From: Bacilli bacterium
GTDB taxonomy: Bacteria > Bacillota_I > Bacilli_A > RF39 > UBA660
Assembly (NCBI GenBank): GCA_017397685.1
Contig: JAFQID010000019.1
Span: 9,138-73,137, forward strand
Direction: 5' to 3'
Length of the DNA stretch: 64,000 nucleotides
A program made the position numbers and the translations under genes. The notes beneath the pieces were generated by a model that worked only from the letters and a program-made list of their open reading frames with translations, had not been told where the DNA came from and searched no databases. Shown here one piece after another: positions 1 through 64,000 of this stretch; position 1 is the stretch's first letter; every line of letters begins with the position of its first letter.

Positions 1-8
1 TTTCGCCC

Positions 9-1673
9 CTAGCTTTCTACGACGTATGGATTTGTGTACGTTCCATTACCTTCTGCGTTAACCATAGTTTCCGCTTTTAAGGAAACTGCAGGCAGCAGCC
101 CACCAGCGACGTCCATACAGCCATCAATGAGGCTGCCCGTAGAGACCACATAGAACGAACGAACCTCGCCAAGGTCAGAATACCAGACGAACGGACTAAT
201 TGTCCAAAAATAAGCACTTGTGTATAAGTAATATGTACTATTATTTGATGAACCATCACCTTGATAAAATCTTCCTCCAGCATATGCTACTTCATCTACG
301 GTTAATAATCCTATTGGTTTAGATAATTTTCCATTTCCACCCCAACTGTCTCCACTTACCGTATGTTTATCTTCTATGTCAGCACATTTATATGTTGGCT
401 GAGCATCACTTTTCGCTGTTTGTGTAGTAATGTCTACTAATCTATTCGCTGCTCCATAGAATGTTTCATCATATGATTTTGTAGTAGGATTACTCTTATC
501 TGCACAATATGGTACATTTGCTATCTGGTCTTCATAATCCTCTAGTCCACTTGATGTATACCATTCATCTATAGTTGTTTTTGCAAGACTTTCTCCTGTT
601 CCATCTTCCCATATATATTCATTATATTTTTGATCATCATAGTCTTCATTAAAATAATAATCCGTATTATTTATCTTAACCTCTGTTCCAGTAACAGGAC
701 ATGTTCCATTTGAATATTCTCCATTATATCTTAGTCTTACTGAACCATCTTCATTTGTTCTAACTATTCTCCAGCAAAAACCTCCAAATCTTACATTGTT
801 ATTTGTTACCGCTCCTCTATAGTAATATACTCTCTCTCCTGTTCCGTCTCCATTTAAATCTTCTGTTAAAGATAAGTCTGATGTATAATATAAACCTTTT
901 CCATTTGTATTAGATGAGATTTGTGAAAAGTCTATATTTGCATCACTCATTCCATTGTTATTATCTGCAAGTATTTTTTCGTATAATGTATATTTTCTAT
1001 TAAAATACAATGTACATCCAGTTGCTTCTGTTATTGGTTTAATTGTTATTGCTTTTGTATCATTATTCCATGTAACTACTTCATTATTTGTACATGTATA
1101 GCTTTCTAGTTCATAGTTTGTACTTGAATCAAGTGTATCAACTTTTTCATTATCTACATAAAGTGCGACTATATTTATATCGTTTACTATATAAATCCCT
1201 GTTACTTCAGTATATCCTTGTGGTATTATTACTTGTTCTATTGTGTTTGTTATGTATCCTGATGCTATATCAAACTCTACTTCTATGTTTGAAGATGAAG
1301 AGTTTGTTATTTTAATTGTTATATTTCTTTTATTTGATATGTTTCCACTTGGTAAGTCATTATCTTCATTATATTCTACTAATATATTAGAGTTTTCTTT
1401 ATATATTAGTTTATAAAATGATGATACTGTATTTAAAGATGTTATTTCTATGTTTACTTCTGTTTCTCCAGGTTCTACTGTTATTTTTGAAACACTTTCA
1501 TCATTAATCTTTATTCCATACATAAGTGATCCTATATACATTTCACTTGCTCTATAGTTATCTGATGAAAATATAAATGATGAGTATGTCAGTCCAAGAA
1601 GCGGACAAAGTGATAACAGTAGAATAGTTGCTAGTAAATACTTTTTAGATTTTGATTTAAAATAATATTTCAT
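9..1673 (-). CDS. secreted/surface protein of unknown function with N-terminal signal/anchor; the C-terminal ~60 aa are encoded by anomalously GC-rich DNA
   Basis: 554-aa ORF with hydrophobic N-terminus (LLATILLLSLCPLLG) and an Asn/Thr/Ser-rich body; no catalytic motif recognised. The ORF continues in frame into the ~50% GC segment at 1-220. Confidence 0.45.
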   Translation of the reverse strand: MKYYFKSKSKKYLLATILLLSLCPLLGLTYSSFIFSSDNYRASEMYIGSLMYGIKINDESVSKITVEPGETEVNIEITSLNTVSSFYKLIYKENSNILVEYNEDNDLPSGNISNKRNITIKITNSSSSNIEVEFDIASGYITNTIEQVIIPQGYTEVTGIYIVNDINIVALYVDNEKVDTLDSSTNYELESYTCTNNEVVTWNNDTKAITIKPITEATGCTLYFNRKYTLYEKILADNNNGMSDANIDFSQISSNTNGKGLYYTSDLSLTEDLNGDGTGERVYYYRGAVTNNNVRFGGFCWRIVRTNEDGSVRLRYNGEYSNGTCPVTGTEVKINNTDYYFNEDYDDQKYNEYIWEDGTGESLAKTTIDEWYTSSGLEDYEDQIANVPYCADKSNPTTKSYDETFYGAANRLVDITTQTAKSDAQPTYKCADIEDKHTVSGDSWGGNGKLSKPIGLLTVDEVAYAGGRFYQGDGSSNNSTYYLYTSAYFWTISPFVWYSDLGEVRSFYVVSTGSLIDGCMDVAGGLLPAVSLKAETMVNAEGNGTYTNPYVVES

Positions 1674-1974
1674 AGTATACCTCTTTTTATTAGTATGTAA
1701 AAAGTTATGCTTTATAAACTTTTTAATTTTATTTAAGCAATATTTTTATCTTTTTATCTTTATATTTATTATATCTCATCCCCTCCCCATCTTGTCAAGA
1801 GGCAAAATTCTGTTTGCGGAGGGAGAGTTATACTTTTTGCAGTGGTAAACTTAAAGTAGACAACTATTTTATTAATTTTTTAAATGGATATTATTATATT
1901 GAATTATTAATTGATTATTCACATTTTCTTATTTTTTTACACACAAAAACCATTATATTTGTGTGTATAATGGT

Positions 1975-3702
1975 TTATTTTTGTATTTTTTCTTTTTCTT
2001 CACTTATTAATTTTGAGTATGCTATTTTACCAACTAGTGTTGTTGGAATAGATTCTCTAAATTCGTACTGTTCTGGAAGAGAGTATCTTGCCAAATGTTT
2101 TTCACAATGTTCTCTTAGTTCTTTTTCTATTTTTGAATTAGATTCATTTGTTTTTTCTAGAACTATGAAGGCTTTAGCTACTTGGCCTTTTTTAGGATGA
2201 TCGATACCAATAACTGTGCTTGTTAATACTTTTGGATGTTCATTTAATACGTTTTCTATATATGAAGGATATAAGTTATAGCCATTTGATATTATTACTC
2301 TTTTTAGTCTTTGTTTAAAGTATACTACACCTTCTTCGTCCATTGATGCTATATCTCCTGTGTGAAGCCACACCTTTTCATCTTCATGTACTCTTAAGGT
2401 TTGCATTGTTTCTTTTAAGTTGTTTAGATATCCCATCATTACTGTTGGTCCAGATATACATAATTCTCCATCTGCGTTTATTTCAGCTTTATCATGTGTT
2501 CCGATTTTTACTATTTTAAAGTACGTATCAGGCATGGGAATGCCTATTGAGTTTTCTTTATAAAATCCTGAAGGAGTTAAGCATGTTGCGGCAGATGATT
2601 CAGTTAAACCATAACCAATTCTTACCTCAGCATCTGAGCCATGTTCTTTTAATAGGTTATCGATTGATTTTTTTGTTTCTGATGACATAAAGTCTCCACC
2701 TGATACTGCGCACTTTATGCATTCTAAGTCTTTTTTACCTAATGAGCAGTTTGTTAAGGTGTTGTATAATCCTGGTACTGCGGCGATAAAGTTTGGTTTA
2801 TGTTTTTTTATTAAATCTGGGAAATCTTTTGGTTTAAAACTTGGAATTAGTATGCATTTCATTCCCCAAGTAAGAGGTGTGTGAACACATACTCCTAAAC
2901 CGAAGCCGTGGAATATTGGTAAAATTGATAATAATGAGTGTCCAGGGCTTGCCGGATCACAAGTTAGTGCACATTGATATGCTAGTGCGTTAAAGTTTAA
3001 ATTAGATAAAAGTATACCTTTTGGATCACCAGTTGTTCCGCCACTATAAAGTATTACCGCTGGATCATTCGCACTTTTTGGGCATTCATACTTTCCATCA
3101 TAGTCGTATCCATAGTTTAAAAACTCTTTCCAGGTCATTATATCTTCTGTATGCTGTATTTTTGGTATCTTTCCTAAAAAGGCAAATTTCATAAGAAATG
3201 ATTTAATAGGTCCTAGTTCATCCGAGATAGAAGCTATTACTACTTTTTTTAAGTTTGTTTTATCTAATATATTGTGTACTTTTTCATATGTTAAATCAAG
3301 TGTAAGTAAGAATGTACTTTTTGCTTCATTTATGTAAAACTCTATTTCTTTTTCGGCTGATAGTGGATGTATCATTGATGCGACCGCTCCAATCATGTTA
3401 ACAGCGTAAAATGTAAGAATTGCTTGTGGAGAGTTTGGCATACAAATAGATACTCTATCTCCTTCTTTTACACCTTGTGCTTTTAGTGATTTTGCTACTT
3501 CTTCTATTTTATGATACATCTCTTTGTATGTACATGTTGTTTTAAAAAACTCGTATGCTATGTTGTTTGGATATTTTTGAACCGTTTGATATAGGTACGA
3601 TACCATTGATCCTTGATGATATTCTAGATTTGCTGGTACATTTTCCTTATAGTATTTTATCCAAGGTCTATCTTGTTCATTAGTTAATTTCGATTTTTTC
3701 AT
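1975..3702 (-). CDS. AMP-dependent synthetase/ligase (acyl-CoA synthetase family)
   Basis: 575 aa with AMP-binding motifs (YSGGTTGDPKG; GYGLTE; TGD...; KQRLKRVIISNG). Confidence 0.8.
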   Translation of the reverse strand: MKKSKLTNEQDRPWIKYYKENVPANLEYHQGSMVSYLYQTVQKYPNNIAYEFFKTTCTYKEMYHKIEEVAKSLKAQGVKEGDRVSICMPNSPQAILTFYAVNMIGAVASMIHPLSAEKEIEFYINEAKSTFLLTLDLTYEKVHNILDKTNLKKVVIASISDELGPIKSFLMKFAFLGKIPKIQHTEDIMTWKEFLNYGYDYDGKYECPKSANDPAVILYSGGTTGDPKGILLSNLNFNALAYQCALTCDPASPGHSLLSILPIFHGFGLGVCVHTPLTWGMKCILIPSFKPKDFPDLIKKHKPNFIAAVPGLYNTLTNCSLGKKDLECIKCAVSGGDFMSSETKKSIDNLLKEHGSDAEVRIGYGLTESSAATCLTPSGFYKENSIGIPMPDTYFKIVKIGTHDKAEINADGELCISGPTVMMGYLNNLKETMQTLRVHEDEKVWLHTGDIASMDEEGVVYFKQRLKRVIISNGYNLYPSYIENVLNEHPKVLTSTVIGIDHPKKGQVAKAFIVLEKTNESNSKIEKELREHCEKHLARYSLPEQYEFRESIPTTLVGKIAYSKLISEEKEKIQK

Positions 3703-4573
3703 TAGCTTCTCCTTCTAGTAACTCAGGATTATTAAGAATGTATTCTAGTAGTTTTACTGAGTTAGCAAAATATACCCCATCAGCTATTCTTTCATCCAAA
3801 TTTATTCCAAATTCTACTGTATCAGTTATTTTCTCTTTTCCGTTTTTATCTATAATTTTATCTTTATGTATTTCTCCAATTGTTGATAGAATTGATGACG
3901 TTCCAAAGTTAGTAATATTATGATATATAGCACCTATTTTAAGTGTTCCAAGATTAGACATTAATACTGTACTATAGTAAATATTTTCTTTTATAAATGA
4001 GTTTGGAAGCCAACCATGTTTATCTATCCATTTTATTATTCCTACAAATGGCACTCTAATTAGTTTTGGTAATTTTCCAACTATATCCACGATATTATTA
4101 GTACTTTCTTTTTTCATCATTTTATTATTTCTGATATTATTTATTTTTTCCGCGATTTTTTCACTTATTGTAAAAATATTATCATCTTTATTTATTTTTA
4201 TTAAAACCATTACTTCATCACTAAAGTCTTCTAGCGCTATTTTGGTTATAAAAGATATTATTACGTCATTTCTTTCATATACCGTTCTGTTAGCTATAAA
4301 TCTGTTTAATAAAGGCCTATTGTAAACTACTTTTGCAAAAGCTGCACAAAATGCATGAAAATATGTTATTTTTTTATCAGGGTTTTCAGCTTTTATTTTT
4401 TCTATATATTTTATTAAATTAGAAACATCTATTTTATAATTTATATAAACGTCCGAATCACATCTTCTTGGCTTTAAATCAATCATTATATTTTGTATAC
4501 CGCTTATATCTCTTACCTTTCTAGCATCTTTTCTATCTCCAAATCTTTTTTTCATTTCTACCTCACAATACAT
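3680..4573 (-). CDS. 2-oxoacid dehydrogenase E2-type acyltransferase catalytic-domain-like protein (no lipoyl domain; catalytic His replaced by Glu)
   Basis: C-terminal motif NLDERIADGVYFANSVKLLEYILNNPELL matches the E2 'DHRxxDG...P..L' block with E in place of H. Overlaps the ligase gene by 23 nt. Confidence 0.5.
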   Translation of the reverse strand: MYCEVEMKKRFGDRKDARKVRDISGIQNIMIDLKPRRCDSDVYINYKIDVSNLIKYIEKIKAENPDKKITYFHAFCAAFAKVVYNRPLLNRFIANRTVYERNDVIISFITKIALEDFSDEVMVLIKINKDDNIFTISEKIAEKINNIRNNKMMKKESTNNIVDIVGKLPKLIRVPFVGIIKWIDKHGWLPNSFIKENIYYSTVLMSNLGTLKIGAIYHNITNFGTSSILSTIGEIHKDKIIDKNGKEKITDTVEFGINLDERIADGVYFANSVKLLEYILNNPELLEGEANEKIEIN

Positions 4574-4646
4574 ATATTATTATATTTTATTATTTTAGAA
4601 TATGCAAGTTTTCTTTAAAAGCCAATTAAAAAAGGAACTGTTGTTC

Positions 4647-4862
4647 CTAGTTTTCAAATGTTTTCCATTCTGTTGTTCCACAGTCTGTACAGATTAAAGG
4701 CGCCAAAACTTTTTTACCTTTAGGCATAGGTCTTCCTGTGTCTATACCAACGCATAATATTCCAGATTCTTCATCTATGTATGCGTATCCGTATTTAGCT
4801 TTATCACAGTTTTCACAATTTTCGTCTTTCATTTTTTCCTCCTTAATATTTAGTTTTACCAA
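4647..4862 (-). CDS. small zinc-ribbon protein (2x CxxC)
   Basis: 71 aa with CENC...C and CTDCG. Confidence 0.35.
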   Translation of the reverse strand: MVKLNIKEEKMKDENCENCDKAKYGYAYIDEESGILCVGIDTGRPMPKGKKVLAPLICTDCGTTEWKTFEN

Positions 4863-4883
4863 ATATTATGAAGTTATACTTTT

Positions 4884-5837
4884 TTAAAATATTAATAAGT
4901 ATGCATAATATAGAATAAAAGTTGATATCATTATGATTCCTTCTTTTCTTGATAATACTTTATCATTTTTCGCAAAGAAATAAAGTAGTGTTACAGCAAT
5001 ATGTACAACAAATACATCAATAAGATTAAAACTTGCTGATTGAAATCCACCGAATATTAAAAGCGGAAGACCTAATACAATTCCTATATTAAATATGTTT
5101 GTTCCAATAATATTTCCAATTGCTATGTCGTATTCTCCTTTTTTAGCAGATATTACTGTCATGGTAAGTTCAGGAAGTGATGTACCTATTACTACTACTG
5201 TCATTGTTATTATTTTTGTACTAACATTAAATAGCTGTGCTATTGTTTTAGCATTATCTACTACTAGGTCACTTGCAAAAATTATTAGTATGCAGCATAT
5301 TATTGATAAAACTATAGATGTTTTCATTTTATATTTTGGATTGTTTTTTTCTAAAAACCCTTCTTTTATTTTCACTACTGATATTATGTAGAAAAGGAAT
5401 ACTGCGAAAAATACAATGAATAATAAACCATCTATTCTACTTAATATAAGCATATTAGATGTGTCTATATAGTGAGTCACTATTGAAAGAGAAAATATTG
5501 AAGTAATAAGCAAGATTATGGGTAGCTCTTTTTTTACGGTTGCTCCTTTTACTTTAATTGGAGAAACGCATGCGGCAATGCCTATTATAAGTAATATATT
5601 TACTACATTACTACCAAGTACATTTGATAGTGCTATATCACCTTGTCCCGACATTATACTATTAAATGAAATTGCAAGTTCTGGTGCGCATGTGCCAAAG
5701 GCTGCTACAGTGAGCGCTATTAACATTTTTGACATTTTAAAATGTGCTGCGATAGAACTTATCGCATCTACAAAAATATCAGATGCTTTTATTAATATAG
5801 CAAAGCCAATTAATAGTAATATTATTGCTTCTAGCAT
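4884..5837 (-). CDS. CaCA-family cation/Ca2+ antiporter (YrbG-like)
   Basis: 317-aa polytopic membrane protein with two alpha-repeat motifs (GTCAPELAIS; GTSLPELTMT). Confidence 0.8.
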   Translation of the reverse strand: MLEAIILLLIGFAILIKASDIFVDAISSIAAHFKMSKMLIALTVAAFGTCAPELAISFNSIMSGQGDIALSNVLGSNVVNILLIIGIAACVSPIKVKGATVKKELPIILLITSIFSLSIVTHYIDTSNMLILSRIDGLLFIVFFAVFLFYIISVVKIKEGFLEKNNPKYKMKTSIVLSIICCILIIFASDLVVDNAKTIAQLFNVSTKIITMTVVVIGTSLPELTMTVISAKKGEYDIAIGNIIGTNIFNIGIVLGLPLLIFGGFQSASFNLIDVFVVHIAVTLLYFFAKNDKVLSRKEGIIMISTFILYYAYLLIF

Positions 5838-5856
5838 AAGTCCTCCTTTATAAAAA

Positions 5857-6780
5857 TTATTCTTTGTTTTCTGTAAATAGTTTGTTTAAATTTTTAATTG
5901 GTAAAAGCATGTTGTTTGATTTGTTAATTGTTATTTCAAAAACATTATTATTATGTGGTAGTTCATCACCATCAATACACCATGAAGGTGGTGTTTTATC
6001 AAACTCTAATTTTATGTTATTTGTTTTTATGTATACAAAGCCTGGCAAATTACTTATATCTTTTCTTTTTAAATAATATACTGCTTTAAGTATATCTTTT
6101 TTGTTTTTTATGTTGCATAGCAAAACTTCAAATTTGTTATCATCTAGTTTAACATCATCATAAATATTATTTACTCCTCCTACTCTATTTGAGTTTGTAA
6201 TAAATATAAATGAAAATTCACTTTCTCTTTCTACACCATCTACCGTATATTTTATATTATAAGAATGCATGTTTTGTTTTAATTGTTGAATACCATATAT
6301 TACATATGCTAATCGTCCATATTTTTCTTTTAATTTTCTTGGAGTTGCATATGATATATCTACGAAAGCACCAATACATGCTACATATACAAATGGATTG
6401 TTATTAATCATACAAACATCTATATTTTTAGCAACACCATTTAGAAGCATTACTAAGTTTTTTGTTATATTGTTTGTTAAACCGTACATGTGTGCTACGT
6501 CATTTACCGATCCGAGTGGAAGATGTCCTAGTAATATTGGTTTTTTTCTTTGAATATTTCCTGATATTACTTCATTTAATGTTCCATCTCCTCCAGCACA
6601 TATAAGAAGATCTACGTCTTTTAATTTTTTTGTAATGTTTGTTGCATCTGATTTACATTTTGTATAAACTATTTCAGTTTCATATCCATAATTTTCTAGT
6701 ATTTTATATACTTTTTTTATTTCATTTTGGTTAGAAAGCTTTCCACTGTTTGGATTATAAATTACTACACATTTCTGCAT
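5857..6780 (-). CDS. diacylglycerol-kinase-catalytic-domain lipid kinase (YegS/DagK/BmrU family)
   Basis: GGDGTLNEV motif; 307 aa. Confidence 0.8.
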   Translation of the reverse strand: MQKCVVIYNPNSGKLSNQNEIKKVYKILENYGYETEIVYTKCKSDATNITKKLKDVDLLICAGGDGTLNEVISGNIQRKKPILLGHLPLGSVNDVAHMYGLTNNITKNLVMLLNGVAKNIDVCMINNNPFVYVACIGAFVDISYATPRKLKEKYGRLAYVIYGIQQLKQNMHSYNIKYTVDGVERESEFSFIFITNSNRVGGVNNIYDDVKLDDNKFEVLLCNIKNKKDILKAVYYLKRKDISNLPGFVYIKTNNIKLEFDKTPPSWCIDGDELPHNNNVFEITINKSNNMLLPIKNLNKLFTENKE

Positions 6781-6874
6781 TTTGTCCTCCTAAGATTTAT
6801 TATTACTATTATATCATTATTTTTCATCAAATAAAATATGTTAGTTTGGGAATAATAGTATTAGTAGGTGTTTT

Positions 6875-9076
6875 ATGAAAAAGAAAAAAAGTTATAAAAG
6901 AAAAAATAATTTAATAAATGAAGATATCATTTTAAAAGAAAATATCAAAAAAAAGCAGAAAAAAGAATATAAGGAAACCATTGAATCTAAAAAGAAGAAC
7001 AAAGTTTTTTGTTTTTTTAAATATTCTTTTGCTATAGTATTTCTTTTCTGCATTTTTGCTTTTTTAGGTTTTTCTTATTTTATTTATGTTAAGGCACCAG
7101 AGTTTAATAAAGATTTATTATATAAAAAAGAATCTTCTAATATTTATGATTCTAGTGGTAATTTAATAGTTACTATTGGTAGTGAAAAAAGACAACTTGT
7201 TAATTATGATATGCTTCCAGAAGTTCTTGTTGATGCGATTATTGCTACGGAGGATGCTAGATTTTTTGAGCATAATGGTCTTGATTTACCTAGATTTTTA
7301 AAAGCTAGTGCTGGTTTTATAAAAGGTGATGATGCTGGAGGAGCCTCTACTATTACTATGCAAATATCAAAAAATACTTTTACTAGTACGAAAAGTAAAG
7401 GGTTTGATGGTATTGTAAGAAAGTTTACTGATATTTATATGTCTATTTTTAAGATTGAAGAAGATTATAGTAAAAATGAGATATTAGAGTTTTATGTTAA
7501 TGCTCCATATTTAGGAGCTGGATCTTATGGTGTTATGCAGGCTTCTCAAACTTATTTTAATAAATCTATTTCTGATATTACTTTGGTTGAGGCAGCTTTT
7601 CTTGCCGGACTTTTTCAAGCGCCTGGAGAGTATGATCCTTATGTAAATCCTGATAAAGCTTATAAAAGAAAAAACGAGGTACTTAGTTTAATGTTAAGAC
7701 ATGGGTATATTAGTGAAGAAGAATACAATATTTCTAAGGAAGTTAAGATTGAAAATATTATTGTAGAAAAAAATGAGTCACTAAGTCCATATCAGGGATT
7801 TGTTGATACTGTTGTTCAAGAAGTTATTGATAGAACTGGTGATAATCCTTATGAAGTATCTATGGATATTTATTCAACTATGATTAAGGAGAAACAAGAT
7901 GTTATAAATAAGTTTTATAAGACTTATAAATTTAAAGATGGTAAAGTTCAGGTAGGTATTGGTGTTATTGATAATGATAGTGGAGCTATTATAGCGGTAG
8001 GTGCTGGACGTAATAAAGTTTCTGAAATGTCCTTTAACTATGCTACTCAAATAAAGAGACACCCTGGTAGTACTGCTAAGCCTATCTTTGATTACGGGCC
8101 TGGCATTGAATATTTGAACTGGTCTACATATACTCCTTTTGTTGATAAACCTGTAAGATATACTAATGGTGGAGTGCTTAGAAATGTTGATGGTAATTAT
8201 CAAGGTTTTTTAACACTTGAAGAGTGTTTAGTTCGTTCGAGAAACACTTGTGCTTTGCAGGCTTTTCAAAAGTTAAAGAACTCAAAAATAGATAAATTTG
8301 TAACTTCTCTTGGTATTACACCTGAATATCTTGGTAGAAATCGTTTTATTAATGAAGCTCATTCTATTGGTGGGTTTACGGGTGTTTCACCTGTTGAACT
8401 CGCTGCGGCTTATTCATCTTTTGGAAATGGTGGTTATTTTACTGAGCCTCATTCTTACGTTAAAATTGTTTATAAAAATGAGAATAAAGATATTGTTTTA
8501 AATCCTGAATATAAAAAAAATAAAGTTATGAAAGAGACGACTGCTTATTTGATTTCATATATGCTTGAAAAAGCAACAAATTATAGGATTAAAGTAAGGG
8601 GCACAGATATTGCGGCTAAAACTGGTACAAGTAGTTATGATGAAAATGCGCTTAAAAAACTTGGTTTAACAAATAGTGTAATCCAAGATTCTTGGACAGT
8701 TAGTTATAGTCCCGATTATAGCATTGCTATATGGTATGGTTATGATAATCTTAGCAAAAAATATTATAATACAACTTCACATGCAATGGTTGAAAGATTT
8801 AAAATTCAAGAAAAAATTGTTAATAAAATTATGGAGAAAAATTCTAAGTTTGTTAAACCAAGTGGAATAGTTGCTTCTAAGGTAGAGGTTGGTTCTTCTC
8901 CGGCTAAACTTCCTAGCGCTAGTACTCCTTCTTCAAAAATACAAACACATTTATTTATAAAGGGTACACAGCCTAAAACTATTTCTAATTCATATAAAGT
9001 TAAAGAAGAAACTGTAACAGATGAAAAAGAAGATAATTCTGAAATAAGTAATATTCCTAGTATATTATTTCCTTAA
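6875..9076 (+). CDS. class A penicillin-binding protein (transglycosylase/transpeptidase, PBP1A-like)
   Basis: GT51 motif ATEDARFFEHNG; transpeptidase motifs STAK, SRN, KTGT; N-terminal Lys-rich tail plus TM. Confidence 0.85.
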   Translation: MKKKKSYKRKNNLINEDIILKENIKKKQKKEYKETIESKKKNKVFCFFKYSFAIVFLFCIFAFLGFSYFIYVKAPEFNKDLLYKKESSNIYDSSGNLIVTIGSEKRQLVNYDMLPEVLVDAIIATEDARFFEHNGLDLPRFLKASAGFIKGDDAGGASTITMQISKNTFTSTKSKGFDGIVRKFTDIYMSIFKIEEDYSKNEILEFYVNAPYLGAGSYGVMQASQTYFNKSISDITLVEAAFLAGLFQAPGEYDPYVNPDKAYKRKNEVLSLMLRHGYISEEEYNISKEVKIENIIVEKNESLSPYQGFVDTVVQEVIDRTGDNPYEVSMDIYSTMIKEKQDVINKFYKTYKFKDGKVQVGIGVIDNDSGAIIAVGAGRNKVSEMSFNYATQIKRHPGSTAKPIFDYGPGIEYLNWSTYTPFVDKPVRYTNGGVLRNVDGNYQGFLTLEECLVRSRNTCALQAFQKLKNSKIDKFVTSLGITPEYLGRNRFINEAHSIGGFTGVSPVELAAAYSSFGNGGYFTEPHSYVKIVYKNENKDIVLNPEYKKNKVMKETTAYLISYMLEKATNYRIKVRGTDIAAKTGTSSYDENALKKLGLTNSVIQDSWTVSYSPDYSIAIWYGYDNLSKKYYNTTSHAMVERFKIQEKIVNKIMEKNSKFVKPSGIVASKVEVGSSPAKLPSASTPSSKIQTHLFIKGTQPKTISNSYKVKEETVTDEKEDNSEISNIPSILFP

Positions 9077-9526
9077 TTATCTTCCTCTATTTTTATTCCC
9101 ATAAACCATATAATTTCTTTTATATAAAGTATAATACATGTCTTCTTTATTTTCAGGATTTAATTCTTCGTTTTCCCAATCTATATGAAATCCACATTTT
9201 TTTGCTAGATTTAAAGAAGCTTTATTATCTTTATGTATTTTTAAGTTTACTTGTGATATACCTTCACTAAAAAGCTCGCCCACTATTTGTTCTGTTAATT
9301 TTACTGCATATCCTTTATTTCTATATTCTGGCAATATTCCTATTTGGAGTTCAGGCGTATATGATCCGCTCAAATAAAAAACTCCGATTATATTTCCATT
9401 AAGCAAGACTAAATCCATTTTGTTATCTGGCACGAAATATTTATTAAATCCTTCATCCTGTTGCATTTTTTCTATCAATTCATATTCTTCTGGTCTTATT
9501 TTTCTAAATTCAAACTTTTCTGTCAT
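9077..9526 (-). CDS. GNAT-family N-acetyltransferase
   Basis: 149 aa with an acetyl-CoA-binding-like block (RNKGYAVKL). Confidence 0.65.
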   Translation of the reverse strand: MTEKFEFRKIRPEEYELIEKMQQDEGFNKYFVPDNKMDLVLLNGNIIGVFYLSGSYTPELQIGILPEYRNKGYAVKLTEQIVGELFSEGISQVNLKIHKDNKASLNLAKKCGFHIDWENEELNPENKEDMYYTLYKRNYMVYGNKNRGR

Positions 9527-9607
9527 TTTAATCTCCTATATAGTTATTATAATGGTTTCTATATGTTTTTTTCAAGAAAAAAGGTTTTAGTTTTGCACTA
9601 AAATCTT

Positions 9608-10147
9608 TTAATTATTATTTTCATTATTAAGTATTGATGGATTAAATATGTTTTTTTCTTTAAATCTAAATAGTTTTGCAACTAATAAAGATGGAAATCT
9701 ATTTACTCTATTATTAAATTTAATAGCTAAATTATTATAGTATTTTTCAATATTATCTAGATTCTTTTCTACTTTTATATGTTCTTCTCTTATATCATTA
9801 AACAATTCATTAGCATTCATGTCTGAAGAGTTAAATGTTTTTTGAATTAAAATGTCTAGATTATGTTCAATTTCATTATTAAACAATACTTTTTCTTCTG
9901 AAGATAATTTCTTATATTCTATACTTAGCATTTCTTTAACTTTATTATATGCTGTCTCATCTTTTTGCGAATCATTTTTTAAATAATCAAGTATTGAAGG
10001 AATGCTATTCCATCTTTTGGTTAGATAAATATCCATAGAATCAAATATTTCTCTTAATTTTTTGTTTAAATTTGCAAACCTATAGTAAGATATTATTAAT
10101 AATATTATAATTAGAATCGGTATTAAATAAAGATAACATAAATTCAT
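9608..10147 (-). CDS. LemA-family membrane protein
   Basis: N-terminal TM followed by the LemA-like YRFANLNKKLREIFDSMDIYLTKRWNSIPSIL. Confidence 0.6.
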   Translation of the reverse strand: MNLCYLYLIPILIIILLIISYYRFANLNKKLREIFDSMDIYLTKRWNSIPSILDYLKNDSQKDETAYNKVKEMLSIEYKKLSSEEKVLFNNEIEHNLDILIQKTFNSSDMNANELFNDIREEHIKVEKNLDNIEKYYNNLAIKFNNRVNRFPSLLVAKLFRFKEKNIFNPSILNNENNN

Positions 10148-10282
10148 TTGTTTCCTCCTAGTTTATTTCATTATATCAAATAATTTTAACTATTTCTATA
10201 AGTTTTATTATTTTTCTATAAATTTTAAATTTGATTGATTTTGAAAATGTTTTATTATATAATATTTTTACTGGTGATTACT

Positions 10283-10356
10283 AGGGGTATAATATAATGG
10301 TAGTATCACAGTCTCCAAAACTGTTCGTTCGGGTTCGAATCCTGATACCCCTGCCA
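10283..10356 (+). tRNA. tRNA-Trp (anticodon CCA), CCA encoded
   Basis: Cloverleaf folded by hand: acceptor aggggta/tacccct, anticodon stem acagt/actgt with loop ctCCAaa, T-loop ttcgaat. Confidence 0.85.
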
Positions 10357-10360
10357 TTTT

Positions 10361-10425
10361 AGATTTGGTCGAACCAATAAGTTCGTTATGATACATAATA
10401 TTGGTACGATAGTATCAATTTTTTA
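10361..10425 (+). repeat. repeat copy A: conserved box AGATTTRGTCGAACCAAT..GTTCGTTA followed by a GNRA-loop hairpin (ttggtac-gata-gtatcaa) and a T-tract, giving a terminator-like element
   Basis: Lies immediately 3' of tRNA-Trp; near-identical copy at 10787-10847 and partial copy at 12914-12942. Confidence 0.6.
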
Positions 10426-10441
10426 TAAAGGAGATCATTTT

Positions 10442-10729
10442 ATGGAAAAAAGAGAATTAGAGATTTTAAAAACATTTTTAGAAAGTGCAGACTTATCGCA
10501 ATTAAATTTACCAGAAGTTAAACGTATGCTTAATGATCTTAATTTAGAGGGAGTAGATTTATCGAAATTAGATTTACCAAAATTAAACTTATCAGAAGTT
10601 AAAACTGTACCTACTGATATTAATTTAGAAGGAGTAGATTTATCAAAATTAAGCTTGCCAACACTTGAAGAAATAAAAGAACAGATTAATAGTTTTGACG
10701 ATACATCTGAAAACGTAAGAAAAAGATAA
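10442..10729 (+). CDS. small hypothetical protein with internal tandem peptide repeats (NLEGVDLSKLxLP)
   Basis: RBS aaaggag upstream of ATG 10442; repeat units visible in the translation. The ORF-track start at 10388 lies inside the repeat element and is probably not the real start. Confidence 0.4.
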   Translation: MEKRELEILKTFLESADLSQLNLPEVKRMLNDLNLEGVDLSKLDLPKLNLSEVKTVPTDINLEGVDLSKLSLPTLEEIKEQINSFDDTSENVRKR

Positions 10730-10786
10730 CGATTGAAAAAAAAGATGTTGTACAAAATTGGCATGTATTTTTAAAATCGTGCCATT

Positions 10787-10847
10787 GAGATTTAGTCGAA
10801 CCAATGTGTTCGTTAGTATGGAACTTGGTACGAAAGTATCAAGTTTT
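10787..10847 (+). repeat. repeat copy B (box plus hairpin acttggtac-gaaa-gtatcaagt plus T-tract)
   Basis: Direct sequence similarity to copy A; 3' of ORF 10442-10729. Confidence 0.6.
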
Positions 10848-10872
10848 TAGTTATATTTAGGAGGTTAGATTT

Positions 10873-11310
10873 ATGAGAACAAATAGTTTAAAACCCAAAA
10901 TTAGTGAATACGATTTTTTAAGATTATTATCTTCAACTATGGTTATGCAAAAGCAAGGTGTTATTATTAATAAATATGATTTAATGCAAAAGTTATGTTA
11001 TTTTTATGATAATCCAAATTTTCACTTTTTGTTTGAAGATGTATGTAAAAGAGAAAATATAGATAGCAATTATTTAGATTTAAATAGTGCTTTTCAAACT
11101 GCATATGCATTTGGCTTGTTAATTTTAATTCGAGATAGTGGAGATGTAAGATTTATTATTGGCTTAACCGAAGAAGAAGCGATCAAAATTATTTCAGAAT
11201 TTAATTCACAAGAGGTAATAGCGATGAATAATTTATGTAATCAATTAAAAAATCTAGAAAAAGAAGATAAATCAGTGGTTTTAACTAAAGCAAAAAATAT
11301 GAAGGAGTAA
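10873..11310 (+). CDS. hypothetical protein
   Basis: 145-aa ORF with RBS ttaggagg; no recognisable domain. Confidence 0.4.
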   Translation: MRTNSLKPKISEYDFLRLLSSTMVMQKQGVIINKYDLMQKLCYFYDNPNFHFLFEDVCKRENIDSNYLDLNSAFQTAYAFGLLILIRDSGDVRFIIGLTEEEAIKIISEFNSQEVIAMNNLCNQLKNLEKEDKSVVLTKAKNMKE

Positions 11311-11387
11311 AATAATAAAAAAATATAAAGTAAAAATTGGCAATCGCCTAAAATTGTTCTAAATTAGAATATACGGAGGAATATTTT

Positions 11388-11840
11388 ATGCAAGAAAAAG
11401 TAATTGATGTAGTTGGTACAATGTTTTTTAAAGATGGCAAACTTTTAATTGATAAACCTAGAAAGAGGCCTACTTTCCAAATGATTGGCGGAAGTGTCGA
11501 AAGTGGAGAAACAGCATTACAAGCCGCTATTAGAGAATGTCACGAAGAATTAGGAGATTATGCAATATTTGATGAAGATAATTTTGAATTTGTAATGGAT
11601 TTTTATGAAATTGCGACAAGTGACCAAACTACAAAAATTCATTTTTATATATTTAAATATAATGGAGAACTAAAAGGTGAAGTAACTACATCTGATGAAA
11701 TTGAAAACTTTATGTGGTTTGGATTAAATGATGATATCAGTATATTGTCTAATACTTTAAAAAATGAAGTTGTTCCATATTGTATCCAAAAAGGATTAAT
11801 ATATAATTTAGAGATTGATAGTAAAAAGAAAAACATCTAA
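11388..11840 (+). CDS. NUDIX hydrolase
   Basis: Nudix box GGSVESGETALQAAIRECHEELG. Confidence 0.7.
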   Translation: MQEKVIDVVGTMFFKDGKLLIDKPRKRPTFQMIGGSVESGETALQAAIRECHEELGDYAIFDEDNFEFVMDFYEIATSDQTTKIHFYIFKYNGELKGEVTTSDEIENFMWFGLNDDISILSNTLKNEVVPYCIQKGLIYNLEIDSKKKNI

Positions 11841-11943
11841 AAAAAATAAAAATTTAAATTAAATTTTAAAATCGTGACGCTAAAAAATGCGTTGTTAATA
11901 TTATGTTAAGTGTTTGATTTTATATTATAAGGGAGGTTTAAGT

Positions 11944-12312
11944 ATGTCTATTGAACATTATTATGGTAAGAAGGAGATTTCAATTAATGAAGATAAATCA
12001 ATTATAATAGAAGAAAAAGGAGAAGACGGATATAGATGGGAAACGGTATCATTTAAGACTGGTCAAGATTTAATGTATGTTGGTACTTATTATACATATG
12101 ATTATTTATGTAGTAAAGAATGGATAAAATATAATGAGAACTATATCGTTTTTTTAATTATGCATAATTATGGTTATGAGTGGTCTGAACCACAAGTTGA
12201 AAAAATATTTGATATGTCTTCCAAACAATTCATTGAAGGCTCTAAAGAACAATTACTTGAGTTTTATCGTGAAAATTTTAATAGCAATATTAAAAAGAGA
12301 GTATTTTCTTAA
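11944..12312 (+). CDS. hypothetical protein
   Basis: RBS gggagg upstream of ATG 11944 (ORF-track start 11914 is probably too early); no domain recognised. Confidence 0.4.
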   Translation: MSIEHYYGKKEISINEDKSIIIEEKGEDGYRWETVSFKTGQDLMYVGTYYTYDYLCSKEWIKYNENYIVFLIMHNYGYEWSEPQVEKIFDMSSKQFIEGSKEQLLEFYRENFNSNIKKRVFS

Positions 12313-12345
12313 AATAAAAAATGTTTAATTAACTTTGGGTGTATT

Positions 12346-12900
12346 ATGAAAGAAACAATAGATTATATTGAAGATAAAAATATTTTAATTAGAGATGATT
12401 GGTTTTATCATGCTATGCCTTTTTCTAAGAAAAATTACACTAGCGCTTTAAATAATGGTATATTATCGCCCTATTTACTTTCATGTCATAATAGCTCATA
12501 TAGATATGTTTTTGTAAGTCGTAAAAATCAAAATAGTAAGCATAGTGCTTTTGAGAACTATTCTATATATCCTAATTTTATTATTAATAATAATATTCAT
12601 GGAATTAAAGCTACTGATTCTTTTATTAAAAAATTATTTTATGGTGGTTATCATGGCCTTAGGTTTACTTCATTATATGATGATGAATATCAGGTATATA
12701 AAAAAATAGGGCCAGAGCAAATAATAGGATTTTTATTTAATTTGGAAAAATTAACTAATAAGTATGATAAAAGATATTATTTTAAAATGCTTTGTGACTT
12801 AGTTGTTTTATTAAATGAATTAGATTTATCTCTTCCTATAGTCGATTATTATACAAGCAAGGAAATTAATAAGCAAAAAATATTATCTTTAATAAAATAA
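12346..12900 (+). CDS. hypothetical protein
   Basis: 184-aa ORF; followed by repeat copy C. Confidence 0.4.
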   Translation: MKETIDYIEDKNILIRDDWFYHAMPFSKKNYTSALNNGILSPYLLSCHNSSYRYVFVSRKNQNSKHSAFENYSIYPNFIINNNIHGIKATDSFIKKLFYGGYHGLRFTSLYDDEYQVYKKIGPEQIIGFLFNLEKLTNKYDKRYYFKMLCDLVVLLNELDLSLPIVDYYTSKEINKQKILSLIK

Positions 12901-12913
12901 AAAGATAAAAAAT

Positions 12914-12942
12914 AACTTGGCACGTAAAAGTATCAAGTTTTA
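12914..12942 (+). repeat. repeat copy C (partial: hairpin/T-tract portion aacttggcacgtaaaagtatcaagtttta)
   Basis: Similarity to the 3' halves of copies A and B. Confidence 0.5.
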
Positions 12943-13037
12943 TTTTGTTAATTTATAGTTTTTATTTTATTTATTTGATATAATCATTAATAGATTTATG
13001 ATATAAGAATATTATAATTGTTAGTGTGAGGTGTAAT

Positions 13038-14762
13038 ATGAAAGAATTATGGGGTAATTTAAAGTTTGCTTGGAAATATACTAAAGATCAAAAAGCGAAT
13101 TTAATAAAATATGTTATTGCAACTATAGTATCTATTGGTATTAATCTTGTTCTTCCTATTTTAAGTGCCAGGATTATAACTGAATTAACTACTAATTTGT
13201 CTATTCAATTAGTTGTTATTGCTTTAATTATTTTTATTGTTGAAAATTTATTTAATATTACACGTTATTTTACTGATATATATATGCAAAGGGTTTATCG
13301 TGAAACCTTTACTAAAATTCAAACTGAACTAGGCTCTTGTATTTTAAAATTAGAAAATAAAGTTTTAGATGAGAATGGTACAGGAGTATTTATACAAAGA
13401 TTAACTAATGATACAAGTAGACTTGCTGATATATTTAATGTTCTTAATATTTATTTATCTAATTTTATAACTAATGTAGGAATTTTCATAGCTGTTTTTT
13501 TAATTAATAAAGTGGTTTTTCTTTATTTAGTTGTATCTATATCTATTATGTTTTGGATTGAAAGAACCAGAACTAAGAAAACTATTGCAATAGATAAAGT
13601 TTATAGAAAAAAAAGCGAAAAAGTGACAGGCTTTGTTGGAGAAATAGTTAGAGGGGCAAGAGATATAAAAATGCTTAATTCTGAGAGTAGTTTTATTAAT
13701 GCTTTAAATAAGAAAATTTTAGATACTAATAAAACTAGATATGAGTTTACAGAAGTTCGTGCTAATTATGTTTTACTTGGCGGGTTCGCTTCTGATACTT
13801 CTTATTTTTTACTTATTGTTCTTTTATTTATGTTAATGATTAATGATTATTTAAGTATACCTATGGCTTTAGTTGTGTATAATTATTCAACAAGGCTTGA
13901 TGGTTTTATTTACTGGTTTGGACAACTAATTGAAAAAGTTAAAGATTTTAATTTATCCGCTTCTAGAGTGTTTGAAATTATCAATGGAAAGAAGTTTAAA
14001 AAAGAATCTTTTGGAACTATGCATTTAGATAAAGTGAATGGTGATTTTGAATTTAAAAATGTTGCTTTTGCTTATGGTAAGAATAAAGTTTTAAATGATG
14101 TTAGTTTCAAAATTAATGCTAATGAAACTGTCGCATTTGTTGGTAAGAGTGGTTCTGGAAAAACTACTATATTTAATTTACTTTGTAAGATGTATGATAT
14201 TGATAAAGGTGAGATATTAATTGACGGCATTAATATTAAAAAACTTGATAGAGAGTCAATTAGAGGTAACATCACTATTATTAGTCAAAATCCTTATATT
14301 TTTAATTTAAGTATTAAAGAAAATTTAAAATTAGTTAAAGAAGATTTAACTAATAAAGAAATGATAGAAGCTTGTAAAGTTGCATGTTTACACGATTTTA
14401 TTATGAGTCTTCCTAAAAAATATGATACTTTAATCGGAGAAGGTGGTGTTAATTTATCTGGTGGGCAGAAGCAAAGACTTGCTATTGCTAGAGCTTTAGT
14501 ACAAAAAACTGAAATTATTTTATTTGATGAAGCTACTAGTGCTCTTGATAATGAAACTCAGGAAAGTATTCAAAAAGCCATTGAAAATATGAAGAATGAG
14601 TATACTATTTTAATTATAGCTCATAGATTATCTACTATTATAAATTGTGATAGAATCCTCTTATTAGATAGTGGAAAGATTGTTGCTGAAGGGACTCATC
14701 AAAAACTATTAAAAAAATCTAAAATTTATAAAAATTTATATGAATCTGAAATTAAAGAATAA
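13038..14762 (+). CDS. ABC transporter, fused permease/ATP-binding protein (exporter type)
   Basis: Six N-terminal TM segments; Walker A GKSGSGKTT; signature LSGGQKQR; Walker B ILFDEATSALD; H-loop IAHRL. Confidence 0.85.
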   Translation: MKELWGNLKFAWKYTKDQKANLIKYVIATIVSIGINLVLPILSARIITELTTNLSIQLVVIALIIFIVENLFNITRYFTDIYMQRVYRETFTKIQTELGSCILKLENKVLDENGTGVFIQRLTNDTSRLADIFNVLNIYLSNFITNVGIFIAVFLINKVVFLYLVVSISIMFWIERTRTKKTIAIDKVYRKKSEKVTGFVGEIVRGARDIKMLNSESSFINALNKKILDTNKTRYEFTEVRANYVLLGGFASDTSYFLLIVLLFMLMINDYLSIPMALVVYNYSTRLDGFIYWFGQLIEKVKDFNLSASRVFEIINGKKFKKESFGTMHLDKVNGDFEFKNVAFAYGKNKVLNDVSFKINANETVAFVGKSGSGKTTIFNLLCKMYDIDKGEILIDGINIKKLDRESIRGNITIISQNPYIFNLSIKENLKLVKEDLTNKEMIEACKVACLHDFIMSLPKKYDTLIGEGGVNLSGGQKQRLAIARALVQKTEIILFDEATSALDNETQESIQKAIENMKNEYTILIIAHRLSTIINCDRILLLDSGKIVAEGTHQKLLKKSKIYKNLYESEIKE

Positions 14763-14810
14763 TATTTTATTTAAGTATGTGTTATAATATTTTTAGAATA
14801 GAGGGAGTAT

Positions 14811-15281
14811 ATGGCTAATATTATTAAAATTAATTTAAATGAAAAAAGCGATTATGTTAGTAAGTTTAATAATAATATTTTATCTTCAGAGTTAAATCAG
14901 TATATTTTAGAAGAATGTAAAGGATATTCACTTGGTAGTGAAATAGTAATGGAAATTTCTTGTAATTATGAGATGAATTCCAGCGAAAAAGGTAAAATAA
15001 TTGATATGATAAGATCTGGTTTCGGAACCGAAATAAGTGAAATGCTAGTTAATAGAAAAAGAAATATTATTATAGACATATTTGTTTTTATAGCGGGTAT
15101 TTTTGCTATTATTGCTAATATTATTTTTTCTGATTTTCCAATTATTTCAGAGTTTACTTTAGTTGTAAGTTGGGTGCTTATTTGGGAAGGAGTTCACGAT
15201 TTAATATTTCATGGCTTTAAAAATAAAGTTGATATTGAAAGAAAAAGACAATTGACTAAATGTAAAATTATTTTCAAATAA
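14811..15281 (+). CDS. hypothetical membrane protein
   Basis: 156 aa with two central TM helices; located just after the ABC exporter. Confidence 0.4.
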   Translation: MANIIKINLNEKSDYVSKFNNNILSSELNQYILEECKGYSLGSEIVMEISCNYEMNSSEKGKIIDMIRSGFGTEISEMLVNRKRNIIIDIFVFIAGIFAIIANIIFSDFPIISEFTLVVSWVLIWEGVHDLIFHGFKNKVDIERKRQLTKCKIIFK

Positions 15282-15307
15282 AAACTCTAATTATATTTTT
15301 AGAGTTT

Positions 15308-15667
15308 TTAATATAGTTTATCATTAAAAATATTTATAATCCATGTTATTAAGGTTAGGATTATTGCTATTACAATTATTATCTTTTTGTGTTTTTTTGC
15401 GAAGTTTTCTATTAAGTGCTCTTTTTTAATAAGTAATAGTATAACATATATTATTACGATTATTGAAATTGGTAATATTAATATATTATATTTTAAACTT
15501 TCTAATATTTTTCCTTTTAATAATAATTTTAAAGCTCTTGTAAGTCCACATCCTGGGCATGGAATATGAAATAAATTAAAAAGCGGACAAAATCTTATAC
15601 CAAAATAATAAAAGATTATGGCCGTAATTAAAACTATTAATAATGTAATAATTTTATTTTTTCTCAT
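15308..15667 (-). CDS. DUF2752-like small membrane protein (CPxCG motif)
   Basis: FCPLFNLFHIPCPGCGLTRA motif; 119 aa with three TM segments. Confidence 0.5.
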   Translation of the reverse strand: MRKNKIITLLIVLITAIIFYYFGIRFCPLFNLFHIPCPGCGLTRALKLLLKGKILESLKYNILILPISIIVIIYVILLLIKKEHLIENFAKKHKKIIIVIAIILTLITWIINIFNDKLY

Positions 15668-15669
15668 TC

Positions 15670-16026
15670 TTATAAGAACATTGAAATAGTTTCAAAGTTT
15701 TTTTGTTTAGCTTTTTTACTTACTGAAAACCAGTCTATTATGGTTAAAATTCCACAGCATCCACATGTTAAAAGTTTTAAAACTCCTATACCTGTGTCAC
15801 CTAACATAAATCTGTCTACTCCAAGTCCTCCTAAAAATATTGATATTAATAAAAGTGTTGTAGGATCTTTTAACTCAGTTGCTTGTAATGTTAAAAATTT
15901 GTCATCAGTTGATTTAAGTAATTTTTCTCTTAATAGAGGAATTACTGTTGGTTCAAAATATTTAGCATTTGTAGTTAAATATAAGTCTACTTTTTGTTGA
16001 TCCATAATTTTTTTTACTCCTTTCAT
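15670..16026 (-). CDS. TM2-domain protein
   Basis: LGGLGVDRFMLGD motif typical of TM2 domains. Confidence 0.5.
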   Translation of the reverse strand: MKGVKKIMDQQKVDLYLTTNAKYFEPTVIPLLREKLLKSTDDKFLTLQATELKDPTTLLLISIFLGGLGVDRFMLGDTGIGVLKLLTCGCCGILTIIDWFSVSKKAKQKNFETISMFL

Positions 16027-16116
16027 TTTAATTATATCATATTTTTTATATTTATCTATATTTTTTATTATGTAGATATGTTATAGTTTATTTTTTTTAT
16101 AAATAGTGGTATAATC

Positions 16117-18624
16117 TTGTTGTTTAAAAAGAGGGATATTATGAATAATAAGAAGAAAGATTTTATTGCTATTGGTATTTATTGTTTAATCACTATAGTT
16201 ATGGTTTTACTAACTATTAAGGGTAAATATTTATATGGTTCTACGCTAGATTTTGAGTCTCAACATTTTAGAATACCCGAATATTTTAGATTACTTTTTT
16301 ATAACACTCATGATTTATTTCCTGATTTTGCTTTAAATTTGGGTGGTGGACAAAATATTTATAATTTATCTTATTATGGTTTTTTAAGTCCCGTTATATT
16401 ACTTTCTTATATTATGCCTAATGTTAGTATGTTAACGTTTATTAATGTATCAAGCGTTTTACTTGTTTTGATAAGTTCTGTACTTTTTTATTTCTTTTTA
16501 AAGACTAAGGAGTTTGATTTTAAAATATGTTTCCTTTGTGGATTAATATTTTTATGTGCTTCTCCTTTATTATTTCATACTCATAGACATATCATGTATG
16601 TCAATTATATGCCATTTTTAATACTTGGTTTGTTTGGGGTTGATAGATTATTAAAAAATAATAAAAGTTTATTGTTAATTATATCTGTGTTTTTGATGAT
16701 TATGACTAGTTATTATTTTAGTGTTAGTGGGATATTAGTTTTAGTTGTTTATGGAATATATAATATTTTGGATAAAAAAATAAGTTTTAAAACTTTTGTC
16801 AAATCATTTATTAAATTATGTATTCCAATATTTATTGCAGTTTTAATGTCTAGTGCGCTGATTGTTCCTACTTTTTATGCTTTATTAGTAAATAGAAGTG
16901 ATACGGTGGTTAATATTAGTATTCTTGATTTAATTATACCTAAAATGAATAATAATTATATTTTTTATTATCAATATGGTTTAGGTCTTTCTTCGATTGT
17001 TTTGTTTAGTTTATGCAATTGTATGTTTAGTAATAGAAATAATAAAAAATATCTATCAATTTTGCTTTTTATGTTTATTTTATTCCCATTTTTCAATTAT
17101 TTTATAAATGCCACTATGTATATTGATTCTAAAGTTTTGATTCCTTTTTTACCTCTTTATGTTTTAATTATTGCTTATAGTTTAAAAGATATTTTTTCCG
17201 CTAATGTTAATAAAAAGATTTATTTAGTTTTCTTAGTATTCGTTATTTTTGCTGTTTTTGGAAAGAATGGTAAGTTTATAATTATCGATAGTACTCTTTT
17301 AATAATAAGTTTACTGCTTTGTATTAAGTTTAAAAAGCGATTTATTATACCTTGTTATATAATTATAAGTTCTATAAGTATTAGTTTAATAGTAAACAAT
17401 TCTGATAATTTGATTGTTAATGATGAAGAATATGTTAATTCTTTTAAAGATATTAAAGAGGTAGTTAAAAATATTGTTAATAATGATGATGATGTTTATA
17501 GAATTAGTGTTCAAGAAAATAAACTTCAAAATATTAATAATGTTTTTGATATAAATTATTATAGTTCAACTATTTATTCTTCACTTAATAATCAATTATA
17601 TAATTCTTATTATTATGATTATATGACTAATGAAATTCAAAGTAGAAATAGATCTATTGTTTCTTCTGTTAATAATAATTTGTTCTTACTAGCTAGTGGT
17701 AATAAATATATTGTAAGTAATGGAAGAAAGCTAATTGGTTATAATTTTGTAGAAAGATTTAATGGTTATAATGTTTATAAAAATGATAATATATTACCGC
17801 TAGGGTATGTAAGTAATAATTTTTTATCTAATGAAAGTTTTGATAATCTTAATAAGAGTGATAAAAAAATTGCTTTGTATAGAAACGTTATTGTTGATGA
17901 TTTTGATGTTAATAATTATGTTAGTTATTTAAGTAAATTAGATGTTGATTTTAATGATTTTACTAGTAATAATGTTAAGATAAATAAACTAGAAAATGGA
18001 TATGTTGTTAAAGCTAGCGAGGATACTATTATTAATATACCTTTATCTGATAAGTTAAATGATAAAATAATGTTTATTAATTTTGATGTATTAAAATCTT
18101 GGAAATGTAAGTATGGAGATTTAATTGTTGAAATAAATGGGGTTGTTAATAAACTAACTTGTGGAAATTGGAAGTATCACAACAATAATTATAACTTTGA
18201 GTATGTTATTGCTGATGATAATAGAAAAGGTATTGATATAAAATTAAAGAAAGGCGAATATTATGTTGATAATTTAGAGGTTTATTATGCTAATTATGAA
18301 AATATTTTGTTTAATGATTATGACAAGTTTAATGTTAGTGAAATAAATGGAGATATTATTTATGGTAATATTAATAGCCGTAGAAATGGGTATTTTGTTT
18401 TGAATATTCCTTATGATGAAGGCTTTATTATTAAGGTTGATGGAAATAAGATAAATTATAAAAGTGTTAATAAAGGGTTGATAGGTTTTAAAATTAATAG
18501 TGGATATCATGATATTGAAATAGAATATAAAGCCCCTTATAAGAATATTGGAATTATACTATCTGTTATAGGATTTACTTGGTTTGGTATATATATATTT
18601 ATTGAAAAAAGAAAAAGATTTTGA
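16117..18624 (+). CDS. YfhO-like polytopic membrane protein (putative glycosyltransferase for teichoic acid/glycan decoration)
   Basis: 835 aa: about 13 TM segments N-terminally, a large Asn-rich extracytoplasmic C-terminal domain and a final TM; this architecture resembles YfhO-family proteins. Confidence 0.5.
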   Translation: MLFKKRDIMNNKKKDFIAIGIYCLITIVMVLLTIKGKYLYGSTLDFESQHFRIPEYFRLLFYNTHDLFPDFALNLGGGQNIYNLSYYGFLSPVILLSYIMPNVSMLTFINVSSVLLVLISSVLFYFFLKTKEFDFKICFLCGLIFLCASPLLFHTHRHIMYVNYMPFLILGLFGVDRLLKNNKSLLLIISVFLMIMTSYYFSVSGILVLVVYGIYNILDKKISFKTFVKSFIKLCIPIFIAVLMSSALIVPTFYALLVNRSDTVVNISILDLIIPKMNNNYIFYYQYGLGLSSIVLFSLCNCMFSNRNNKKYLSILLFMFILFPFFNYFINATMYIDSKVLIPFLPLYVLIIAYSLKDIFSANVNKKIYLVFLVFVIFAVFGKNGKFIIIDSTLLIISLLLCIKFKKRFIIPCYIIISSISISLIVNNSDNLIVNDEEYVNSFKDIKEVVKNIVNNDDDVYRISVQENKLQNINNVFDINYYSSTIYSSLNNQLYNSYYYDYMTNEIQSRNRSIVSSVNNNLFLLASGNKYIVSNGRKLIGYNFVERFNGYNVYKNDNILPLGYVSNNFLSNESFDNLNKSDKKIALYRNVIVDDFDVNNYVSYLSKLDVDFNDFTSNNVKINKLENGYVVKASEDTIINIPLSDKLNDKIMFINFDVLKSWKCKYGDLIVEINGVVNKLTCGNWKYHNNNYNFEYVIADDNRKGIDIKLKKGEYYVDNLEVYYANYENILFNDYDKFNVSEINGDIIYGNINSRRNGYFVLNIPYDEGFIIKVDGNKINYKSVNKGLIGFKINSGYHDIEIEYKAPYKNIGIILSVIGFTWFGIYIFIEKRKRF

Positions 18625-18681
18625 TATTAAAGTCAAAGTCTTTTTATAACTATTTTTATTTGTTAACATATAATATTTTAG

Positions 18682-19113
18682 GTGGTTTGTATGCTTGTTA
18701 AATACACTGATAAAGAACTTGATTTATGTGCGAGATTAATGAGAGCTGAAGCTCTTGGCGAAGGTGACCTTGGCATGCTTATGGTAGGAAACGTGATAGT
18801 TAATAGAGTTATTGCTGATTGTTTAACATTTAAAAATGTTAGAAGCGTTTATGATGTTATTTATCAAAAGAATCAATTTGTCGGTACGACTAGTCCTTTA
18901 TTTCAAAGTTCTGCGACTACGAAAGAGAAAGAACTTGCTAAGAGGGTTTTAAAAGGAGAATATTATCATCCAGCAACTAATGCTTTGTGGTTTTATTCGC
19001 CTAGTGGTAGTAATAACTGTAAGAGCACATGGTATGATCAAGGTTTTTCTGGAAGATATAAAAAACATTGTTTTTATGAGCCCGATCCTGGAGTATGTGA
19101 AAAGATTCATTAA
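18682..19113 (+). CDS. cell-wall hydrolase, SleB/CwlJ family (spore cortex-lytic enzyme domain)
   Basis: ARLMRAEALGEG...MLMVGNVIVNRV...VIYQKNQF matches the Hydrolase_2 (SleB/CwlJ) signature blocks. Confidence 0.7.
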   Translation: MVCMLVKYTDKELDLCARLMRAEALGEGDLGMLMVGNVIVNRVIADCLTFKNVRSVYDVIYQKNQFVGTTSPLFQSSATTKEKELAKRVLKGEYYHPATNALWFYSPSGSNNCKSTWYDQGFSGRYKKHCFYEPDPGVCEKIH

Positions 19114-19123
19114 TTTATATTAA

Positions 19124-19148
19124 AAAACTCACTAATTTAAAGTGAGTT
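19124..19148. terminator. bidirectional rho-independent terminator (aaactcact-aatttaa-agtgagttt)
   Basis: 9-bp perfect stem flanked by A/T tracts, between convergent genes. Confidence 0.6.
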
Positions 19149-20247
19149 TTAGTTTGTTGGTATAAGTAATGTATCGCCTATTTGAAGATTACTATTTGTT
19201 AAGTTATTTATAGTCATTAGTTGTCCAACAGTAGTTCCATATTTGTTTGCTATTTTCCATAGTGAGTCTCCTTTTTCAACTATATATGTATTATAGTTTG
19301 TTGATCCTGGTATTTTTAGTATTTGTCCGATTTGTAATGTGTTTGATGAAAGATTGTTTAAATCTTTTATATTTTGCACGGTTGTTCCATATTTGTTTGC
19401 AATTGAATATAAATTATCTCCACTTTGTACTATATAGTTTATTTCTCCAGTTGATTGGCTTGGTATTTTTAATATGTCTCCTATATTTATTATGTTGGAT
19501 GTTAGGTTATTCTCTTGTTTTAATTCATCAAGTGTAATACCATATTTTTTTGCTATATCATATAAAGTGTCTCCACTTTTTACTGTGTACATATCGCTTT
19601 GCTCTATTTGATTTGTTTTAGGAACTAAGATTTGCTGGTTAATTGTTAGAGAATTTGATGTTAGATTATTAATATTCATAAGCGTTTGAACTGTTGTATC
19701 ATATTCTTTTGCAATAGACCATAGTGAGTCTCCTTTTTTTACTTTGTATATTAAATAATCTTCAGGGACTATTTCTTCTTCAGATGTGGATATTTTTAAT
19801 GTATCACCAACTTTTATTGTGTTTGATGTTAAGTTATTTAATTCTTTTAACTTTGATACTGTTATGCCAAATTTGTTTGCAATTGTCCATAGTGAGTCTC
19901 CTTTTTGAATTGTGTAATATCCACTATCTTGCGGAGCGGTATATGGTATGTTTTTATAGTCTGCTACTGCTCTTACTACAGCTTCTGCATATTTTTCATA
20001 ATTTTTCTTTATTTGTTCTATGTCATCTTTCGGGCTGTCTAAAAATCCATATTCAACAGTTATAGTTTCGTTATTTGGTGTATTTCTTTGCATAAAGTAA
20101 TAATCTTTTACCGGATTACTTGGGAGTCGTTGTTGATATGCTTTTCTTATATTTTGCCCCTCTTTAGATAGTTCGCCAAGTATTTTGTCAGATAGATCGG
20201 AAGTATTTCTAAGGGCGTAGATTACTTCAGCACCATCGCCACCTCGG
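19149..20247 (-). pseudogene. C-terminal portion of an interrupted N-acetylmuramoyl-L-alanine amidase (Amidase_3 C-terminal half plus 5 LysM repeats); no start codon of its own
   Basis: ...RGGDGAEVIYALRN...ITVEYGFLDSPKDD matches the C-terminal half of Amidase_3; five LysM units (Y.V..GDSLW.IA.KYG). The frame continues from the N-terminal fragment at 26528-26803 once 20248-26527 is removed. Confidence 0.75.
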
Positions 20248-20286
20248 TCACAAAAAATACGTAGCAACTGAATTAAAAAAAAATAA

Positions 20287-29559: not shown

Positions 29560-30162
29560 ATGAATGATTTTATTATTAATTTTATGAGTTCTTGGGGGTA
29601 TATTGCTCTTATTATTTTAATCACTCTTGAAAATATTTTTCCTCCTATTCCATCTGAGTTAATATTAACTTTTTCTGGATTTATGACTACCTATTCGTCT
29701 ATGAATATTGTATTAGTTATTTTATTTTCAACTTTAGGTTCTTTAATAGGTGCGAGCATGTTATATTTGATTGGTAAGTGTATAAATGTTAATAAGTTAA
29801 AAAAAATGTGTAATTTTAGATTTTTTAAGTTTTTTAATATTAATGAATCTGATATTGATAAAGCAAGTTATTGGTTTGAAAATAAAGGGGAATATACTGT
29901 GTTTTTTTGTAGATTTATTCCGATTGTTAGAAGTTTAATTTCTATTCCTGCGGGTATTAATAAGATGAATTTTGTAAAGTTTATTGTCTTTACTTTTTAT
30001 GGTAGCGCGGTATGGAATGGAGTGTTATGTGTTTTAGGCAGTGCTTTTGGAAAGGCTTATCCTATTATTTTAAAATATGTTGGTAATTTTTCTAAAATTA
30101 TTTTATTGTTGATTGTTTTATTTTTTATATATTTTATTTTTAAAATGATTAAAAATAGATAA
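29560..30162 (+). CDS. DedA-family membrane protein
   Basis: ENIFPPIPSELIL...FCRFIPIVRSLISIPAG motifs typical of DedA/SNARE-associated family. Confidence 0.7.
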   Translation: MNDFIINFMSSWGYIALIILITLENIFPPIPSELILTFSGFMTTYSSMNIVLVILFSTLGSLIGASMLYLIGKCINVNKLKKMCNFRFFKFFNINESDIDKASYWFENKGEYTVFFCRFIPIVRSLISIPAGINKMNFVKFIVFTFYGSAVWNGVLCVLGSAFGKAYPIILKYVGNFSKIILLLIVLFFIYFIFKMIKNR

Positions 30163-30192
30163 TATGCTATAATTTTATTTGAGGCGATCGAA

Positions 30193-31344
30193 GTGAGAAA
30201 AAAAGTAAGTATTTTTGGTTCTACTGGTTCTATTGGATGCAGTACTTTAAATGTTATTAGAAATAATAAAAATTTATTTGAAGTAGTAAGCCTAGTAGCT
30301 GGAAATAATGTTGATAAATTAGCTGAACAAATAAGAGAGTTTAATCCTAAACATGTATATATTAAATCTTTAGATAATTATAATATTTTAAGAAGTATGT
30401 TTAAAGATATAAATATTTATTATGGTGAAGAGGGTCTTAAAGATATTTCTTCTTTAGATGATTATGATATTGGTGTTAGTGCTTTGGTTGGAATAGCTGG
30501 ACTTGAGCCTACTTATAATATGATTAAGAATAAAAAGACTATTTTGCTTGCTAATAAAGAAGTTCTTGTTGTTGGTGGAGATTTTTTTGTTGATAGTGTT
30601 AAAAAGTTTGGAGCTAAGTTAATTACTGTTGATAGTGAACTTAGCGCGATTATGCAATGTTTAAATGGTGAAGATAATAATAAAATTGATAAAGTTTTAT
30701 TAACAGCTTCTGGAGGCCCTTTTTTTGATAAGAAGATTACTGAAGATATAAGTGTTAATGATGCTTTAAATCATCCAACTTGGAATATGGGCAAAAAAAT
30801 CAGCATTGATAGTGCTACTATGATGAATAAAGGATTTGAAATTATTGAAACTAAGCATTTATTTGATGTCGATCCCGATGATATAGAGGTTGTTATTCAT
30901 AGAAAGAGCCTTATTCATTCTATGGTTCAGTTTGATGATGGCACTATAATTGCTAATATTGCCCCAAAATCTATGGAAATACCTATTGCTTATGCTCTAT
31001 CTTATCCTAATAGAATTAAAAATAATATAGAGAAACTTAATTTATTTGACATTAAAAGCCTAGAGTTTGAAAAACCTGATTTTGATAAGTTTAAATGTCT
31101 TGGTTATGCATATTATGCTTTAAAAAAAGGTCATAGTCATCAAGTTGTACTAAATGCGGCTGATGAGGTTGCTGTAGAAGCTTTTTTGAACAACAAAATT
31201 AAATTTGTAGATATTCCAAGAATAATAGAAACTATGCTTTTTAACCACAAGAGTATTAAATTAAATAGTATTAACGAAATCATTAATCTCGATAAGAGAA
31301 TTAAAATAGAAACTTATGATTTGATAAAAAGTTTTTATGAATAA
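30193..31344 (+). CDS. dxr: 1-deoxy-D-xylulose-5-phosphate reductoisomerase
   Basis: GTG start; N-terminal FGSTGSIG NADPH motif; ...LANKE..., ...SGGPF..., NHPTWNMG blocks. Confidence 0.9.
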   Translation: MRKKVSIFGSTGSIGCSTLNVIRNNKNLFEVVSLVAGNNVDKLAEQIREFNPKHVYIKSLDNYNILRSMFKDINIYYGEEGLKDISSLDDYDIGVSALVGIAGLEPTYNMIKNKKTILLANKEVLVVGGDFFVDSVKKFGAKLITVDSELSAIMQCLNGEDNNKIDKVLLTASGGPFFDKKITEDISVNDALNHPTWNMGKKISIDSATMMNKGFEIIETKHLFDVDPDDIEVVIHRKSLIHSMVQFDDGTIIANIAPKSMEIPIAYALSYPNRIKNNIEKLNLFDIKSLEFEKPDFDKFKCLGYAYYALKKGHSHQVVLNAADEVAVEAFLNNKIKFVDIPRIIETMLFNHKSIKLNSINEIINLDKRIKIETYDLIKSFYE

Positions 31345-31391
31345 TAGAATGATATTTATTAGTGTTTTATTTACTTTACAAAACTTAGCTC

Positions 31392-31425
31392 AAAAAAAAT
31401 CGAACTTAAAAAGTTCGTGTTTTTT
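31392..31425. terminator. bidirectional terminator (cgaactt-aaaa-agttcg with flanking A/T tracts)
   Basis: Hairpin between dxr and tRNA-Gly. Confidence 0.5.
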
Positions 31426-31432
31426 ATTAATT

Positions 31433-31507
31433 TGGAGCAAGCAACCGGAATCGAACCGGCATCTTAGCCTTGGCAAGGCCACATTCTAACCGTTGAACTA
31501 TGCCTGC
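31433..31507 (-). tRNA. tRNA-Gly (anticodon GCC), CCA encoded
   Basis: Reverse complement GCAGGCATAG...ccTTGCCAAgg...GGTTCGATTCC...CTCCA folds as a cloverleaf. Confidence 0.85.
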
Positions 31508-31552
31508 GTGTAAGAATATATTAACATTATTAATATATTTTTGCAAGTATTT

Positions 31553-32188
31553 TTATTTTAATTCATTTATATAATTTTTTCTTACTATATTTATATTTTG
31601 TGCTACTAATATTGAACCTAAAATAATGCCACCCAAAACATCTGTAAAGTAATGAACTCCTAAGTATATCCTTGAGAAAGATATTAGAATTAATAAGAAT
31701 GTTAAGAATATAAATAATGTTAGTTTCAATATTTCATTTTTTATAGTTTGTGATATTAAATAATATAACATTCCATAAAATACAATACTTGTTAATGTAT
31801 GACCACTAGGGAAACTATAATTATCGGGGGTTGGTATTATAGAATAATTCGGTCTAGGTCTAGATATTATAAGTTTTGTTGTAACTGACAGTAATATTCC
31901 TAGTAGATAATTAATTGTTAATATAATTGAATAGCTTTTATTTTTTAAGAATAAAAATGTAATGCATATTATGAATATTGGTAGATACCAGTCGCCAAAT
32001 AAAGTTATAAATTTAAATAAAGCTGTTAATCTTGAATCTATTATATTATTAATTGCTAATATTACTCGGTAATCCATATTTAATATCTTACCATAAAAAC
32101 CTAGTGGTTTTGTTAAAGCTACTAGTAGTATAAAAAGTATTATCGCTAATAAATATTTCCAATTTTCTTTTATTACCTTTTTTATCAT
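31553..32188 (-). CDS. PAP2-family phosphatase (undecaprenyl-diphosphatase-like)
   Basis: PAP2 motifs KxxxxxxRP (SRPRPN), PSGH, SRIYLGVHYFTD. Confidence 0.75.
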   Translation of the reverse strand: MIKKVIKENWKYLLAIILFILLVALTKPLGFYGKILNMDYRVILAINNIIDSRLTALFKFITLFGDWYLPIFIICITFLFLKNKSYSIILTINYLLGILLSVTTKLIISRPRPNYSIIPTPDNYSFPSGHTLTSIVFYGMLYYLISQTIKNEILKLTLFIFLTFLLILISFSRIYLGVHYFTDVLGGIILGSILVAQNINIVRKNYINELK

Positions 32189-32217
32189 ATTTTAAATTTT
32201 ATCACATATTACTCTCT

Positions 32218-33066
32218 TTAACAAGATTCATTTTCTTTTTTTACATTTCTTCCGTAGTGAAACATATATTGTATAGCTAATGCACTATACACTCCATACT
32301 TTTCTTTTGCAAATTTTTCTATGGTTTTTGTATCATTTTTTATTTTATATTTTGTTGAAATTGTTTGTTTTACCCAAGTATCTATTGGGAATACATCTAA
32401 CCTTCTAAATCCAAAAAGAAGAATGCATGATGCGACTTTTAGACCTATTCCTTTTATTATCATTAGTTTTTTTAATGCATCTATTGTATTTAAACTATTT
32501 ATATCGTTAATTAAGTTTGGATTTTCTTTTAAGGCATCCAAAAAATTTCTTATATATTTGTCTCTAAATCCAACTCCATAATTTCTTAATTCATCTATTG
32601 ATATATTTTTAATATCTTCGTATTTAGGAAACAAATAATAGTCTTCATTATTAAAAATTACTTTTTGTCCATAGTTTTTAGATATATTTTCTATTGTTTG
32701 GCTTATTCTTTTTACATTATTATTTTGACTTATTATATAACTTATGCACATTTCAAAAGAATCTTGATTCATAATTTTATACCCTTTACAAGATTCAATT
32801 ATTTTTTTCATTTTTTTATCTTTTTTACAAATTTCTTTGTTTATGTCATCATAATTTCTTTTTAAATCAAAGTAATCAATTATTTTTTGTTTTAGATTTT
32901 TGTTGTCACTTGATTTTATTATTAATTCATTGTTATTTTGTCTAATATTAATTACTCTGTCATTTAATATTATTGTATAACTATTATCTTCTTTTTCAGT
33001 CCAACGAAAACATTGGCCGCTTGTTATAGTATCTTTTAAATTAAATTCTTTTGTTTTTATTATCAT
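32218..33066 (-). CDS. HhH-GPD DNA glycosylase (8-oxoguanine DNA glycosylase-like)
   Basis: HhH-GPD block GIGLKVASCILLFGF...DVFPIDTWV; 282 aa. Confidence 0.6.
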   Translation of the reverse strand: MIIKTKEFNLKDTITSGQCFRWTEKEDNSYTIILNDRVINIRQNNNELIIKSSDNKNLKQKIIDYFDLKRNYDDINKEICKKDKKMKKIIESCKGYKIMNQDSFEMCISYIISQNNNVKRISQTIENISKNYGQKVIFNNEDYYLFPKYEDIKNISIDELRNYGVGFRDKYIRNFLDALKENPNLINDINSLNTIDALKKLMIIKGIGLKVASCILLFGFRRLDVFPIDTWVKQTISTKYKIKNDTKTIEKFAKEKYGVYSALAIQYMFHYGRNVKKENESC

Positions 33067-34997
33067 TATTTCAATCCTAATTTGCTATAGTAATTATTTT
33101 CTAAGATAAGTGATGACATACTAAATTTTTGATAAACTTTAGTGTTTATTTTATCTATATAATTTTCTGGTAATTCTTCTTTTGTTGTTTTTGTAAACTT
33201 TTTTATTACTGAGTTGTATTTTCCATATTTAGTAATCCAACTTCTATCTGAAAATATTACTAGTCCTTCTGATTCACTAAAAATATCAGTACCCATAAGT
33301 AATCTTGAATCGTATTCTAAGCCATACAAATTATAAATTGTAGGTAAAATATCAATACTACTAACTATTTTATCAATCTCTGTTTTTTCAATTGCAGGGT
33401 TATACATTATTAGTGTTGTATGATAATTTTCAAATTTGTTTGATCTATTTGTTTTACTTACTTCATTCATTTCTTCGGTAGTTAGGCCATAAGGATAATG
33501 ATCTGGTGCTAAAACGATTAGTGTGTCATCTAATTTATTCGCTTCATCTAATTCTTTTAACAATATTTCCATTGCTTTATCTAATTCTATTTGCGTTGCA
33601 TAATATGCTTTAACGGCCTCTGAATATTTAAGATTTTTTACTTTGCTTTTATTTCTTGAAGCCATGTTATTACCATAGAAATTATAGTTTAAATGTCCAC
33701 TTACTGTCATGTAGTAGCTAGCGAAGGGTTTGTCTTTTTCTAAGTAATAACTGAGTGTTGATTCAATCATCTCTTTATCACTATTAGGCCAGTGAGAGCA
33801 ATTCATTTTCTTTTCAAGGCCATTTCCACAACCATAATATGTTAGTCCAATATTTGGGTGAGAGTCATCTCTATCGTAATAGCTATATGTATGGTTATGA
33901 AATCCATATGATGTGTATCCTGCTTTTTTAAACATTGTTCCAAAACCTAGTGGCATCGATATTTTACTTGTTCTATAGAAACTCCAAACACCTTCTTTTG
34001 GGATTAGAGAAGTTAAATTCATATATTCCCCATCAGATGTCGATACTGGGAAAAGAGGCTGATAGTAGTTAGTAAATACATATGAGTTATTTGCCATTTT
34101 ATATAAAGTTGGAGTAATTTTTTCATCTAATGCGATTGTATCAAAAGCTTCTGCAGTTATAAAAATTAAGTTTTTATCTTTAAATAGTCCTGTATATTTA
34201 TTTTTTTGTGTTGGAGATACATTTTTAAAATATTTATGCATATTTTTTATTGTTTTATTAGATGTTTTATTTATTAACTTATCAAAGTCTATTTCTATAG
34301 CGTTGTATTCGATTCCTGGTTCTTCTAGTATTTCTTCGCTTGTTTCTTCTATAAATATTTCTTCATTAAAACCAAAAATATATCTATATAAATCAAGAGC
34401 TTGAGTAGTATTTAGTCCTACTTTATTTGCAGTTAAAAGTGGTGCATGAGTAGAAAATAATAATCTATTTATAGAATATATACCACTATCAAATTTATAT
34501 GTTGTTAAATATGCTCCTCCTAGTGATAAAATAAATAATACTAGGTTTACTAAATTTATTTTCCATGATAATCTTTTAAAATTAAATAATTTGTTTTTAA
34601 AGATTAAGAATAATATTAATGGTATTAGTACTATTAAAAATACGTACCATATACTTAACATGACATTTAATATTGCTTGCCAGAACTCCATTACTTGTCC
34701 AGCACCGGTTGTTAAAGAAAAGAAAGAAAATATTGATGTATAAAAATTATAATATACTATTTGTGCTAATGTTATTATTGTTAAGGCACATGTAAAAAAT
34801 ATTGTTAAAAATTTATTTATTTTTTCCGGTAATAAGGTAGTTATTGCCCAGATTATGAAAACCCATGGTAAACTAAAAATTATTACACTTATTGTGTATT
34901 TATCAAAAAAAGTATTAAAGATAAATATTCTATATACTATTTCTAAAAACAATATCCAAAATAGCCACCAAAAAAACACATGTATCTTTTTTTTCAT
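33066..34997 (-). CDS. LtaS-family sulfatase-domain membrane protein (lipoteichoic acid synthase-like)
   Basis: Five N-terminal TM helices plus an extracytoplasmic sulfatase domain; 643 aa. Confidence 0.7.
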   Translation of the reverse strand: MKKKIHVFFWWLFWILFLEIVYRIFIFNTFFDKYTISVIIFSLPWVFIIWAITTLLPEKINKFLTIFFTCALTIITLAQIVYYNFYTSIFSFFSLTTGAGQVMEFWQAILNVMLSIWYVFLIVLIPLILFLIFKNKLFNFKRLSWKINLVNLVLFILSLGGAYLTTYKFDSGIYSINRLLFSTHAPLLTANKVGLNTTQALDLYRYIFGFNEEIFIEETSEEILEEPGIEYNAIEIDFDKLINKTSNKTIKNMHKYFKNVSPTQKNKYTGLFKDKNLIFITAEAFDTIALDEKITPTLYKMANNSYVFTNYYQPLFPVSTSDGEYMNLTSLIPKEGVWSFYRTSKISMPLGFGTMFKKAGYTSYGFHNHTYSYYDRDDSHPNIGLTYYGCGNGLEKKMNCSHWPNSDKEMIESTLSYYLEKDKPFASYYMTVSGHLNYNFYGNNMASRNKSKVKNLKYSEAVKAYYATQIELDKAMEILLKELDEANKLDDTLIVLAPDHYPYGLTTEEMNEVSKTNRSNKFENYHTTLIMYNPAIEKTEIDKIVSSIDILPTIYNLYGLEYDSRLLMGTDIFSESEGLVIFSDRSWITKYGKYNSVIKKFTKTTKEELPENYIDKINTKVYQKFSMSSLILENNYYSKLGLK

Positions 34998-35211
34998 TTT
35001 TTACTTATCCTTCATTTTTTTAATTATTGTTAGACATATAATAGCTAAAATTAATAGACCTCCAATTATAAATGCAATTGTTAATTCTACAGCTAAATTG
35101 GTTTTTAATAATAATAAACTTTCAAACATTTTCATCATAATAATCACTATTAATAGTATAGCAAAAAAACGTTTAATATTCAACGTTTTCTCTTTTAATC
35201 TTTTTTACTTT

Positions 35212-37047
35212 TTAGTTGTTTTTTCTCCTTCTTTTATTTTTATATTTTTTTATTTTCAATGATAAACTTAATGTAAATATTATTACGATGATTGTAAATA
35301 ATGATTTAATAATCTTATTTATTTTTATATTTTCTTTTTGAATTTCTATAATTTTTGTATATAGTTCTTTTGATTTAGATATATTTTTCTCATTTTTTGT
35401 AGAATTATAATTTTTGTAAAATTCTTTTATTTCATTTATTATTCTATTTTTTTTATATTTTAATAGTATTGATACTTCTTTGTTTAAAAAATCAATATAT
35501 TCTTTTGTTAGCTTTGTTATAGAATTATCTATATCATATAATGAAGGAACTTCATCTGGTAATGAATAAAAATTATTTATATTTTCGTAAGCTGATATTA
35601 TTTCAAATAAAAGTGCTTCTTGGTTTTGACCAGATGTAAATTCCATTCCATATGGAAGATTTTTATAAAATCCCATCGGTACATTTACTGCCGGAAGACC
35701 GGTTGTACTACTTATGTAGGTGCTTGGGGTTGATAGTGTTCCTTCGTTGCTTTCGTTTAGTTTTTGTAATTCATTTTTTACTGTTGGGTATAGTAGAACA
35801 TCTACATTATTTTTTTTAATTGTTTCTTCAACATATTTTAAATACTTTTTCTTTCTTGTTTCGAAGGATTTTGTGTATTTTTCGTTTGATTTTCCGCAAC
35901 TTTGTGCATATCTGTTTAAATCATATATTTTTTGATTTGAATTATTTAGATCGTTAAAGTTTTTTATTTTTGAGTTAGTATTTTTTATGTATTCATTAAA
36001 TGTATCACATATTGTAAACCCACTCATTGTTCCAAAAATTATATCATAATATGTTTGATTCATGAAATTATCTATATATTTTATTTGGGCCCCAGCTTGT
36101 TTTAGTTTTTCTATTTGTTCATCCATTAACTTAACTACACCTTCATAGCTTTTTCCATTTACTCTTAGGCTTGCACTATCACTTCCATTATAAAACTCTT
36201 TTATAATGCCTATTTTTTTATCTTTTAATGTTGTATTTTTTATTGTTTGTTCATAATTTATGTTTTTATTTTTATTTGTTATTACATCCATTATTATTGC
36301 TGAGTCTATTACACTTTTTGTCATTGGGCCAGCTACATCTCTATATTTATCATAAGGTAGTATTCCTTGCATATTAATGCTTCCAAATGAAGGTCTAAAG
36401 CCAAAAAGATTGTTAGCACTTGATGGTACTCTTATTGAAGAGTTGGTGTCAGTTCCTATTCCAGCACTCGCAAAAGATAGTGCTACCGCTACGGCTGTTC
36501 CTCCGCTTGATCCATATGAGGAATAGTTATTATTATATGCATTTTTAACTGTTCCATAAGAACTTGTAGATGATGATGCTAGAAATGCAAATTCGCTCAT
36601 GTTTGTTGATGCTAATATTATAGCACCCGCTTCTTTTAGATTTTTTATAATCTCGGCATCTTCTTTTGGATAGTTATCTGACAGTGCTTTTGCTCCTGCG
36701 GTTGTTGATAGGTCTTTTACATCTATGTTTGTTTTTACAACTATTGGTATTCCATGAAGTTTACTTCTTACTTTACCTTTACTTCTTTCTTTATCTAGTT
36801 GCTGCGCTTCGTTTATAGCATTTTTATTTATTTGATTTATTGAGTTATAATTTTTGTCGTATTTTTCTATTCTTTCTAAATATATGTTTACTAGTTGATA
36901 TGAAGTTATTATTTCTTTATCTAAAGCATTTGATAACTTTTCTATATTCATGTTTGTTATGTCTATAGGCGCTTTAGTTGTAGCATTTATATTTGGTATA
37001 AATGACAGTAGTATTATAATAATTATTTTTTTTATTTTTTTATTCAT
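35212..37047 (-). CDS. amidase-signature family enzyme, secreted with C-terminal TM anchor
   Basis: AS signature GGSSGGTAVAVALSFASAGIGTDTNSSIRVPSS; N-terminal signal peptide; C-terminal hydrophobic segment followed by a basic tail. Confidence 0.7.
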   Translation of the reverse strand: MNKKIKKIIIIILLSFIPNINATTKAPIDITNMNIEKLSNALDKEIITSYQLVNIYLERIEKYDKNYNSINQINKNAINEAQQLDKERSKGKVRSKLHGIPIVVKTNIDVKDLSTTAGAKALSDNYPKEDAEIIKNLKEAGAIILASTNMSEFAFLASSSTSSYGTVKNAYNNNYSSYGSSGGTAVAVALSFASAGIGTDTNSSIRVPSSANNLFGFRPSFGSINMQGILPYDKYRDVAGPMTKSVIDSAIIMDVITNKNKNINYEQTIKNTTLKDKKIGIIKEFYNGSDSASLRVNGKSYEGVVKLMDEQIEKLKQAGAQIKYIDNFMNQTYYDIIFGTMSGFTICDTFNEYIKNTNSKIKNFNDLNNSNQKIYDLNRYAQSCGKSNEKYTKSFETRKKKYLKYVEETIKKNNVDVLLYPTVKNELQKLNESNEGTLSTPSTYISSTTGLPAVNVPMGFYKNLPYGMEFTSGQNQEALLFEIISAYENINNFYSLPDEVPSLYDIDNSITKLTKEYIDFLNKEVSILLKYKKNRIINEIKEFYKNYNSTKNEKNISKSKELYTKIIEIQKENIKINKIIKSLFTIIVIIFTLSLSLKIKKYKNKRRRKNN

Positions 37048-37196
37048 TGTTACTCCTTATATTTTATTATATCATGGATTATTAGTAATATTTAATTTTT
37101 ATTTTGCATATAATTAGTAAACTAAATAAAATATATTTGACTTTAAGAGTAATGTGAGGTAAAATATATTCACAAAACAATTTATTGTTTTGTATG

Positions 37197-37271
37197 GACC
37201 TATAGCCAAGTGGCTAAGGCAGAGGACTGCAACTCCTTGATCGTTGGTTCAAATCCGACTAGGTCCTCCAA
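37197..37271 (+). tRNA. tRNA-Cys (anticodon GCA), CCA encoded
   Basis: ggacctatagccaagtgg...gaCTGCAActc...ggttcaaatccgactaggtcctcca cloverleaf. Confidence 0.85.
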
Positions 37272-37372
37272 TATGTTAGAAAACTTAAACTTCAATGTTT
37301 GAGTTTTTTTATTGTTATTAACTATAATATAGATTATAATTATCTTAAATATTAATATTTTGGAGGTTAATT

Positions 37373-38242
37373 ATGGAAAACGTTGTATTTCATGGAAGTA
37401 GTGCTCGAGATTTAAAAATATTAAAACCAAATGAAAGTACTCATATGAAAGATTATGTTTATGCTACTTCTTATCCTATGATTGCTCTTGTTTTTTCTGT
37501 TAATAATTTTGGAGATTTTGATTTCGATTTAACTATTAAAGATGGCGTAGTTATATTTACCGAAAGAAGAAATGGTGCTTTTGATAAATATAATTCACCT
37601 GGATTTTTATATACACTTGACGCTACTAATTTCAAGCAATTGGAAGGGTTATGGGAAGCGGAAGTTGTGTCTGAACAAGAGGAAAAAATTATTTCTTGTG
37701 AGCATGTTGATAATGTCTTTGAAAAACTGAAAGATTATGAAAAAAGCGGAGATATGAAAATATATAGATATCCTAATAAGCCTGATTTTATACCGGACGA
37801 TGATTCTGATTTAGTTTATAAATATGTGAAGTTTGAGAATATGGGCCATAGAGGATCTGTTGACAATTTAATATATTATTTTCCAGAGTTAAAAGAAAAA
37901 GCATTTTCTCTTTTGGATAATCCTAAATGTTTATATTATATTAGTAAGAAACGTGAAGTTTTAGATTCTATAATTGTATATGACAATGTAGTTGATGCTA
38001 TATTAGGCTGTAAAGAAAATCTTTTTGTTAGAGATAATGGATGGCTCAGTTTTAAAAAAGAAGATGATAAAATAGCTTTTTCTAAAGGAGGATTTAATTT
38101 AGAAGATGAGTTTTATTTATATTCAATATCAGGTGATATAAATCGAATAAGCACGCATTCTTTTGAAATAAGTAATCCTAAGATAGAATCTTGTGAGTTT
38201 TTGGATTTGACAAATTATTATTCTCAGACTAAATTAAAATAA
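37373..38242 (+). CDS. hypothetical protein
   Basis: 289-aa ORF with RBS ggagg; no motif recognised. Confidence 0.4.
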   Translation: MENVVFHGSSARDLKILKPNESTHMKDYVYATSYPMIALVFSVNNFGDFDFDLTIKDGVVIFTERRNGAFDKYNSPGFLYTLDATNFKQLEGLWEAEVVSEQEEKIISCEHVDNVFEKLKDYEKSGDMKIYRYPNKPDFIPDDDSDLVYKYVKFENMGHRGSVDNLIYYFPELKEKAFSLLDNPKCLYYISKKREVLDSIIVYDNVVDAILGCKENLFVRDNGWLSFKKEDDKIAFSKGGFNLEDEFYLYSISGDINRISTHSFEISNPKIESCEFLDLTNYYSQTKLK

Positions 38243-38385
38243 TCTTTATTAAATCTCACTTGGACTTTTTAGTTCAAGTTTTTTATATAAATTATACTTA
38301 TTTTAGGTTATAATTAATTTATATAAAAAATATATTGACTCTCACCTTAAGGGTAGTGATATATTACTAGCGAAGGAGGAAAAAT

Positions 38386-39399
38386 ATGATAAAAATTGGA
38401 GAGTTTGCAAAATTATTTGGTGTTTCTATTAAAACTATAAGATTTTATGAAGAAAAAGGAATCTTATTTCCTACTTATGTTGATCTATATTCCGGGTATA
38501 GATATTATGATGAGGAAAATATTATTCAAATGAGTAGAATTTTATTTTTAAAAGATTTAGGTTTTTCTATAAAGGAAATAATGAATATTGATGAAAATAG
38601 CTATAATGAAAAAATTTCTGAATATGAAAATAAAATTATGACTTTGTATAAAAACATTGACACTCTCAAATCTCTTTCAAATATGAAAGAAAGGAGGATT
38701 GATATAATGAAAACTTTTATTAATGACGAAAATGTTATTGGAAAGTGGGAACTAGTTGGTAGTTGTAAAACTAAAGAGGATTTTTATAATTCAATCTTTT
38801 TAGAGGATGACTCTATTATTAACGAACTTTATCTTATGGAAAATGGCACTGAATATTGGGTTATTTCTTGGACAAAAGGTACTATTTTTATATGTGATGT
38901 TCCTTGCCCTTATGAGGTCAAAGACAATTTAATGTTTGTTAAGATTGCTAGTCCTATAGATGAAAATGATTATAAGTATAGCGTTTACAAAAAAATTGAT
39001 AGTAAGAGATATGTTCCAGAAGATTTTATGATTATAGATGATACTAATATAGATTTTATTAGTGATGATAATGCTATTGGTATTTGGAAAAGTATTGATT
39101 TAGTTCATAATAAAAATGCTTTCAATCTAAATAAAAAAATAACAAGAGATCCTTTGTTAGTTGATAAACTTATTGTTTCTCCGGATTTCGATGTTATTGT
39201 TTGTTTAAACAGTGGTAAATCTAAAAGTGTTAAGTATACTAAAGACTATATTATTAATTTATGTATGCCAAACACTTTGTCAAAATATGATATTGTGCAC
39301 ATTAATAGTAAAACTTTTATGATAGTTGAATGGAAAAGTGGCGATTATGTTTATGGTGGTCAAATCAATTGCTATTATGTTTTTGAAAAGATTAATTAA
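38386..39399 (+). CDS. MerR-family transcriptional regulator with large C-terminal domain
   Basis: N-terminal HTH MIKIGEFAKLFGVSIKTIRFYEEKGIL. Confidence 0.7.
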   Translation: MIKIGEFAKLFGVSIKTIRFYEEKGILFPTYVDLYSGYRYYDEENIIQMSRILFLKDLGFSIKEIMNIDENSYNEKISEYENKIMTLYKNIDTLKSLSNMKERRIDIMKTFINDENVIGKWELVGSCKTKEDFYNSIFLEDDSIINELYLMENGTEYWVISWTKGTIFICDVPCPYEVKDNLMFVKIASPIDENDYKYSVYKKIDSKRYVPEDFMIIDDTNIDFISDDNAIGIWKSIDLVHNKNAFNLNKKITRDPLLVDKLIVSPDFDVIVCLNSGKSKSVKYTKDYIINLCMPNTLSKYDIVHINSKTFMIVEWKSGDYVYGGQINCYYVFEKIN

Positions 39400-39439
39400 T
39401 TTTAAAACTATAAAAACTTTTTTATGTTTTTATAGTTTT

Positions 39440-41044
39440 TTATTTTAATATTATTGTGTATTTTATACCTCTTATTTGTATTATTAAATCTATTTTATTT
39501 GCTTTTTCTACTTCTTTTGGTACTTCAAAATATGCATTTTTATCTTTTCCATATCTAATATTCATAGCATTTAATTTAATATTTTTTCTTATTCCTTCTG
39601 TTCTATATGAAAGAGTTGCAAAATATGTAAATAAGTCAGCTGGTGAGTCTATAAATTTACTTATATAAATACTATTATCCATTTCAATATTTGACGCTAT
39701 TTTAAGGATAGTTGTTTCTCCTACTCCTGCTATAGTTGGAGATATTACGTATGTTCCATTATAACATTTGCTTTTTTCACAATATTCATAATATTCTTTG
39801 AATGTTTTATTTATACTGTATTTGTTAATATGTATTTTTGTGTTATAAAGTGTAGTACCTTTAAGATTTATATCTATAGGTGGAGTATACTTACCTGTGT
39901 CATTATTACTATTTAAGTCATATGGTCTTATAATTACATCTTTATATGCTGTTTCTATTTGACCTAAAGAAATATTTTCTAAGTTTTTTATTCTTAAGAT
40001 ATATTCTGTATTTATTTCATCTTCATTTAATTCATAAACTACTATATATTCTTTCGATTCTCCAGGTTCTAGTTCTAATGGTGCATAAGTTTCTCCTATA
40101 TCTAAAAACATATTAGCTAAGTTAAATTTAGGAGTTCTTTGTTCTTTTCCTATTTTTAGTTTAAATGTATTTCTATCTAAAGTTACTTCTCTTGATACTC
40201 TATTATCTATATTTACTCTTATTAATAAATAGTATTTACCTTTTGTTATTTCTTCTCCTCTTAAATTTTGATTTGTTATATATGCTTCCTGTGCGGTATA
40301 CCAAAGGGTATTTGCTAGTATTTGCTGTTTTTGACTATAATTTACGTTATATACCCTTAATCTAACAAAAATTATTAGTGAAATAATAAGTGTAAAAACT
40401 GATCCAATTATAGTTACAAAAAACTTGTTTTCAAATATAAAATACTTTATATGTCTTAAAGATTTTCTAAATAATCTTTTATATTTATAATTGTTCTTAC
40501 CCAGTGTTATTTCTACTTCTTCATAATCAGATTTATCTATTTGAAGTTCTTCTAAATCTTTTTTAAAATCAAATTGTCTTATGTTAAATCCTAAGGTTCT
40601 ACCTAATGATACGAATACAAAAGCTAGTTGTGGTAATGTTAGTATTAGAGATATATCTCTTAAAATTCTTACTAGCTCAAAATCCATTGTTTTATATTGC
40701 AAATCTTGAAAGTAATTAAAAAAGATAATATATGATATAAATAGTATTATGTAATAAAGACAAATTGCTATATAATATTTTCCTTCTTTGTTTTTTATTT
40801 TTAATATGTAATATATCAGTAAAGATACTAAAATCGATAATACAATAGCGATAAACATTATATAATTTATATATGTTGCTGCCAAATCTAATGAGTTAAC
40901 GAAGTAATGGTTTGTTGCATAACTGTTATAAAAAGAATAAATGTTATATGTTTTTATAGCTAAATATGTAAGCATGATAAAAAGAATAGCATGTATTATC
41001 CTAAAGTTTTTTATTAGAAAAGCATAGGGTTTTTTTATTATCAT
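39440..41044 (-). CDS. hypothetical polytopic membrane protein with extracytoplasmic C-terminal domain
   Basis: 534 aa with multiple TM helices. Confidence 0.4.
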   Translation of the reverse strand: MIIKKPYAFLIKNFRIIHAILFIMLTYLAIKTYNIYSFYNSYATNHYFVNSLDLAATYINYIMFIAIVLSILVSLLIYYILKIKNKEGKYYIAICLYYIILFISYIIFFNYFQDLQYKTMDFELVRILRDISLILTLPQLAFVFVSLGRTLGFNIRQFDFKKDLEELQIDKSDYEEVEITLGKNNYKYKRLFRKSLRHIKYFIFENKFFVTIIGSVFTLIISLIIFVRLRVYNVNYSQKQQILANTLWYTAQEAYITNQNLRGEEITKGKYYLLIRVNIDNRVSREVTLDRNTFKLKIGKEQRTPKFNLANMFLDIGETYAPLELEPGESKEYIVVYELNEDEINTEYILRIKNLENISLGQIETAYKDVIIRPYDLNSNNDTGKYTPPIDINLKGTTLYNTKIHINKYSINKTFKEYYEYCEKSKCYNGTYVISPTIAGVGETTILKIASNIEMDNSIYISKFIDSPADLFTYFATLSYRTEGIRKNIKLNAMNIRYGKDKNAYFEVPKEVEKANKIDLIIQIRGIKYTIILK

Positions 41045-41108
41045 CTAACCAACTCCTACTTTAAATAAATTATACCACGAGGTAAAAAAAAAGACTAGTA
41101 TTGCAGCC

Positions 41109-41447
41109 TTAATTTTTATAATAAATCATTTGACCAGGTAAAATATATATTGTTTCATTTTGTTTTATTATTTCTTCTACTTTATTATTAAATATATTTG
41201 AAATAGTATTTAAAGTGTCTCCTTCTTTGGTTATATAATAACTAACTTCTTTTTTTGGTATTAGTAATGTTTGCCCAGGATAAATATAATCATCTATTTC
41301 AAAACCATTCAACTCTGCTATTAATTTAGGATTCATATTAAAATCTTTAGCTATTTTATAAAGTGTATCTCCTTTTTTTATTTCATAATAAGTGTAAAAT
41401 GGACTTTCTAATTCTTTTTTATTTGAAAATTCATACATAATCATCAC
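41109..41447 (-). CDS. small protein with two LysM domains
   Basis: YEIKKGDTLYKIAKDFNMN... and YITKEGDTLNTISNIF... LysM units. Confidence 0.6.
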   Translation of the reverse strand: MMIMYEFSNKKELESPFYTYYEIKKGDTLYKIAKDFNMNPKLIAELNGFEIDDYIYPGQTLLIPKKEVSYYITKEGDTLNTISNIFNNKVEEIIKQNETIYILPGQMIYYKN

Positions 41448-41479
41448 CTAAGGTATTATATGTATATTTTATTTTTTTG

Positions 41480-42580
41480 CTATTCGTTATAAATATAAAT
41501 TGTTTTGTCTTTGTTAAAGTTAAGTTCAAAAAAGAATAATATTTTTTCGCTTCCTTTTAGTGGTGTGTATCTATATAAATAATTATTATTAATGTAATAC
41601 AATTCATTTTGATATTCATTTTGGATTAATACCTCATCGTTTGATATTTTGGTTTTAATATTTTTATTTTCATTTATTGTTTTGTATAATCCTTCTTTTG
41701 TTTCATATTTATAGTGGGAATCTTTTGTTTTTTCATATTTTATTTTATTTATTTTATATTCTATTTTACTGCATGGTACAAATTCTCCATCGCTGTATTT
41801 TGTATATCCTTTTTCGTTATTTGATTTAATGATTGTCTTTTGTTTTTTAATATCTATTTCATATAAGACATCATATTTATTATCAAATATATAAAGCTTA
41901 TTTTTTATATTACCAACTATGTATGAATCATAATCTATTTCATATTCTAGTTTTATAATGTTTTTGGTTTGCGCTTTTATATCTAATTCTATTAATTCAT
42001 TATATTCATGTTCTTGATTATAATTTGGCATATATATTTTATTTTCTATTTGATGAGATAAAGTATTATCATATTTGTCTTTTTCGAACAATTCGATGTT
42101 TGTATAGTCTTTTCCATTCATAATAATATAGCCTTTATAATTCCATAACGCTATGTATGTGTTTTGGTCCAAATTGTTATAGTAATCAAATGTTGAGTTT
42201 GTTTTATCAATGATTATACTTTCTTTTTTGTAATAGTTTAATTGCTCGTCATCTATCAAATGATAATCTGTTATCTCTCCTTCAAGTGTGCATAATGGAT
42301 AAGTTTCTAAATCATTTATGACTGGATATATACATTCAAAATCATTTCCATTTATTGTTTTTATTTGTTTTATTATTGGTTTTTTTATTGTTCTATTTTT
42401 ATATATGTCAAAGTTATATGTATATTTTCCTGAAAGTTCAAAATAATATCTTTGATTTTTATAAGTTGTTTTTATATTATATCCTGCCACTTTATAATTT
42501 ATTTCATAATTTGATAAACAATATTTTAATATTATTGCTGTTATTGATATTAGAATAAATATTATTAAAGTTTTTTTCAT
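41480..42580 (-). CDS. hypothetical secreted protein (Tyr/Asn-rich)
   Basis: N-terminal signal/TM; 366 aa. Confidence 0.4.
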   Translation of the reverse strand: MKKTLIIFILISITAIILKYCLSNYEINYKVAGYNIKTTYKNQRYYFELSGKYTYNFDIYKNRTIKKPIIKQIKTINGNDFECIYPVINDLETYPLCTLEGEITDYHLIDDEQLNYYKKESIIIDKTNSTFDYYNNLDQNTYIALWNYKGYIIMNGKDYTNIELFEKDKYDNTLSHQIENKIYMPNYNQEHEYNELIELDIKAQTKNIIKLEYEIDYDSYIVGNIKNKLYIFDNKYDVLYEIDIKKQKTIIKSNNEKGYTKYSDGEFVPCSKIEYKINKIKYEKTKDSHYKYETKEGLYKTINENKNIKTKISNDEVLIQNEYQNELYYINNNYLYRYTPLKGSEKILFFFELNFNKDKTIYIYNE

Positions 42581-42634
42581 ATTACCACCTAATGATATTA
42601 TACATTATAGTAAAGAAAAAAGCCAATCTTGGCT

Positions 42635-43132
42635 TTATTTTATTACTTTTAATGATTTTAAGAATGATGTAGTTTCATCTTTGTCCATATAACCTACTGT
42701 ATCGCCAATAAACTCTCCATTTTTAGTTATAAATGTGTATGGGCTTGATCCTGTGTAATTTTCTAGGTCATAGGTATGTTCTAGAGCATCAGCATCTTTT
42801 GATGAAGCTTCAGCTAGTGTATCAAAATCAAAATAATATAATGCTATGTTTTCATCATCAGTAATTTCTTCTATTACTGGTTTGTATTGCTTACAATATC
42901 CACAATAAGAAAGTCCGATTACTGTTACAACATATTCATCTTTTTTTGTCGTTTCATACCATTCTTTAACTTCTTCACTTAGAGCAACTGGATCTATATT
43001 TCCACTTGTTTCATTACTATTTTCTCCTTGTTCTCCTGTTTTAATTAACATTGAGAAAATAATTAATAAACCTACTATTGATAGAATAATTATTGTCCCT
43101 AGATTTTTTTTATTTTTCATATTAACCTCCAT
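42635..43132 (-). CDS. membrane-anchored thioredoxin-fold protein (CGYC active site)
   Basis: N-terminal TM; IGLSYCGYCKQYKPVIEEI redox motif. Confidence 0.6.
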   Translation of the reverse strand: MEVNMKNKKNLGTIIILSIVGLLIIFSMLIKTGEQGENSNETSGNIDPVALSEEVKEWYETTKKDEYVVTVIGLSYCGYCKQYKPVIEEITDDENIALYYFDFDTLAEASSKDADALEHTYDLENYTGSSPYTFITKNGEFIGDTVGYMDKDETTSFLKSLKVIK

Positions 43133-43188
43133 TTCTAATATTTATTTTAAAATATTTATTTATAAATTACAAGAAAAAAGGGATAAGT

Positions 43189-44592
43189 TTATTTACAAAC
43201 TATTTCTCCCTCTTTAATTCTTGTTTTATTTGTTTTAGTCCATCCAGATAATGAAGTTTTTTCACTCCATTTGTATGAGTATGTAGTATATTTTGTTTTT
43301 TTAGATTTAGCCTTTACTTTAGTTGTTTCATATTTTTCACATACTTTTCCATTAAGTTTGTATCCTGATGGGCACTGTAATTCTGTGAATGAGCCAGTTA
43401 TTGTTTTTCTACATTCACTTCCTACTAAAGTGTATGTTTTGTCTTCGCAAACATATTTACTAGTTCCTGGTGTTGTTTTGAAGCATTCTAATGTTCCTTT
43501 AGAGCCTGTAAATGTTGTTGCCTCATTTGGACACTTATATGTGTATCCGCCTGATACAGTCTCTGTATACCAACATTTTAAGTTTTCTTTGCTTCCTGAG
43601 CTTCCTGTTGCGTTAGATGGACATGAATATTCTTTTACATATGTTCCAGGCTTTTCACATGTTTTATGATTTGTTGATGTTTCATTATGACATGTTTCTA
43701 CTGGTACGCTTTCTGTACATGTATTACAAGTTGTAATAGTTTTACCTGATGATCCAACTGTAGATGTACAATTACATTTATATTCTCTTGTATCAATTGT
43801 TGTTGTACATACTCTTTCTGTGCTTGTTGTTGAACAATCATATTTTTCGCCAGGTATGTATACTTCTTCTACTACTGGATTTAAATATACTTTATTTGTT
43901 TTATCATCATTTTTTGTTTTAATTACATCTAATTTTGTTTTAACAGGATCTGATGTTATAAGTTTTGCTGCGATTACGTCTGTTTTTGAAGTAACAATTG
44001 TTTTTTCAGCACTTATTTTATCTGTCAATGTTGTTTTGTAACAATATTTTCCTTTTCTTGTGTATCCTTTACTACATGAATAAGTAGTTTTTGTTTTTGT
44101 TGCAGCTTTTTTATATTGATATTCTACTATTTTTTCTGGTTCACATGTTTTTTCACATTTATCATCTTCACAGTAAGTATAACATCCAATTATTTCTATT
44201 AAATAGTCTGATTCATCATTACATACAAGATTTGTTTTTAGTTCATAATAATCTTCTCTTTTTGTTACACTTACATATGATTCATATTGATTACATGAAT
44301 TACCATTTTTATCAACGAATGGTAAAACAAGTTTTTTTTCAAACATTTCTGCTAGTGTTATTTTTGCTTCTTCACCTTCCTCATCTGGAAGTAATTTGTC
44401 AGTAAAATAGCTTTTTCCTGCTTTTTGCATGTGTTCTAGATTGTCTCTAAATACATCACTATAAAATGGTGTTAAGTTTGGCATTTTGTTTGAAAATAAC
44501 CAATAAAGTACGAATACAAATAATAGAAAAAATATTATTCTAACTATTAAATCTATTATACTAAATCTCGATCCTCTTTCATTACTATACAT
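43189..44592 (-). CDS. membrane-anchored Cys-rich repeat protein (Thr/Lys-rich, ~50 Cys)
   Basis: N-terminal TM, then repeated modules of the type Y.C(P)...TG..G.L.C and C..C...C. Confidence 0.45.
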   Translation of the reverse strand: MYSNERGSRFSIIDLIVRIIFFLLFVFVLYWLFSNKMPNLTPFYSDVFRDNLEHMQKAGKSYFTDKLLPDEEGEEAKITLAEMFEKKLVLPFVDKNGNSCNQYESYVSVTKREDYYELKTNLVCNDESDYLIEIIGCYTYCEDDKCEKTCEPEKIVEYQYKKAATKTKTTYSCSKGYTRKGKYCYKTTLTDKISAEKTIVTSKTDVIAAKLITSDPVKTKLDVIKTKNDDKTNKVYLNPVVEEVYIPGEKYDCSTTSTERVCTTTIDTREYKCNCTSTVGSSGKTITTCNTCTESVPVETCHNETSTNHKTCEKPGTYVKEYSCPSNATGSSGSKENLKCWYTETVSGGYTYKCPNEATTFTGSKGTLECFKTTPGTSKYVCEDKTYTLVGSECRKTITGSFTELQCPSGYKLNGKVCEKYETTKVKAKSKKTKYTTYSYKWSEKTSLSGWTKTNKTRIKEGEIVCK

Positions 44593-44609
44593 AATTTATT
44601 CCCCCATCG

Positions 44610-46004
44610 TTATTTTAATTTAGGTGCGTAACCAATTTGTTGCTCAAATATATCATCATAATACATTTTTGAAAATTGAAATAAATGTTCTGGTAATGAT
44701 AAATTGTTTTCAACATATTCATCAATTGTTCCCGCTCTTACAGCTACGGCATCTATTATTTTTTCATCAATTCTATTAACAATAATTGATAATGCTTCTT
44801 CTTCTGTTTTCCCTGTATTATAATCTATACAATAAGGTATACATATATTTAGTTTTCTCGCTTGGGAATATTCTAAGATTGTAGAAGCATAAGTTGATTT
44901 CATAGCATGATATACTTGAAATCCTTCTGCATTACCTAATTTCCAAATACTTGGATATTCCGGAGTGGATTCCATTCTTTCACAGATATTATAGAATAAT
45001 ATTCCCCATTCTTTAGCAGCTTCAATGAAAGCATTGACATCATCTTTCCTTATAGCTTCTACTACTTTTTGCATTTTTTCATCACTCATTTGTACAGCTT
45101 TTTGAGCTTTAGAACCATCTATAAATAATGGTGCTTTTGGTGTAAACATTATGTTATTATTATATTTTGAGAAAGAGTCAAAATTAGCTATTGAATGTAA
45201 GTTTTTTGCTGTATCTATAATTTGAGTTGAATTATATGTTATATTGCCACTATCATCTTGTTTAAATTGTCCACTAATCATTCGTATATCATTGGCTATA
45301 ACTTCTACAGGTAGTTCGCTCGCTCTATACTCGGAATCTTCACCAACATTAATATATTTATCGAAATAATATTGTGCTCTTGCTAATACTTGCTCGTCAT
45401 TAGAAGCATCTAAAAATGTACCTGGTTCTCCAAGTTTTAGAGGTTTTTTTGATTTTTCTTTATTATCTTCTTCGTCGTCAATATTTTGTTCTTGTCTTGT
45501 TTGAAAATAACTTTGAATAGCTGGCGCTGTTACATGACCTAAAGCAAATGCTGCTGCTAAAGCGGCTATCATTGCTACTGCGCTTATTTTATTTGATTTT
45601 CTTTTTTTACTTTCATTTACCGTTTTGTTTGGTTCTTCAGCAGATCTTATAGCTTTTTGGTCCATAAAATATTTTTCACATAATTTCTTTTCGTAATTGT
45701 AGAAATCGTATATAGAATCACACATCATTTTTGTATTTCCTAATTTTTTTGTGCTTATAGCTAGGTTATACTTTTCTTCATAAGCTTTTATGTCTTCATT
45801 TACTGAGTTATAAGATTCAAAAGTAATTTTTAAAGCTTTTTTTACTTCTTCAAGTTCCTCTTCAGAAGCCCCTTCTTCTTTTAAAAGTAAGTATGTGCTT
45901 TTAAAATCTTGGTTGTTTTTATAAATTTCTCTTTTAATTTTCTTTAATTCCTTTAAAATTGTTTCACTCATTTTAAAATCTGATTTTGTTTCATTTACGT
46001 TCAT
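44610..46004 (-). CDS. hypothetical bitopic protein (N-terminal coiled-coil cytoplasmic region, central TM, large C-terminal domain)
   Basis: 464 aa; TM at AVAMIAALAAAFALG. Confidence 0.4.
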   Translation of the reverse strand: MNVNETKSDFKMSETILKELKKIKREIYKNNQDFKSTYLLLKEEGASEEELEEVKKALKITFESYNSVNEDIKAYEEKYNLAISTKKLGNTKMMCDSIYDFYNYEKKLCEKYFMDQKAIRSAEEPNKTVNESKKRKSNKISAVAMIAALAAAFALGHVTAPAIQSYFQTRQEQNIDDEEDNKEKSKKPLKLGEPGTFLDASNDEQVLARAQYYFDKYINVGEDSEYRASELPVEVIANDIRMISGQFKQDDSGNITYNSTQIIDTAKNLHSIANFDSFSKYNNNIMFTPKAPLFIDGSKAQKAVQMSDEKMQKVVEAIRKDDVNAFIEAAKEWGILFYNICERMESTPEYPSIWKLGNAEGFQVYHAMKSTYASTILEYSQARKLNICIPYCIDYNTGKTEEEALSIIVNRIDEKIIDAVAVRAGTIDEYVENNLSLPEHLFQFSKMYYDDIFEQQIGYAPKLK

Positions 46005-46125
46005 AAATATATACCCCCTTTGTAAATGTGCTTATATTATACTATTTTTTTGTCATTTTGTCAACTTTTTTCGTTTTTTGTTGGCTAAAGTATATTAGTG
46101 TACTTTTTGCGAATAATATTAATAG

Positions 46126-46632
46126 GTGATTTTTTTGAAATTTTTATATAATTTTATTGTTTATTCTATATTAGGTTTTTTATTTGAAACTGGTCTTTTT
46201 GCTGTTTTGGGCAAGGATTTTAATAGTGGATTTACTTTTGGACCTTATACTATTGTTTATGGTATATCTCTCGCTATTATGTTTGTTATTTTTAAGTTTG
46301 TTTTTAAACACATTCAAAATAAGTATACTAAATATATTGTTAGTTTTGCTCTTTCGTTTATTGTTATTTCACTCTTAGAGTTTTCTGGTGGTATGTTTAT
46401 TGAGAAAATATTTGGTATTGTATACTGGGATTACTCTGAATATCCGCTTACCTTTTATAAGTATGTAAATGTTTTCGTTTCTCTTTTTTGGTCTATAGCA
46501 TCTATTTTAATATTTAAGTTTGTTTTTCCTTTGACTAATAAGATTTTTAAATATATTAAAGAATGGATGATTATAACTATGACTGCTTTGATTTTGGTAG
46601 ATATATTTTTTTCAGTAATAAGTAAGCTTTAG
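46126..46632 (+). CDS. hypothetical membrane protein
   Basis: 168 aa with 4-5 TM segments. Confidence 0.35.
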   Translation: MIFLKFLYNFIVYSILGFLFETGLFAVLGKDFNSGFTFGPYTIVYGISLAIMFVIFKFVFKHIQNKYTKYIVSFALSFIVISLLEFSGGMFIEKIFGIVYWDYSEYPLTFYKYVNVFVSLFWSIASILIFKFVFPLTNKIFKYIKEWMIITMTALILVDIFFSVISKL

Positions 46633-47011
46633 TTTCGATTATTAGGAATATTAATAATAGTGAATAAATTATTGGTTTTAATACATTTTTTGTTATAAAT
46701 ATTTTTTCTAAGTATAGTTTTGATGAATCCATGTAATTCATATTTTGTAAAATTATGTTTTGCAAGAAATATGATGAAAATATTCCTATTATTAGTATTA
46801 AAATTATTTTACTTATTCTAGCTTTTGAATAATTTCTTTTATAATTATATGTTACTGGTAATAATAAAAACACTATTAATAATGATGTTAATAAATAATA
46901 TACTCCATAAATATTAGAATTTATATTTAAGTATTTTATTAACTCTATAATAAAAATAATTATGTATGAAATTGTGATTATATTTAATAATGTTTTTTTT
47001 GTTTTGTACAT
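46577..47011 (-). CDS. hypothetical membrane protein
   Basis: 144 aa with 4 TM segments. Confidence 0.3.
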   Translation of the reverse strand: MYKTKKTLLNIITISYIIIFIIELIKYLNINSNIYGVYYLLTSLLIVFLLLPVTYNYKRNYSKARISKIILILIIGIFSSYFLQNIILQNMNYMDSSKLYLEKIFITKNVLKPIIYSLLLIFLIIETKAYLLLKKIYLPKSKQS

Positions 47012-47164
47012 ATTTACCTCTCTTTAAGTAAATTATATCACGTATAATGTTGAACATGAAGATTTTAAAGCTAAAATTTTTATTTCTTTATGTTTTTATT
47101 GTGATATAAAATAAAAATGAAGAAAAATATCTCTTTATCTTCATTTTTATATTATTTTAATAAA

Positions 47165-47740
47165 TTATTCTCTTAAATCACAATTGCCACCAATTGACTC
47201 TACATATGATTTAACATCTTCTATTAAGTTTCCCATATCATTGTATTTAGTAATGTCTATATTAAGCACTTTTTCTACTTCTTTATCATTCGTGTAAAAA
47301 TTTTCAATAATATTCGGTGTTTCGCCCTTGCTAGTAGCTTCATATTTATATTCAGTACCATTTCTAACGCACCTTATTCCTACACTTTGCGATACAGGTC
47401 TTGCAGTAAAATATTCAGTAAAATATAAGTATCCAACCAAGACTATCATAACTGTTATAACTACAATACATAATATTTTTAATATATCAAAAATTTTTCT
47501 AACCACTTTAGTTGAATCCACTTTTTTTATAATTGCATTTTTTATTTCATTATTAGTCAAATCATCTAAACTTACGTTAAATATTTTTGATAATTTTTTT
47601 GATTGTTCTAAATCCGGTGAAGTTTCACCTAATTCCCATTTACTTATAGTCTGTCTAGTTACATTCATTTTTTCTGCGAGTTGTTCTTGACTTAAATTAT
47701 TAAGTTTGCGTAATTCAAGAATCTTATTACCTATTATCAT
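47165..47740 (-). CDS. XRE-family HTH regulator with C-terminal TM and extracellular tail
   Basis: LSQEQLAEKMNVTRQTISKWELGETSPDL HTH_3 motif. Confidence 0.7.
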   Translation of the reverse strand: MIIGNKILELRKLNNLSQEQLAEKMNVTRQTISKWELGETSPDLEQSKKLSKIFNVSLDDLTNNEIKNAIIKKVDSTKVVRKIFDILKILCIVVITVMIVLVGYLYFTEYFTARPVSQSVGIRCVRNGTEYKYEATSKGETPNIIENFYTNDKEVEKVLNIDITKYNDMGNLIEDVKSYVESIGGNCDLRE

Positions 47741-47899
47741 TATTTATCCTCCTTTCATTTTCATAATAGCATGATAAAAATGAAAAACAACAAACGAATC
47801 GTAGAGTTAATAATTTTAATTAAAAATTAGGAGTTTTATGAATAGGTTTATATATATTTCTATAATAAGTTTTTTAAAATTAGTCCTTGTTTTGTTTTT

Positions 47900-48628
47900 T
47901 TAATATTTTAATTGTTTTGGTTTTAAAATTAGTTTTTTAGGTTCTTCAATTATTTGTAATTTAGCTTTTTGGCTATCAAAGTTATCTTCTATTATTAATT
48001 CTTTTTCTTCGTAGTTATCTATAGATTTACAAAGATAATTATTTAAATAATCACCATCAAAATTTAAATTAAATAAATTGTAGATTTCACTAAGCGAAAT
48101 AATTTTATCTTTTTTTATGATAACAAAAACATCTTCACTAGGATTATAATAAATGTATGGATAACCGCTTTCTATCATTAATTCAATTCCTGGCGCTGCA
48201 ATAAATAGAGAATTATTTTTATCTTCATTGCTAGGTATTGTAATATTTTTGTTAATTATTATATTTTGTCCAAAATCGCTTTGAATTATATCATCTATTC
48301 TTTTTCTTAATTCTTTTAAATTACTAATATAGCACGTGTCTTTGCTTCCTATAGAATAAGATGGTAATATATCTTTTGTAACATCAAAATTATAAGTATC
48401 ACTACCGAAAATATAGAGACCTAAATGCTTTTTTATTTGATTTAAAATTGTTTGTTTTTCTATTAAAGATAAACTTATTTTTCCAGGTTCTATCAAATTA
48501 AAGCTTGCATCAACAATTTTTCCAGTAATAGTAGTATGCTTTTTCATTTCATTTAATTGATTTTCAACCTCTAAATATTCTTTTCTTAACGCAAATACTA
48601 TTTGCTCAAATGTATACATTCTTTTCAT
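47900..48628 (-). CDS. hypothetical protein
   Basis: 242-aa ORF; no motif recognised. Confidence 0.35.
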   Translation of the reverse strand: MKRMYTFEQIVFALRKEYLEVENQLNEMKKHTTITGKIVDASFNLIEPGKISLSLIEKQTILNQIKKHLGLYIFGSDTYNFDVTKDILPSYSIGSKDTCYISNLKELRKRIDDIIQSDFGQNIIINKNITIPSNEDKNNSLFIAAPGIELMIESGYPYIYYNPSEDVFVIIKKDKIISLSEIYNLFNLNFDGDYLNNYLCKSIDNYEEKELIIEDNFDSQKAKLQIIEEPKKLILKPKQLKY

Positions 48629-48702
48629 AAAGTAACCTCTCTTTAAGTAAATTATATCATGTATTTATTTTTTTTTAAAATATTTTGTGTTATTATTTAT
48701 TT

Positions 48703-50424
48703 ATGAATAAAAGGAAAAGATTTTTAGATTATGTTAGTTTAGGCGATTTTTCTTTCGATTCTTTTAACGTGTTTTTAAATAATAACAATATAAAACTAGC
48801 AGAAACTCTTACGTTTGCAACTAACGATTTGAAATTTTATAGTGCTAATGCTTTAAAAATTGTTGATAACAAAGAAGTTATTCACAATCTTTTTTGTTTT
48901 TTGCTTTTCTTTTTTACTTATTATAGTGTTTTTAATGTTGATAAATATAAAAATACATTTAATCAGATTAAAGATAATGTTAATAAGTACCTTGAAAATG
49001 TTGATAATGACATTGTTTTAGAAAAGGATGCTAGAATACTTGATGTTATAGTTTATCATAGAAGTATTTCTACTAATGAGATTATTGAATATATTAAATG
49101 TTTAATAGATAAAAATGAAAGTTATTTTAATATAAAAGAAGTTCTTTTATTAAATCCAATGTGTATATATTCAAATGATGATTCTTTATTTGATTATGTA
49201 TTTAATAAGATGATTTTAGATAAAGAGCTAAGTATTTATTATGTTTCTTTGCTTAAACTTTTTTATAACCCATTTATTGATGAAGATAAAAAAGAATATT
49301 ATGTAGCTAAGTTAGATGTTTTGCCAAATATTATAAAAAAAGAAGTTTGTAATCTTTTTAATGATAATTCTAATGTACTTAGTGATGATGAGTTAAAAGA
49401 AAAATATAATATGGTTAGTAAAAATATGTTTTTTAATATTCCTAAGGAGGTTTATTATAATGATGATATTGGTTATGTTTTTACAATAGATACGTATGGA
49501 ACTAAATATAGAGATGATGCGATTAGCGTTAAGTTTGTTGGAAGTGATATGTTAGTTGGAGTTCATATTAGTGATATTGCTGGTTTTATGGAACCTGGTA
49601 GTGTTAACGATTTGATTTGTTTAAATAATTTTAAAAAGGTATATCTAGGTAATGGTTTTTCTACTTTATTTGATGATAATTCATCATCTAAGTTTTCTTT
49701 AAATAAAAACACTAATAAAAAGGTAGTTTCTTTGTTTATGATTTTTGATAAACATTTTCAACTTAAGGATTATAAATTAGTGAGTGATGTAGTTAAAATT
49801 AATGAAAATTTAAGTTTTCAAAAAGCAGATAATATTTTAAAAGATGGAAATAATGATAATAATTATTTATATAATAGTTTATATAGGTTATTTATTTTAT
49901 CTAATGTACTGAAAAATGAAAATAAAAATAAGAGTAATTATTGGAATCATAAGTATCAATATAATAACGAAAGTTATGATAGTAAAATTATTATAGATGA
50001 GTTATCTGTTTTATATAATTATTTGGTTGCGAAAATATTTACAAGTTGTGATTATCCTTTTGTATATAGATGTCAGGATGAGCCATATTATAGTGATTTA
50101 TTGGGTAAAATTAATAGCAATTATGATTTTCCTATTCTTAATAATATGTTTTGTTTTTCTAGGTATTCTATTTTTCCTGAATATCACCATGGTCTTGATA
50201 AAGAATGTTATTGTCATGCGACTTCTCCACTTAGAAGATATCCTGATTTATTTGATCAATATTTAATGCATATGTATTTGTTTAATGATAAAAAAATTAT
50301 TGTTGATGATGATTTAATTAAAGATTTAGTTGATTATTTTAACATTAGAAATGAAGAAATAAGGCTTTTTAAGGCTGAACATTCTAATGGATTAGTTTAT
50401 AAAAAGGGTCATACTCCTCATTAA
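48703..50424 (+). CDS. RNB-domain (RNase II/R-like) protein, apparently degenerate
   Basis: GTKYRDDAISV...GVHISDI resembles the RNB catalytic block but without the full Asp cluster; no cold-shock/S1 domains evident. Confidence 0.45.
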   Translation: MNKRKRFLDYVSLGDFSFDSFNVFLNNNNIKLAETLTFATNDLKFYSANALKIVDNKEVIHNLFCFLLFFFTYYSVFNVDKYKNTFNQIKDNVNKYLENVDNDIVLEKDARILDVIVYHRSISTNEIIEYIKCLIDKNESYFNIKEVLLLNPMCIYSNDDSLFDYVFNKMILDKELSIYYVSLLKLFYNPFIDEDKKEYYVAKLDVLPNIIKKEVCNLFNDNSNVLSDDELKEKYNMVSKNMFFNIPKEVYYNDDIGYVFTIDTYGTKYRDDAISVKFVGSDMLVGVHISDIAGFMEPGSVNDLICLNNFKKVYLGNGFSTLFDDNSSSKFSLNKNTNKKVVSLFMIFDKHFQLKDYKLVSDVVKINENLSFQKADNILKDGNNDNNYLYNSLYRLFILSNVLKNENKNKSNYWNHKYQYNNESYDSKIIIDELSVLYNYLVAKIFTSCDYPFVYRCQDEPYYSDLLGKINSNYDFPILNNMFCFSRYSIFPEYHHGLDKECYCHATSPLRRYPDLFDQYLMHMYLFNDKKIIVDDDLIKDLVDYFNIRNEEIRLFKAEHSNGLVYKKGHTPH

Positions 50425-50690
50425 ATAAAGTTATATGGTTTAAATTATGAGGATTAATTATTTTAACATTAATTTTTAATAACTAAAAGAAATAAATTAT
50501 TAGTTATTAAAAACTCTTAAACTCATTATTTACAATAAAAAATTGCAGGGTTTAATAAACTTTTTTTCTTTTCAAAAGTAATTATCTAAGTAATATAAAA
50601 ATATGAAATATTTGACAATTTCTTTTTTTATGTTAAAATATAGTGCAATCAAGAGCAAGTTTATTTATTGCTTTATGATAAGGGGGATTT

Positions 50691-51470
50691 ATGAATAATT
50701 TAGAACAAATCAAAAATTACAGAAACAAGTTGTTAAAATATAGAGCATTATCTTGTGCTTTAGTTTTATCAGCGGCTTTACCATGTTCTGGTTGTAAGGA
50801 AAGGGATAAAATTGAGTTTCCGGATATTTCTAACTATTCAACCATTGCTGCAACACTAGAAAGTATTAATACTACTACTACAATGGATGAAATATTTGCA
50901 GTGGATTGTTTTGTAGATAATAGAAATGATAATAGTTACGCTTTCGATGAATTACTTAATTTGTATGAAGATGCAAGAAAAGAAGAAAATTTGATAAAAT
51001 GTAATAACATTTTATATAAAATAGGTAAAATGATTATGAAAGCTCAACTATCTGAAACGCTTAACATTGATGTAGAAAGAATAACTAATCTTGATATTGA
51101 TTTAGTGAAAAATAACAATAGTGACTCAAATATGTTAGATAAAATAGTTACTATTTCATATAAAGCTAATGATAAAGAAACGATTTCTGGTGGAATTGAA
51201 TTAAATAAAGAAGAAGAAATTACAAATACTTATCTTTTAGAAAATGAGTTAGCCGATTTAGCTATAAACACTTGGAACGCTTATAATTGTTTTTTGAATT
51301 TTGATGCTGTAGATGCTGTGTATAAATCATATATAGAACACCTTCTTACTAGTGCAACAATTTCAAAACCTTATATGTTTGATTCTCGCGAAGTTATTTC
51401 AGCAGATATAGATCCAGAAAAAGTAACAATGTTTAATGCAAATGGAAAAGGCAGAGTTTTAAGAAATTAA
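50691..51470 (+). CDS. putative lipoprotein
   Basis: Signal peptide with lipobox-like LPCSGC. Confidence 0.4.
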   Translation: MNNLEQIKNYRNKLLKYRALSCALVLSAALPCSGCKERDKIEFPDISNYSTIAATLESINTTTTMDEIFAVDCFVDNRNDNSYAFDELLNLYEDARKEENLIKCNNILYKIGKMIMKAQLSETLNIDVERITNLDIDLVKNNNSDSNMLDKIVTISYKANDKETISGGIELNKEEEITNTYLLENELADLAINTWNAYNCFLNFDAVDAVYKSYIEHLLTSATISKPYMFDSREVISADIDPEKVTMFNANGKGRVLRN

Positions 51471-51516
51471 TAATAAAATTATTTGAGTGTTATTTACACT
51501 CTTTTTTTCTAATATT

Positions 51517-54087
51517 TTATACCCCACGATGATGACCTCTTTTTTTTAGGATATATTTTCTTATAAAGTCTACTGGAATGATTGTTAGTGAAATGATTAG
51601 CATTATTTCAAATTCATATATTGTAAGACCTGTTGTTCTAAATACTTCTCCTCCATAATACATGAGTATTATTTGCATTATTATTATGAACGATATTACA
51701 ATTAAAAATATTTTATTTTTTAAAAGATTTGCAAATATATTTAATCTGTAAGTTCTCGCGTTAAAAGCATTAAATATTGCTAAGAATATAAATAAACCAA
51801 AGAATGCTGTTAATAAATATTTATTTGATGGGTCTAATCTAAAAATGCTTTTTATTATGGGTGATTTTAAAAACCATATACATATTATTGTTGAATATAT
51901 TCCTGCGATTAGTATTTGATTTATCATGTATCTATTTATAATAGGTTCATCTCTTTTTTTAGGTGGTTCTTTCATATATTCTTTTAAAGCTGGTTCACAT
52001 GAAAATGCTAGTCCTGCGAATGTGTCCATTACCATATTTATCCAAAGCATTTGAACAACTGTTACTGGAGATAATATTCCTATAAAAGGACCAATGATGC
52101 TAAGCAGAACTGCACATAAATTTACACTTAACTGAAATATTACGAATTTTCTTATGCTTTTAAATATTGTTCTTCCATATAAGATAGCTGTTGAAATAGA
52201 GTTTATATTATCATCTAGTATTATTATATCACTTACTTCTTTTGCTACTTCTGTTCCACTTCCCATTGAAAAACCTACATCCGCTTTTTTTAATGCTGGA
52301 GCATCATTTACTCCATCGCCGGTCATTCCTACAGTTAGATGTAATTCTTGAGATAATTTTACTAATCTATTTTTGTCTTCAGGAAGTGATCTTGCAACAA
52401 CTTTTAAGTTAGGTATTATTTTTTTTACATTTTCATCTGATAATTTTTTTAGTTCATCACTAGTTAAAACAACATCATTATCACTTTCTATTATTTTTAG
52501 TTTTTTTGCAACTGATACTGCTGTTTCTTTTGCATCTCCAGTTATCATAACAACTTTAATACCTGCTCCTTTTATAGTCTTTATTCCTTCGTAAGCTTCC
52601 TTTCTTATTTCATCTTTTAATAATATAAATCCAAGCAAAGTTGATTTATTTATATCGCTTGTATATTTTGCCATAGCAAGTATTCTATATCCATCGCTCA
52701 TTTTTATTTTAAGGTTTTCTATATATTTATCTTTGTCTGTTAATATTTTTTCCATTCCATTATCATAAATATAAGTACATTTATTTAATATTTGTTCAAA
52801 TGCTCCTTTTATGAAAGTAGTGTTTATTTTATAATTTGTTGTTACCGCTGAATATTTTTTCTTACTGTCAAAAGCTTCAGTTTTTAAAATTTGATATTTA
52901 TCTTTTTTATCACTTTGTATAAAGTTTAGGATTGCCCTATCAGTTGTATTTCCACCCTCTGCTTCTTTTGATGAATAATAGCTATTGTTATTATAAACTA
53001 GTGATTGATATATTTGCTCAAAGTATTCTTGGTCATATTTTAATTTATCTATTTTGTTATATTCTCTTTGTTTTGTATCCATTATTGATATTACTTTTAG
53101 CTTTCCTTCTGTAAGTGTTCCTGTTTTATCTGAATATAATATATTTATGGAACCTGCGGTTTCTATTCCTACTAGTTTTCTTACTAAAACTTTTCTTTTT
53201 AGCATTCTTTTCATGTTTGATGAAAGTACTAGTGTTATCATCATTGGAAGTCCTTCTGGTACTGCCATTACAATCACAGCAACACTTAGTGTTAGTCCAT
53301 AAATTAAATGAGGGAAAAAGTTATTAAACTGTAGTATTTCATTTAAATTATAGCCATTTTTTATTATAAGTGCGTTAAATAAATATGATATTAATATTAT
53401 TAAAGCGCTTATATATCCAAGTTTGCTAATAGTGCTTGCTAAGTTTCTTAGTCTTGTTTTTAAAGGGCTTTCTATTGTTTTTTCTTGTATATCAGAAGCG
53501 ACTTTTCCATAGTATGTTTTGTCTCCTACACTAGTAATTTGTATTACTGCATTTTTTTCTGTTACTACTGATCCCATGTAAACATTTTTGTTTGTTACAC
53601 TTTTATGTTTTTCTATAGTTTCTCCAGTCAACTGACTTTCATCTACATAAAGTTCACCTGATATTACTATTCCATCTGCGGGAACTTTATCTCCACTTTC
53701 TAGGTAAACTATATCACCTACGACTACTTCTTCTAAGTCAATTGTTTCTCTTTTTTTATTTCTTAATACTTTTACATTTATGTTTGAGTTTTCTTTGTTT
53801 AATCTTTCAAATGCTTTTTCACTGCCATATTCTGAAATTGCTGAAACTAATGCGGCTAAAAAAATAGCGATTACTATTCCAAGGGTTTCGTATATGTTTG
53901 AGTCTTTAAATAAAAAAATTATTTTTATTGCTAGTGCCATTATAAGTATTTTTATTATTGGGTCATTTAATGATTCTATTACTAGTTTAAAAAACGAATT
54001 TTTATTTTTAGATGTTAATATGTTTTTTCCATGAATATTTCTAGATTTTTTTACTTCTTCATTTGTTAGTCCTTTAATATTGTTCAT
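51517..54087 (-). CDS. P-type ATPase, Ca2+-transporting (P2 type)
   Basis: DKTGTLT phosphorylation site; TGD; GDGVNDAPALKKADVGF; 10 TM segments. Confidence 0.9.
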   Translation of the reverse strand: MNNIKGLTNEEVKKSRNIHGKNILTSKNKNSFFKLVIESLNDPIIKILIMALAIKIIFLFKDSNIYETLGIVIAIFLAALVSAISEYGSEKAFERLNKENSNINVKVLRNKKRETIDLEEVVVGDIVYLESGDKVPADGIVISGELYVDESQLTGETIEKHKSVTNKNVYMGSVVTEKNAVIQITSVGDKTYYGKVASDIQEKTIESPLKTRLRNLASTISKLGYISALIILISYLFNALIIKNGYNLNEILQFNNFFPHLIYGLTLSVAVIVMAVPEGLPMMITLVLSSNMKRMLKRKVLVRKLVGIETAGSINILYSDKTGTLTEGKLKVISIMDTKQREYNKIDKLKYDQEYFEQIYQSLVYNNNSYYSSKEAEGGNTTDRAILNFIQSDKKDKYQILKTEAFDSKKKYSAVTTNYKINTTFIKGAFEQILNKCTYIYDNGMEKILTDKDKYIENLKIKMSDGYRILAMAKYTSDINKSTLLGFILLKDEIRKEAYEGIKTIKGAGIKVVMITGDAKETAVSVAKKLKIIESDNDVVLTSDELKKLSDENVKKIIPNLKVVARSLPEDKNRLVKLSQELHLTVGMTGDGVNDAPALKKADVGFSMGSGTEVAKEVSDIIILDDNINSISTAILYGRTIFKSIRKFVIFQLSVNLCAVLLSIIGPFIGILSPVTVVQMLWINMVMDTFAGLAFSCEPALKEYMKEPPKKRDEPIINRYMINQILIAGIYSTIICIWFLKSPIIKSIFRLDPSNKYLLTAFFGLFIFLAIFNAFNARTYRLNIFANLLKNKIFLIVISFIIIMQIILMYYGGEVFRTTGLTIYEFEIMLIISLTIIPVDFIRKYILKKRGHHRGV

Positions 54088-54132
54088 ATGTTCCTCTTAC
54101 TTAAATATATTATCTTTTAAAATATTTTATTC

Positions 54133-54161
54133 TTGACTTAAATATTATTTATATCTATAAT
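54133..54161 (+). promoter_or_regulatory. sigma-A-type promoter TTGACT-N17-TATAAT upstream of the paralog array
   Basis: Perfect -10 and near-perfect -35 hexamers with 17-nt spacer, about 30 nt upstream of the RBS of gene 54190. Confidence 0.45.
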
Positions 54162-54189
54162 AATTTTACTTGGAGGATTTTGAAAAATC

Positions 54190-54939
54190 ATGGAAAATAA
54201 TAATAATTCTAATAGTGAAGTTAGTAATGTAATAGATGAGTATAACGAGAAATACAAACGATTAAATGAGTTAAAAAGAGAACTTAAAAATAAAAAGTTT
54301 AAGAGAATATTTACATTTTCTACTACTTTAGTTTTGACTGGTGCAATGATGTTTGGCGGTTATTATATATTAAAAAATAAGAATGATGATATAAATTATA
54401 AACATGTTATAACTCAGTATCATTCAACTAAAAATGCCTTAGCTTCTTTGCCTGAGAGAGGTTTTTATAGCGAGGATGAGTTTTGTGAAACTCCTACTTT
54501 AGTTGTTAAAACACCATGGGAAAAATCTAAAACTAATGATAACTTTGTTAGATATGTTTATAGATATAGGTTAAATGGAGTTAACGAGCAAGCGTTAATT
54601 GATTATGTTGAAGCTGGTAATTATGATAATATCAAAGAAGTATTTACTTTTCTACCTGAACCTACACTAGGTGTTGAAAGTAGTGAAAATGCTGTGATAA
54701 GAGATACTTATGATATTGTATTAACTATTGATAGAATTGTTGGAGAACCTCTTATTATAGAAAATAAAAGGGGAGATTTGATTTTTGGGATATCTATGGT
54801 ATTAGGTTGGCTTGTAGCTCTTTTTGGTACGCGATATCCTCAATATCTTAAAGAAGAACTAGATTTGTTAAATGATGATTATTTAGAAGAAATTAATAGT
54901 CTTGAAAATGATATTTGTAAATTAAAGTTAAAGAAATAA
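54190..54939 (+). CDS. two-TM protein, paralog family member 1 (divergent)
   Basis: Same architecture as the next three genes (coiled-coil N-terminus, TM1, ~130-aa loop, TM2, acidic coiled-coil C-terminus); shared blocks YVYRYRLNG / YSRVVYTYNLN. Confidence 0.5.
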   Translation: MENNNNSNSEVSNVIDEYNEKYKRLNELKRELKNKKFKRIFTFSTTLVLTGAMMFGGYYILKNKNDDINYKHVITQYHSTKNALASLPERGFYSEDEFCETPTLVVKTPWEKSKTNDNFVRYVYRYRLNGVNEQALIDYVEAGNYDNIKEVFTFLPEPTLGVESSENAVIRDTYDIVLTIDRIVGEPLIIENKRGDLIFGISMVLGWLVALFGTRYPQYLKEELDLLNDDYLEEINSLENDICKLKLKK

Positions 54940-54965
54940 TTTATATACTTTAATAGGAGGGTTTT

Positions 54966-55751
54966 ATGAAGGAAGATATTAATAATTATTCTGACTATAA
55001 GGATAGCAGTGAGTTAAAAGAAAAAATAGATGAGTTAAAGAAAGAAAAAAGAAAGTATAATTTTAAAAAGGCTTTGATTACTTTGAGATATACTTTGCCT
55101 ACAATTAGTTATTTTGCTTTGACTCTAGGCGCTTCGCAATTAGTTTCTACAAAATGGGCCCCTATGCAAAAGTATGAACATATTGAATCTGAATTAAAAA
55201 AAGGGAGTACTCCTAAAATTAGCGAGCCGTTTTATAGCGAAAATAAAGAAGGACATTCTAATTTGATTTTTAAAATGCCTCCTTATTTAAGTCCTGATAC
55301 AGATAAGTATTCTAGAGTTGTTTATACTTATAATTTAAATAATATAGATATTAATAGTCTTGAAAATTGGATACAAAAAAATGATTATTCTGATATCCAA
55401 AATGCTCTTAAATTATTACCTAAACCTGTAGTAAGTGTTGAAGAATGTGATTATGAAAATAATGAAAATTATGAGGTAATAATTAAAATTGATTCTGTTA
55501 ATATTGATAAAAAAATTACAAGCAAAGATTATTTTACTTTTTATGGTATTTGTTTTTTAATCTTATGCTTTTATGCTCTTTATCAAATAGGAAATAGATG
55601 TGATTATCATCAGTATCCATATAAAGGTGCAAAGTTTTTTCCTAAATCTTTAATTAATGCTTTAGATGCGCATAAATGTTCTGAAAAATCTACAAATATA
55701 AAAGGACTTGAAAAAGAAATTGAAGAATTAGTTTTAAAACTAAATAAATAG
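54966..55751 (+). CDS. two-TM protein, paralog family member 2
   Basis: N- and C-termini nearly identical to members 3 and 4 (KEKIDELKKEKRKYNFKKAL.TLRYTLPTISY; LEKEI.ELVLKLNK). Confidence 0.55.
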   Translation: MKEDINNYSDYKDSSELKEKIDELKKEKRKYNFKKALITLRYTLPTISYFALTLGASQLVSTKWAPMQKYEHIESELKKGSTPKISEPFYSENKEGHSNLIFKMPPYLSPDTDKYSRVVYTYNLNNIDINSLENWIQKNDYSDIQNALKLLPKPVVSVEECDYENNENYEVIIKIDSVNIDKKITSKDYFTFYGICFLILCFYALYQIGNRCDYHQYPYKGAKFFPKSLINALDAHKCSEKSTNIKGLEKEIEELVLKLNK

Positions 55752-55775
55752 AAAGCTTTACAAAAATTGATAAAG

Positions 55776-55802
55776 AAAACTAGACAAAATCTAGTTTTTT
55801 TT
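55776..55802 (+). terminator. rho-independent terminator (aaaactag-acaaaat-ctagtttt plus T-tract), followed by a TGTTATAAT extended -10
   Basis: Perfect 8-bp stem plus T8 between paralogs 2 and 3. Confidence 0.55.
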
Positions 55803-55834
55803 GTTATAATATAGTCGTTCTTAAGGGGGATTTT

Positions 55835-56623
55835 ATGAAAGAAAATATGAATAATTATTCTGATTATAGGGATAATAGTGAATTAAAAGAAAAAATAGAT
55901 GAGTTAAAGAAAGAAAAAAGGAAATATAATTTTAAAAAGGCTTTGGTTACTTTGAGATATACTTTGCCTACAATTAGTTATTTTGCTTTGACTTTAGGTG
56001 GTTCGCAATTTGTTTCTACAAGAGTCTTTCCACATGCAAAGTATGAACATATTGAAACTGAGTTAAAAAGAGGAAGTACACCTAAAATTAGCGAGCCTTT
56101 TTATGGCGAAAGTAACGAAGAGCATTCTAATCTAGTTTTAAAAATGGCTCCATATTTAAATCCTGAGGGAAATGGTTATTCTAGAGTTGTTTATACTTAT
56201 AATTTAAATGTTGTTGATATTAATAAACTTGATGAATGGTTTCAAAACGTTGATTATTCTGATATGCAAAACACACTAAAATTATTACCTGACCCAATGA
56301 TAAGTGTTGAGAAATGCGAATTAGAAACACCTAGGGATAATGAAAATTATGAAGTTTTAATTAAAATAGATTCTGTTAATATTGATAAAAAAATCATAAG
56401 CAAAGATTTAACGGTTTTTTATAGTATATTGACTTTGGGGTTATTAATTTATGCTCTATGGCAGAGTGGAATGCGCGGTTGTTATATGGGATATGAAAAA
56501 GCACATTTTTTTCCTATGTCTTTAATTGATGGTTTAAATAACCTAAAGTTTTCTAATCAAGCCGATGATATAAAAAAACTCGAAAAAGAAATTGATGAGT
56601 TAGTATTAAAATTAAATAAATAA
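55835..56623 (+). CDS. two-TM protein, paralog family member 3
   Basis: See member 2. Confidence 0.55.
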   Translation: MKENMNNYSDYRDNSELKEKIDELKKEKRKYNFKKALVTLRYTLPTISYFALTLGGSQFVSTRVFPHAKYEHIETELKRGSTPKISEPFYGESNEEHSNLVLKMAPYLNPEGNGYSRVVYTYNLNVVDINKLDEWFQNVDYSDMQNTLKLLPDPMISVEKCELETPRDNENYEVLIKIDSVNIDKKIISKDLTVFYSILTLGLLIYALWQSGMRGCYMGYEKAHFFPMSLIDGLNNLKFSNQADDIKKLEKEIDELVLKLNK

Positions 56624-56644
56624 TTACATTTTTTTGGAGGATTT

Positions 56645-57451
56645 ATGAAGGAAGATATTAATAATAATTCTAGTAATTTAGAAAATAATGAATTAAAAAA
56701 TAGAATAGAAAAATTAAAGAAAGAAAAAATAGATGAGTTAAAGAAAGAAAAAAGAAAGTATAATTTTAAAAAGGCTTTAATTACTTTAAGATATACTTTG
56801 CCTACAATTAGTTATTTAGCTTTAGCTTTAGGTTCTTGCAGTTTTTTTTATAAATATGGCTCTGTAAAATATGAACATACTCTAAAGGAATTTAAATCAG
56901 GAAGCGAACCAAAAGTTAATGAGTTTTATAATGAAAATAAAAAAGAATATGCTAATTTAGTTTTTAAAGGTATTCCATATGTAAATCCTGATGGTAATAG
57001 TTATTCTAGGGTTGTTTATACTTATAATTTAGACAAAATAGATATTAATAATTTTGAAGATTGGTTACAAAATACTGATTATTCTGATATACAAAATTTT
57101 CTTAAATTATTGCCTCAACCTAATGTAAATATTGAAAATTGTGATTCTAAGTACTTTGATGAAGCGGAAAATTATGAGGTATTAATTAATATTGATCAAG
57201 TCAGCAAAACTATTTACGTTAAAGATTTTGACAAATGTATAACTGCAGCATTATATTTTATAGCGCTTTATGTATGGCGTCAATTTTCTACAAGAAATTC
57301 TTATAATGAAAAAGAAACATATAAAATCAAATTTTTCCCCGAGTCATTGATTAAAGCTTTAAAAAATCTTGAATATTCTGATGAAGCTAATGATATAAAA
57401 GAACTTGAAAAAGAAATTGATGGATTGGTTTTAACACTTAGTAAGATGTAA
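56645..57451 (+). CDS. two-TM protein, paralog family member 4
   Basis: See member 2; N-terminus carries an extra KEK repeat. Confidence 0.55.
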   Translation: MKEDINNNSSNLENNELKNRIEKLKKEKIDELKKEKRKYNFKKALITLRYTLPTISYLALALGSCSFFYKYGSVKYEHTLKEFKSGSEPKVNEFYNENKKEYANLVFKGIPYVNPDGNSYSRVVYTYNLDKIDINNFEDWLQNTDYSDIQNFLKLLPQPNVNIENCDSKYFDEAENYEVLINIDQVSKTIYVKDFDKCITAALYFIALYVWRQFSTRNSYNEKETYKIKFFPESLIKALKNLEYSDEANDIKELEKEIDGLVLTLSKM

Positions 57452-57550
57452 TAGTCTTGCTTTTTTAATGTTTTTTTATTTTTAATTCTTGATATTAGTT
57501 TAAAAGTACCTTATACTATAAGTATGTATATAATTAGGAAGTAGGTAGTA

Positions 57551-58039
57551 ATGGAAAGAATTGATAAAATTAATTATTATTTAGATATAGCGGAGACTGT
57601 TATTGAAAGAGGTACTTGTTTAAGAAGAAATTTTGGTGCGATTATTGTTAAGAATGATGAAATAGTTTCTACTGGATATGTAGGAGCACCTAGAGGAAGA
57701 GCTAATTGCTGCGATTTAAATTATTGTGTGAGAGAAAAACTTAATGTGCCTAGAGGTGAAAGGTACGAGTTATGTAGAAGTGTTCATGCGGAGCAAAATG
57801 CGATTATATCCGCTTCTAGAAGAGATATGATAGGTTCTACTTTATATTTAGTTGGAAAAAGTTATAAAGATGGATCTTATGTTGAAGTGGCAATGCCTTG
57901 TTCTTTTTGTAAAAGAATGATTATTAATGCAGGTATTGAGAAGGTTATAATTAGAGATAATAAAACTGATTATAGAGTTATTAATGTTAGTGATTTTGTA
58001 GAAAATGATGAAAGTGTTGAAGGAAAGATAGGTTATTAG
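57551..58039 (+). CDS. dCMP deaminase (CMP/dCMP deaminase zinc-binding family, ComEB-like)
   Basis: HAEQNAI and PCSFCKRMI zinc-binding motifs. Confidence 0.8.
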   Translation: MERIDKINYYLDIAETVIERGTCLRRNFGAIIVKNDEIVSTGYVGAPRGRANCCDLNYCVREKLNVPRGERYELCRSVHAEQNAIISASRRDMIGSTLYLVGKSYKDGSYVEVAMPCSFCKRMIINAGIEKVIIRDNKTDYRVINVSDFVENDESVEGKIGY

Positions 58040-58040
58040 T

Positions 58041-58967
58041 ATGAAAAAAATTGATATAATTGTTCCTGTTTATAACGAGGAAAGTAATATAGTTAAGTTT
58101 TATGAGAAGACTAAGGAAGAACTTAAAGGGCTTAAATATAATATTATTTTTGTTAATGATGGTTCTAAAGATAATTCAATAATTGAGCTTAAAAAAGTTT
58201 ATGAAAGAGATAAGGATATTGTTAAAATTATAAGTTTTTCTAGGAATTTTGGTAAAGATGCGGCTATGTATGCTGGGCTTAAGTTTTCTAAAGCTGATTA
58301 TGCTTGTATTATTGATGCTGATTTACAACAAAACCCTAAATATTTAGTAGAGATGTATAATTTTTTAGAGAGTAATAATGATTATGATTGTATAGCTATG
58401 GTACAAAAGTCAAAGAATAGATTTTTAGAAACTTCTTTTTATAAATTTATTTCTTCTTTGTCGAATTTACATTTTGAAAGTGGAGCATCTGATTTTAGAA
58501 TGTTTAGAAAGACTGTTGTTAAGTCTTTAGTTTCTCTTGGCGAAGTTAATAGATTTACTAAAGGAATGTTTAGTTATGTTGGATTTAATACTTTTTATAA
58601 AGAATATATTGTTGAGGAAAGAGTTAGTGGCGTAAGTAAGTTCAATAGACTTAATCAGTTTAAATATGCGTTTGATGGTATTACTTCTTTTAGTAATAAA
58701 CCTCTTAGAATAAGTACTTTTTTAGGAGCAATTACTACTTTTGTTTCTTTTGCATTCTTTGTTTATTTGCTTGTTAAATGTTTAATTATTGGAGATGATG
58801 TTTCTGGAGTTTCTTCTTTAATGTGTGCTTTACTTTTTGTTAGCGGGGTACAACTACTTTGCATTGGTGTATTAGGGGAATATATTGGTAAAGTATATAA
58901 TGAAGTTAAGGGAAGACCTGTGTTTATTGCTAAAGAAGTTATTGGATTTGATGATAGTATTTTATAG
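58041..58967 (+). CDS. family-2 glycosyltransferase (polyprenol-phosphate sugar transferase, GtrB/CsbB-like)
   Basis: N-terminal GT2 domain (PVYNEE...DGSKD...DADLQ) plus two C-terminal TM helices. Confidence 0.8.
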   Translation: MKKIDIIVPVYNEESNIVKFYEKTKEELKGLKYNIIFVNDGSKDNSIIELKKVYERDKDIVKIISFSRNFGKDAAMYAGLKFSKADYACIIDADLQQNPKYLVEMYNFLESNNDYDCIAMVQKSKNRFLETSFYKFISSLSNLHFESGASDFRMFRKTVVKSLVSLGEVNRFTKGMFSYVGFNTFYKEYIVEERVSGVSKFNRLNQFKYAFDGITSFSNKPLRISTFLGAITTFVSFAFFVYLLVKCLIIGDDVSGVSSLMCALLFVSGVQLLCIGVLGEYIGKVYNEVKGRPVFIAKEVIGFDDSIL

Positions 58968-58976
58968 GAGATATTT

Positions 58977-59387
58977 ATGAAAAAATTATATTATAAATAT
59001 AAGGAAATAATTAATTATCTTATTGTAGGTGGTTTAACTACTGTTGTTAGTCTTGGAAGTTATTATTTATGTGTACTTACTTTTTTGGATCCTAATACTG
59101 CGTTTGAACTACAGATTGCTAATATTATTTCTTGGATTTGTGCGGTTACTTTTGCTTATTTTGCAAATCGTAAGTTTGTTTTTGAAAGTAAAAATGAAAA
59201 TAAATTAAAAGAAGCTGGAAGCTTCTATATGTCTAGAGTTGCTACTTTACTTATGGATATGGGAATTATGTTTGTTTTAGTAACTCTTCTTAATTTTAAT
59301 GATAAAATTGCTAAGTTAGTTGTTCAAGTAGTTGTTACTGTGCTTAATTATGTTTTTAGTAAATTATTTGTTTTTAATAAGAAATAA
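58977..59387 (+). CDS. GtrA-family small membrane protein (glycolipid flippase-like)
   Basis: 136 aa with 4 TM segments and a GtrA-like N-terminal (LIVGGLTTVVSLGSYY). Confidence 0.65.
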   Translation: MKKLYYKYKEIINYLIVGGLTTVVSLGSYYLCVLTFLDPNTAFELQIANIISWICAVTFAYFANRKFVFESKNENKLKEAGSFYMSRVATLLMDMGIMFVLVTLLNFNDKIAKLVVQVVVTVLNYVFSKLFVFNKK

Positions 59388-60389
59388 TTAAAGCGACACT
59401 GTACTTTTAGCATTTAAATCTAAGGATGCGAATTCATTATTTTTATATAGTATATATGCTGCGGCGCCAATCATTGTTGCATTGTCGGTGCAGTATTTTT
59501 TTTCTGGCATTATCATTTGTACGTTTAGTTCATTACACATTTCTTTAAGAGAGTTTCTTATGAAGTTGTTGCTTGCTACTCCTCCGCTTATTAGTAGAGT
59601 TTTTATTTGAGTATCTATTAAAGCTTTTTTAGTTTTTGATATTAGATGTTTTACTGCAGCATTTTGAAATGAACATGCTAGATCATATTTATTTATTTCT
59701 TCATTTCTTTGTTTCATATTATGAACTTTGTTATTTGTATGACTTTTTAATCCACTAAAGCTAAAGTTATATGAATTGTCATTTAAAATTGTTGGCATTT
59801 GATATGTGTCTTTTCCTTCTAAGGCGTATTTTTCTACGTTTGGTCCTCCTGGATATGGAAGTGACATTATTCTGGCTATTTTGTCGTAGCATTCCCCTAT
59901 TGCGTCATCTAATGTTTGTCCTAGATATCTGAATTTATTTTCATTTTCCATTATTATTAGATCAGTATGCCCACCACTAATTATTAGGCTTAGTACCGGG
60001 TATTTTATGTCATTTCCTATCATATTAGCATATATGTGGCCCATCATATGATTTACTGCGATTAAAGGTTTTTTAAATATATAGCTAAGTGTTTTTGCGG
60101 TTTCTACTCCTACTAAAAGGCTTCCTAATAGACCTGGCGCATATGTACATGCGAATGCATCTATTTGTTCTAGTTTCATATTTGCTTTTTCAAGGCATTC
60201 ATTTATTACTATTGTTATGTTTTCTAAATGTAATCTTGATGCTACTTCTGGTACTACTCCACCATATTTTGTATGCACGTTTATTTGTGAGTTTATTATG
60301 GTAGCGATATCTTCTTTACCATTTTTTACTATGCTTACGCTTGTTTCATCACAACTTGATTCGATTGCTAGTATATAAGTATCTTTCAT
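59388..60389 (-). CDS. tsaD: tRNA N6-adenosine threonylcarbamoyltransferase
   Basis: Kae1/TsaD motifs ESSCDETSV, GGV.PE.ASR.H, HMMGH, GGVASN. Confidence 0.9.
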   Translation of the reverse strand: MKDTYILAIESSCDETSVSIVKNGKEDIATIINSQINVHTKYGGVVPEVASRLHLENITIVINECLEKANMKLEQIDAFACTYAPGLLGSLLVGVETAKTLSYIFKKPLIAVNHMMGHIYANMIGNDIKYPVLSLIISGGHTDLIIMENENKFRYLGQTLDDAIGECYDKIARIMSLPYPGGPNVEKYALEGKDTYQMPTILNDNSYNFSFSGLKSHTNNKVHNMKQRNEEINKYDLACSFQNAAVKHLISKTKKALIDTQIKTLLISGGVASNNFIRNSLKEMCNELNVQMIMPEKKYCTDNATMIGAAAYILYKNNEFASLDLNAKSTVSL

Positions 60390-60400
60390 AATATTCCTTT

Positions 60401-60733
60401 CTATTTATATCTTTCCATAATGATTGCTGTATTTTCTCCATAATATCTTTCTCTAAAGCTTATTTCACTAAATCCTAGTTTTGTGTATAGTCTTAATGCT
60501 TCTTTGTTGTGTTCATTTACTTCTAACATTATTTTTGAGTATTCTTCGTTTTCTATAAGTTCTTTCATTAGTTTAGTTGCTATTCCTTGTTTACGATTAG
60601 TCTCTTTTACGAATAAATTCATTATATCTATTACTGAGTCTACTATTCTTATTTCTAGGTATCCAACTTCTTCGTCATCTAATATATATTTATATAATTT
60701 ATCTGTATTTGATATTTGTTCTTTTTCTATCAT
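60401..60733 (-). CDS. rimI: GNAT acetyltransferase (RimI-like, short)
   Basis: Position between tsaB and tsaD plus GNAT core (RKQGIATKLM); only 110 aa. Confidence 0.55.
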   Translation of the reverse strand: MIEKEQISNTDKLYKYILDDEEVGYLEIRIVDSVIDIMNLFVKETNRKQGIATKLMKELIENEEYSKIMLEVNEHNKEALRLYTKLGFSEISFRERYYGENTAIIMERYK

Positions 60734-60734
60734 A

Positions 60735-61274
60735 TTATTCCTCTACATTTATTTTTTTTATATAGTTTGCTTTTATATTGTGTACATTTTCTGAATCTTT
60801 ATCTTTTAAATAATCTATGATTTTTTCTATATTTAAATTGTTAACAACTTGTTTATAGTTTGGTAATTCTGTAACATAAGATTCTTCTATTAGTATTTGG
60901 TCTTGATTTATCACTTTTATGTAGTATCCTTTGTTATCTTCAATTACTGCCATTTTTTCTTCTTTTGATTCGTCAGATATAAGATAAGCATCTAATGAAG
61001 AAATTGTGTTTATTTTCTTTTTTAAAGCAAATGCGATTGTTTTTGCAATTGAAAGGCCTATTCTTATGCCTGTGAAACTACCTGGTCCATTTATTACTAT
61101 TATGTTGTCTATGTTTTTGATATCTTCATTTGCTTCTTTAAATATTTCTTCTATTAAAGGCATTACGTATATTGAGTGTGAATAGTTACTTTCTTTCGTT
61201 TTTATAAAAGTTTTTTCTTTTGTTTTTAATGCAACTGTAATTAAACTATCATGTGTGTCTATAAATAATGTCAT
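60735..61274 (-). CDS. tsaB: tRNA threonylcarbamoyladenosine biosynthesis protein TsaB
   Basis: YeaZ-like N-terminus (LFIDTHDSLITVAL) and GPGSFTGIRIGLS block. Confidence 0.75.
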   Translation of the reverse strand: MTLFIDTHDSLITVALKTKEKTFIKTKESNYSHSIYVMPLIEEIFKEANEDIKNIDNIIVINGPGSFTGIRIGLSIAKTIAFALKKKINTISSLDAYLISDESKEEKMAVIEDNKGYYIKVINQDQILIEESYVTELPNYKQVVNNLNIEKIIDYLKDKDSENVHNIKANYIKKINVEE

Positions 61275-61344
61275 GTTTCCTCACCTCTTTTTTTCACGTA
61301 TATTATAACACTTTTGTTGTTAAATTGATATAAAAAAATGAGTC

Positions 61345-63249
61345 CTATTTTTCAGACTCATTCTTTTTAGTAGATTTTTTATTATTTTCATTATAATCTT
61401 TTACTATTTGTTCTATTTCTTCTTTTGTAAGTGTTTCTTTTGTTATTAGTGTTTCAGCTAGGATATCTACTAGCTTTTTGTTTGTTTTTAATATTTCTTT
61501 AGATTTTTCATAACAAGAGTTTATTATTTTTCTTACTTGTTCATCTATTTCAAGGGCAACTTGATCAGAGAAGTTTTTAGATGTGTTATAGTCTCTACCA
61601 AGGAATACATTTTCACTTCTATGTTCAAATTGTATTGGACCTAGTTCGCTCATACCGTATTCTGTTACCATACTTCTAGCGATTTTAGTTGCTCTTTTGA
61701 AGTCATCGCTTGCTCCGGTAGATATTTCACCCATAAATAATTCTTCACTTACTCTACCAGATAAAAGTGATACGATTTGTTCTAATAATTCATCTTTTGT
61801 ATATACTAGTGTTTTTTCTTCTTTTGGAAGCATTTGTGTATATCCACCTGCCATACCTCTTGGAATTATTGTTATTTTATGAACTTCTTCTCCTTTTGGA
61901 AGTATAATTCCACTTACTGCATGTCCTGCTTCATGGTATGCAACTATTTTTTTCTCAAAGTCAGTTATTTTTCTACTTGTTTTCGCAGGTCCCATTAATA
62001 CTCTATCACTTGCTTCATCTATTTCTTCCATATCTATTTGATTTTTATTTCTTCTAACAGCTAATAATGCTGCTTCGTTTAGTAAGTTTTCAAGGTCTGC
62101 TCCTGAGTATCCTGGTGTTCTTTGAGCGATATGATTTAGTTTAACATTTTCAGCTAATGTTTTATTTTTTGCATGTACTTTTAGTATTTCTTCTCTTTCT
62201 CTAACATCAGGAATATTTACTGTTACTTGTCTGTCGAATCTTCCTGGTCTAAGTAAAGCTGGGTCAAGTACATCTGGTCTATTTGTAGCGGCGATTATAA
62301 TGATTCCTTCATTTTCACCAAATCCATCCATTTCAGATAGTAATTGGTTTAATGTTTGTTCTCTTTCATCATGTCCACCACCTAAACCTGTTCCACGTTG
62401 TCTACCAACAGCATCAATTTCATCTATAAATATTATACATGGCGCGGTTTGTTTTGCTTGCTTGAACATATCTCTAACACGAGATGCTCCAACACCTACG
62501 AATAGTTCTACAAAGTCAGAACCAGAAATATAGAAGAACGGAACTTTTGCCTCACCTGCGACAGCTTTGGCAAGTAATGTTTTACCAGTTCCTGGAGGAC
62601 CTACTAGAAGAACTCCTTTTGGTATTCTTGCACCCATTTTTGTGAACTTTTTAGGGTTTTTTAAGAAGTCTATTAGTTCTTGTACTTCTTCTTTTTCTTC
62701 TTTTAATCCTGCAACATTAGCAAATGTTACTTTTCCGCCTTCTTCTGACATTTTTGCTTTGCTTCTTCCAAAGTCAAATGTACCTTTTCCATTATTACCT
62801 AGTTTATTAAAAGCCATTATCATTAATCCACCAATTAATATGATTGGGACAAAGTTAAATAGAATTGCTAACCATGTACTATTTTCTGGATTGGTATTAA
62901 CATCTACTTTTACTTCGTTTTCTTCTGCTAGTGTATAAATTGAAGAAATAACAGTATCAGTATATGGAACTGTAAGTTCAAATATTTCTGTTTTTTTGTA
63001 TCCTTCTAATTTACCTGTTATTACATATACACCAGATCCTTCTTTTGGTGTTACAGCTAGCTCTTTTACTTTTTGCTCACTTAAATTGGTTTGTAATTCC
63101 TTTAAACTTATTTCGTTTACTTTTGAATTAAAAGATCCTAAAAATATGAAGCTTACTGAAACTACTATTAATAATAATAGGTATGGCATCATATTCATTG
63201 TTTTTTTTGTATTTCTTTTCATTTTTCCTCCTCTTTCACTTGTACTCAA
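61345..63249 (-). CDS. ftsH: ATP-dependent zinc metalloprotease FtsH
   Basis: AAA Walker A GPPGTGKT; SRH; zinc motif HEAGHA; N-terminal TM pair. Confidence 0.95.
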
Positions 63250-64000
63250 GTATTATATCATACTCTTCATTAAATTCTTTGTCAAATTTTGATTTTTTTA
63301 ATCCTGGTATCCATATTATTTTATTATTTGAATCTAGTACAATTGGCCATTCATTTCTTAAGGTGCCTTTTATTTTTTCATCTATAAATATGTGGCTTAT
63401 TTTTTTTGAACCAAGCATACCTTTCACTTCTATTTTATCTCCATCTTTTCTATTTCTAACGTAAAGTGGAAGTGTTATTTCTTTTGAGTTTAATCTAGTT
63501 ATAAAATTAGATTTAACAGATGAGTCATCTATTTTTTGGATTATTTTGCCGTTTGGAAGTGATACTATATCATGTATTTCAATTTCATATAAGTCATTTG
63601 ATGATTCTTCAAAGTCAAATGATATTAGGTTATATGTTTTTGAAACTATTATATTATTTGGAAGATGTACTAATGTGTTTGCTTTTTGACTTTTTATTAA
63701 GTCAAAAATAAGTTCTACGTGGGCATCAGTTATTATAAGTAAGTCATCTCCATATATTTTTTCTAATATGTTATATATTATTTTTGTTTGTATTATTTTT
63801 TCAAGTAATTCAAACTTTTCGATATCTAAGTAACCTTCTTGAAATACTTTATTAAATACTTTATCAGTTTCTTTATCAATAAATTCACTTGCTTCGATTA
63901 GTGTTTCGTTAAACTTTATGAATTTTTTATGTACATTTTTGTCTTCTTTTTTTAGGAAGGGTACTATCTGTTTTCTATATCTGTTTCTTGTGTACATATC
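63236..64000 (-). CDS. tilS: tRNA(Ile)-lysidine synthetase, C-terminal part (gene continues beyond window end)
   Basis: Position immediately upstream of ftsH and a TilS-like C-terminal domain; the PP-loop N-terminus is outside the window. Confidence 0.5.
   Translation of the reverse strand, partial: DMYTRNRYRKQIVPFLKKEDKNVHKKFIKFNETLIEASEFIDKETDKVFNKVFQEGYLDIEKFELLEKIIQTKIIYNILEKIYGDDLLIITDAHVELIFDLIKSQKANTLVHLPNNIIVSKTYNLISFDFEESSNDLYEIEIHDIVSLPNGKIIQKIDDSSVKSNFITRLNSKEITLPLYVRNRKDGDKIEVKGMLGSKKISHIFIDEKIKGTLRNEWPIVLDSNNKIIWIPGLKKSKFDKEFNEEYDIILEYK

Follow-up and report, generated by a model that had tools for sequence, protein, structure and literature searches.

We suggest, at somewhat less than even confidence, that four consecutive genes (m1–m4) in the 64-kb stretch of DNA analysed here (the window) form a recombining array encoding two-pass surface proteins, in which m2–m4 are partly interchangeable variants reshuffled between strains against an external partner. 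We infer a function as a variable surface-protein or immunity-like array.

Tandem paralogues with a predicted two-pass topology

All four open reading frames lie on the + strand between 54190 and 57451, each preceded by a GGAGG-type ribosome-binding site: m1 (54190–54939, 249 aa), the divergent founding paralogue; m2 (54966–55751, 261 aa), the polymorphic, mosaic member; m3 (55835–56623, 262 aa); and m4 (56645–57451, 268 aa), where alignment reveals an 8-residue N-terminal insertion repeating a K/E-rich motif. This bears out the preliminary description of four consecutive co-oriented genes for proteins of 249–268 aa. Judged by sequence, the four are clear paralogues, with 70% protein identity between m2 and m3, 56% between m4 and either of these, and 27–29% between m1 and the other three. 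A profile built from the four members found no further family copy in the 64-kb window. The terminus LEKEI.ELVLKLNK, initially ascribed to m1 as well, is not present in that protein, which ends otherwise.

Two hydrophobic segments are apparent by hydropathy, the first (TM1) being weakly hydrophobic in m2 and m3, where it carries Arg, Pro and Tyr; 7 of the 15 residues preceding TM1 are Lys or Arg. The AlphaFold2 model, of moderate confidence (pLDDT 68), consists of a helix at residues 3–59, ~8 strands and two helices across residues 62–187, a helix at 189–214 and C-terminal helices at 227–260. The common two-TM architecture proposed earlier thus agrees with hydropathy, positive-inside charge and the structure prediction. 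With moderate confidence, each protein is predicted to start with a basic helix in the cytoplasm, to cross the membrane at a conserved TM1 that is polar in part, to form a beta-rich outer domain of ~125 residues and to return through TM2 to a short helical tail, both termini being cytoplasmic.

Such a topology, and the size of the outer domain, would suit the input module of a histidine kinase or chemoreceptor, with the short cytoplasmic helices recruiting a partner for sensing or signal relay. We consider this very improbable, as the cytoplasmic segments, of only ~35 and ~50 residues, match no domain and include no output or transmitter domain, and there is neither a sensor-domain family match nor an adjacent regulator. 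An HTH_3-TM protein encoded nearby (47165–47740, minus strand) faintly resembles TM1 and the first ectodomain strands (9–10 bits), a resemblance that is not significant.

No family match for m1–m4 was found in Pfam (searched also with 11 family members), NCBIfam, PADLOC, PHROGs or PDB sequences, and Foldseek returned no match at E ≤ 0.001 against PDB and BFVD; a PDB profile search gave only NavAb, at E ~0.1. The MSC_0882 family (NF045846) was rejected, scoring 11.8 bits (E = 0.1) for one member only against a curated cutoff of 60 bits. An HMMER scan of 1.84 billion representatives yielded nine matches, one of them spurious. The eight credible relatives have the architecture and the ectodomain motifs in common and all come from gut Bacilli loci of ~25% GC; a second lineage (L011) also has a tandem pair, and P0009, a remote relative present in single copy, has the same sequence on 15 contigs. 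At the syntenic site, 80 loci from related species that surround an orthologous P-type ATPase gene contained no family member, and the family is therefore not a core envelope component. On this evidence, m1–m4 belong to a lineage-restricted family without known relatives, which has expanded in this species to four tandem genes.

Conserved and divergent regions among m2–m4

Members m2–m4 were at first described as having near-identical ends and a divergent middle. This holds for the 5′ block through TM1 and for the last ~17 residues, but divergence peaks in TM2 and in the juxtamembrane segment on the cytoplasmic side rather than in the ectodomain core. The 5′ homology block (+ strand; 55017–55112 in m2, 55886–55981 in m3 and 56720–56815 in m4) encodes KEKIDELKKEKRKYNFKKAL.TLRYTLPTISY and shows 92–100% nucleotide identity over ~90 nt, followed by 52–88% over the next 300 nt. 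The longest exact matches are 59 nt between m2 and m4 and 47 nt between m2 and m3. Logan contigs break repeatedly within this block. At the protein level, identity among m2–m4 is 80–90% from the N-terminus through TM1, 56–71% in the ectodomain, 21–54% in TM2 and 44–56% in the C-tail, of which only the last ~17 residues are well conserved. From these region-wise identities, the fastest divergence is that of TM2, the juxtamembrane tail and one indel-rich ectodomain loop (residues ~155–170), and not of the whole ectodomain. The ectodomain core motifs PW.K, Y.R.VYTY.L, DY..I, LP.P and YEV..ID are kept even in remote relatives.

Region-level Nei-Gojobori estimates of dN/dS among m2–m4 were 0.38–0.67 for the ectodomain and 0.6–1.0 for TM2, with a value of 0.27 for the ectodomain between m2 alleles. 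The proposal that diversification is centred on the exposed domain does not survive these comparisons: the ectodomain core is conserved in remote relatives, and dN/dS is at or below 1 in all regions compared. By these sequence measures the ectodomain core is not under positive selection, and the most variable part includes a membrane-embedded helix, unlike what would be seen in simple antigenic or receptor variation.

Gene conversion at both ends had also been considered. For the 5′ block it is weakly indicated, with only 2–4 synonymous differences per ~13.8 sites over 27 codons compared to 0.32–0.51 per site elsewhere, numbers too small for significance. The 3′ end of m2–m4 shows normal synonymous divergence, and its conservation is therefore due to selection rather than conversion.

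Mosaic alleles, hybrid genes and putative transcription units

Differences between strains are concentrated in m2. Strains L096 and L098 differ at 59 of 14,752 aligned positions, and 47 of these 59 differences fall within m2 (P ~1e-48 under a uniform spread). Likewise, the window differs from L002 at 127 positions over 5.96 kb, with 68 differences in the bins covering 55400–55799 and 56 of these in 55400–55699. The L002 allele of m2 carries a ~75-nt tract matching m3, followed by a different TM2 type, and m2 segment types reassort among the window, L002, L093, L096 and L098. As judged from these alignments, m2 alleles are mosaics, and the strain differences and reassorting segment types delimit a variable cassette at 55400–55751 (+ strand), made up of the ectodomain loop at residues ~155–170, TM2 and the juxtamembrane tail.

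Hybrid genes occur on contigs from other strains. In the one from L001, sequence of the m2 type runs to nt 456 and gives way, in one clean switch, to m3 sequence starting at nt 477; the gene is flanked by an m1 tail with an m1–m2-type spacer and by an m4 head with an m3–m4-type spacer, which implies an array of three genes. Another, in L093, corresponds to an L002-type m2 up to nt 747 and then to the end of m4; downstream of it come the 99-nt post-m4 spacer and the gene for dCMP deaminase. Five independent runs (L101–L104 and L106) have m1 and a single 265-aa gene with an m4-type end. As the last gene ends in the m4 type, these arrays apparently consist of two genes. The three-gene state is represented by one short MEGAHIT contig (L001) and the two-gene states by short Logan contigs, and there is some residual chance of assembly chimeras across repeats. 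Such a chimera is made less likely by the shortness of exact m2/m3 matches (47 nt at most) and by the recovery of the 265-aa form from five runs. The assemblies thus point to arrays of four, three or apparently two genes among closely related strains. We see m1 in every strain, and its 90% cluster comprises 13 variants on many contigs. The hybrid genes, mosaic alleles and copy-number change support the earlier suggestion that the genes duplicated, then diversified and recombined with one another. A well-characterised housekeeping family with invariant copies, the alternative set against it, does not fit, as no known family was matched and both copy number and sequence vary.

Polymorphism across strains was highest in m2 (pS 0.10, pN 0.045), followed by m4 (pS 0.057, pN 0.010), m1 (pS 0.019, pN 0.009) and, among four-gene strains, the nearly invariant m3 (pS 0.012, pN 0.002); the flanking ATPase gave pS 0.016 and pN 0.003. 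Every member had pN/pS below 1 between strains (0.16–0.47). The joint rise of pS and pN in m2 is as expected for imported variation. Both m3 and m4 are nearly invariant among four-gene strains, which together with the identity of P0009 on 15 contigs indicates that the family is not intrinsically hypervariable.

These values also suit an explanation in which m1–m4 are ordinary lineage-specific structural or envelope-organising proteins, such as a scaffold oligomerising via its cytoplasmic helices, with m2–m4 redundant and the mosaics and copy-number change neutral by-products of tandem repeats. We regard this as unlikely. All members are under purifying selection (the pN/pS range above), the ectodomain core and polar TM1 are conserved across distant relatives, m1 is found in every strain behind a promoter-like site with constant hexamers and spacing in six strains, P0009 is invariant across its contigs, fast change in TM2 is what a plain hydrophobic anchor typically shows, and the raised pS of m2 points to imported, not selected, variation. 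However, variation is extremely concentrated in one gene (47 of 59 differences) between otherwise near-identical strains, several distinct TM2/tail allele types are retained and reassorted, which exceeds what drift would normally leave behind in a redundant copy, and the family is missing at the syntenic site in 80 related species.

As the strain comparison shows, the array is kept in flux by homologous recombination between copies and between alleles, which makes use of three stretches of high identity: one at the 5′ end, one in mid-gene around LKLLP.P and one over the last ~50 nt. Unequal crossing-over at these stretches gives rise to the hybrid genes and to the differences in array size, from four genes to three or apparently two, and patch-wise exchange makes m2 the mosaic hot spot; m1 is always kept. 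The module swapped would be one ectodomain loop together with TM2 and the juxtamembrane tail.

Upstream of m1 lies a promoter-like site, P1 (TTGACT-N17-TATAAT, 54133–54161, + strand), matching the consensus at 11 of 12 positions. Its hexamers and 17-nt spacing are constant in six strains, L002 having two substitutions in the spacer. Between m2 and m3, an AU-rich terminator-like hairpin of 17 bp with a T tract (55768–55806, + strand) has a folding energy of −15.9 kcal/mol (z = −5.6), equally good folds occurring in 0 of 200 shuffles; having fewer than three G-C pairs, it escaped a simple terminator scan. The hairpin is conserved in L002, L003, L096 and L098, where the tract is T7 or T8, and L094 lacks it. 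Overlapping the hairpin is a second promoter-like site ahead of m3, P2 (TAGACA-N18-TG-TATAAT, 55781–55810, + strand), with an 11/12 match and a TG extension. Depending on the strain, its spacer is 18 nt (T8) or 17 nt (T7), a difference that co-varies with linked SNPs in the strain assemblies compared and is thus haplotype-linked. Taken together, promoter-like matches show no enrichment in a region so rich in AT (34, against 27.5 ± 5.3 expected). The promoter originally placed ahead of the array is accordingly backed by its match and its conservation in six strains but not by enrichment, and of the internal terminator and promoter the hairpin with its T run stands, with P2 as a candidate promoter only. 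We regard P1 and P2 as candidate promoters, being consensus matches conserved across strains; on the basis of such matches, two transcription units are likely, P1 driving m1–m2 up to the terminator-like hairpin and P2 driving m3–m4.

Comparison with immunity arrays and variable surface proteins

Tandem paralogues recombining via conserved blocks have been described for the T7SS immunity genes esaG (DUF600) of Staphylococcus aureus and tipC of streptococci (Garrett et al. 2022, PMC9484751). These arrays appear to be the closest known evolutionary analogue of m1–m4, although family membership fails. Both consist of several non-identical paralogues in tandem, with nucleotide identity high towards the gene ends (and, in esaG and here, in a mid-gene block), and in both recombination through these blocks yields hybrids and copy-number change among closely related strains; TipC likewise has a membrane anchor and an outward-facing domain. 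Arrays in the esaG/tipC systems reach 15–18 genes compared to 2–4 here, and topology differs as well, with EsaG cytoplasmic and TipC a lipoprotein, whereas m1–m4 are predicted to have two TM segments and cytoplasmic helices at both ends. Searches by Pfam, PDB profile and Foldseek gave no DUF600/EsaG, TipC (PDB 6DHX) or DUF443/TsaI match.

An orphan or accessory immunity array, each paralogue neutralising another variant of a membrane- or surface-acting polymorphic toxin (T7SS LXG-type or bacteriocin-like) and specificities being gained and lost by inter-copy recombination, would account for this pattern (PMC9484751), and if the toxin acted inside the membrane, variation reaching into TM2 would fit. 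We nevertheless hold it to be improbable, given the lack of sequence or fold similarity to the known immunity families and of a PADLOC match. In the window and its flanks, the neighbours are genes for a Ca-type P-ATPase, dCMP deaminase, GT2, GtrA, TsaD, RNB nuclease and HTH regulators; none of those examined is a toxin, secretion or defence gene, and a scan found no WXG/LXG toxin, EssC, T7SS core or bacteriocin gene, so that the cognate toxin and T7SS genes of the esaG/tipC systems have no counterpart near m1–m4. Neighbourhoods are not conserved across the family (ATPase and dCMP deaminase in the window, SpoU and ThrRS in L005, a MiaB-like gene in L011), and remote relatives are single-copy in unrelated housekeeping contexts.

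Among variable surface proteins, Mycoplasma Vlp/Vsa are encoded by clustered paralogous lipoprotein genes with conserved 5′ ends and a homopolymer tract in the promoter spacer. Clustering, conserved 5′ ends, a reduced low-GC genome and the T7/T8 tract in the P2 spacer recall m1–m4, but the latter have no internal tandem repeats or invertible elements, and the haplotype-linked T7/T8 difference is the sole candidate here for on/off switching by a hypermutable repeat or invertible promoter; membership of the Vlp/Vsa type was rejected, the proteins having no lipobox and a charged cytoplasmic N-terminus of ~35 residues before TM1. Phytoplasma IdpA is anchored in the membrane at both termini and displays the hydrophilic domain between them outside the cell. 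In phytoplasmas, such IDPs are single-copy, with an exposed domain reported to be under positive selection (PMC12114192, PMC10003417). They resemble m1–m4 in coming from low-GC bacteria related to Bacilli and Mollicutes, in two terminal anchors with a central exposed domain (predicted for m1–m4) and in high between-strain variability. There is no homology, however, and in m1–m4 the exposed core is under purifying selection (ectodomain dN/dS 0.38–0.67) and variation arises as the tandem copies recombine.

Uncultured gut Bacilli with genomes of ~1.2–1.5 Mb are common in humans and livestock, and to our knowledge almost nothing is known about their cell surface. The locus is one of few places where near-identical strains differ, which makes it probable that the protein takes part in interactions of individual strains with phage, competitors or the host. 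As surface-displayed envelope-protein variants that are partly interchangeable, m2–m4 would, when reshuffled, alter what the cell presents to, or tolerates from, a phage, a competitor toxin or the host. A bolder possibility, which we put forward as doubtful, is an unrecognised cassette-type variation system in reduced-genome gut Bacilli, in which a new family uses its swapped module to set specificity to an external antagonist, such as a membrane-acting toxin or a phage for which the protein serves as receptor, with the tandem copies as a donor pool. If true, the system would correspond in function to a T7SS immunity array, but with proteins of an unrelated fold and no toxin linked to it.

The array is also a small natural model of hybrid-gene formation and copy-number change driven by conserved blocks within tandem paralogues. 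Should the swapped cassette set no specificity, m1–m4 would be an ordinary lineage-specific multigene family; should it do so, they would form a new class of variable proteins, of the envelope or of immunity, and would be useful for telling strains apart.

Organization and predicted topology of the array

The array lies on the forward strand at positions 54133–57451, promoter-like site included, and comprises four co-oriented ORFs, m1 (54190–54939, 249 aa), m2 (54966–55751, 261 aa), m3 (55835–56623, 262 aa) and m4 (56645–57451, 268 aa), each with a GGAGG-type ribosome-binding site ahead of it and separated by spacers of 26, 83 and 21 nt, respectively. By sequence they are unmistakably paralogues, as first proposed, with 70% identity between m2 and m3, 56% between m4 and either of these, and 27–29% between m1 and m2–m4. 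A profile derived from the array, run against every ORF in the six frames of the window, detected no fifth copy.

Ahead of m1, the promoter-like site P1 (TTGACT-N17-TATAAT, 54133–54161, forward strand) matches the consensus at 11 of 12 positions, and its hexamers and 17-nt spacing are the same in six strains, with two spacer substitutions in strain contig L002. The putative internal terminator and promoter described previously between m2 and m3 were also recovered, as a 17-bp AU-rich hairpin with a T tract (55768–55806, −15.9 kcal/mol, z=−5.6) overlapped by P2 (TAGACA-N18-TATAAT, with a TG extension); both P1 and P2 are consensus matches, which as a class show no enrichment in the AT-rich array region. 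No hairpin was found downstream of m4. The T tract at 55796–55803, shared by the terminator tail and the P2 spacer, is T8 in the window and in strain contigs L096 and L098 and T7 in L002 and L003, giving −35/−10 spacings of 18 and 17 nt, respectively. There is no sign of switching at this tract, since the T7/T8 difference co-segregates with nearby SNPs.

Seven Lys/Arg residues occur within the 15 residues preceding TM1, which in m2–m4 (ALITLRYTLPTISYFALTLG) is conserved yet only weakly hydrophobic; the hydrophobicity of TM2 is clear. An AlphaFold2 model built from an 11-sequence family alignment has a long helix at the N-terminus that continues into TM1 (residues 3–59), about eight strands and two helices at 62–187, TM2 at 189–214 and C-terminal helices at 227–260, with a mean pLDDT of 68 overall and 75–84 within the ectodomain core. 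This model and the positive-inside distribution of charges jointly support a predicted topology in which both termini are cytoplasmic and a beta-rich domain of ~125 residues lies outside, fitting the two-TM layout with an extracytoplasmic region of ~130 aa described previously.

Several other genes in the vicinity also vary. A 1.1-kb segment (50412–51520) present in the window and L092 carries an ORF (50691–51470, forward strand) for a 259-aa protein with no family match and a lipoprotein-like look (N-terminal hydrophobic stretch and Cys residues); it is missing from L002, L096–L099 and L101, where an RNB nuclease gene adjoins the P-type ATPase gene directly. Upstream of the array, an HTH gene encoding 267 aa is additionally present in L096 (758–1657) and L098, and L101 is without a 191-aa HTH-TM gene and a 242-aa ORF (window region 47046–48632). 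Many ORFs between 39 and 51 kb have no family match, and a Cys-rich 466-aa protein there adjoins a thioredoxin-like protein (weak PedC/BrcD similarity). An XRE-type HTH_3 regulator (47165–47740, reverse strand) combines a single TM helix with a small domain outside the cytoplasm; its TM and first outside strands bear a faint resemblance to those of the array family (KGETPNIIENFYTNDKE vs KGSTPKISEPFYSENKE; 9–10 bits, not significant).

Divergence among members 2–4

The preliminary description pictured near-identical ends flanking a divergent central loop. The N-terminus through TM1 (80–90% identity among m2–m4) and the final ~17 residues agree with this; however, the greatest divergence is found in TM2 (21–54%) and the rest of the C-tail (44–56% for the tail as a whole), the ectodomain being 56–71% identical. 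Region-level dN/dS is at or below 1 throughout, at 0.10–0.34 in the N-terminal cytoplasmic part, 0.38–0.67 in the ectodomain, 0.6–1.0 in TM2 and 0.23–0.82 in the C-tail, and core motifs of the ectodomain are retained in relatives with just 20–40% identity. From regional identity and dN/dS, therefore, the exposed domain as a whole is not the diversifying part, contrary to the initial suggestion; judging by these alignments, variability resides in a module made up of one ectodomain loop rich in indels (approximately residues 155–170) plus TM2 and the juxtamembrane tail.

Gene conversion at the ends had also been considered. The ~90 nt encoding KEKIDELKKEKRKYNFKKAL.TLRYTLPTISY (the 5′ block) are 92–100% identical in m2–m4, with m2 and m4 matching exactly over 59 nt, while DNA identity falls to 30–68% across TM2. 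Synonymous differences in this block (2–4 per 13.8 sites) are about half the gene-wide level (0.32–0.51 per site), which hints at homogenization, in a sample too small for significance. At the 3′ end synonymous divergence is normal, so that conversion finds no echo there.

Strain variation and hybrid genes

Contigs L002, L096 and L098 are 98–99% identical to the window over shared regions and all carry the same four-gene array. Only 59 of 14,752 aligned positions differ between L096 and L098, and 47 of these fall within the 786-nt m2 gene (P about 1e-48 under uniform spread); between the window and L002, bins 55400–55799 account for 68 of the 127 differences in 5.96 kb. Averaged over strain pairs, divergence (pS and pN, respectively) is 0.102 and 0.045 in m2, 0.057 and 0.010 in m4, 0.019 and 0.009 in m1, 0.012 and 0.002 in m3, and 0.016 and 0.003 in the flanking ATPase gene. 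Because pS and pN are raised together, the variation of m2 points to imported divergent sequence and not to a burst of new amino-acid substitutions. The m2 alleles are mosaics: that of L002 has a ~75-nt tract identical to m3 (nt 457–530) followed by a different TM2 type, and types of ectodomain loop, TM2 and tail are variously combined in the window, L002, L093, L096 and L098.

Hybrid genes were found on further contigs. In L001, m2 sequence up to nt 456 gives way to m3 from nt 477 in a single clean switch, flanked by the m1 tail with its 26-nt spacer on one side and the m4 head with its 21-nt spacer on the other, implying a three-gene array formed by unequal crossing-over in a mid-gene block. 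The L093 hybrid is an L002-type m2 to nt 747 with an m4 end; downstream of it lie the 99-nt post-m4 spacer, exactly preserved, and the dCMP deaminase gene, implying an apparently two-gene array produced by crossover in the 3′ block. Five independent Logan assemblies (L101–L104 and L106) have m1 and then a single 265-aa gene resembling m3 and family protein P0005, with an m4-type end and post-m4 tail. In yet another arrangement, that of L094, a P0005-type gene is flanked by an m2-type tail and an m2-type start. The contigs concerned are short and metagenomic, and repeats can yield chimeras in them; against this, m2 and m3 share no exact match longer than 47 nt, each switch is single and clean, the flanking spacers conform to the expected type and one form was seen in five runs. 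Hybrid genes, mosaic alleles and varying copy number thus bear out the proposed duplication with later recombination and diversification of copies. Comparison across strains shows an array expanded in tandem in one species and actively reshaped by homologous recombination through conserved blocks, with m1 always kept, m2 as the hot spot and four, three or about two copies.

Unrelated DNA occurs shortly 3′ of the last array gene in some strains. In L002 (8798–9589) it begins 33 nt past the m4 stop and holds a partial minus-strand ORF with no Pfam match. Five Logan contigs share an end point, a palindromic sequence of 31 nt lying 19 nt past the stop (L101 8594–8624), which suggests a repeated or mobile element at this position.

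Family distribution and possible roles

Searches of Pfam, NCBIfam, PADLOC and PHROGs returned only sub-threshold noise for m1–m4 and for 11 family members scanned singly, a profile search of PDB sequences gave nothing relevant, and Foldseek with full-length and ectodomain models against PDB and BFVD gave no match at E≤0.001. Scanned exhaustively with HMMER, 1.84 billion cluster representatives yielded nine matches: three clusters of this species itself, five more distant proteins of 175–268 aa with the same layout (listed as P0008, P0009 and P0011–P0014), and a spurious 652-aa repeat protein. When 80 loci surrounding ATPase orthologues of related species were examined, none had a family member within 10 kb. 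By these searches the family is new, being unannotated and unmatched in the databases searched, and small, patchy and lineage-restricted, and the array has no known housekeeping family to belong to. All family-bearing loci have a G+C content of 24–27%, and their gene neighborhoods differ between lineages without relation. One distant lineage has its own tandem pair (L011 10001–11541; 257 and 245 aa), and tandem duplication has therefore occurred more than once in this family.

The G+C content of the window is ~25%, and its sequence matches exactly that of contigs from a MAG annotated as 'Bacilli bacterium' (locus tags IJB83_01755–01770). The nearest species representatives by the flanking P-type ATPase (≤70% identity) are uncultured gut Bacilli labeled 'Tenericutes', Candidatus Coprosoma and Ca. 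Pelethosoma, with closed genomes of 1.26–1.52 Mb, which we take to be RF39-type reduced-genome gut Bacilli.

We suggest that the array proteins may expose a domain at the cell surface and that reshuffling of the copies would matter for interactions at the envelope. A role as sensors is unlikely because the proteins have no output domain. That they are simply redundant envelope proteins, evolving neutrally, is a viable though less likely reading and would fit the purifying selection on all members, the near-invariance of m3 and m4 among four-gene strains and the invariance of the remote single-copy relative P0009 on 15 contigs. An immunity array is likewise viable, at a slightly lower probability. 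For the evolutionary mechanism, the closest known parallel is offered by the Firmicutes immunity arrays esaG and tipC, where identity blocks at gene ends mediate recombination that gives rise to hybrid genes and changes of copy number (PMC9484751). The array proteins do not qualify as members of those families by sequence, fold or gene context.

That tandem families of membrane or surface proteins evolve through recombination among their paralogues is already well known, and the array overturns no expectation; it is of interest for work on uncultured gut Bacilli or on the evolution of multigene families.
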